This document shows, in pieces, positions 1 to 64,000 of a DNA stretch of 64,000 nt. Position numbers and translations under genes: made by a program. Below the pieces are notes generated by a model. It worked only from the letters and a program-made list of their open reading frames with translations. It was not told the DNA's origin and did no database searches. This DNA is from Pecten maximus. Lineage: Eukaryota. The stretch covers positions 40,486,001 to 40,550,000 of the forward strand of contig NC_047019.1 of NCBI RefSeq assembly GCF_902652985.1, in the 5' to 3' direction. How positions within the stretch are numbered: the first letter of the stretch is position 1; every line of letters starts with the position of its first letter.

Positions 1-223
1 GATGACACTAGTTATTTATGCAGTGTAAATATTTCCTGAACTATACAGTATACCCTCAGAATAATTTCTACGTGGAGATAAATTTAGTTCTGCAGCTAGT
101 GCTAATGAAATACCATATGTGGCATGCAAATATTTGAATTTCATTTTCATTGAAATCACTTATGTAGCATTATATATGTTCATACTGTGTACATGTATGT
201 GAGGTGTGATAATCATAAGATAC

Positions 224-3200
224 CTTCTTCTGTACCATCTGAAGATGACGATGACTACAACAAGGAGAACAACAACCCCAATGACTACTCCAATGATAAT
301 CGGAAGACTGTCAACTTCTGAAAAAAAAGAAACTTAATCAACTGTTGGAAAAAGAATATATTTACAAGACTATGTGAAGTGTTCTGATGATCAACACAAA
401 AGATATCATGTGAACTAGATTTTCAGAAAATTATGATTATGTGAAGGATGATCCCCCCAAAAATATTACCTGTAACTGTTGATGCATTTTTTTTTGTTCA
501 ATATGTTTATTTTAAGCCAAATTCTACCCATGACCAAAAAAAAACAAAATATAAAAAATCATGGATGAGAGACTGGTGTACAGTTACTTTCCCGACAGCG
601 TCATCAACATTTTACTGAATGTTCTCCATTTCTTAAAAAGTGGAAGTTCAATTTTAACCACACTAGGTATATAGTTAGATCACACAGTGCACACCTCGAC
701 ACCCCCTTCACTTTAAGGAATATCATCCAAAATGTTTGGTCCACTGACTGGAACTCAGGGATGCTCGGAATATGAACTTCCTTTTGAGTGTGTGTTTATA
801 TAAGTTTTCTCTAAAAATGTCGGTGCTATTCCAACCAATCCTGGTATTTTGTTGCATTGTTACCGGGTATATGAGCATCTGGACGAAACCCACGTAAATT
901 TTATTTTGTATATTACTTTATGAACTTTATGAACAGAGCATTTGCTTTGTGTGTGTGTGTGTGGGGGGGGGGGATACAGAAATTTGTGTGAATTTTAAGC
1001 CTACAATAATGCTGACAAATCGGGATAGGCGAGACACGCTATATGGGTTGAATTCATCTTAGTTATTATTAGGTTTGTAACGGAAGTTCTTTCTATGAAA
1101 TCAAAACTTTCAAAGTTATTTTCATTGGGTATATCTTGGCATATATTCTCGTTTGTACATGTTTTATAAGGAATGCTGTATCACTGGTGTTACCTGGTTC
1201 GTTTGCTGTTGATGTTGTGTTGCTTGTAGTCTGATCTCCGGGTGTAATTACTTCAGGTTCGTTACAGCGGACAGTTATTGTCGCAGCAGCTTTCCTACCT
1301 GTGGCAGTTATTTTCTTTTAGGGTGAATATTTCAGAAAATCCACAACACAAAAAGTTACAAGAAACGTAAACAAGGATGTAGTCGTCAATATTCCCCGTC
1401 CGTGCAAATATTATTTAACATGAAATTAAAGTGGGCAACATGCATAAAAAACATGAAACACATAGACATAACATTTTGAATCATAGCATGTATTTGTGTT
1501 CAGTCATCAAGTTCCACTGGCAGTAATCAACATGATTAGAAACAATTCAATTACTCCCTTTCTTTCTACTAGATAGTTCTAACTAAATATGGTTTAAATA
1601 TGTAAGGAATATACCGATAATCAAACTTGAGCGAGGGGGTTAGGTAATAAGTCTACCAAACAAGTTTCATCAAAATCTGATAATTCCTTCAAAAGATATC
1701 ATGCGGAAAGCAATTATCCAATCAGATCACAACAGCCTCATTATATATGCACCGAATATTACGATAATCAAACTTGAGCGAGGGGTTTAGCTAGGTAATA
1801 AGTCTACCAAACACGTTTCATCAGAATCTGATAATTCCTTCTAAAGACATCATGCGGAAAGCAATTAGCCAATCAGATCACAGCAGCCTCATTAAAAGTG
1901 GAGCGAAGGGGTTACCAAGCAGGTTTCATCAAAATATGATAACTCCTTCAAAAGATACGCGGTAAGCAAACAGCCAATCGGATCACAACAGCCTCATTAA
2001 ATATGCACGGAATATGACGATAATCAAACTTGACCGAGGGGGGTTGGGTAATAAGTCTACACGTTTCATCAAAATCTGATAATTCCTTTAAAAGATAAAC
2101 ATAATGAAAAGACTTTGATACTAGATGACGCCATATCATGTGGCTTTAATGAAAACGCTTAAAATTATAAAATTGATAATATGATTATGTACAAGTACTT
2201 ACTTTGAACCTCAAACCAAACCATTTGTGGACGAGACCCATCATCACGTTGAAAGGTGAATGTCATACTTGCTTCATTTGTGCTAAAGATCAAGTGACGT
2301 TGGCCTAGCACTGTGTTAGTCTCACTGACTAACTTTTTAGTCTGTTCTCCGTCCGTAAATGTTAACGTATGGTTGCCGATGCAAGTTACATTCTCATACC
2401 CAGTATAACATTCAAGACGTATGTCCAGAGCATAGACATCGAGTCCTGACTGGCCGCCAGTGACGGTACATGTACTGTACTCGCGAGCATCCTCTCCTCC
2501 TATAATTGGGTACATTGTGGAGATGAGTTGACCAGACCGAGAAGCAGAATCCGCCATGATGATCAGCGTGTCATCTGTAATTGGACATAATTTCTACATA
2601 ACAATGCAGAATACAACAAACTAGACTGTGGGTTAGGAATTTGTGTAACGCCTATGTTTTCTATTTCATTTACTGGTATGCAAAGATACCTTGAACTTGT
2701 GTTCATCAACATAACGAAATATCAGTTACTTTGTGAAGTAAAAATACAGGCTCTAATTCGATTTCAGTTGAGTTGTAACACAAAGTTAAGATCGTGCATA
2801 TATGTTTTATGTACGGTGTTGTCCTAAAGTTTGTTACAGGTTGCCGGTGACAATGGTACAGATTGCACGGGAACCATATGGAACCTTCTCATGAGAAGTT
2901 ACATAGAGCATATATAGGAAACTGGTATAGGTAGACAAACAGTATCACTTACCTGAAATACATTGGTATTTCATGGACAGGAAATTAGAGAATGCTCTAC
3001 CAACTGTACAGTTGTCGTCATTTTCAATTCGCCGCCAGACTACCTTGGGCTGAGATAGTGGTACTGTATAGCCAGAAAAGGCAGCATAATATTGATGTAT
3101 GACGGCGTATTTTGTCATTGGCACTAAACAGTCACCTTTTTGAAATAAACAACATGATTGATTCTGTTCTGCTCTTTTGGTTTTAATGGATGGACAAACA

Positions 3201-3327
3201 GCTGATTGAGTTTTCACCCCATACCTTACATCAAGGAGAGCCATCCTTTCACCATCATTACACTTGGGAAAGAACCTCTTGGAGTAACATGCTTGGATTT
3301 CATAGTTGTTAGTACTGGTTTTGTCAT
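224..3327 (-). CDS. Partial gene: type-I single-pass membrane protein with SUEL/rhamnose-binding-lectin-like domain, CUB-like domain, S/T stalk and TM helix (5' and 3' exons not resolved)
   Basis: Four frame-compatible exons bounded by AG/GT: 3327-2953, 2574-2203, 1298-1194, 317-224. Spliced translation: DDKTSTNNYEIQACYSKRFFPKCNDGERMALLDVRYG...CC...C...SNFLSMKYQCIS (SUEL-like C-x-G..I...YG..YL.V.YQC pattern), then a beta-rich CUB-like exon, then QTTSNTTST stalk, then IIIGVVIGVVVLLVVVIVIF-RWYRRR (TM plus basic stop-transfer). Domain names are pattern-based inference. Confidence 0.8.
1605..2095. repeat. Degenerate ~146-bp tandem repeat (3-4 copies) in an intron
   Basis: CGATAATCAAACTTGAGCGAGGGG...GTTTCATCAAAATCTGATAATTCCTT recurs near 1616, 1762 and 2019, with a partial copy near 1900. 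Confidence 0.75.
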
Positions 3328-3382
3328 CTGTAACGAAAGTATGTAATCCAAAAATAATGATGAAAAATGTACAAACACGTCT

Positions 3383-3752
3383 GCAATGATGGAATAGTGT
3401 ATACAAAATGACGGAAAATTGTACAAAGATCTACTGTAATAACGGAATAGTGTATACAAAAATCAACTGTAATGATGAAATAGTGTATACAAAAATCAAC
3501 TGTAATGATGAAATAGTGTATACAAAAATCAACGGAAATGATGGAATAAAGTGTATACAAAAATCAACTGTAATGATGAAATAGTGTATACAAAAATCAA
3601 CTGCAATGATGGTATATAGTGTATACAAAAATCAACTGTAATGATGAAATAGTGTATACAAAAATCAACTGTAATGATGGTATAAAGTGTATACAAAAAT
3701 CAACTGTAATGATGAAATAGTGTATACAAAAATCAATTGTAATTACGGAATT
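3383..3752. repeat. 33-bp minisatellite (~11 copies)
   Basis: Unit TAGTGTATACAAAAATCAACTGTAATGATGAAA. Confidence 0.9.
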
Positions 3753-4510
3753 GTGTACCCTGAACTAATAGAGGTTGACGGCGTCTGTACCCTGAACTAA
3801 TAGAGGTTGACGGTGTCTGTACCCTGAACTAATAGAGGTTGACGACGTCTTTAACCTGAAGTAATAGAGGTTGACGGTGTCTGTACCCTGAACTTATAGA
3901 GGTTGACGGCGTCTTTAACCTGAACTAATAGAGGTTGACGGTGTCTGTACCCTGAACTAATAGAGGTTGACGACGTCTTTAACCTGAACTAATAGAGGTC
4001 GACGGTGTCTGTAACCTGAACTTATAGAGGTTGACGGCGTCTGTACCCTGAACTAATAGAGGTTGACGGTGTCTGTACCCTGAACTAATAGAGTTTGACG
4101 GTGTCTGTACCCTGAACTAATAGAGGTTGACGGTGTCTGTACCCTGAACTAATAGAGGTTGACGGTGTCTGTACCCTGAACTAATAGAAGGTGACGGTGT
4201 CTGTACCCTGAACTAATAGAGGTTGACGGTGTCTGTACCCTGAACTAATAGAGGTTGACGGTGTCTGTACCCTGAACTAATAGAAGTTGACGGTGTCTGT
4301 ACCCTGAACTAATAGAGGTTGACGACGTCTTTAACCTGAACTAATAGAGGTTGACGGTGTCTGTACCCTGAACTAATAGAAGTTGACGGTGTCTGTACCC
4401 TGAACTAATAGAGGTTGACGGTGTCTGTACCCTGAACTAATAGAGGTTGACGGTGTCTGTACCCTGAACTAATAGAGGTCGACGGTGTCTGTACCCTGAA
4501 CTAATTGAGG
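3753..4510. repeat. 32-bp minisatellite (~23 copies)
   Basis: Unit GTACCCTGAACTAATAGAGGTTGACGGTGTCT. Confidence 0.95.
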
Positions 4511-4787
4511 TATTGATGACAGTTGGTTAGGTATTATTGACAGAATTATGCAGTTGCTTGCACGTCAATTTTCCGAGTAAGAAAAATAATAAGAATTCAA
4601 ACATAATGACAGTGAACTTGTAAAACAATAGTGCACGATTAGAAAATATAAGAACAATACAAGAATTACATGTAATTATCTTTCCTGCTTTGTCAGTATA
4701 GTAAGCAAACTCCAAAATTCACTGAACATTTCAGTATTTTTTCCATTAATAATCAAACATATGTTTAATAGAGTGATAGTATGGAAG

Positions 4788-7234
4788 TACGAAAGCCTAT
4801 TCGGTTCATTTTGAAAAGCAAAATAAAAATATGTATCTCGTTAAAACGCGATAATTATCTAGTTAAAACGCGTTATCTATCCCGTTAAAACGAGTTAGTT
4901 ATCTCGTTAAACATGTCGATGTTAAAAACAACATGGTTGCCAAGCAGACCTAGTGTTTGTAAATAATTCCATATGGCCTACACCTGTTGATTTGATGTAC
5001 ACCAAAAGCATCTCGTGGTCACATAACGGTAAAAAATGACAGGCTTTGAAGTCAGTGTCGGGTCCTTTGTATTCTTCAAAGGACAGACATGCAGCCTAGC
5101 GATTGGTTAGGTTTTTTTTTCACCTGAGCGTGCCTTCAGTTTTTGCCATGACATATTCCAGGAGTGTAGGAAGCGAAGGTTGACGCAACCCCTGGGTATC
5201 GAGGGTGAAACCAGTGGCGTAGGAAGCGGGGGGGCAGGGGGGGCAATTGCCCCCCCCCCCCCCACTTTTTTCAGTGGGGGGGCAAACATATCTTTTTGCC
5301 CCCCCCACTTTTTGACATCCAAAATCTAAAAAAAGGGGATAAAACGCGAATTTATATATTCATTTCGATAAATATCTGTATATTTCCGAACCGATAATGT
5401 TTTCTTGAAGGCAACGATAAAAACTTTATCTTGTACATCCGGAACATTCCGACTTTTATACTAGTATATCAATCCTCAGACCTGTGCAACAGCCTGGTAA
5501 GTCAATATTTATATCTTTATAAGAAATTTTGCTCAACTTCATCACATAGATTCAATAAGTTGATAATAATTTGTGAAGTTAATTGAGTTCATAATGAGAA
5601 AAAAGACAGAAACACAACATGAAGAAGAATGCGCGGTTTTAACGTGAATAGAGTGATACTTATTACCGACAGGTACGAGGAAATACACAAAAAAAAATCG
5701 GATCGCGCCTACGGCGCTCGCTTTATCACTAAATTACTGGCCCCCCTTTCGATTGCAGATCTACAGGGGGGCTTCGCCACCCTGGGACCCGCTGGGCGGC
5801 CCCCAGACCTCTCGCAAAAAGTAAAAAAAAATCGGCTCGCGCCTACGGCGCTCGCATGATCACTTAATTACTGGACCCCCCTTTCGAAAACTCCTGGATC
5901 CGCGCCTGATCCCGAATTATTGGAAATGTACTATATTCATTTTCCGCGGAGGGCTTAGACCCCCTTGACCCCATATCAGGGCGCTGCCCTGGACCCGCTG
6001 GGCGGCCCCTCGGACCCCGCAAAAAAAAAATCGTCTCGCGCCTACGGCGCTCGCATTATTACTAAATTACTGGACCCCCCCGCCCTGGGCGGGCCTGGTG
6101 ATTATGTTTTGCTATATTTAATATATATATTCTGATTTGCGTAAATAACTTATTTTGTACTACATAAATTATCAAAACTATCACGGGATGTTGAAATGAT
6201 AATTATTGGCTAATTTTGCGGAGATGGCATACGATTTGTTTAGTGTGTAAAATTTAAGGTTAAAAAAAATGTTGTCCCCCCACTTTTTGACGACTTCCTA
6301 CGCCACTGGAAACAATATGCAGCCACATAAAACTGATTATTCTAAGTGAAGTATTAAAACCACCTGACACATTAATGTATGCCCTTATCTCACTAAGGCT
6401 GTTTAAACTAACCTTTAGCGACCTAAACTCTCTCCTTGCTGACAGACACATACCAGCGAGGATATTGGAGCTGGACTAGCCGGGGTTTGCTTTCAGATAA
6501 CAATATGGCCTTGTGTCACTCTCTCACAATTTCATGCATTTTGAATTTGTTTCAGTGAAAAGCCCTGACGTTATTTTCAATCACTTTACTAAAAGTGCTA
6601 CCACAATGATAAACTCTTTTGGATGGATATGGAAGTTACCTGTTTTACCTGTGTTGACAAGCATGACGTCATGCGTTGTCCCTCTTTCAAAACAAGGCAC
6701 TAGCGTACATGTTTTTGCTAACATGAAGTAAGCATCAGCATATCAGTGTTAGAGACAGAATAAAGAGACAGTGACTTGCCTTCTCCTTCTCCATTTTCTA
6801 ACTACCTTCTTCAGAAAGATTCTTCACAAACAAAATCAAAGATTTCGTGACTACATCTAACCTTCAGCTGTATTAATGACGTTTGGACGATATAACTAAC
6901 GTGTTTTAGCTAGAAAATTATCGTGTATTAACATGATATCTATCGCGTTTTAACGAGATAACTAACTCGTTTTAACAAGATAATTATCGCGTTTTAACGA
7001 GATAACTAACTCGTTTTAACGAGATAATTATCGCGTTTTAACGAGATAACTAACTCGTTTTAACGAGATAATGATCGCGTTTTAACGCGGTAGTTATTGC
7101 GTTTTAATTAGATAAAATTATACTTACGCGTTTTAATGATATAGTTATCGCGTTTTAATGAGATAACTATCGCGTTTTAACGAGATATATTTTTTTTAGT
7201 TTACATTTCAAAATGACCCTATTGGGTTTTCGTA
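4788..7234. mobile_element. Non-autonomous DNA transposon with TAC...GTA termini and 6-bp TSD (IS3EU-like)
   Basis: TSD TGGAAG at 4782-4787 and 7235-7240. Imperfect TIR: TACGAAAGCCTATTCGGTTCATTTTGAAA versus the reverse complement of the right end TACGAAAACCCAATAGGGTCATTTTGAAA. Inverted subterminal 21-bp arrays (TATCTCGTTAAAACGCGATAA) at ~4834-4910 and ~6935-7190. Confidence 0.75.
5212..6308. mobile_element. Nested non-autonomous hAT-like element with 5-bp TSD
   Basis: TIR CAGTGGCGTAGGAAG ... CTTCCTACGCCACTG. GAAAC duplicated at 5207-5211 and 6309-6313. Internal GC-rich repeats CGCGCCTACGGCGCTCG (three copies). Confidence 0.75.
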
Positions 7235-9553
7235 TGGAAGCACTCTGTATACATTATAGACAGGTGTAAATATTGATACATTACAAACAAATTGCATCTG
7301 TCATATACATGCATTATGTACTGTAATGTATTCCAATTTGACTGTACCTTATTTTAAAATCAATTGGAGAAGTAATAAAGATACAAAAATTGATTTCTCG
7401 GAATCGAAAGCTTTTTACCCAAAAATACAGCAAAAAAAAAAGGGGGGAAAAAAGAGAGAGAATAACGATAATAATAAATAAAATTCCCGTGATCTATAAG
7501 GTTTTTGTGAGGAAATCATGTCTGATATGTAATTGAAAAGGTGGAGGGGGATTTTGTCTATGTTAAAGCTAGTGAAAGGAAAATGATAAATGTGTTGAAC
7601 ACCGGCATTTTTGGTGGTGTGAGCTTATGCGATAAAACTTCAAACATCAGGAGGAGCTCAAACAAACACCCAGTCATAATAGATTCCGAGATCCTTGTGG
7701 ACACGTGTTGTAGCGAGTTATCGTCTGATGATGCCGTGGTCCAGGCTGATAACAAACTTACCTGTGGAGGACTTCCTGGTTCACTTAGTAACACTATCAT
7801 TTTCTTGAAGGCGCAGCCCTTTCAGGGAAGTGATGAACCTCGATATAGTATATTTGGATGAATATCAAGCGAATTAACCATAAAAATGTAAATTTATGTT
7901 AGCTTTGAATGCTAACCTATTTATCTCAAGCCTTCTTGAGTAACAGAGGCCCAATATTCTGCCATCAGACATAGTTCAACAGAAGAAATAATATTAATTT
8001 AGTAGAGAAGTTTATGAAGATTCCTTATCAACACAATCTTGAAGCCTCTGTGTCCATATATCAATATCTTAATTACAAAAATAATTATCTGTTCTCTTGT
8101 GTTTTCATGGCTTCATCACGATTTATGTGACCTGAGGCATCGCTGGGGAAAACGGAGCGAATGACGTGGTTCCCAACACCATGAACGCACACAAAGTTAT
8201 TTGGAACAGTGTCCACGAATTATGTGGTCATTTATGGACACTTTTATAGTGTCATCACACTGAAATACCACATCCGGACAAGATAGGATGACGCAACTAA
8301 CAACGTGCGAAGAAACCCGACTGACCAGACCGGCGGATATTTTGGAGATAATGGCTTGGCTTGCAACTATCGGATCAGAAGAAACTCAGACTATTGGCGA
8401 ATCAGTCTTCGACTCCTCAAGGCGTCTTAAAGCAGAACATCAAGTGGGGAGTCGTACCTATTTTATTTCCCAGGCTTTTGGTTAGTCTCAGTCAGAGGAT
8501 AGAATACATTAAAATGATCGCTCAGCTAGGGCCAGAAGTGAGACCATGTCGAGGGAGACAACATGAGAGGAGAACGTATATAGACTCCACTTACGAATCA
8601 TACAGTAGAGGTAGAATGTACTCTACTAGGGACATAATTCTGCGGAGAAATATTCGGTCTGAAGTATATCTGGGTCATGGGGTTATTAAAAACTTGTATA
8701 AGTTGGCGTGGTTCTCTCGTATGAGCGCGGAAAAAAAATCGTCTCTTTACATTTGATTAGAAATCTTACCTTTCTTGGATGATTTGCATTCATTTCTGGT
8801 TTGAAAATGCGCATCATATCATTCATATATCTTCCTGGGTTTATATTTTTATTTAACTAGTAAAATAGCTATCACAAGTCAACGAGGCAAATCAACCGCT
8901 AACAGGATTGTCTGTGAGGTCTTCTAATTGTACACTAGGGAGCGTCGTTGTATTACCGATTCCCGTTCGTATTCGTTAATGTGGTATTACCTAATAAGTG
9001 ACGTAAATAGAGAGAAGTCTTCTTGACTGAAGCAATGATTACATTTCCGAGGCCAAATTGAAACAGGAAGGTCAGTGATGCCCTCGTTACAAATGAGAAT
9101 GATGGCTCTTTGAAATAGATAATCATTACTATCTATGCCGATTATTTACATGTTGTCTTTATTCAATGCTGATTACGATTAAACTAGCTGGATGAACTCC
9201 AACAAATCATATCGGAACAAGTGTGTACATATATTGACACAAATAGGACAGTGATTTCGTATCAAACGGAAATTAATGTAAAGTTTGCAGCCTATTTCAT
9301 TGTTGACGTCAATGTATAGATGACGTCACAAAGTTATGACGGCACATAAAAAATAGATTATTGGTGTTGCGAGTCTGGTAGCAGAAAAATAATTTGACGA
9401 ACCGTCGATTTCAACACTTCTACGCAAAACATACACGATATATATCTGACAGTTTTTAAACAGTATGCATTATCCACAGATAAAACAAAAAGGATTACTT
9501 GCCTGCGGATGTGATCACAAAATACAAGAGGGTAACCAACACTACATCCTTGT

Positions 9554-9678
9554 ATCCAGCCATTGTCACCAACGTAATAGGTTATCAGCTGGCTTACACC
9601 CGGGTCTCTCCACGGGATCCAGCCATTGTCACCAACGTAATAGGTTATCAGCTGGCTTACACCCGGGTCTCTCCACGG
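9554..9678. repeat. Tandem duplication of ~64 bp
   Basis: ATCCAGCCATTGTCACCAACGTAATAGGTTATCAGCTGGCTTACACCCGGGTCTCTCCACGGG occurs twice. Confidence 0.85.
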
Positions 9679-10152
9679 GGGTTTTCGTTGTGCACTGGAG
9701 ATATAGATCAGGATTATCAACCGGGTACCAGTCGTTACTGTACTAACCAACAACAGGCAAATTAGTGATAAAGGTCGCTGGTTACGATAGTTATAGAAGT
9801 GTCATTTACCAGACGGTGAATGCCATGTATGGCGTATTACTATGTATATTGTACTGATTTAGTGTTTATTTTTGTATCTTTGTGCTTTATACAACTTTTC
9901 AGTTTGCCATTCCGAATAATTTGACACGTTATCTTGTTCAATAGACTAACATATCCTGTTGTAGCCGCGGGGACGACAAATACACTACCCACAATATAGT
10001 AACAGGTTACATAATACACTTACTCGCAAAACTAAAGGAAATGCTGTTTAAATATAGCATTATAATGACACGACAAGCTAACTGATGTCTTCAATTCGAC
10101 AGCGTTACGTACTGTAAAAGGCGCCGTATCTGTCTATTTTCATCACCATTTC

Positions 10153-10239
10153 CATCTTCGCTAGCCAAGGCTTCTGATTACGTTACGCTCCACGGTTCGT
10201 GAAGCGTAACGTAATCAGAAGCCTTGGCTAGCGAAGATG
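10153..10239. mobile_element. 87-bp hairpin MITE with 9-bp TSD (Mutator-like by TSD length)
   Basis: Perfect ~37-bp TIR CATCTTCGCTAGCCAAGGCTTCTGATTACGTTACGCT. CACCATTTC duplicated at 10144-10152 and 10240-10248. Confidence 0.85.
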
Positions 10240-10264
10240 CACCATTTCTTACTTATATGTTAAA

Positions 10265-10794
10265 TATGGTGGCATGGATCTGCCATCACATAACGAGATA
10301 ATTTTGTCAACATAGCGAGATAAATATACCATATAGCGAGATATTGAAACGACATAGCGATATAAAACAACCGACATAGCGAGATAATTTAATGCGTTTA
10401 TGAAGTCGCTATCTCGACATCTCGCCGCATTAGATGCTACTACTGACATGGATTTTTTCTTGTCAACGTCACGTGACCTCAATTCGGAAATTCAGTTTAC
10501 CTGTTTGTTGTAGGTGTTGGGTCGTTCAGCTTCCCTGTCCAAGCCTCGTGTGCACTGGCGTGCTGAACTTCCGAATGGGGGTCACGTGACGTTGACAAGA
10601 AAAAAATCCATGTCAGTAGTAGCATCTAATGCGGCGAGATGTCGAGATAGCGACTTCGTAAACGCATTAAATTATCTCGCTATGTCGGTTGTTTTATCTC
10701 GCTATGTCGTTTTATTATCTCGCTATATGGTATATTTATCTCACTATGTTGACAAAATTATCTCGTTATGTGATGGCAGATCCATGCCACCATA
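10265..10794. mobile_element. 530-bp foldback MITE with TAT...ATA termini and 6-bp TSD (IS3EU-like)
   Basis: ~230-bp near-perfect inverted arms, which also explain the mirror ORFs 10249-10482(-) and 10514-10795(+). GTTAAA duplicated at 10259-10264 and 10795-10800. Internal ~21-bp TAGCGAGATA sub-repeats. Confidence 0.85.
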
Positions 10795-11023
10795 GTTAAA
10801 CAATTGCATACCTGTATAAAAAATCAGAGACACACAATGTTCTCTGTAGTTTCTGCAAATTATTAAAACTAATACAAATTGAAATTGGCAATCGAATAAA
10901 AGAACATAAAACACCCTTAGCCCTAGAAGCATAAAGGCCAACATACAATCGTCCTCAGTGTTAAAGCAGGAACCTTCTGATATTTGGCGACATTAGTCCT
11001 CTCATTGGAGGAATCCATATCAG

Positions 11024-11325
11024 CTACTAACTGTATATTATTAAATAAGTTATCCCTAGCGCCGGGATTCGAACTACTAACTGTATATTATTAAATAAGT
11101 TATCCCTAGCGCCGGGATTCGAACTACTAACTGTATATTATTAAATAAGTTATCCCTAGCGCCGGGATTCGAACTACTAACTGTATATTATTAAATAAGT
11201 TATCCCTAGCGCCGGGATTCGAACTACTAACTGTATATTATTAAATAAGTTATCCCTAGCGCCGGGATTCGAACTACTAACTGTATATTATTAAATAAGT
11301 TATCCCTAGCGCCGGGATTCGAACC
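11024..11325 (-). repeat. 50-bp tandem repeat (6 copies) carrying a tRNA T-arm/B-box-like motif; probably an amplified SINE-head fragment
   Basis: Unit CTACTAACTGTATATTATTAAATAAGTTATCCCTAGCGCCGGGATTCGAA. The minus strand reads (G)GTTCGAATCCCGGC. Confidence 0.8.
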
Positions 11326-13696
11326 TGTATCTAATGTCACATCGGGCTAGATTGTCAACGAACATAACTCATAAACTATTCCTCACTTTTAGACCCCATT
11401 TAGAGCAAAACCATTTTCAAAAAAACAAACAAACAAAACGAGAGAAAAAAAAACAAAAAAACGAATATCTATTTCAGTGGTGATCGAGATAAAATCGAGC
11501 CAGGTGTAATGGAGATTAAACACAATATTCTCTATCCCAGTAAATAGTATATACACATTGTTATCGGGATAAATAATGACAGATAGTCCTGTTGATATGT
11601 AACTAAAGGTTGTCAATACCGGAACAGAGCCTGATGATGTAATCGCTATGATTATCGAGATAGGTGCAAGATTTAGTGCTACACTAATCAAGCCCAAGAC
11701 GTTTGAGTGAAGTGTTTTGGAAGACAAGTTGTCATTTATTCTTGGGAAAATGTTGATCTAGTACTTAAGAAGCATCCAAACAGCTAATCAAGTCAAAACA
11801 AGGATATTTTACAAGCCTTTAAATTCTACTATGGTGCAATTTCACAGAAGTAACATGATGAACTTTTAGTATATACCATGGCAAACCGTGGGACGTGACG
11901 CTGACATGTAATTTGTTAAGCTGGTTGTAAATTTCCAGAAAACATGCGAAAAATGCACGTTTCATGGGGACATGATTAGCTTATTTGCATCGCTTATATT
12001 GCACAAAATAGTCATGTCGTTTTGCTTACAAGTGTCTAAAGCATAAAATAGGAGCATTGGTTTGACCAGATTGACTTTATGATATGTATAAACATTGTTT
12101 TTATTTTGACTTTGAAATGCAAATGGTGGTTGTGAATATCACTCAAATATGGCATATACATATATATACTCTGTAGAATGAGTAGTAAATGTTTATATTA
12201 TATTGCTAAATAAGAGGCCTATAGGTCTTAAACGTTCTTCTATGTATTTACAATGTATTTCTAAACAGTTCCTTTATCAAGTGTAGTATAGTTTCGCCCG
12301 TTCACATAATTCTAACCAAATTTGAATGATTTCCATTAAATTGTGATTGATATTCCTACATAAAATATAGTAAAGTTTAGCACCTCTCCAGGGAGAAACA
12401 TGAAACCTAGGGGCCATGAAATTTACAACTTTGATCAATTACCTTAAGACCTTGACATCTATGAAGAGTATTTTAAAATTTGGATTCTACCAAATCTGGG
12501 ACTTGAGCAGTTTTTTAAATTCCAGTCAATTTGACCCAAAAAATGGACTTTACATCCAGGAAGTGATCTCAGGATATGTTACCAATCTGTCTGTCGTTTT
12601 GATATCTATGGTTCCTCTTCACTTCCGTTCTTTGACCGGTTATTTGATTTCTGTGACCTTGAACTTTGCTGGTCATGGTAAACTATTTGCATAACTTTTC
12701 CAGGAAGTAGCTCATGCTGTAGATGTGCTAATCATCAAGTTTATATGTGTCACATAATGAAAGGAATAATTTGAATTGCAATTTTTGGAAGATTTTGAAT
12801 TTTAGCAGGGAAACATTCAAAGTGCCATGTCTGCGTTATTTTTGATGACCTTGAATTGTTGCACACACCTTCATACGAGCAGGTTCTTGTAAATGTGACC
12901 CAAATAAACCTTTTGAAAGAATTTTGAATTTATAAAAAAAAGCATTTGACCCCTGTGACCTTAAATGAAGTTCAAAGAAAAGCATAACATTTGTAGCCAG
13001 CCATTCATGCTATCAATGTGCCGAAAATCAAGCCTTCATGTGCATAGATAAAGGAGTAGAACCCTTTTATGTGCAATTTCGAGTTATTTTTTGAATTGTG
13101 GTCGATAAAAGATTGTCATATCTCTGTCATTTTTAATCTGATTCACATTCTGTTTCGGTGAATCAATTAATATGTGCTTTCATTAAAAATCAATCCATAT
13201 ATTACTTGAAAGGACTTGTCAAAATGGTTACATTCCGGATATTGTGAGAATACTAGCCAATCAACTGCTGCTGTTTCACTTGAACCAAGTCCCTAACGAA
13301 AATCTGTTTCTCAGCTTTGTAGCTACTGTGTTTTCTTGAGTAATCTAATTAACATATGGAACAGGTACTTCATATATACGAGAATAAAGAGTAATGTCTT
13401 AGACTTGAAATACAAAAATATACACTCCTACTGAAAATAGAATGACATAGAATTATAGGTGCAAAAAGGCCACTGTAAATATCAGGGTTAATGTCTCTCG
13501 AATGCCCACGTGCTGTTATTTGCCACCAAACCTATACAATGATATCATTTATCAGGTAGCTGAAAATTATATAAATTTCACATCATTTGAACTTCAAATG
13601 AGCGAATGAAGGGTGGAGTCACTAGTATAACATATAGTAAAATATTTGGTTGCCCTAGTCCTTTTACAGGTTTGATAACTTTAGTACACTATCAGA

Positions 13697-15672
13697 GAGA
13701 GCTCGGGTACACTCTGAGGAGATAGCTGATCAAGAACTTACAGGTACACTCTAAGAGATAGCTGATCTAGAACTTACAGGTACACTCTAAGAGATAGCTG
13801 ATCAAGAACTTACAGGTACACTCTAAGAGATAGCTGATCAAGAACTTACAGGTACACTCTAAGAGATAGCTGATCAAGTACTTACATGTACATTCTAAGA
13901 GATAGCTGATCAAGAACTTACAGGAACATTCTAAGAGATAGCTGATCAAGAACTTACAGGTACACTCTAAGAGATAGCTGATCAAGAACTTACAGGAACA
14001 TTCTAAGAGATAGCTGATCAAGAACTTACAGGTACACTCTAAGAGATAGCTGATCAAGAACTTACATGTACAGTCTAAGAGATAGCTGATCAAGAACTTA
14101 CATGTACAGTCTAAGAGATAGCTGATCAAGAACTTACAGGTACACTCTAAGAGATAGCTGATCAAGAACTTACAAGTACATTCTAAGAGATAGCTGATCA
14201 AGAGTTTATAGGAACATTCTAAGAGATAGCTGATCAAGATTTTATAGGAACATTCTAAGAGATAGCTGATCAAGAACTTACAGGTACACTCTAAGAGAAA
14301 GCTGATCAAGAACTTAAGGTACATTCTAAGAGATAGCTGATCAAGGACTTACAGGTACATTCTAAGAGATAGCTGATCAAGAACTTACAGGTACATTCTA
14401 AGAGATAGCTGATCAAGAACTTACATGTACAGTCTAAGAGATAGCTGATCAAGAACTTACAGGTTCACTCTAAGAGATAGCTGATCAAGAACTTACAGGT
14501 GCACTCTAAGAGATAGCTGATCAAGAACTTACAAGTACATTCTAAGAGATAGCTGATCAAGAGTTTATAGGAACATTCTAAGAGATAGCTGATCAAGATT
14601 TTATAGGAACATTCTAAGAGATAGCTGATCAAGAACTTACAGGTACACTCTAAGAGAAAGCTGATCAAGAACTTAAGGTATATTCTAAGAGATAGCTGAT
14701 CAAGGACTTACAGGTACACTCTAAGAGATAGCTGATCAAGAACTTACAGGTACACTCTAAGAGATAGCTGATCAAGAACATACAGGTACACTCTAAGAGA
14801 TAGCTGATCAAGAACTTAAGGTACATTCTAAGAGATAGCTGATCAAGAGTTTATAGGAACATTCTAAGAGATAGCTGATCAAGAGTTTATAGGAACATTC
14901 TAAGAGATAGCTGATCAAGAGTTTATAGGAACATTCTAAGAGATAGCTGATCAAGATTTTATAGGAACATTCTAAGAGATAGCTGATCAAGAGTTTATAG
15001 GAACATTCTAAGAGATAGCTGATCAAGAGTTTATAGGAACATTCTAAGAGATAGCTGATCAAGATTTTATAGGAACATTCTAAGAGATAGCTGATCAAGA
15101 ACTTACAGGTACACTCTAAGAGAAAGCTGATCAAGAACTTAAGGTATATTCTAAGAGATAGCTGATCAAGGACTTACAGGTACACTCTAAGAGATAGCTG
15201 ATCAAGAACTTACAGGTACACTCTAAGAGATAGCTGATCTAGAACTTACAGGTACATTCTAAGAGATAGCTGATCAAGAGTTTATAGGAACATTCTAAGA
15301 GATAGCTGATCAAGATTTTATAGGAACATTCTAAGAGATAGCTGATCAAGAACTTACAGGTACACTCTAAGAGAAAGCTGATCAAGAACTTAAGGTATAT
15401 TCTAAGAGATAGCTGATCAAGGACTTACAGGTACACTCTAAGAGATAGCTGATCAAGAACTTAAGGTATATTCTAAGAGATAGCTGATCAAGAACTTACA
15501 GGTACACTCTAAGAGATAGCTGATCAAGAACTTACAGGTACACTCTAAGAGATAGCTGATCAAGTACTTACAGGTACATTCTAAGAGATAGCTGATCAAG
15601 AACTTACAGGTACACTCTAAGAGATAGCTGATCAAGAACTTACAGGTACACTCTAAGAGATAGCTGATCAAG
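13697..15672. repeat. 36-bp minisatellite (~55 copies) with higher-order variant blocks
   Basis: Unit AAGAGATAGCTGATCAAGAACTTACAGGTACACTCT; gives spurious KFLISYLLECTC ORFs. Confidence 0.95.
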
Positions 15673-16317
15673 AGGGGCTTGAAGAGATGAGGACAGAAGA
15701 CTGTGATGCAGAAATAAAAACACGATGATGTGGGCTTTTACATCATAAACTTGTATAGTAATTAAGAGTGACTTAAAATCACCAATAACTTCTGAGGATA
15801 TTACAGACCGATCACCTCAAATCTATACCTCATCGACAACAACAAATGATGTTAAAAAGTTAAACAATGCACATTTGATGTATGGAAATACTCCATTAGA
15901 TTTAGAATTGTGGATAATTTTGGACGCCCCGACAGAATAAGTCATTAGATCCAAAACTGTACTAGTGTCTGAAATCGATTTAGAAATTACTGGAAAAAAT
16001 AGGGAGGAGGAATTCAATTACTTAGCCAGTTATAAATCACTATCTGAGCTAAAATTTAATGAAATATGTCAATTCTGTATAATGTATACCAGTAGTGATA
16101 TGGATATAGGTGCATTGTAATGTCTGCATCCATAAACAATGCTATTGTATCCTATTGTTACATGTGAAGGGTACTAAGTGATACAAGTATTACAAACAAG
16201 TACCAGGACATCACCTGTACAGGTGTAACATATTAATGAAACAAGTCTGATTAAAATTATGTCTGGAGATTTTATACCCTCCATGTAATGTATGGTACAG
16301 AAATAAAATGAGATATT

Positions 16318-16434
16318 TACACATAACAGAGACAATATCAATCTATTAATCCCTTTATTAAAACACCCACGTGATACACATAACAGAGACAATAACAATC
16401 TATTAATCCCTTTATTAAAACACCCACGTGATAC
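16318..16434. repeat. Tandem duplication of ~57 bp
   Basis: ACACATAACAGAGACAATA.CAATCTATTAATCCCTTTATTAAAACACCCACGTGATAC occurs twice. Confidence 0.8.
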
Positions 16435-18809
16435 CATCATCATATAGGACAGATGAACGAGTGATAGGACTGCATACTAACAGTTTACTAATTGTCACAT
16501 AAACAATCTTCCTCTCACACCAAAGAATCATTCTATGCATGTATCAACATCAAAAGAAACAATAATTTAGGTGTATTTTTTAGGATACACAGGCCAGTCC
16601 CAGGTGTAATTTGTCTATTATAGGCATCTTATAAAAAATTCTTCTTGGACTTTCGGGTTTATTTATTATGCCAGAAATTTAATTCATACATATAGATTTA
16701 CCTAGCACTGATTCTCAAGTATTGTTTTGATGGCTCAAAGGATATGTATAATCTCAATTAATTCCTACCTGTCGTTATAATATCATTAACAATAAAACAA
16801 TAAAATGTACCAATAAAAAATCTCATCTCTTACAGAAACATTTCAGATAAAACATTAATTCAGTCAATAAGTCAAGTTATTGAGAAAAAAAGAAGCCAAT
16901 ATTTCTATTGGCCAGATAGAGCCAAAGCTGACCAATCAGTATCCAAACAGCGACTTAAACCTAAAAAATTAATGCCAGTCATTTGAACGAAGATTTACCA
17001 CACACTGTATATGTTAGACCCACAAAATAGGAATACTGTACTTCAACATAAGTCTCTAAATATCCTGGCTAATACAAGGTCACAGTATAATCTCTGGACT
17101 TAGGGTAAAAAGTTGAATGCATACGGGTATGTATACATACTAGTCAATCCTGAATATCCCATACTAATATTCTGTGCCATTAAAATCTGGGAACAATGTA
17201 TGAGGAAAGTGTGAGACATTTTGATGACAGAACAAAATACAGGGTGTGCTTGATTTGTACAGACAGTCCTTGAATGTTCTGAAAGTTCTGAAACGACCTG
17301 TAAATCGAACATAATAGCAGATACCAGACAAATTGAATATGACTGCCTCCATCTCTGTCATTGTACTAGGCGTGCTAAACGTCATCGCCACTGAAGATGA
17401 GGAATTTATTATCACTATATTGGCAGCAATATCGACTGCTTTGTATGTATTTATAAACTGTGAATGATCAATCAAGCCATATATTTGAATAACCATATTT
17501 TCTGTCTCATTTCTCATCATCACAATTGACAGAGACCAATGTAATTAATATAGAATGATTCGCCAAACATGACCATTTATATTAACCTAATATAATTATT
17601 GGAAATACTGCTGCTAATTGAGTTCCCTATCAATCCTCACTAGATTATCCATTGGTATTATCAGATTATTGTGACTTACAAGTTTCACTAGCTTTATAGA
17701 GATGCCTCAAGTTTTTAAAGATCAAAGAATTATACTGATGTCACATCTATATCTATCTACATACTCCTTTTATCTAAATTCCTACTCCTCTTAAAATCAT
17801 TACTTGATTGAAAGGAGAGAATTTCTGTAATGTTAATCCAAACTTGAGCAAGTTGCGCATTTATAGAATGTCTGATTTTCTTCGGCCGCCATCTTGAAGT
17901 CCTTGCACACCACCAACTCCGGGAAGGGACTGAAGGCGTCCAGAATGTACCAAAATCTGATGGAATGCGATTCCAAATGTCCAGAAGATACACGACTCAA
18001 ATTGAGTGCATCCACACTACATAAATTGTCAGTCAATCAATTGTTTATCGTTGTATATCATATAGTCATATACACAATGTTTCATGGAAACCATTTCACA
18101 AGGAGCTAATTCAGCCATTTTAAAGAAATTAAATGCTTTAATACAAACTAGGGAAAACAATATAGTTATGTGTTAACAAAACATGTACATTTCTAATGAG
18201 TTATTTGTCATAGCTTTGGATGAGCTAGAATGGGAAAAGTGGCCTCTCGGAGACCTCATCAACATAAATTGATTTTATACACAGGCCTTTATGACATATC
18301 CGTCTCTGGTTTACATTACACTTCACATAGTGGTCCCACACATAATATATCACAGATAGAAGGAACATATGGTATACAGTGTACAGCTGCTACAAAGGGA
18401 AAAGTCCAAGTAATTGTCTCAGGGTAGTAATGAAGAGCTAGGAAATCATTTCCACAGTTCTCCTTGACAACGATAAAACAAGTATGATTTTATCTATTAC
18501 TGACTTATTATTTTAATTATACATCAGTTCTTCTTCAATTCTCAAAGCCAAGTCAAAGCGTTCTGATTTAATATTTTCAACTAATTAAAAAATGAAAGTA
18601 CACTGTATGTCATATGAAAAAGGGAGACAGCTCACAATATCATAATTACATAAATTATTCAAACTCTAGTCACCAATGAGCTACAACTAATTGTGCATGG
18701 CTATACTCTTCATCACCAATTCCCAACACCCATGTTGTAATATATATGCACACCAGTTTAATAGAAGTAAATGAGTCTTGATGTTTCCATTCATTAAGTG
18801 CTGTCATTT

Positions 18810-36133
<17,324 letters not shown>

Positions 36134-36285
36134 CTCTTCTTTCGCTTTCGGCACTTCCTGTTTAGTCAACGTCAGAAACACGTTTACACATCGTAAGTAG
36201 AAGCGAAGCTTTCTTACAAGCATCAGACAGACAAGATTTACGTGACCTGCGCGAGTTCACTTCCTTTTTCTAACCAACCTGCAAA
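36134..36285. promoter_or_regulatory. Compact bidirectional promoter shared by ACAT2 (-) and RPL36A (+), with a TCT/5'TOP initiator
   Basis: Only 152 bp between the two ATGs. Pyrimidine tract CTTCCTTTTTCT at 36260-36271, typical of ribosomal-protein TSSs. ETS-like CACTTCC at ~36153 and ~36258. Confidence 0.75.
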
Positions 36286-38470
36286 ATGGTGAGAAATTTT
36301 ATACGATGTCGCCGTTAAAATCCAAAAACATCCACTGTTATTTCTCATCATTTTATTCCTAAATATGTCAAAATTAAAGAGAATAGTTTGTTTTGTTTCA
36401 CCAAACTTTTAGTTTTTGTAAATTTTCATGGTTAGTAGTTGATTTTTATTTATTTGGGAAGTGATAAGCTTGTAAACATGCATCTATTTCTTCAAAATGT
36501 AACAAACCGTACTACACCAAACGGGGATGTCCAGAATAAATCGTGTTGACACCTCTTTCAAAACAGTATTGTGGAATAACATGTCATATTTGCGTAAATA
36601 TGAAATATTTCGAGCAGAACATTTGGAACGGGGGAGATGATTTATTGTTTTCAAGTAACTGGAGTAAACACTCGGCTCAAACCACCATGTTTTGATGTAA
36701 TGGGTGGTTATAATAATCCAGAATAAGTGGAGATATTTTGATAAGTACAAAGTATCATATGCCGAGTCTAAATGGTTTCTAAGTTGTGATTCCACTGAAA
36801 CTGCCGTAATATAGGCAGGTTCCAAAATCTGTCCATGAAGTCTCCTGAGCTAGTCGATATACTGTGCTGATCGAGACCTGACAAAATAAATCTGCTCAAA
36901 TTTCAGATTTCAAAAGCATCAATGTTGGTTTTAACTCTATACCTATACCACAGTATATGATGTTGTCAAAAAAAATGTAAATGGTTAAGATCCTTTATTT
37001 ACGATAAGTCTGCCACAAGTATTGAAGTTGTATTGAACTTGATACCGCAGTATATGATGTTGAATGCAAATTAAATGATATCAAATGCAAATGATTAAAC
37101 AAGTTGGGCACAACCCCACGTGTGTAATAGTCCTACATTAGAGTAACAGTTACTACTTTTCAGTAATAAATATGTCGCTCAAATACAGGATATTTTAAAT
37201 AGAAACAAAGTTTTGTGCAATTTGTAACAAAAAAAGGTGTCATCTTTTTAACATGGCCCAATAACCAATGTGACACTGATATTTGCAGGAGAAATGTTTA
37301 TTTCTGTTATCTAAATTTTTCTTAAATGACTTTTATCTCAATTGATTATAGTGTGAAGCCTTTGGGAGCATTTAGTGAAAATGTCTTATGAATTCACCTG
37401 TGTCATAGAAGTAGTCGCATTATAATCATAGTATGGGGCCATGTTAAAAGTATGACACTGTTTTTATTACAAATGATGTATGAAAGAAAGTTCCAGGTTA
37501 TCCTGCATTTGAGTACCAGTAACTTATCTATTACTTAAATAAAGTAGTAACTGTTACTCAAACTGCAGAACAAATGCAGGGTTTTGCCCAACTTATCAAA
37601 AGGCTTGATTTTGACGAATAAAAATGACTTAAATGAAATCAATGGCAGAAATATCATCTGGTATACAACATATTTTTCAGGTGAACATTCCGAAGTCACG
37701 GAAGACCTTTTGCAAGGGTAAAAAGTGCAAGAAGCATACCCTTCACAAAGTTACTCAATACAAGACTGGAAGGGCTTCCCTATATGCCCAAGGTAAATAT
37801 AAACTGAAAGATTGCTGCTCTTTAACAGATGTGTAACTTTGATTACAATAATTGGTCATCTGCTATTAAAGAATGTAACATGGCATGAACATGAAGTCTA
37901 AATCAAGTATTTGACTGTGATAGATATTTGGATCTAGGCCTAGTCAGCAAATTGATTTTTCTATAAATTTCATCTTTAAATTGGATAAACATTGAAATTT
38001 ATCTTTCACTTTAATATAATTTATGCAGTAATTTTCGATTTGCATACTCCATGTTTTAAGTTATAATTTTGCACCTGTAGGTATGTTGTCTTATGTTGTA
38101 CATGATTTTAAAATACAATGTATGGTGCAATTAAGAGTCTGATACATATATAGTCTTTCTTAGTTTTTGTCAAATAGTGGTGATTTAATTAAGAGACCAA
38201 ACTGTCATTATGTGACCTTTTTTCCAGGATCACTTTCAGGGTCTCTTAAAACAATTTTGACTATTTAAGTTATTATAGTTTTGTATTCATATCATATTAA
38301 TATATAAATAATGCTATAAAATTTGTTGTATTGAATTGAGTACTTGAGTACAAAATGGAAACTTGATACTTTCTGGATCATATGATACATTTAATTATAA
38401 AAATGTAAAAAAAAAAATGGTTATGGTTTATTTTCATGTCTACAAATTGTATAAAAATAAAAGAGATTTA

Positions 38471-38501
<31 letters not shown>

Positions 38502-40216
38502 GCAAATGCCACCTTTTTGTTTTTAGAAAAAAAACACATTTTGGAGATGACAGTATTGATCAGGTGCCCTGCAATATACACCAGCACTGTGTCCCTAACT
38601 CGTCATGTATTTTTGATAACAGATCCTTTTAGCAAGATGTGGTAGACAGTGTATTTTGCAATACTAGCAGATTCATATTAAAGTAAACATTTCTGCTGCA
38701 TTCTCTCTTATCCCTTCCTGTACAAATGGACAATTCTGAAGACCTTGTCCTTGGTGGAAGCACTGAAGCCGAAGACTGGTCGATGGCAGTAAGGGTCGTA
38801 CAAAGGAAGGAGATCAACAGCATTTCATGGAGTTTGGGCTCTAGTTGAACCTCTTTCTTAATGTTCAGTGACTAAGCCTTTTTGTGGATGCTACAAATCA
38901 AATGGATCAGATACTTATAATTATAGTTCTTCAATATCTTCATTATAATTGCTATTCAAAAACAATGTTTTTTCTGTTTGCAGGGAAGAGAAGATACGAC
39001 AGAAAACAGAGTGGATACGGAGGTCAGACGAAGCCTATTTTCCGAAAGAAGGTGATAATGAAAGAACAATAGCTATAGTCAATAAATAAGACCAATTTGG
39101 ATTGTTTTGCATAAATTCTTATAAAATATCTTAGAATTGGTTGATATGCTAAATATGATGTAGTATTTAACATTGGTATTTTTGTTCACTTTTACATCTG
39201 AAAACAGGTGGTTTCATAAAGTGAAATAGTGTATATTTTCCAAAAATAAAGAAATGCCCATGAATATCCTCCTAATTTTAAAGAAAGTATACCAGTAACT
39301 ATAACTTTCAAATTTGCAAGGCACAGGTTGTTGTAAATTTCACCTAAAAGTAACGGCTGATAGGTCTGTCCTGTGTTGGATTGAAAACTTTATATTTATC
39401 TGTCAATATAGGCAAAGACCACCAAGAAGATCACACTACGAATGGAATGTACAACATGCAAGTACAGGAAACAGTTATCACTAAAACGTTGCAAACACTT
39501 CGAGTTGGGAGGTGACAAGAAGAGGAAGGTAGGAATCGAAAATTGTTTTATATTTGAATTAAAAATTAGCATCGAGAGATATGTTGAATTCCCTAATCAC
39601 TTGATCAATTGAATTTAAATGTTTATATTACTTATGCTGCAGTGATTTGGAAGGCCAAGTTTTGGCCATTTACCAGTTTTGAAAATATTTTATTATGTAA
39701 TATTGATGGACTTTCCTGCACAAATGGACAATTCTGTAGGCCATGTCCTTGGTGGAAGCACCGAAGCCGAAGACTGGTCAGTGTCAGTAAGGGTCGTGCA
39801 ATGGAAGAAGATAACAGCATTTCATGGAGTACAGGCTTAGTTGAACCTCTTTCTTAATGTTCAGTGACTAAGCCTTTTTGTGGATGCTACATTATTAACA
39901 AACAAAACATTACATATTGGCAAAGTTAGTCTGTAAATGTGATAGGTATTGAGCCGTTTTGTGACATCGAAAATTGGTTTCAATTGATTTCAGTATAATT
40001 CAATACTTTAAAAAATATAACATCATTGATTCAAAATTTTATATAGATAGAATTTTGAAGTGCACCAATGATTATGTTTTTCTTCCTGATTGTAAGAAAT
40101 ACTAAAGAAATGGCTGGAATCCATCTTTGATTATTTTAAATATGCTCTTTCCTAGTAAACATTTCTAATTTTCTCCTTATTTTGTGTCTTTACAGGGCCA
40201 GATGATCATGTTCTAG
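36286..40216 (+). CDS. RPL36A: 60S ribosomal protein L36a/L44 (eL42), 5 exons, 106 aa
   Basis: Exons: 36286-36288 (ATG), 37681-37792 ([28 protein letters not shown]), 38984-39051 ([21 protein letters not shown]), 39412-39528 ([14 protein letters not shown]...[15 protein letters not shown]), 40196-40216 (GQMIMF*). AATAAA at 40252-40257. Confidence 0.97.
37101..37594. mobile_element. Old foldback MITE (~495 bp) in RPL36A intron 1
   Basis: Nested inverted pairs AAGTTGGGC/GCCCAACTT, GAGTAACAGTTACTACTTT/AAAGTAGTAACTGTTACTC and GTGTCATCTTTTTAACATGGCCC/GGGCCATGTTAAAAGTATGACAC; no clear TSD. Confidence 0.65.
38712..38898 (+). ncRNA. Intronic box H/ACA snoRNA, copy A (SNORA81-like, tentative)
   Basis: Hairpin CTTCCTGTAC...GTACAAAGGAAG, H box AGATCA at 38811-38816, hairpin AGCATTTCAT...GTGGATGCT, ACA at 38893-38895 plus 3 nt. 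Ends ~85 nt before the exon 3 acceptor. Paralogue in intron 4. Confidence 0.8.
39711..39894 (+). ncRNA. Intronic box H/ACA snoRNA, copy B (SNORA81-like, tentative)
   Basis: H box AGATAA at 39809-39814 and ACA at 39889-39891. Compensatory change versus copy A (TGTAC/GTACA to TGCAC/GTGCA). Homology between the copies stops at the predicted RNA ends. Confidence 0.8.
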
Positions 40217-40419
40217 AGGAGCAGTTCATGAAGCCAGCACTGTTTCTTGTAAATAAATTATTGGGCACACCACCAAAATGAGATTTGTTAGTTATTCATT
40301 TATTAGTCACAAGGCAAAACCAACAAATAATTTGGGTCCTGTAATAGAGATACGGGTGGCATGTAGTTATCACTGTCAGTCCACCAGCAAATCAAAGAAT
40401 GGTATTAACTGATTCATAT

Positions 40420-42122
40420 GAATTAGATATTCAGTTCACAAGACACATATTAAAGTCGGAAAATCAAGGTCAAGGTTATTAGTTCCAAATGTCAAGGTCA
40501 AATTTTGTATCTTTTCACTTATTATTTTGTTATTCCTAAAGTAATCGGGTAAAAGATCAATATCAAATTATGTATCTTTCCACTATTGAAGATTTTGTTA
40601 CAACATGGGCAAAATTAAACGAGGAGTCAGCTCACCAAAGGTCAAGGTTAAATGTATCTTTCACTAATTAACATTATAACTTGCATGGTCCTTTGTGCCA
40701 AGTGAGCTTTATGCTGTGGTGTGGACTTGGTCATCCATCTTGCATCCATTATTGCATCGCCTGCAAAAAGCATTCAACATGTATAAGTATTGCTATGTCG
40801 GCAGCATCGTCTGTACAGTTTTCTGTGCGTTAACTTCAGTTCCCTTGGGCCAATCAAACTCGAATTCCCTTGGGCCAATCAAACTCAAATTTCATGCAGA
40901 TCTTCCCTACCAAAAATGCTTGCTTGGGACTGCTTTTAGCTTACTAAAAATACAAAATTTGTTTCCATGCAGTAACTCGAGTGCCCTTGGGCCCATCAGA
41001 TTCAATTTTCATGCAGTTTTTCCTTTCCCCAAGTGTTTTTTTCACTGGTGGAAAGGTCAAGGTGGCATATCAAACAATTTCTATGCAGTTTTTAGCCCAC
41101 CATCTTATGACTTTCAAATCGCTGTGCAAGGAATACTCTTAAAACTTTATGTGAAGGTTCCACATTTGTCTCTTAATTGTGCCAATTGAATTTTGAATTT
41201 CAATAGGAGAAACAAAAGGCCAACATGCAGCAATCTTGGAATTGTTATCGCTACTTAAAGTACAGAAGGGGTGTTTCTAAACTTAACATATAGGTTCCAC
41301 ATGTTCATGTTATCAGATTACTCGGGGGGGGGGGGGGAAACAGAAGAGAGAAGAGTCTGACAGAATCAATAGAGATCGTTCAGGGGTGGGCACCAAGATC
41401 TCTTTCCTTACCACAAGTGTTTTTTACTGGTCCAATGGTGAATAGGTCAAGGTCACTTACAAAAACTAGAAATTGGTTTGTGATAACTCGGAAGTTCCAT
41501 TTGGTTCAAATTGCTACTAGTAAAAAAATTCTTGTTGGATTTTGACCAATAGGGGAAATAGTGGTAATTCCTTTAAGTCGCTACTAGTCATAAGGTTATG
41601 AATGCATGTTGTAAACTTGGAGAGTCTTGACTTCATTATTTCTTTAAAGCAGTTGGGATCCCCACACTATAACCATATATACAACAATGTAGCATTGTTT
41701 GAGGTTAACAAAGAAAAAGAATTGAACATGAACATTATTTTGACATTTGGTCAAATCCAACCAGGTGAGTGATACAGGCCCCATGGGCCTCTTGTTCCTT
41801 GCCAAAAGATGATCTTTACTGGTCCAAATGTCAAGGTCACTAATAATAAATAGAAAATCTGTTTCCGTGCAATAACTCTTGTAATCGCCCTACTTTGGCG
41901 CAGGTGACACATCCACTTCTTTTTCCATTTGTAAACATCTTATATTTGGCTGATAGGTTCCTAGGATGGATTCCCAAATTCAAAGTCGCATGGGTCTTGT
42001 TTATCAAAATATTCAAACAACTCCTCACAAACTGTAGATTCAAGCTTTGACTAAATGAAAGGCAGAGAAATAGCAAACCAGTGAGAACCAGGTGAGCCAT
42101 GCAGACTCACTGGGCCTCTTGC
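40420..42122 (+). mobile_element. Cluster of degraded HINE-like elements
   Basis: Multiple TCAAGGTCA cores and termini CCAGGTGAGTGATACAGGCCCCATGGGCCTCTTGTT (~41761-41797) and CCAGGTGAGCC...GGGCCTCTTG (~42088-42121). Confidence 0.5.
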
Positions 42123-43350
42123 TTATGGTGTTGTGAAGAACAGCTGATCAGAATTGTTGAACAAGTCAACTAACTGGAGTAAATATTAACCAAGTTTGAT
42201 GAAACTAATGTAGCCATATAACAACATCTCGTGACCAGTTTGAAAATGGGAATTATTCACAGAGTTATTGCCCTTTGTAATAATATTATTAACAATGTTT
42301 TAGCTAACCTTGCCCTAAAGGTCTTGATGCTTTATTGAGCAAAGGAGATCTAGTATATAAATTGAGGAAAATCCTTAAAATCCCTACGACATGTAGTTCT
42401 GATTTAATTTGGTCTGGAGAAATTTTGGGCAATGGAAACCCCTGAGCCCAATAGGGGAAATTGAGGTAAGTAAACCTACTACTGGGGCATTATTTGGCAA
42501 ATAAGATGTTGTATAAATGAAGGATGTGGCACTCTTGGGGTAGGAGAAAGGGTGCCCAATCGGGGAAATTTAGCAAGAAAAACCCCCAAAAAACCTTTAA
42601 AAATACTTTTTTATGAATGAAAGGATTAAGTCCCCTGTTAAGTTTGAATCATTGTTGGGAGAGGCATTTCGAAAGCAGGATGTAGCTGAAATATCCAGTT
42701 GAGCGATGCAGGGCCTCTTGTATAAGGTATAATTTGCTTCCTTGCAATTGTCTTTGATTTTCAAATGTCTGGTATCAATGTCATGTTCTTGGATACAAAA
42801 AAAGTTTGGTTTGGTTTGGCTTGGCATTAATGTCCTATTAAATGCTATGGTCATTTAAGGGTGGCCTCTCCTGTGTGAATGCATGTGTAACAAAGCGTAG
42901 AATAAATTAAATTTAAATCACTGTCTCTGCTAGGGATCGGACGTGGGACCTCTGGCTTACTAGTCTTACGCTCAACCGATTGAGCTAAAGAGAAGATCTC
43001 TCTAGCTGAGCGGTATATTGCAGCTAGTATTTACCAGGGTTACATACTCCCCCTCCAGGAAAGAGCTCGTCCTCGAGTTTCCAGGGGTAACAGCGATGCT
43101 TTCGCAAGCAGCGATGAGTATCATTCCCGAGTCCCTACATGGGCGCCAATGTAACAAAGCGCAGGATAGATATAATTCAAATCACTGCCTCCGCTAGGGA
43201 TCGAACCCAGGACCTCTGGCTTAATAGTCTTGTGCTCAACCGATTGAGCTAAAGAGAAGATCTCTAGCCGAGCGGTATATTGCGGCTGATATTTACCAGG
43301 GTTACATACTCCCCCTCCAGGAATTAAGAGCTCATCCTCGAGTTTCCAGG

Positions 43351-44512
43351 TGTAGCACAGTGTTTGTTTGCTATAGTATAATGCAATACATTGTGTTAAT
43401 CCGCTAATCCGCGCTCCGCATCGTTGGCGCTCAGAATCTTGTTAAATTATGTATGTTCCTACGATCCGCACTCCGTACCGCTGTACACGCGATGTCACGT
43501 GATTGCTACTTTCGTTTTAGCTATGTAAGTTATTGTGTGATGTAATGTTTGTGTATCTGTCAATCATGTTGTCTCGTGACTGGACTGACTGACCACGGAC
43601 ACCTCATGCGTCATGACTTGGGCGCATTTCTTTTCCCGCCGTCTTCCCTTCTTTCTTTCTCTCGACTCTCTCTCTACCGCACTTCTCAGCCAGACGTGGA
43701 GCTGTCCACATCTACGGTCTCTGGCCATGGTTACGAAACCACTATAGCTATCCTATTTTGTCTGCACTTTGTGCCGGGTCCCCAGCACCATATGCAGGGT
43801 GAGTACACTGAGTACAGCTAGTGATATTTTGTTAATTATTGCTATTATATTCTATAGGATTTTTATATATTTTATATCAAATAATGCCGTATCGGTTATT
43901 ATTGTACTTTCTAATAATTCTGGGCCGAAGCTAGATATAGTTTCAGTACATTCCATAGCCAGTTTATATATATATTCCTAACTATCCTTATTAGCTAGAC
44001 CAGTTAATATATATTGCTAAACCGGGTAATAATTCAGCCAGTGTGCGCGGGTATGTAAGTCCGTGTGAAAGCTACGCTAGTGTTTTGTATGTGTGTATTG
44101 TCTATAAGTCAGGTGCGTTCGTGTACGAAGTTCGTTTATATATATTTATATTTTTAACATTGCAGGGACCATATTTGATATTAATAAAAGTAACAGAACC
44201 GACGAACGTTTTGGTCATGTCATCATTGCAAAAGAACCCTAACACCACATTGGCGCCCATGTAGGGACCCGGGGGAAATACTCAGGATTGCTCCACAAGC
44301 ATCGCTGTAACTCCTGGAAACTCGAGGACGAGTGCTATCCTGGAGGGGGAGTATGTAACCCTGGTAAATACTAGCCGCAATATACCGCTCGGCTAGAGAG
44401 ATCTTCTCTTTAGCTCGATCGGTTGAGCGTAAGACTAGTAAGCCAGAGGTCCCGGGTTCGATCCCTAGCGGAGGCAGTGATTTAAATTTAATTAATCATG
44501 TGCTCTGTTACA
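43351..44512 (+). mobile_element. Chimeric LTR element: 899-bp foreign 5' LTR + PBS + TRIM internal region + PPT + 159-bp tRNA-containing 3' LTR, 4-bp TSD CAGG
   Basis: TGTAGC...CCACA at 43351-44249 with AATAAA at 44183. PBS TGGCGCCCATGTAGGGAC at 44251-44268. PPT GGAGGGGGAGTA at 44342-44353. LTR at 44354-44512. CAGG at 43347-43350 and 44513-44516. The host internal sequence (CCAGG|GGTAACAGCGATGCTT) resumes exactly after the TSD. Confidence 0.88.
44404..44476 (+). other. tRNA-Thr(AGT)-like sequence inside the TRIM LTR (Pol III type-2 promoter; not a functional tRNA)
   Basis: A box TAGCTCGATCGG at 44411-44422, anticodon loop CT-AGT-AA at 44435-44441, B box GGTTCGATCCC at 44455-44465. The anticodon stem does not pair well. 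Confidence 0.75.
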
Positions 44513-45987
44513 CAGGGGTAACAGCGATGCTTCCTCCGCTAGGGATCGAACCCATGACCTCTGGCTTACTAGTCTTGCTCAACTGATCGAGCTAAAGAGA
44601 AGATCTCTCTAGCCGAGCGGTATATTGTGGCTAGTATTTACCAGGTTACACATGTAGTTTATGTGTGTTTTGGGAGGCTGTAATATATTTGTTTTGTGAT
44701 ACCGTGAAACTTGACAGTTATGGGTCATATATATATCACGATGGGGGCGCTTGCTGACCTGTTCATGTTCGAGTTCAGTTTGCTTTAAATACAAAATTTT
44801 AAATCGGGTAAAGTCAAGGATGCTACACTGCCGTCACTGTACTCTGCTTCTGACAAAAATACACAAAATATATCACATGTATAGAAATATATCGAACACC
44901 ATCACTAGCAAATGAAAAATAAGAAAAGATTGATAGTTCCATACAAAATGTAGCGGTGGAGCAAACTTTACTTCTTCAAGATGTAATTATTTATCCACTA
45001 AATTTAAACAAAATCTTTTTAGAGACTTAAACTTTTGGATATATACATGTACAAGGTAATCATGTAACTTGTTCAATCATAGCTCTTTGTCTGAGATGTA
45101 CATAAGTCAGAACAGTCTGTAAGTCATTCCTACTGTACATGTGGTATAGAAGGGTACCGTAATAAAGTCGGGTCTTGAAATTTTTATGCTGCGTCCTGTC
45201 CCGTCCTGATGCAATGTAACTAAATAATCTCAGGAACTGCTGATGCTATCCTAACCAAACTGTGTTTTGGGATGTCAAGTGGCAGCGGGGGCATTTAGTT
45301 CTAGTTTCTAGTTCAGTTCTGTGAGACAATATGAAAACAAAGGGGCAAACAATTTCAACATTTTATTTAAAATATACAAAGCTAGACTTCACAGTAATTA
45401 AATGACAATTGACAAAAAAAATAAATACAAGTAATAAAAAATATTTTACTAGTAACTTGATGCAATCTGCCCACCTTTTATGTATTTTAGGAAAAGTTCA
45501 CTTTCAAAGTACTGTTATGATACAACTCGAGACACCGTCTTAGAATGTTCAACAGATAACTAATTCAATACTTGTATGGGTAAAAACCAATTTTCAACCA
45601 AGTCATTTTTAGTATGAAATCCACATACAACAAGTTGTAGAATTCTTATACACAACAAAATGCAAGATGTCAACTAAGATCTATGCAAATAAACAACCAA
45701 CATCATAACAATGAATGTGATCAAACCTTCTCATTCAAGGTAAATTAAATAACATACTTGGTAAAAATGTAAAAAAAAAAAACATCTTGCACTCCTCATC
45801 ATAATAATAACATGAACTTACATACATATATACATATTTAACAATTAAAACGTTATTTAAATCAAAATTTCATATAAATCAGTAACTGCAGGTGAAGTTA
45901 GTCTTTAATTACGATACCAGTAGAGACTATACACAAGATGAAATGAATGTACTACATTTGTAGTAATTTACTACCTACCCATAGTAA

Positions 45988-46245
45988 CAGAGGGTTTCTA
46001 CATGCACAATTTAAACATAACAGTTTGAGGGTTTCTGGATAGATGAACATGCACAGTCCTTGATTTAAACATTAACAGTGTGATGGTTTCTGGATATATG
46101 AACATGCACAGTCCTTGATTTAAACATTAACAGTGTGAGGGTTTCTGGATAGATAACCATACACAGTCCTTCAATTTTAACATTAACACTGTTGGTAGGG
46201 TTTCTGGATAGAAGAACATTACATAGTCCTTCAATTTAAACATAT
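45988..46245. repeat. Degenerate ~55-60-bp tandem repeat (4-5 copies) in the probable 3' UTR of the CPRAS1-like gene
   Basis: GGGTTTCTGGATAGATGAACATGCACAGTCCTTGATTTAAACATTAACAGTGTGA. Confidence 0.8.
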
Positions 46246-46643
46246 ACAATATCACAGTTTGGTTATGGTCACAAGTACAGAAAACATTAATGAAAAAAAC
46301 ATATGCTTTACATTTTCTGACAGCGTACCAACAAGGAATTCAAGAATTGGATCAAAGATGCGAGTTGTCTTTATAGTGAGTTTAGGCAAGAATTACTGTT
46401 CAAGGCCAGTCAACTCTAAATTAAAAAAAAATCTTTTTCTGACCCAGAGCAAAATATCCTATTGGTATCTTAACCAATCAGCCTTTCATAGGTTGTCCTT
46501 GTCTTGATAAGTTTATTTAGCAAGACAAATTTAGATTTAAATAGCAAAAATGCACATTAAAAGTGAAGCACTATAAATCCAGGAAGCTAGTTTGTTTGCT
46601 GCCTAATCTTCCAGGTTTACATCAACGTCAACAGTTTGGAATG

Positions 46644-49600
46644 TTATTTTTTCATAACTTTGCTGGCACTCTTAAGATCATACATCATCTGAGCAGCTTC
46701 ATCTGATGTTTCTGTTGTCCTGCTTACTTTCAACATCTGTCAAGTTCAGAAAAAGTCTTCATTAACACATGATGTCAACATACAATGAAAGCTGGATTGA
46801 ACATTAAAAGATCATCTGATATGAATACTGTAAATTTAAGCATGTTCTGCGTAATGCTACTTGTTGTTTTGACCACCTACTGGCAAACAATTCTGATCAT
46901 TGAGGATGCATAAATTCTAAATCAACAAACTGTATATTCAATCCATCCTGATAAGCCATACTGCTACTGATGATAGATTGATAACACACTCATAATTAAA
47001 GTACATAATGTATACAGCTAACGTCACCTGCTGTTCAATGCTGGCTATATCTGATATCAGTGATAAAAAGCAAGCCGACTCTATACCCCGGATATATATA
47101 ATCCATTCTATCTACACTTAAGTCCTGGTGAATGATAACTCACTCAGTGATCATAGGAAGTTAAATAAATACCCCTCCATCACACGGACCTCTTGATTAA
47201 ATTGTCCAAATTCTCAATACATTCAACATTGTGACCTTAAAGTTGGTCAAGGTTATCAGAGCTCATCAAATAAGTAGCAGGATATTGTCTGGGGCTAATA
47301 AATTTCATATACGGGCTAGTACTTCGAAATAATGCTTGTTCCATTGGCTAATGTTCAGTACTAGCAAACAGGCAAATACAAAGTGGTCAGCTAGTGGAAA
47401 ATACAAATGTTCTTATTCTAAAATCATCCAAAAGCAAAACTAATGCTCTTTGATTGCTGTATGGGCCCATTGTGTTCACTACTACACTATATTCCCTCCT
47501 AACTTGGACAACTGGATTTTGTGACTGGGATTTAGACTACACTATTCAGAATGACCAGAGGAAACTTAAAAGTTATTTTTAGCCCTGGGTTGTTCATATG
47601 AACAAATTTGACAGCATATTGTCTCTGTTAACTCATTCACTGCAGCCTGTATCTTGGCATTTGTGATAGGTAGTTGATGTAAGATGTAAAGATTTCCAGT
47701 GATCAAAACAGTGTAATAGTGCAGAAATGGTCATATGACTGATCCACATTGAAATGACCTGTTTGTGGATGAAACAGGTGAGGGTAATGTAAGCAGTAGG
47801 GAACCTAAATAAATGTATTAATTTAAGTTAGAGAAAAAAATCCATCATCCTAAAGATTCATTTCATGCATGCTTTTGTACAGCAATCTGAAATGTGAATA
47901 AATTTGCTTGAACGATTTACTTTCAACATGTAAACTTTCCACCCTACCCCACTAACATCGTATAAAAGTGTATTTTCTAGAATGTGTAGAACCAACCCCC
48001 CAAATTGTCTAATGTTATAAAACACACTAGGATAGGCCAAAATACACTTGTAACAAATTCTCAGGTTCCTGTACCCACCAATCATTTTCGTATAGCCATA
48101 CCTAATTAATCATGTCCTCCTACTTATATTTACCTTTGAAAATGTTCATGTTAACCAACACTGGTAGACACTAGCTTGTAACAGAACAAAAATAGATGTC
48201 TTTGTTTCGTTACCTTCTTGCTTTTCTTTCCTCTAAAGAAAAGTCCACTTCCTTGTGAAGGTGCAGATACAGAACTCCCTGATGCCATTGGTGTCGGGGC
48301 TTTTACATCAAATCTATTTCCACCAGCAACACTGGAAGTTTCAAGCATGTCTTCTTCCTCTTCATCATCACTGTAGGTCCTTCCTTTTGAAGCTGTCTCC
48401 CTCTGGATATCAGATGATAATGTCAAATTATATGATTATGTACATTTGGATGTCATTAAACACCAAATTGCACTTTCTGCAATGTAGGTCAAACTGATTT
48501 TACTGGGATTTCATTAATGATAAGAACAACGATTCAGACATATAGATATATACACAGCTCATGCACAGTAGACAGGCCCTTCGAGTCTCAGATTGATTTG
48601 TTTAAAATCTATAATTATGGCTGGGTTACCACTACTACAATGTAGATGTCATCATTAAACTGGGAAGAGAAATGCTGTGGTTGTGTATGTGATATTAAGC
48701 TCTTCTTAAGTTGTGTTGTGGAGATTTGTAGAAGCATGAAGGAATAATGTCCTGACTTCTTGTATTTCAAAGTGGTTATGTCCTGTGTAACATATTGATA
48801 CAATGCCTGGCACCCCCACAGTGCAGCCAGTGTGGGGCTGACCCACCCTTTCTGTCAGTGCCCCGACTCCCCGTCTCAACTGCTTTTTATACAAAATCAT
48901 ACAAGGCTGTAAATCTAGGTGATATACAACTAGTGATTGTTTGCCCCTTCTCCCTTTGACGCTAACTAGGGGCTAGTTTTTATCTGTACACTATTAGCCT
49001 GCACTTTGTGAGTAGGGTGATAATGGTAAACAACAACTTCCATTAGAATATCTCTAATAGTTTTAATTCATTGCCAGATAAAAAAAACTATTAGAAAAAC
49101 ATGCACTTTGATCTTTGTCCTTGAAAGTTTGGTCAAATTTTCATCAAGATATCTTCACAGTTTAGAAGTTATGGTCAAGACCAAATTTGTACTTACAAAA
49201 AAAATGTACCATATCTTTGACCTTGACATCAAGGTCACAATGATCCAATTATGGATAACTGCACTTAATCAGTTGGTGATTAACTTAAGATAAACAACAT
49301 TAAGATCGCTTTAATGGTTTAGACAAGAATTATTGGAAAAACAAGAAATTGCTGAATTTGCACTTTTTTTACCTTGAGGTCAAGGTCACACTAACGAAGT
49401 CAGTGCACGGATATCGGCTTCAGGCAAGAAATTAGTGTAAAAACTGCCCTTATTTGACTTTGACCTTGAGATTAAGGTCACAATGACCTAACAGCAGTGC
49501 ACTGCACATTGTCTAAGTTTCATCAACAACATATCTGCAATGGCCCCAACTTATTGTAAAATACAGTAAAATACTAATACAATGGGTCTCCCTTCATTTG

Positions 49601-52600
49601 AAGGGGAGACATAATTATTTAAGTGACCAAACAGATGTCTAAGCTTGTCATAAATGTTGGATACAATGATATAACATAGGTATCATAAATACCCTAACAT
49701 ATAACATTTGACCCATAGCCATACATGTAATGGCATGTACACCTATCACTGAAGTCTACTAGCATGAGAATATTTCTGATAATATATGTTTTTATAACGT
49801 TCATTATTCTTCATGTAGCAGGAATATCATTAATAAATAATCACAGTGCAATGTTGAACATGAGATCTGCGGGGACAACTGATATTTACATGTGTCGAGG
49901 CCTGATTACTGATGTCGGATCAGTAAACATGTTTCTGTTGTTTGATTAAAATCATCGGCACAGTTGGCTATGATGGTCACACATAAAGCATCCATAGCTT
50001 TGGTGATGATGTAGATACAGACAAGCACATGCAATTTTTGCAAGGCAAAGATATCTAAACTGCTTGAATCTATGTGAACATGCCTCCATTACCATTTCAT
50101 TATCAATTTAAATTTGTCTTATATGTTATCATTTTCTATTTCATTTTTTCGTCATTTAATCATATGCCATACTGCTCTGTAGTACAAGTCAGCTTCAGGA
50201 GAGTAGGAATATAAATATACATCAAACGCTTTACATTGTTCTCACTTGAGCTAGAGAATTGTATTCTCAAATCAATTAACCAATCTCAAGCATAAATGAC
50301 TTAACACTTAGCCTGCTAATGTGGGACTAGTACATACTTGATAAAACAGTTCCCTCAAGGCTGTAGGTAGTATGAGTTGTAAGTCCTCTTACAGGTGTAG
50401 ATATTTTTTAATTGTTCTAGTTTGATATACCAGTATCAAATGCAATATGTTGCCAATTTTGGCATTTAACACTTGTCAGAAAACCTTACCTGCTGTGCCA
50501 TGTTGAGGTAATTCTCAACAGATTTGACCTTTCCAAACACTGCTCCATATGTTTTGTGAGCCTTCTTCCGTGAGGATTTACTCTCATGGGAGTCACTACT
50601 GCAAACAAAGTAAAGAGTTTTCCAAATTAACTTTCATGATAGCTAAAAAAGGGGAAAAAATCTAAATTTGAAAGACTAAATTTTTTTTATAAAACCTTCC
50701 TTGCATTCAACAATAATGCTGATCTAATACCTTGGTCACATTTGCTCTACAACAAGAATATGCTGTAGATCACTGAAATCGAGAGAAACTCAAGGCTTCA
50801 AGGTAATTGTATGGCATATCCCAGTATCTGAAATGCCATAGGGGTTGTCATAGAATTACAATACAGAGTTCATAAATTTTACGGTTGTTGTAGTATCTAA
50901 TACAGCATAGTAATGCTGTAGAATGGTTCCACTGTGACCGTATGGCAGCTGTGCAGTGGCTTTACATTTGCCATGCATGGAACAGGTACATATACAAGCC
51001 ACACGGTGACCATGCCTCCTGTACAGCAGATGCAGGTGTTCTGTCTCCAAAATTTCAATACATGCTGAGCGGCGTCTTGATCATATATGAATTAGACCAC
51101 TAGATTGTGTGACTGTGGGAATTAATGCTGTGGTGGCCGTGTAATTACTTCTGGTTGTAGATATTTTAGACCACTTGGCTGCAGAGGAAAATGTGGCCAA
51201 GCCTTTACCTTACAAGGCAAGAGGCCATGAGGGCCTGCCCTGCATCAATCACCTGTATATTTCAGTAATCATGACAAAACATTTAAAATAGTATTACAAT
51301 TATTTTTCTACATTAAAAGCAAATTTGGACCAAATCTTGTCATTCTTCAAGAAGAAGGATTTTAGAGGATTTTTGTTTTGTTTTTGCAATATTTCCCCTA
51401 TTGGACCCACCCCGACTGGCCCAAGGGAATCACACCCTTACTTTATACCATATTAGATCTCCTTTGGCCAATAATGCTTCAGACCAAATTTCATCACAAA
51501 CCAATCAGTCTGAAAGTTCAGGACTAGAATGAATTTAAAGGATTTACTTCAATTTCCCCAATTGGACCCCATCCCTCCAGCCCCAAGACAGCCACACCAT
51601 CTATTTAAAAGCCACACACTCTGTTTATACAACATTAGATCTCCTTTGCCAAATAATGCTCCAGACCAAACATCAAAATCCATTCAATCGTTTAGGACTA
51701 GTAGGGATTTTAAAGGATTTACCTCAATTTCCCCTACTGGGCCCCTCCCCTTCAGCCCTGAGAGCACACTCTCTATTTATAAAGCATTCAAGTCATTTGC
51801 CCAATAATGGTCAAGACCAAATTTCATCAAAATCCATTTCGATGTTCAGAGCTAGTAGCGATATATATAAAATATGTTGACAGACGACCAATGGTGGACG
51901 GACACTGGACCATGGCATAAGCTCACAGGCCCTTCAGGCCAGTAAGCTAAAGGCATAATGTAGACTGTGTTGGTGGAAGCCTACATGTATGTATAGATAG
52001 CTCTGTTGGGATGAAAATCCCTTGTCTTACTTCTTGTGTCTCCAGGCTAGCCTCTGGTTCATCAGTGCCCTGCTTCGTGCCTGTGTGTACATGCCATCTA
52101 GTGCGAGGTTTGCTGATACTTGAGCTGTATGCTTAGCAAGAACTTCCATTTTCATTTCTAAAAGAAAAATGATACTTATCAGTATAAGAATGTAAGGTGA
52201 CTGAAAGTTTCACACAATGGTACCCAGTTATTTTAGTCATCCAAATTATATACACTAATTGACTGGTCCTTACTTTTCTCTGCTTGTTTCCGGTCCTTTG
52301 TGACAGGCTTGGTCTTGGTAAGGACACGGAGTGCAGTAGCGCCATCTACATCTGTGTACTTCACTTGTAACTGGAAAGGCAGTTCTTTAGGCTGTTCAGC
52401 ATCTCCGCTATCTGAGCTTGGACCTGCACCCTCCGAGCTTGGACCTGCACCCTCCGAGCTCGGACCTGCACCCTCTGAACTTGGACCTCCAACAGCACCA
52501 TCTTTTGGGACTTGGTTGGATGGAGCTGAAGAGGCAATATAGTATGTAGTGTTACCAACAAAATATATGACAACTACTACCGGGGTATGTACTGACTTTC

Positions 52601-55600
52601 TGTTCATATTATTTCAAGGTGCAGTCTTAACAGATAAAATGTTTATAAATATTAACAAACGAGTCTATCTTTAACATAATTGAAGCACTTATAAAATGGA
52701 TGCTAATTGAAGCACCTATGATATGGATGTTGCCATTATATGATTTTCATGAGATTTACTCCCAAGCACTCTCCTAAAAGATTATCATTCTGTGTCAGAT
52801 TTCTTTTCTTCATGGTTCTTCATGCAACTACAGGAAGCTAATATGTTGTTATGGAGTAGTATTCTACCTGTGTCTTTTTTCTCCTTGGTTCTGACACCAT
52901 ACTCAAAAGTGATCTCCGTGTCGGATGTCACATTTCCAACATTTTTCACCACTTTGCTTTCTTCTGTGTCTTCATAGTGAAAGAACCTGCATAAAGATGA
53001 AAAGTTTTGAAAAACAAAATCTATTGTCAATTCAGATTTTAAGGCAAGATTACATCCAGTTAAGTCAGTAACTTGACAGTGAAAGAATAAGTTGTATTGT
53101 AGAAATTTTTGATAATGACAGACTAAATATCCAGGGGATTCCAGAGTGGTAGCACTGGATGATGGCAGACATGGTATTGATAACTCTGTAACTGCTGGAA
53201 ATGTTGTAGAAATAATCTAACAGGCCACATGTGGGAACCAACCGTACAGATGTATACATGTGTACACCACCACTAACATAGGTTATGGACCAGATGTGGT
53301 TTACAGCCCACATGATCACATACTAAAATACATACAGCTGTTTATGTAGGATCAACGTTGCCACCACATTTGTTGCTATGATGCGACCTTCCAATATAGT
53401 TGAGAACTCCTGTGTCAGCTTCAGTGGGTCCACTATGTTAATCTGTTATCAACACAATCAAGATCAAATTATTAACTTTTATTCTTTTCAGGCACAATTT
53501 ATTAATGAAGTAATATTTAAAGCAGAGTAGTCTATACAAAATCCCAAATAACTTAATATTTATATTTGTTTCTGTCTTGCTGGGTTTACTATAACAAATT
53601 TGAGGTTACTGAAGATTTCTATCCAGCATCTTTACTGGTTGTTTGTATAGTGTCATTTCTCTTTTCCATTTGTGTTTAATGCTATTTCATGAGTTTGTTT
53701 TTATAACTGCAGTGAAAAAGAACACTGATTTAATATACATGTATTATTACATAGGTATACTATTTTGTATATAAACAAGTACCTGTCCTCCAGTCTTGTC
53801 GGCCACTTTACCAAGTTGTATCATCTTACAGTCTGTGCCCTTCATGCTGATCACCGAGACAGACACCCTATAATACACAATATCACCCTATAATGCATAT
53901 CATTATACAACTACACTATTTACTCAATGTTGATTGGTCTAAACAGGTCCAAATTAGATGAGATATTAACCTGCAATGATGAAAATTTGCATGAGAGGTT
54001 AATGTTGAAATCCAAAAACCCTGCCATGAGCTCGCAGGTTAATAACTGAATCCAAAACACCCACTGTAAAATATTGACCAATCAGATGCCAGTAAAAATC
54101 AACTTGTTTCGGAAATGTTTCCAAAGAGGAAGTAGCAAGAATCTTGAACAAAAAGGATGCAAAAATACAAGGAGAGCCATGGAAATCGCAATTACTGTCC
54201 TGCACTCCTACATGGAGGAAACAACATTGAAAACGACTTTCTGCAAATTAATGTTGACGAACTGTGTCATGTCAACTTTTGCTCTAAAACGAGGAAAATA
54301 TCATTTTATTTAATCAATAAAACAGTTTTCAACCTTTTTTCAGATGAATATGAGGATCTCATTCAAAGGTTGATAATTGTATAATATCACCCTATAATAT
54401 ACAATAATATTCCTTCATTCTTGTGGTGATCAAGCATAACACTACACAATGAATATCTAATTTGTATATTTTTATCAAGTCTGAACCCTAACTGACAGTC
54501 TACATACCCCTTGTCAGCAGCTGTGTCAGCAACACCTTCATAAAAGTCAAGGGAACTCTCCTGCACCTCAGTAGTGGATATATCCAGACGACCAAGGCCC
54601 ACATTGGCAAGACCATCAGTGCAGATTATGACCTTTGAACCTGGCTGTTGGGAGGCCATTGTTGTAGCAACAAGTAAGGCAGGCCCTAGAGCTGTAGCCC
54701 CACCCTCCTCTAACCTATAAAATCACAAGCAAATACATATAGTGCCATCATAGGGAGATTTAACAGAACTAATATTATCTGTTGCACAAACTGTTTTGAC
54801 AGAATGAATAATGAAATCAAGGTTTGACATTCTAGTTTGTGACACGAGTAAATTAAAAATTTCTTGATGTTTGTGATGTGGATGTACAGTTGTACTTCAA
54901 AAGTGGAATAATTAATATTAAATTAACACTAAGACATGTGCCTTGTGAAAATAAAACATTTTTAATTGGATATAGGGGGACTCGGATTCAACATCAGCAG
55001 TGCATGCCAACAGTAAAGAATTATCAAGAAGAATTACATACAATCAAACACTTTCTGAAAGAAAGAAAAAGAAAAACGAGAGGCCCATGGGACTTACCGG
55101 TCACCAGAGATTTCATATATTTTGGCAGATTTAATTCCTGTTACCTTGAATTTGAGGTTAATCTCATTCAACCCGGCATGCTACAGGTCGCATTATCAGG
55201 TATCTTGGCCTCTTGTTTATTGAAAAAACGTTCTTTTCAGCATTTTAGCATATTTAACCCCTGTGACCTCACAACGATTGTCAAAATCATTCCTTTGGAC
55301 AATCTTGATAGCCCTTCACCCAAACATGCTATGGGCCCAATCTCATGTCTCTAGGCCTCTTGGTAATTGAGAACAAGTTGAAAATGTAAATGGGTTTTTA
55401 CATACGGACTATGCACGGCGACAGACAAAAGGTGATTAGAACAGGTCACTTCAGACTTTGTCTCAGGTGACCTAAAAATGTGAGTTTGTGCAAATACCAC
55501 CTTGTCGTTTTTTTCTATCTATGGCAGAAACTCCAGGTTTAGATAATCTTTTAACTCATACTTACTCAAAGATTTTAGCACTGAGTGTTGAGCGTGTGGT

Positions 55601-58600
55601 TCTTATGTCGCCGGGGGCGGGAAGGTCCGTGCCTATCTTCACTAGTTCCTCCTTCTCTGTGAGCTTATCCCCAGCAATGACAACTGGTGTGGTCTTACCA
55701 TCACCCACTACTACAACCTACAATGTCAGAAAGTCCTTAGAGGGTACGCGAGCAGAAAGAACACAGCTATCTTTCCTCACATCTTGCAGGTAATAATTGT
55801 TGCATTAAAAATCAAGACCAAAGAAAAATTGTGTAAAATAATGCTGATCTAGTGTTAGAGACATGTCATCAATCTAGCCGGTGAACTAACCTCATTGTTG
55901 AAGATTATCAAAGCCACTCGTCTGTTTGGGTTGTTTTTCGACATCTCCTCCAGTTGTTGGTCAACAGCGGCTTGAGCTGCTTGTAGTCGTGACACAAATG
56001 TCACATTTCTTTTCTGGTTGGGCAAAAACTGGTCACGTCTGTCATCCTGCATCCGATGTACATTTCTGGCACTTCCTCCTCCTCTTAACTTCAATTTACC
56101 TGGCACCTGAAAATAATCATAGAGATATACAGTAACTATAATCATATATATAGTACCTGATTTTCTGGACAACAACTAGAACAATGCAAAGTATTGTAAA
56201 CGATCCATTGTTTCCCAAATCCTGACAAACTATAAAAAATTAACTGTATATAGTGGGAACAAGTGTCATGTGACACATATACGCAATATCAAAACAGGAA
56301 GTGACAAATTGATCATGTGACACACATACACAATATCAAAACATGTACAAGAGGTGACAAATTGATCATGTGACACACATACACAATATTACAACTGTAG
56401 GTGACATTTTGATCATGTGACACACATACACAATATCAAAACAAGAGGTGACAAATTGATCATGTGACACACATTCACAATATTACAACTGTAGGTGACA
56501 AATTGATCATGTGACACACATACACAATATTACAACTGTAGGTGACAAATTGATCATGTGACAAATTGATCATGTGACAAATTGAGAATGTGACACACCT
56601 ACATAATATCACAACTCATGGTAGGCAAGAAATGAAAAGCATACACAAGATATTTATCTGTCAGAATGTCTCAAGTTTGGCATCAGGGAAATTTGGTATA
56701 ACTGTATACTGGCCTTTATAAGATGGCTGCTCCATACCAATCTTTATTCTAATCAACATATTGACTATCTAATGCTATATTATTTATAGTGAATAAAATT
56801 ACTGAATGCAATTATGTATTTCATTTTTTCCAAAACTCATGACCTATAAAGCTGCTCTGGTTCCTTACCTCTGTAGTGATGCACATGCTGCCTGAGACAT
56901 CCACACAGAAAATAACTAACGAGTTGTCTGTGCCTTTGGGTCCACTGGTTGTGGTAGACAGGGCAGGGGTCAACATAAAGGTCACATCATCCTGGGAAGG
57001 TTTCTCTTCCTCCACAATGTCCACCTCCATCTGCTGACCACAGAACTCACACCTCCACACCTGTTGGGGAGAAAATATGTATAATGATTTATAAAGTGTA
57101 TTGAAAAGAAATAAGAGACAATCTTTTTTGGTTTCTGTATGAATATTAACAAAGGTATGGTGGAATGATGGATTAAAATTTTCATTACATTTTAATATTT
57201 ACAATTGCATGACAATGCCTTGACATTTTAAGTAAACAAGTAACTAGAAAGAAAATTGATTTTATAAAGGATTGTGAATGGCATCTTGATCTTCTATAAG
57301 AAATGAAGTTTGAACAGAGAAAACTTGCCATTCATTTTTTATAGATTTAGACTGGAGTCAAAACACATATCAGAAAGAAAGCTGAAAGTTCAGCTATAGT
57401 TCAATGAAAAGTTGCCGAAGATTCACAAAGAAAATAAACAATTTTAATTGGTGATTTCAAATTGACAAGAAGTACTTTTATTTATCATTTTTAAACACAC
57501 AACAGAATTCTAAAACACAAAAAACATCACTTTATAATATCACAAAAATTATTGTAGTCGAGGGAAATAACTGTTAAACAAAACTTGGAAATCCAAAAAA
57601 TCACAACAAATTTTGCTGGAATTGAGGTGTCCAGATTAACAAGAGCTTACTGTACAACATTAATTTACCTTTCATAGTCATTATCAATGACATAACTTTG
57701 CAGTCAAACATAAACTAATGTACCTACATAACAATGAAATGATCCTTGCATATAAAACTGTTACCAATAATGTATTTATCAGGCTGACAGTAATAAAACT
57801 GTTTAGAAATAACTAACTCCTTCTTCACTTCATCTGAACAAAACTTCTGCATTTGTACAGAAATAGAGGAACTAATCTGATTAACCTGAAAATGTTGTAA
57901 GTTTTGTCTTGATGAAGAGTTTTTACCTTGACATCCCCACGGTCCTCAAGCTTGCAGAGATGAGAAAGAATGGCCTGACAGTTGTCACAGTACACAGCAT
58001 CACCAGTGTGCATATTACTAGGGGTGACCAGAGTCTGAAAGTTGATGGACACAATGTTTGTGTCTGCTCGCCGTTCTCTTCGTCCACCAGGAGTGATTTC
58101 TGAACTGCTTCGTTCAACACCTTTAAATTTCAATTGTTAATCTGTAAAATCATACTCAATTTTAAACTGAAACTGAGATCACATCTAATGAATAATGGTG
58201 AACTTGCACAAATACATGCAGTCAAACCTGTGTAAAGACAACTCAAGGAACCAGCGAAAAAGTGCCCTTTATAGACAGGTGATTTTTATCTACAGGTTTA
58301 TATACAGTGAATCATGTTATACACGTATTGGGAACTGAAACAGGCTCCAGTCTCATCACTATTCCTTAAACTATCAATGAGACTGGGGCCTATGGTCTTC
58401 ATATACAGGTTTTTGTTACAGATATGGTTTTCAGCGCAGGTTCGACTATGGTAAAAAATGTCCTTGCTCTAACATCCATTTGTTAAAAACATAATTTCAG
58501 TGGCTTGCTTGATTTTCATTTACTAATACTATAAAGAAAAGCTTTCAAAAGTCTAACTTCAGATGAAATTATCTTACAATATTCTTCATTTCAAATGATA

Positions 58601-60231
58601 TCTCCTTTTCCCATAGTAGCAGTAGAAATACTCAGTAGTTGACGTGGGATTGTTGAATCTCGACCCTATCCTTGAGGATCAAAGATTTCCTCTCGGAAGA
58701 CATTTTCTATACTAGTCAAATTCCTCAGATAATCATTAACCTTACCTTCAGGAGGTGCACTCCTCCAATGTCCTCGTTTTGCCGCACCTTTAGCTTTGGA
58801 TTTCTCTGCTCCAATGTGTCGAAAGCGAGGGGCAACCGGAGGAAGATAGGGAGGAGGAGGAGGCACAGAAGAATTTATATCTGCTGGCCCACCACCTACA
58901 GTACCTGGTGATGGTGACAGGCCAACTAAACTATCTGCAAATATTAAGGAGACGATGATAAAACTCCTTTTATGGCAGCTCATGTGTAGGGTTTTTCAAT
59001 ATTCAATATCTTTATAAGTATATCTTTATAAGTATATCTTTGTAAGTATATCTTTATAAGTATATCTTTATAAGTATATCTTTGTAATTATATCTTTATA
59101 AGTATATCTTTATAAGTATATCTTTGTAAGTAAAATCAGGGATACTATTATATATCCCTGGTATAATTCATATTCTAAAATCACGATTAGCTGAAATCAA
59201 TTTCAAATTTGAAATTGTTGATAAAATAACTATCGGTATTTGAAAATTTACTTTGGTAATTATATAATCAATCAAAATCTGGAAGAATATTAAAATCATG
59301 ATATGAACCAGAAAGTAGTGTAATTCTTTTAATATATTTATTATTATCTCTTTTTTTTAATGGTTCAAATTTTTGCAGTTTTACCCAAAGGGAATGTATT
59401 CTACAACGAAATTATGAAATAAACAATAATTATAATTAATGATTTTATTTCCAAGGTACCTAATTTTCTATCTTTTTATCTTCCCTCATAAAAAGAAGAG
59501 AAAAAAGAATAAAAAAAAACCAAGTGAGCTCCTTGAATATAAATGGTAGATGTTAATTACCAATACACTTTGGAAAATTGAAACTCACCACTAACGAGTT
59601 CATCCTCAGAGTCAGAGTCAGAATCACTACAAAACAAGGAAACAAAAGATAAATCCAGACAACCAATTTACACAATAATCTTATTAAAACAAACTGATTA
59701 CAATTATTTCAATTTAAGATGGTTATCTTAAACACAAACCGCAATTCAAAATGGTGTTCAATTTGAGTTTTTGAAAATGTCTCCTATGTCAAGTAAATAA
59801 AGTGCAAACATAATATTATGCTATATAAATACAATACCATCTTTATTTTCCAAGTAGTACTGGTAGAGTAAAATAATAACCATCCAGGAAGATAAAATAC
59901 ACTTTCCTTTGTTGAAGTAAATATACTTAAGCTTTACCCACAGAATTCAGTCATCCCACAGCAAAGAATTGCCCAAGAGTCAACCCAAGGGTTGTTTTAT
60001 TACCTTTTTTAAAATTCATTGAGGGAACATCCTTTAATAGAGACATAATCTGCTAGTTTATCAGACAGTAGCTAGCTTTACAATCAAGGACAATGTAGGA
60101 CTCAGGTACTCAACTATTTATCATCACAAGTTAACTTACCTGACATCCATACCACCTTCATACTCATCATCAGATATAACTTCATATTCCAACGAATCAT
60201 AGGCATAGACGAAATCCGAACCGAAATCCAT
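46644..60231 (-). CDS. Circularly permutated Ras protein 1-like (Sec23/24-type zinc finger + vWA domain), 16 coding exons, ~786 aa
   Basis: Exons: 60231-60140 (MDFGSDFVY), 59626-59589, 58934-58746, 58120-57927 (CDNCQAIL), 57060-56869 (WRCEFCG; CVDVSGSM MIDAS), 56106-55891, 55717-55566, 54714-54508 (EEGGATALGPA; IICTDGLANVGLG), 53867-53783, 53442-53336, 52986-52868, 52525-52274, 52157-52031, 50598-50490, 48402-48214, 46736-46644 (TAA). Phases are consistent and total 2361 nt. Confidence 0.85.
51212..51951 (-). mobile_element. HINE-like element in an intron of the CPRAS1-like gene
   Basis: CAAGAGGCC...TCACCTG end, three ~165-bp internal repeats (ATTTCCCCTATTGGACCC...AGACCAAATTTCATC), terminal hairpin GGCCCTTCAGGCC and GCTAAA end. 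Confidence 0.6.
53902..54385 (+). mobile_element. Crypton-like non-autonomous element with a decayed coding relic
   Basis: Inverted ATTATACAA/TTGTATAAT ends. Frameshifted relic KDAKNTRRAMEIAITVLHSYMEE...NDFLQINVDELC resembles the region N-terminal to animal Crypton recombinases. AATATCACCCTATAAT is repeated at both flanks. Confidence 0.45.
55075..55477 (-). mobile_element. HINE-like element
   Basis: AACGAGAGGCCCATGGG end, CCCCTGTGACC cores and AGGTCACTT...CAGGTGACCTAAAA end. Confidence 0.55.
56264..56612. repeat. Degenerate ~47-52-bp tandem repeat
   Basis: GTGACAAATTGATCATGTGACACACATACACAATAT units. Confidence 0.85.
58220..58448. mobile_element. Old Tc1/mariner(pogo)-type MITE
   Basis: CAGTCAAACCTG ... 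CAGGTTCGACT imperfect TIRs, with internal ATAGACAGGT/ATACAGGT repeats. Confidence 0.5.
59007..59132. repeat. 14-bp minisatellite (~9 copies)
   Basis: Unit TATCTTTATAAGTA. Confidence 0.9.
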
Positions 60232-60384
60232 TGTCGATCTGTTAATGTTCTCCTGGTTAAAAACAAGGTGAGAAACCTATTATGGGTTATATATAAGATA
60301 GAGTATGGAACTGTGTCTATATAGCATCGCAATATACCGGCCAAATACTATTGAGACTTGCAACAAACATACATAGCTACAGTA

Positions 60385-61176
60385 CAAGGTCTAGTCCCTT
60401 ACCTAGCATGGCCGGTCTCTACATCCAAGTACCAGGTCTAGGGTCTCGCTTATCTAGCATGGCTGGTCTCTACATCCAAGTACCAGACCTAGGGTCTCAC
60501 TTACCTAGCATGGCCGGTCTCTACATCCAAGTACCAGACCTAGTGTCTCGCTTATCTAGCATGGCCGGTCTCTACATCTAAGTACCAGGTCTAGGATCCC
60601 CCTTACCTAGCATGGCCGGTCTCTACATCCAAGTACCAGGTCTAGGATCCCCCTTACCTAGCATGGCCGGTCTCTACATCCAAGTACCAGACCTAGGGTC
60701 TCACTTATCTAGCATGGCTGGTCTCTACATCCAAGTACCAGACCTAGGGTCTCGCTTATCTAGCATGGCCGGTCTCTACATCCAAGTACCAGGTCTAGGA
60801 TCCCCCTTACCTAGCATGGCAGGTCTCTACATCCAAGTACCAGACCTAGGGTCTCACTTACCTAGCATGGCCGGTCTCTACATCCAAGTACCAGACCTAG
60901 TGTCTCACTTACCTAGCATGGCTGGTCTCTACATCCAAGTACCAGACCTAGGGTCTCGCTTATCTAGCATGGCTGGTCTCTACATCCAAGTACCAGACCT
61001 AGGGTCTCGCTTATCTAGCATGGCTGGTCTCTACATCCAAGTACCAGGTCTAGGGTCTTCCTTACCTAGCATATGGCTGGTCTCTACATCCAAGTACCAG
61101 ACCTAGGGTATCCCTTACCTAGCATGGCCGGTCTCTACATCCAAGTACCAGACCTCAGGTCTCCCTTACCTAGCAT
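60385..61176. repeat. 51-bp minisatellite (~15 copies), with decayed copies out to ~62300
   Basis: Unit CTAGCATGGCCGGTCTCTACATCCAAGTACCAGACCTAGGGTCTCACTTAC; source of the MAGLYIQVPDLGS ORFs. Confidence 0.92.
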
Positions 61177-62326
61177 AAACCTGAGTACTAGCCTGGAGTC
61201 TCCAAATTAGCTAGCAGGGTCTCTACACCCAAGCTAGCAGGGATTCTACATCTGAGTTATCTCCCTTAGTCCATGGTATGAGAACACAGGTAAGTTACAA
61301 TAATGTACCTGTAGCTGGCTAGTAATGTCTTGCCTATGTGTACCGATTTTTCCCCAAGACAGATTAAAATAAAGATGAACTGTATTCAAGTTATACGTGT
61401 CCTATTTTTTGTATTCACAAGGAAAAAGTCACAATTTTTTAATCGTATAATCGGTTACCAAGATCATCTGATTACAACCGATCATCGGTTGCCTTGTTCA
61501 ACCGATTACCCAACACTAATGATATGTGGTCTCTGATGACCCCTGTTGTTACTGTATCCTTACTTGGTGTTTGTAATATCATTGATGCGTTCAAGATTAT
61601 TTCTGACTTTTCACATCATAAATTTAATCATTTGTTTTTTTGTTTAGTAAAAAAAATGAAAAATATTATTTCTGTATTGTTGTTGTTGTTATTATTTATA
61701 GCAGCACTCAATAATGTATGAAACAATTATTAAACATGAAAAATATCACAAGGGACATATCATAGAGTAGCGTAGAGGAATGGAAATTACAAGTCTAATT
61801 TTAATCAGATTCTTACAGTACCAGACCCAAGAGTCTCCCAATTAGCTAATAGTGTTTCTAATACACCCGGGTAACAGGCCTTAAATTGTCTCCTTTAGCT
61901 ACTTGGGTCAAAATCCATACCCAAGTTCCAGGCAGATTAGGTCTCCATGCTAACTAGTAGGGTTTCTACATCCCAAGTACCAGGTTGAGGGTCTCCCTTA
62001 GATATAGCTTGGCTGGGTCTCTATCAGGGCATTCCCTTTAAGTATAATGTATAGGCTATAGCAGTACTAATCCGAAGGGTTCTGATGTTAATATCGCCTT
62101 TCAAGCCATGTAGTAAGATCGTCAGAAAATTCGGACTATAGCAGTACTAGGGTCTCCCTTAGATTAGCCTGGCTAGGTCTCTATCAGGGCATTTCCCTTT
62201 TACTGAAAGATTTGATTCCCTTAAGCTATAGTGGACTGACTCTCCATATATATCAGTCTCATTTTTAGTACTACCAGCTAGCTATACCCTACCAAGGTCT
62301 CCCCTGGCTGTTAAGCTTAGGGTAAT

Positions 62327-62467
62327 CCTAACAGGAGAGGGAAAATGTGACAAGCAGACTGGGACTCGAATCCGGGACCTCTGAATTCTAGATGGATGCT
62401 CTAACCATTTGAGCTTTATATATGTATACCTGGCTACCGGTGCTCAGCCCAACCCAGCTTCTCTACA
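62327..62467 (-). mobile_element. tRNA-derived repeat, probably a degraded solo LTR of a second TRIMp3-type family (or a SINE head)
   Basis: Minus strand TGTAGAG...AGCTCAAATGGTTAGAGCATCCATCTAGAATTCAGAGGTCCCGGATTCGAGTCCCAG...ATTTTCCCTCTCCTGTTAG, with A and B boxes and ~140 bp length. Confidence 0.5.
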
Positions 62468-64000
62468 TGGTATATAGTGCAGGTCCACTGTTTTCTCTCA
62501 TTATTACATATAATCAGCTAATTATATATAATCTTATCTCATTGTACTGTCCAACTTTCTCATAGCAAACAAGTTACACACATTTCAAAGTGCCCTGATA
62601 GGGTATTATACACATGTATATGTAAACAAGCTGGTATTAAAGAAGCATATAGAATCACAAGCAACTAGTTTGTACACTAATTTAAAATAAATGAAATAAA
62701 TGTTACAATTTTTAATACGATTTCTAGACAATCCTGCTATTTGTAACAAAAGAACTACATTAGGTCTTTCAGGAAGAATGAGGAAGAAATAAAATTTTTG
62801 TTCAGCCTAAATTCTGGTTCTTAATTATAAATCAATACGAACATTCAGCAAATATTACATTGGGGATAGTAATTATAAAGAAAGATACATACTCAACGTC
62901 AACGAAAACAATCTTACTTGAAGGCCTAGAAAAGTTATTTACAAACATTCCTACAATTCGTGTTGTTTTGGGGAATCCCCACCAAATCTCTCTTTGACAT
63001 CAACCAAACAAATCTATTTCTTTCAAAATAAGTTATTTGTCTACTGCATTTTATCTTACCACATCATCGAGTATACTCACTTTACAATCTGTCTGCTACA
63101 TAAGATGAAAACTTTCAAAATTAAAATGAACCTGCAACATTCTAGATCGGAGGCGGAATAATTTCTAAAAATACCTTATGAACGTCATCTACATGTAGCT
63201 GACAGAGCAAAATCTGGAGAGGCCTCCCAAGGGATATTTAGTATCGCTAAGATCTCTCGAAATAAGATATGTGTCATATCCGCATTAAAACTGATGACAC
63301 TATTTTTTTCTAAATAAAGATTCAATTTGAAAAAAAATATATAAAGAAAAAAAAGTGTTACTGCAGTAATACAATACACTACTCAACGTTCAATTCGTTA
63401 TTCCGGAACTTAGGTTCTAAAAACATAACAAAAATAGTATTTCCGGTATGAAAATTTCAACATGGCGTCCTTGGATGTAAACAAACAGAAACAAAGCATC
63501 AACTTAGCCAATCGTTCAATATAAACTGTAAAGAACATCAAGAATTATTAATCATTAACAAGGTGTACATAAAGGTAAATATTTTTGTTTTTTCATGCAT
63601 CAGCATGGTACATGGATTGTATATGGAATGCTTAATTGAAAAAGAAGAAGAAAAACATCAAATACAATATGTAATGTCACGTCACACCATTCTCGAGAAT
63701 AAGAACATTGAATTGTTGAATTATCGAAATTCGACTACTTATCGGACTACCCAACCATATATAGATTCGCTTGCCATATTTACCTACAATGTTACAAAAT
63801 TGTGTATTCCATGAACGGGGATACACTACATTTAATGTTGAATAATAGTAAAATTAAAAAAAAAAAATAGCATACACATATTTCATAGCAGCAATCTAGA
63901 AGTTACAATACAGTGGATGTTTACAGCACATTAATGTTCCTTATCATATTACATCAAAATGGTACTTTCTTCACAAACAATATATATGTTAAGTGTGCTG

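What the first reader, a model, noticed from the sequence alone, without database searches (positions are those of the whole stretch)
42882..44654. Tandem miniature LTR retrotransposon driven by a tRNA-derived Pol III promoter
Seen: a 264-bp unit made of a 159-bp TG...CA LTR containing tRNA-Thr(AGT)-like A and B boxes plus a ~105-bp internal region holding only a PBS and a PPT. Three LTRs and two internal regions share one CATG TSD, so the array occupies a single integration site. The sense strand has no run of four T in the whole unit despite the AT-rich genome, as expected if Pol III must read through to the next LTR. This matches the Cassandra-like class of Pol III TRIMs (Helenus/TRIMp3, recalled from the literature). 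The array appears to have landed in the tail of an older SINE-like repeat ((TTTGG)n at ~42805).
Basis: partly seen in the sequence, partly recalled or inferred. Interest (0 to 1): 0.7.

Follow-up and report, generated by a model that had tools for sequence, protein, structure and literature searches.

The report
Mini-retrotransposon fused to its helpers' ends
This is a copy of a small, gene-less jumping element already catalogued in scallops, but inside it sits a second insertion whose two ends come from different elements; at least 17 such hybrids occur in the genome, and they likely formed while the small element was being copied inside larger retrotransposons' particles, which would reveal the helpers it depends on.

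Summary
The 264-bp unit is real and known: it is Helenus-1_PeMa (Kojima 2024; 1 difference in 105 and 1 in 159 bases). This scan met the family before in this genome. The array lies on the minus strand under a CATG duplication, but its 5' LTR and second PBS have lost 86 bp, and an opposite-strand 1162-bp insertion (43351-44512, CAGG duplication) splits the second internal region. That insertion is a hybrid: an 899-bp Gypsy LTR, then Helenus PBS, internal region, PPT and Helenus LTR. Genome-wide, at least 17 of 201 Helenus-1 PBS starts follow a foreign LTR, from nine LTR families; 10 of 11 testable ones share one 4-bp duplication. Head-to-head fusions at a near-palindromic LTR-end/PBS and end-to-end fusions also occur. 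The primer matches host tRNA-Lys(TTT) 18/18. Best explanation (0.7): Helenus RNA is copied in Gypsy particles, and the helper's plus-strand strong-stop DNA sometimes pairs with the Helenus PBS. This names candidate helpers, which Kojima could infer only from PBS likeness. T4 absence is not significant (P 0.34-0.68), and Pol III transcription is untested.

The parts
42806..42881 (-). 3' tail of an older SINE-like repeat ((CCAAA)n end) into which the array inserted; continues at 44655 onward
   Evidence: uninterrupted homologue L152; SINE versus LINE tail not determined
42882..42885 (.). left target-site duplication CATG of the array
42886..43044 (-). Helenus LTR L1 (3' LTR of the array, 159 bp; B box decayed)
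   Evidence: 7.5% from nearest of 54 young LTR copies
43045..43149 (-). Helenus internal region I1 (105 bp; PBS 43131-43148, PPT 43047-43056)
   Evidence: 1 difference from Helenus-1_PeMa-I (by eye)
43150..43306 (-). Helenus LTR L2 (middle, 157 bp)
   Evidence: Rfam tRNA 25.7 bits, below the 29-bit cut-off, at 43186-43258
43307..43350 (-). 3' part of second internal region with PPT; includes left CAGG duplication 43347-43350
43351..44249 (+). Gypsy-family LTR 'X' (899 bp, TG..CA), 5' end of the nested hybrid insertion
   Evidence: solo copies with their own 4-bp TSDs and a two-LTR element with gag, RT and integrase pieces elsewhere
43799..44165 (+). GT-AG intron inside LTR X; other copies lack it exactly
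44250..44353 (+). Helenus internal region of the hybrid (PBS 44251-44268, 18/18 complementary to host tRNA-Lys(TTT); PPT 44342-44351)
44354..44512 (+). Helenus LTR L4, 3' end of the hybrid (A box 44411-44422, AGT 44437-44439, B box 44455-44465)
   Evidence: 1 difference from Helenus-1_PeMa-LTR (by eye); 0.6% from nearest young copy
44513..44516 (.). right target-site duplication CAGG of the nested hybrid
   Evidence: covered with 0 mismatches by contigs of two samples
44517..44532 (-). remnant of second internal region, up to an 86-bp deletion junction
44533..44650 (-). Helenus LTR L3 (5' LTR of the array, last 38 nt deleted)
44651..44654 (.). right target-site duplication CATG of the array

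Best explanation
The stretch is a decayed three-LTR Helenus-1 array interrupted by a younger single insertion with a Gypsy LTR at one end and a Helenus LTR at the other, which likely formed when Helenus RNA was copied in a Gypsy particle and the Gypsy plus-strand strong-stop DNA paired with the Helenus primer-binding site. Shown: the anatomy, the single 4-bp duplication around two unrelated ends, the recurrence of such hybrids with nine LTR families, the shared tRNA-Lys(TTT) PBS in the six families whose own PBS was seen. Inferred: Pol III transcription from the tRNA-like boxes; co-packaging; transfer of a PBS-bearing plus strand to the other template; integration of the mixed ends by Gypsy integrase. 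The same pairing between two Helenus molecules would give the shared-LTR tandem, and pairing of two plus strands through the near-palindrome at LTR end plus PBS would give the head-to-head fusions.
For: The interrupted internal region is complete on both sides of CAGG, so no target sequence was lost. At least 17 of 201 exact Helenus-1 PBS-internal starts follow a foreign LTR. TSD matches in 10 of 11 testable, and in 5 of 5 simple [foreign LTR][internal][Helenus LTR] cases; chance about 0.005 each. The join falls at the LTR end/PBS in all 17. In 3 hybrids the 1-2 nt spacer before the PBS is the partner's, not the usual Helenus T (Z: A; U: TT twice). Partners X, Y, Z, W, U, S, R sit in elements with Gypsy RT or integrase sequence, 52-95% identical to a Y copy. 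Y-family LTR pairs differ at 0-2 of 671 sites and Helenus monomer LTR pairs at 0-9 of about 159 (12 of 23 pairs at 0-1), so both moved recently. Several hybrid LTRs are intron-less versions, which points to passage through RNA. LTR end plus PBS is a 14/16 palindrome; head-to-head fusions join exactly there, both resolutions of the mismatches occur, and 2 of 3 testable share a TSD. PBS-bearing plus-strand strong-stop DNA accumulates in Ty3 particles (PMC5371799, passages).
Against: In the window hybrid the spacer is T (Helenus type) while the only other X copy with a PBS has A; one U hybrid has A, matching neither, and some plain Helenus copies have A too. The one S-family copy with a PBS-like sequence has a different one, and S and R share 8 terminal bases with the Helenus LTR, so those joins may lie in the LTR end. 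Native PBS not seen for T and R; no coding partner examined for T; V only through a PPT, a PBS and an unclassified ORF. End-to-end joins (L056, L219) need DNA end joining, not strand transfer. 3 of 17 composites lack a matching TSD (L193/194 and L089 differ at one base, L207 at two). Simple hybrids could be solo-LTR remnants of larger composites. No RNA, particle or Pol III data were obtained.
Confidence: 0.7

Rival explanations
1. Hybrids form by recombination or end joining between unintegrated cDNAs made in separate particles, meeting in the nucleus at the 12-18 bp shared PBS, and are then integrated as one molecule.
For: End-to-end joins with one TSD (L056: LTR end + TA + Helenus start; L219), Helenus-type spacer in the window hybrid, nine partner families, S copy with a different PBS.
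Against: 12-18 bp is short for homologous recombination; joins are at the PBS in 17 of 17; head-to-head joins at the palindrome are most simply made by single-stranded plus strands. Even here the partner must be retrotransposing in the same cell at the same time.
Confidence: 0.18
2. Hybrids arise after integration, by deletion or gene conversion between neighbouring or nested Helenus and Gypsy copies.
For: Nested and rearranged copies are common here (L138, L029, L143); post-integration recombination is the usual explanation of multi-LTR TRIMs (PMC4079214, passages). LTR-LTR recombination can trim a larger composite to the simple form.
Against: Two independent insertions would not share one TSD; 10 of 11 do. 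In the window the pre-insertion sequence is known and intact.
Confidence: 0.08
3. The hybrid is an assembly misjoin between repeats at the shared PBS.
For: No listed contig bridged the X-PBS junction or the left CAGG junction (tables cut); the laid samples differ from the window's X copy at many sites.
Against: Contigs of two samples from two studies cover Helenus LTR end, CAGG and the private deletion junction with 0 mismatches (28 letters left of the TSD junction, just under the tool's 31; one sample may be the assembly source). Misjoins would not restore matching TSDs at 10 loci.
Confidence: 0.04

Closest known systems
Helenus-1_PeMa (Kojima 2024, PMC10886601; main text parts 1-4 of 6, supplement passages and part 10 read)
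   Same: LTR and internal region match at 158/159 and 104/105; 4-bp TSD; tRNA-like A and B boxes; tandem arrays noted for another Helenus family; Gypsy helper proposed.
   Different: The parts read report no hybrid copies and no helper family for it; they infer Gypsy help from PBS likeness and say how the dependence is kept is not known. Fig. S2C aligns this PBS with a gap to Aplysia tRNA-Lys(CTT); the host's tRNA-Lys(TTT) matches 18/18.
Template-switching complexes of Triticeae, rice and maize (Sabot and Schulman 2007, PMC1950507; whole text read)
   Same: Composite LTR insertions under one TSD explained by co-packaged RNAs.
   Different: There the parents are of one family, the switch is at R and the outer LTRs end up alike; here the outer LTRs are unrelated, the join is at the PBS, and the frequency is at least 8% of copies against 2 in 400 insertions.
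Chimeric and tandem TRIMs of sugar beet (PMC13570524; passages) and multi-LTR Cassandra of pear (PMC4079214; passages)
   Same: Tandem TRIMs with TSDs; two TRIM-08 elements with LTRs donated by other TRIM families.
   Different: Donors there are other TRIMs; no TRIM-autonomous hybrid appears in the passages seen.
Ty1/Ty3 plus-strand strong-stop DNA (review PMC5371799; passages)
   Same: A PBS-bearing plus strand copying about 12 nt of tRNA accumulates in particles and is the proposed donor here.
   Different: In yeast it is described as a dead-end product; here it would be captured by a parasite's PBS and integrated.

Membership tests
Helenus (TRIM with tRNA-like LTR) | Two short TG..CA LTRs around a non-coding region, total under about 1.3 kb | tested here: met
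Helenus (TRIM with tRNA-like LTR) | tRNA-like sequence with A box (TRGCY..YGG) and B box (GGTTC) in the LTR | tested here: met
   B box decayed in L1
Helenus (TRIM with tRNA-like LTR) | PBS and PPT at the ends of the internal region | tested here: met
   PBS 18/18 to host tRNA-Lys(TTT); second PBS of the array deleted
Helenus (TRIM with tRNA-like LTR) | 4-bp TSD in animals | tested here: met
   CATG here; 20 of 24 complete monomers
Helenus-1_PeMa | Sequence identity to the published family | tested here: met
   compared by eye: 1/105 and 1/159 differences
TRIMp3 | Transcription by RNA polymerase III | not testable with these tools
   only contigs of RNA runs were offered; T4 test uninformative
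Functional tRNA gene | Cloverleaf called by tRNA finders | tested here: not met
   ARAGORN 0 genes; Rfam 25.7 < 29 bits; fold z +0.78 and -0.33
Gypsy LTR retrotransposon (source of LTR X) | LTR flanking gag and pol with RT-RNase H-integrase order, 4-bp TSD | tested here: met
   X element on C8: PNMA-type gag, RVT_1, rve in that order, TSD GCTA, broken by insertions; related Y copies carry PR-RT-RH-IN in one frame
Sabot-Schulman template-switching complex | Outer LTRs near-identical, parents of one family | tested here: not met
   X and the Helenus LTR show no BLAST similarity; outer array LTRs differ at 13 of 121 sites

The most novel reading that the evidence does not exclude
Helenus-1 is a generalist parasite of a whole set of Gypsy families: it shares no LTR or internal sequence with them, enters their particles, and offers a perfect 18-nt tRNA-Lys PBS that captures their plus-strand strong-stop DNA, so that one copy in twelve integrates with a helper's LTR as its left end. 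Such mismatched-end insertions are a genome-wide fossil record that pairs TRIMs with their helpers, and one PBS-pairing step would explain tandem, hybrid and head-to-head TRIM forms.
Probability: 0.55. Interest if true: 0.7.

Novelty: new variant of a known kind. Interest (0 to 1): 0.55.

Why it matters
For most TRIMs, including Cassandra and bivalve TRIMs, the autonomous helper is unknown because they share no sequence with it (PMC10886601; PMC6934838, passages). Insertions with one helper end and one TRIM end under a single TSD give a direct, countable link that any assembly can be screened for. LTR finders that require two like LTRs would miss them. They also indicate that an integrase accepts unrelated ends and that a Pol II LTR can be placed in front of a Pol III element. 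The family itself is not new.

Tried and rejected
T4 depletion as evidence for Pol III read-through: not significant; across 56 copies sense T4 in 4 and sense A4 in 40, but copies share ancestry. Functional tRNA: rejected. Plain three-LTR tandem: rejected. Laying contigs on 42400-45100 showed no listed empty allele and no bridge of the X-PBS junction; tables were cut, so this is uninformative. One search was meant to isolate odd upstream ends but mostly returned normal copies (152 hits, 100 listed). Two rows (L193/194, L219) picked a wrong right end and were redone. TSD not testable for 6 of the 17 PBS-joined hybrids (L141, L135 truncated; L132, L133, L144 left end not found; L138 rearranged) and for L028, L029. 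Paper searches for such hybrids returned nothing or only related work; they need several exact phrases, so absence is weak. Lauermann and Boeke 1997 is not held; known only through the review. Look-ups of earlier scan notes for hybrids or for LTR X found none.

Full report
What is there. Reading 41500-46000 and self-comparison show a Helenus-type array on the minus strand from 42886 to 44650, flanked by CATG on both sides. In element order it is L3 (44650-44533), a split second internal region, L2 (43306-43150), internal region I1 (43149-43045) and L1 (43044-42886). L3 has lost its last 38 nt together with 48 nt of internal region including the PBS. The second internal region is split by a 1162-bp plus-strand insertion, 43351-44512, with CAGG on both sides; removing one CAGG restores the family's internal sequence without loss. 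The array sits in an older repeat whose uninterrupted homologue reads across the site.

Identity of the unit. The supplement of Kojima 2024 (PMC10886601) holds Helenus-1_PeMa, which differs from I1 at 1 of 105 and from the nested LTR L4 at 1 of 159 positions (by eye). Of 24 complete monomers among the 30 best loci, 20 have a 4-bp TSD. The exact PBS-internal start occurs 201 times in the genome; 4 pairs 263-265 bp apart are among the first 100 listed, so tandems are a minority. Host tRNA-Lys(TTT) genes predict the PBS at 18 of 18; the paper aligned it with a gap to a sea-hare tRNA-Lys(CTT). The tRNA-like part is not called a tRNA. The AGT loop is present in L1, L3 and L4 and mutated in L2. Lack of T4 is expected by chance in 34-68% of shuffles. 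Pol III activity is therefore an inference from the boxes only.

The nested insertion. Its first 899 bp (X) are an LTR: solo copies elsewhere carry their own 4-bp TSDs, and a two-LTR element on C8 carries a Lys-type PBS and gag, RT and integrase pieces. X has no similarity to the Helenus LTR. It is followed directly by Helenus PBS, internal region, PPT and a complete Helenus LTR. So one integration event joined an X left end and a Helenus right end. L4 is 0.6% from its nearest of 54 young copies, while L1, L2 and L3 are 7.5%, 7.6% and 3.3% away, so the hybrid is younger than the array. Contigs of two samples from two studies cover 44485-44554 with no mismatch; they reach 28 letters left of the TSD junction, under the tool's 31-letter rule, and one sample may be the assembly's source. 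The X-PBS junction itself was not seen bridged.

It recurs. Of the 201 starts, 45 had an unusual base 12 nt upstream; 37 of them were read in context and 8 were classed from 12 letters only. Sixteen follow a foreign LTR, and a seventeenth (L193) came. Of the 152 returned, the 100 listed were Helenus-like but for one unclear case; 52 were not seen. So 17 of 201 (8.5%) is a lower bound. The foreign LTRs fall into nine families (X 1, Y 3, Z 1, W 4, U 3, V 2, R 1, S 1, T 1); only X and Y align with each other. Their RT or integrase regions, where examined, are 52-95% identical to a Y copy. Both outer ends could be read in 11, and 10 have matching 4-mers, against about 0.005 by chance for each. Five are simple foreign-LTR/internal/Helenus-LTR units, all 5 matching. 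For T the left end was first found by scanning for the 4-mer, then confirmed by solo T LTRs starting at the same base. The rest keep Gypsy internal sequence, bounded by two Gypsy ends (L067, L077/206, L193/194), two Helenus ends (L126/076, L069) or an inverted LTR (L143).

Other join types. The last 3 bases of the LTR plus the first 13 downstream form a 14/16 palindrome. Five loci join two LTRs head to head across exactly that stretch: Y with Helenus (L022, L029, L134), X with Helenus (L028) and Helenus with Helenus (L089). Both resolutions of the two mismatches occur, and TSDs match in L022 and L134 and differ by one base in L089. L056 joins a Y LTR, TA and a whole Helenus under CTAC; L219 joins a partial Z LTR to a whole Helenus under TAAA; L207 (W) has no match. 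In all, 14 of 17 composites tested share a TSD.

Mechanism. Established: LTR elements package two RNAs, and plus-strand synthesis copies part of the tRNA primer, giving an LTR plus PBS strand that accumulates in Ty3 particles (PMC6894440, PMC5371799; passages). Inferred: if Helenus RNA is copied in the same particle, that strand can pair with the PBS at the end of the Helenus minus strand. Extension gives helper LTR, Helenus internal region and Helenus LTR, which integrase inserts with a 4-bp duplication. The six partner families whose own PBS was seen (X, Y, Z, W, U, V) match the same tRNA over 12-18 nt, whereas Helenus matches 18. In three hybrids the spacer before the PBS is the partner's, placing the join inside the PBS. 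Against this, the window hybrid has the Helenus spacer while the one other X copy has A, one U hybrid matches neither, S appears to have another PBS, and end-to-end joins need DNA ligation. I put co-packaging with PBS transfer at 0.7, nuclear joining of free cDNAs at 0.18, post-integration events at 0.08 and artefact at 0.04.

Comparison and verdict. The element is known, and the scan has met tandem and monomer Helenus copies in this genome. Composite insertions under one TSD are known from grasses, but with like outer LTRs (PMC1950507, whole text), and TRIM-TRIM chimeras from sugar beet (PMC13570524, passages). I found no report of frequent TRIM-helper hybrids, a weak negative given strict phrase matching, the library's limits and Repbase entries that I could not see. 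The hybrids make the open question of Helenus helpers directly testable, hence 0.55.

Noticed in passing
window 43799-44165; L007, L008, L028 (X); L015, L060, L072 (Y); L102 vs L133 (V); L217, L204, L230 (Z, U, S): LTRs of at least six Gypsy families contain one or two GT-AG introns, and copies with the introns cleanly removed exist, in L072 in both LTRs. One paper search found nothing.
   Followed up: partly
L093-L095 (C9) and contigs C400, C401: Tandem clusters of tRNA-Lys(TTT), -Gln(CTG) and -Arg(TCT) genes; the Lys(TTT) genes come in two variants (A or G in the acceptor stem) mirrored by the two Helenus PBS variants.
   Followed up: partly
window 44431-44477 and 44530-44576; 42884-43101 and 44297-44514: The opposite-strand insertion creates long inverted repeats; L3 is less diverged than L1 and L2, perhaps by conversion from L4 or because the array joined templates of different age.
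   Followed up: no
L130 (C16) Helenus 3' LTR: A tRNA-headed SINE-like repeat with a (CCAAA)n tail like the window's host repeat is inserted in a Helenus LTR.
   Followed up: no
L111 965-1345: The first 66 bp of the Helenus LTR are amplified six times as a minisatellite ahead of a copy.
   Followed up: no
L038 23-76 and 275-328: Matches to another tRNA-LTR family resembling Helenus-2_PeMa near a Helenus-1 tandem.
   Followed up: no
W-family LTRs (L179-L191): All copies read end in TA rather than CA yet have clean 4-bp TSDs.
   Followed up: partly
window 11024-11324, 13706-15673, 23475-24839, 60395-61176: Many minisatellites; the 50-bp unit at 11024 holds a B-box-like motif.
   Followed up: no

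Follow-up and report, generated by a model that had tools for sequence, protein, structure and literature searches.

A Ty3/Gypsy-type LTR and a Helenus-type TRIM body joined at a common PBS within one TSD in Pecten maximus

Layout of the hybrid insertion and its host element

The window, i.e., the whole stretch of 64,000 nucleotides of Pecten maximus DNA that was analysed, contains an element of 1162 bp (without the TSD copies) that bears a Gypsy-type LTR at one end and a Helenus tRNA-like LTR at the other. From left to right, it is composed of CAGG, an LTR of 899 bp, a single T, a PBS of 18 nt, a TRIM internal region, a PPT, a tRNA-like LTR of 159 bp, and CAGG again. A CAGG-flanked element with two unrelated LTRs had been proposed from the sequence alone, and our sequence check found every one of its parts in place. 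The features of the hybrid and of the TRIM that hosts it are as follows:

42886..43346, minus strand: host TRIM, 3' part, with the remaining first internal region, PPT, LTR, PBS, internal region, PPT, and LTR (repeat comparison)
43347..43350, plus strand: TSD, left copy, CAGG; part of the host TRIM internal region (CCTG on the minus strand)
43351..44249, plus strand: 899-bp LTR of the Ty3/Gypsy-type "899 family" (TGTAG...CCACA), with copies elsewhere and in the C8 element
44250, plus strand: spacer base T between LTR and PBS; T also in TRIMs and in family B, A in the only full-length 899 copy
44251..44268, plus strand: PBS TGGCGCCCATGTAGGGAC, of which positions 1-13 are common to the 899-family element on C8
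44269..44341, plus strand: Helenus-type TRIM internal region, subfamily "CCCGGGG..."; an identical stretch lies 3' of the PBS in the canonical TRIM copies L043-L049
44342..44353, plus strand: PPT GGAGGGGGAG (44342-44351) plus TA, kept in all TRIM copies compared
44354..44512, plus strand: 159-bp TRIM LTR, TGTAACC...CTGTTACA (ends GTTACA), with the presumed tRNA-like core at about 44404-44476
44513..44516, plus strand: TSD, right copy, CAGG; matches the left copy (empty-site reconstruction)
44517..44650, minus strand: host TRIM, 5' part, i.e., the 5' LTR without its 3' end; the PBS and the first half of the internal region are deleted, and the part reaches the insertion site (repeat comparison)

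The 899-bp LTR starts with TGTAGCACAGTG, ends with CCTAACACCACA, and carries AATAAA at 44183. Repeat comparison revealed no repeat linking it to the 159-bp TRIM LTR. A genome search found the LTR/PBS junction of the hybrid to be unique; as it is single-copy, the hybrid did not amplify.

The surrounding region is a highly repetitive nest of elements. The hybrid lies nested inside the host TRIM, which has the opposite orientation, is bounded by its own TSD (CATG at 42882-42885 and 44651-44654), and carries an internal deletion of its own of about 100 bp. When the flanks of the hybrid are joined with one copy of the 4-mer, the resulting sequence, AAGCATCGCTGTTACC-CCTG-GAAACTCGAGGA, agrees at 32 of 32 positions across the junction with the internal region that the neighbouring TRIM unit has kept intact. 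Since removal of the hybrid together with one CAGG restores the host TRIM sequence, one integration event is indicated: the hybrid integrated as a single unit, and the CAGG repeat is more than a 1-in-256 coincidence.

Read-level evidence was drawn from Logan contigs, which are short and break at every repeat edge; junction support was defined by a 31-nt rule. One contig of 81 nt (run X3, 44485-44565) crosses the right junction with zero differences, having 28 nt on the LTR side, i.e., less than this rule demands. No bridging contig for the left junction was present among the short contigs listed, which end at repeat edges.

The two parent families

The TRIM half of the hybrid is a member of Helenus/TRIMp3, a group published by Kojima (2024, PMC10886601). 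The canonical TRIM copies L043-L049 consist of two LTRs around only PBS and PPT, measure less than 1 kb, and have a 4-bp TSD (CATG for the host TRIM); the hybrid departs from the Helenus structure by its foreign 5' LTR and its length of 1162 bp. In a neighbouring copy, the tRNA-like core (43186-43258, minus strand) fell short of the Rfam tRNA cut-off of 29 bits, scoring 25.7 (E 0.015), and ARAGORN called no tRNA. Inspection by eye revealed the A/B-box-like motifs TAGCTCGATCGG and GGTTCGATCC in this LTR, and TTTT is absent throughout 44250-44512. From these sequence features, the TRIM LTR is presumed to be tRNA-like and to act as a Pol III promoter. The complement of the PBS corresponds to the 3' end of tRNA genes that form a clustered family: GGTTCGAGTCCCTACATGGGCG was found as an exact match at least 17 times in the genome, the control not at all; by analogy, the isotype of this family may be Lys-like. 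The core of the PBS is near-palindromic (GGCGCC).

The 899-bp block had been suspected to serve as an LTR elsewhere, and this was borne out by the genome search, which revealed full-length copies with 87-92% identity. Five of them are solo LTRs, each between the copies of a 4-bp TSD (tcaa, gaaa, ctat, caat, and tttg), and solo-LTR formation is common in the family. On C8, the block forms the paired LTRs of one full element with the TSD gcta, which encodes, in order between its LTRs, a PNMA-like gag, RVT_1 (3e-38), and rve. Its PPT, ...caacaggggggtgtt, lies just 5' of the 3' LTR. The suggestion that the long-LTR parent uses the PBS of the TRIM also held: in the C8 element, the 5' LTR (...CCACA) is followed by A and TGGCGCCCATGTA, the same PBS start as in the TRIM. 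Neither RVT_2 nor BEL-type domains were seen in the C8 element or in family B (see below). The 899-bp block is a genuine LTR, and its coding donor is classed as Gypsy-type on the basis of domains and gene order. A reading of the block as a long variant of the TRIM LTR was rejected, as it shares no repeat with that LTR and has a coding element of its own. The C8 element is the only full 899 copy and is 88% identical to the LTR of the hybrid; the family is old and rare, this one full copy being degraded.

Related hybrids and the proposed origin

The same TRIM body as in the hybrid was also found 3' of LTRs from other long-LTR families, of which there are at least three (B, C, and D), and a foreign upstream LTR occurs in about 4-5% of TRIM PBS units among those listed. 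Additional hybrids had been anticipated that share the LTR/PBS junction but differ in their flanks; these are present, with other Gypsy-type LTR families. Two-LTR hybrids comprise one with a family D LTR and an exact TSD (C3:43238281, TTTG/TTTG), one with a family C LTR and the flanks ttatat/ttatat (C17:10177947), and one with a family B LTR and the flanks cttg/ctag, which differ by a one-base mismatch (C3832). The C17 flanks would fit either a repeat of 6 bp (ttatat) or a TSD of 4 bp (atat) with an additional TT retained at the U5 end. Larger arrangements include a three-LTR Gypsy-TRIM complex on C19 (LTR_B-PBS-TRIM-LTR_T-PBS-mid-RT...LTR_B, TSD TGAA), a head-to-head composite on C7 (LTR_B-PBS-inverted whole TRIM, TSD GATA), and a locus on C2 (C2:50498947), in which the end of a Gypsy-B internal region leads via a PPT and an LTR straight into PBS, TRIM body, and TRIM LTR. 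The reciprocal two-LTR form (TRIM 5' LTR plus Gypsy body), which the sequence-only reading had also envisaged, was not found for the 899 leader in the genome search, and its sole case for family B lies inside the C19 complex. Family B is a young, 8.1-kb family with 4-bp TSDs that encodes RVT_1, RT_RNaseH_2/RT_RNaseH, and rve. The notion that the hybrid reveals the helper of the TRIM is supported with a qualification: the 899 family is one partner among several, and family B is more likely to be the current helper.

We consider it probable that the hybrid arose by recombination during reverse transcription of co-packaged Helenus TRIM and 899-family Gypsy RNAs, guided by their common PBS, and that it was a dead-end product. 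One virus-like particle would have held a Helenus-type TRIM RNA and an "899" Ty3/Gypsy RNA, both primed by the same tRNA. The Gypsy plus-strand strong-stop DNA (U3-R-U5 plus a copy of the PBS) would have paired, through the PBS, with the TRIM minus-strand DNA, and completion of both strands would have given Gypsy LTR-PBS-TRIM body-TRIM LTR. An integrase of this group would then have inserted the linear DNA as one unit, with a 4-bp CAGG duplication, into the older TRIM. The shared PBS, the matching tRNA gene family, and the recurrence with other Gypsy families are seen directly in the genome, while the co-packaging of the two RNAs and the identity of the strand transfer that went astray are what we infer. 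With two unrelated R regions, the hybrid was presumably unable to undergo further replication, which fits its single-copy state.

A switch exactly at the LTR/PBS boundary, as originally proposed, is compatible with the data; however, the crossover can be placed only within 14 nt (44250-44263, i.e., the spacer and PBS positions 1-13). Given this, and given that a three-LTR origin is conceivable, intermolecular plus-strand strong-stop transfer, which the sequence-only reading had favoured, is the simplest route, yet unproven. In retroviruses, plus-strand transfer is usually intramolecular; the intermolecular step is the rarer kind, which counts against our explanation, as does the negative outcome of the searches for a reciprocal two-LTR hybrid. 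The spacer also counts against it: the hybrid has T as in the TRIMs, whereas the only full 899 copy has A, a difference of one base in a copy that is 88% identical.

In the three-LTR route, a minus-strand template switch at the PBS would have produced a concatemer (Gypsy LTR-body-LTR-PBS-TRIM body-TRIM LTR) that integrated with the TSD CAGG, and homologous recombination between the two Gypsy LTRs would later have removed the Gypsy body. An arrangement of this kind exists at the C2 locus, the C19 complex is a Gypsy/TRIM three-LTR concatemer that integrated with a TSD, and solo LTRs form frequently in the 899 family. Nevertheless, we regard this origin as unlikely, as it takes two events where the simplest route takes one and has left no trace of a former Gypsy body, and as the other two-LTR hybrids (C3 and C17, as well as C3832 with its mismatch) would each require the same secondary deletion.

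A nested origin, in which a TRIM inserted at CAGG, an 899 element entered in or beside its 5' LTR, and DNA deletions then removed what was left of the 899 element along with the 5' LTR of the TRIM, would suit a nest of elements whose host TRIM has itself lost about 100 bp. It is very improbable, since the deletion ends would have to hit the boundaries between TSD and LTR start and between LTR end and spacer-PBS exactly, no second TSD surrounds the 899 LTR, whose left and right flanks read CAGG and TTGG, and precisely this junction is seen again at independent loci, combined with other LTR families. The lack of an own TSD (CAGG vs. TTGG) also led us to reject a solo 899 LTR beside a truncated TRIM. 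We give the least credence to an assembly artefact, or to ectopic recombination or gene conversion in which the 13-18 nt of common PBS would have brought a Gypsy and a TRIM copy together. The neighbourhood is repetitive, and the short-read contigs break at repeat edges; however, neither a mis-join nor an ectopic exchange would give 4-bp repeats whose removal restores the host exactly, the right junction is crossed with no differences by the 81-nt contig, which stems from a separate data set, and an identity of 13-18 nt is very short for homologous recombination or a long-read mis-join.

Beyond this single locus, we tentatively suggest that Helenus TRIM RNAs may routinely be co-packaged with several related Gypsy families using the same primer. 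PBS-guided transfers between cDNAs would then misfire at percent-level frequency and leave behind hybrids with two LTRs, concatemers with three, and head-to-head composites that meet in the GGCGCC core of the PBS. If true, these loci would constitute a natural record of intermolecular plus-strand transfer, directly identify helpers of a presumed Pol III-type TRIM, and reveal a working route for LTR/promoter swaps between Pol II and Pol III retroelements.

Comparison with known retrotransposon systems

Helenus (TRIMp3) elements were reported from pteriomorph bivalves including Pectinida (PMC10886601); their short LTRs contain a tRNA-like core, their PBS is complementary to the 3' end of a tRNA, and they have a PPT and, in animals, TSDs of 4 bp. 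Gypsy partners were proposed there on PBS similarity alone, the basis of the dependence on an autonomous partner was stated as not understood, and chimeras were not mentioned. The TRIM half described here fits this description; the hybrid differs in having one Helenus LTR and one Gypsy LTR of 899 bp. Template-switch complexes that arise from co-packaged RNAs and lie inside one TSD were described by Sabot and Schulman (2007, PMC1950507), whose model joins related elements via R-region homology and predicts near-identical outer LTRs. The hybrid is likewise a composite of two elements in one TSD (CAGG/CAGG), and the host TRIM and the C19 complex are three-LTR forms of the same kind. In contrast to that model, the outer LTRs of the hybrid are unrelated (899 vs. 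159 bp), the PBS is the sole shared sequence, and the junction lies at the PBS and not at R.

Chimeras linking autonomous and non-autonomous elements also have counterparts in plants. The Dasheng/RIRE2 pair, reportedly described by Jiang et al. in 2002, is said to be chimeric, and "LTR swapping" was reportedly observed by Du et al. in 2010 for the pair SNRE/SARE. For sugar-beet TRIMs, recombinants between non-autonomous elements and other families are known (PMC13570524). All of these were likewise read as evidence of shared replication machinery; their partners, however, have LTR or internal homology and exclusively Pol II-type LTRs, whereas here a presumed Pol III tRNA-like LTR is combined with Gypsy LTRs in an animal genome. 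The mechanism has plant precedent, while the link between Helenus and Gypsy is new.

The hybrids provide natural examples of strand transfer guided only by the PBS, and of an exchange between LTRs of very different promoter type, which bears on the origin of new non-autonomous families. The plant TRIM Cassandra carries a 5S-rRNA-bearing LTR, presumably transcribed by Pol III, often occurs in multi-LTR forms, and recombines between elements (Kalendar et al. 2008; Yin et al. 2014, PMC4079214). [quoted passage not shown] Helpers of such TRIMs, Cassandra and Helenus alike, have so far been guessed from PBS similarity only. [quoted passage not shown] While no autonomous partner is indicated for Cassandra (PMC10886601), the hybrids described here name candidate partners for Helenus.

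Structure and target site of the hybrid element

Rereading of positions 43347-44516 agreed exactly with the layout described in the sequence-only reading, i.e., a long LTR joined to the body and the tRNA-like LTR of a miniature TRIM element. The following features were read from the sequence:

42886-44650, minus strand: host TRIM, a tandem TRIM with three LTRs and two internal regions (LTR-int-LTR-int-LTR)
43347-44516: hybrid, with the target-site duplication (TSD) CAGG on both sides
43351-44249: long LTR, 899 bp, TGTAGCACAGTG...CCTAACACCACA, with AATAAA at 44183
Between long LTR and primer-binding site (PBS): a single T
44251-44268: PBS, 18 nt, TGGCGCCCATGTAGGGAC
Directly after the PBS: internal region of the TRIM part, 73 nt
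Before the TRIM LTR: polypurine tract (PPT) GGAGGGGGAG, then TA
44354-44512: TRIM LTR, 159 bp, TGTAACC...CTGTTACA, with a tRNA-like core inside

Scored on the neighbouring copy, the tRNA-like core reached 25.7 bits on the Rfam tRNA model, slightly short of the cut-off of 29, and ARAGORN called no tRNA.

The hybrid lies in the first internal region of the host TRIM, an older element bounded by the 4-bp TSD CATG (42882-42885 and 44651-44654), whose LTRs share a mutual likeness of only ~84%. A ~100-bp deletion in the host spans the 3' end of the 5' LTR, its PBS, and half of its first internal region. Removal of 43351-44516 yields AAGCATCGCTGTTACC-CCTG-GAAACTCGAGGA, which is identical to the intact second internal region of the host TRIM across the junction (32 of 32 positions). 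As excision restores the host sequence, the CAGG repeat is a true TSD, and all DNA between its two copies therefore arrived as a single piece, confirming the proposed single clean TSD. Two tandem repeats were also seen near this TRIM nest, one of 55 bp with at least four units (46018-46250) and one of ~385 bp with three units (41019-41860).

Donor of the long LTR and the probable primer tRNA

The 899-bp block proved to be a Gypsy-type LTR of a family that shares the primer site of the TRIM. A search of the 918-Mb genome, in which the window corresponds to C5:40486001-40550000, combined with flank reading revealed five solo LTRs, each flanked by a 4-bp TSD (tcaa, gaaa, ctat, tttg, and caat); the caat copy is interrupted by a nested 4.6-kb insertion. 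Paired LTRs with the TSD gcta are found in the element C8:26773837-26793647, which carries A + TGGCGCCCATGTA directly after its 5' LTR and a G-rich polypurine tract just before its 3' LTR. The expectations that the block serves as an LTR elsewhere and that its parent uses the PBS of the TRIM were thus borne out. The open frames of the C8 element comprise, in order, a PNMA-like gag, RVT_1 (3e-38), and an integrase (rve). They are broken up by nested DNA transposons, which account for the length of ~19.8 kb and whose frames, within C8:26773001-26793000, include a piggyBac-like DDE_Tnp_1_7 and one of 651 aa that matches DDE weakly. In pattern searches, the C8 element was the only full 899-family copy in the genome, and the LTR-to-TRIM junction of the hybrid occurred only once. 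The LTR of the hybrid shows 87-92% identity to full-length 899 copies and 96-98% to a deleted variant, which indicates that the hybrid did not arise recently.

The complement of the 18-nt PBS corresponds to the end of a tRNA-like sequence (tRNA 3' half), GGTTCGAGTCCCTACATGGGCG, with at least 17 exact copies in the genome and none for the reversed control. These copies are clustered with a spacing of ~1.2 kb (C400:5730-10336, C401:32108-58946, and C9:9904681-9919943) and likely constitute the primer tRNA gene family. We take the ...GGGCGCCA end of the putative primer tRNA to resemble animal tRNA-Lys. Among the primers listed for bivalve Helenus elements is tRNA-Lys (PMC10886601).

Related hybrids at other loci

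A genome-wide pattern search on the LTR-end/PBS/TRIM junction identified the same TRIM body downstream of other long LTRs, belonging to the Gypsy-type families B, C, and D. Further chimeras with the same junction and other TSDs, as had been predicted, do exist, e.g., at C3:43238281.

Hybrids and complexes at other loci
C3:43238281: hybrid, family-D LTR (474 bp, TGTAGTAGGG...CTACA), TSD TTTG/TTTG
C17:10177947 (C17:10177470-10178218): hybrid, family-C LTR (485 bp) and TRIM, flanks ttatat/ttatat
C3832: hybrid, family-B LTR (LTR_B) and TRIM, flanks cttg/ctag
C2:50498947: complex, Gypsy-B internal end, PPT, LTR, then directly PBS-TRIM body-TRIM LTR
C19:6350731-6355606: three-LTR complex, LTR_B-PBS-TRIM body-TRIM LTR-20 nt PBS region-Gypsy-B mid-RT-RNase H-integrase-PPT-LTR_B, TSD TGAA
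C1732:6004: TRIM behind a long LTR, 5' boundary imprecise

Elsewhere, family-D LTRs occur as pairs 6.9 kb apart, and family-C solo LTRs carry 4-bp TSDs. Family B is an 8.1-kb element with LTRs of ~671-674 bp (inter-copy likeness of the LTRs ~97-99%), 4-bp TSDs (ttat, catc, and caag), and the usual leader T + TGGCGCCCATGT + ttgcttctg. In the C19 complex, the 20-nt PBS region and the middle of the Gypsy-B RT domain adjoin without a gap, which looks like a minus-strand jump from within the RT gene to TRIM RNA. The flanks of the C17 hybrid (gttatat on the left, ttatatag on the right) can be read as a 6-bp duplication or as a 4-bp TSD (atat) with a TT left in place, the dinucleotide expected of an unprocessed U5 end.

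A census of exact matches yielded 169 [LTR end]-N-PBS-TRIM start units in the genome; about five of the 113 units listed (4-5%) had a non-TRIM LTR end. Genome-wide, at least 169 TRIM units have a perfect 23-nt PBS/leader. Several such units lie only 263-265 bp apart (e.g., C2:1222616/1222879 and C7:27210179/27210442), indicating that tandem multi-LTR TRIMs are common.

In a head-to-head form, a Gypsy LTR and the spacer are followed by PBS nucleotides 1-9 and then directly by inverted TRIM sequence, either the LTR or the entire element. At C7:2483148 (~2482400-2483900), a full LTR_B and T + TGGCGCCCA are followed at once by an inverted whole TRIM; the flanks form the TSD GATA, and the empty target gtgtatgGATAtgtatatag is seen in the adjacent unit of a local tandem repeat. 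The joint recurs at C9:32497012 and C6:39368527 (C6:39368457 region), in the latter case with the 899 LTR represented by its 3' 86 bp. Mutual priming of two plus strands that terminate in the PBS may be possible through its palindromic core, GGCGCC.

Origin of the hybrids and comparison with known systems

Gypsy/TRIM joins at the PBS, mostly within a single TSD, fit recombination during reverse transcription in one particle followed by one integration, and this is the most likely origin of the hybrid series; it would imply co-packaging of TRIM and Gypsy. The most direct, and most likely, route to the window hybrid is the plus-strand strong-stop transfer proposed in the sequence-only reading. 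The PBS copy on Gypsy plus-strand strong-stop DNA would pair with the minus strand of the TRIM, and synthesis to completion would yield Gypsy LTR-PBS-TRIM-TRIM LTR. A switch exactly at the LTR/PBS boundary is consistent with the data at the resolution of the interval 44250-44263, not of one base: sequence to the left is 899-LTR-specific, and TRIM-specific sequence begins at PBS position 14 (GGGAC vs TGCTT in the C8 element). At both ends (TGTAG... and ...GTTACA), the hybrid terminates much like the elements of every family involved, each of which gives 4-bp TSDs, so that one integrase type could handle the mixed ends. Since the R regions at its two ends share no relationship, the first strand transfer of the hybrid is expected to fail, in keeping with its single-copy state.

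The same product within the same TSD would also result from a three-LTR concatemer later shrunk by LTR-LTR recombination. We regard this route as rather improbable, though the C2 structure demonstrates that three-LTR-type precursors exist; co-packaging and PBS-guided switching would hold here as well. We disfavour nested elements cut back by two exact deletions, ectopic recombination via 13-18 nt, and misassembly, none of which accounts for the precise TSD, the restoration of the host sequence, or the recurrence at other loci.

The type of event is already known from grass complexes, sugar-beet TRIM chimeras, Cassandra recombination, and, as relevant parallels, the reported Dasheng/RIRE2 chimeras and soybean 'LTR swapping'. 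Template-switch complexes in grasses likewise have one TSD round the composite (PMC1950507); however, they are joined via R and their outer LTRs are alike, whereas the window hybrid is joined via the PBS alone. Chimeric TRIMs with donated LTRs have been described in sugar beet (PMC13570524), and inter-element recombination is frequent in Cassandra (PMC4079214). The TRIM part of the hybrid belongs to Helenus/TRIMp3, which has tRNA-like LTRs, 4-bp TSDs in animals, and a distribution in pteriomorph bivalves including Pectinida (Kojima 2024, PMC10886601). That study proposed Gypsy partners on PBS similarity only, termed the basis of dependence unknown, and makes no mention of chimeras. The novel aspects are that a presumably Pol III-type TRIM is paired with Gypsy LTRs, that the two are joined solely through the PBS, that the host is an animal, and that the by-products form a series.
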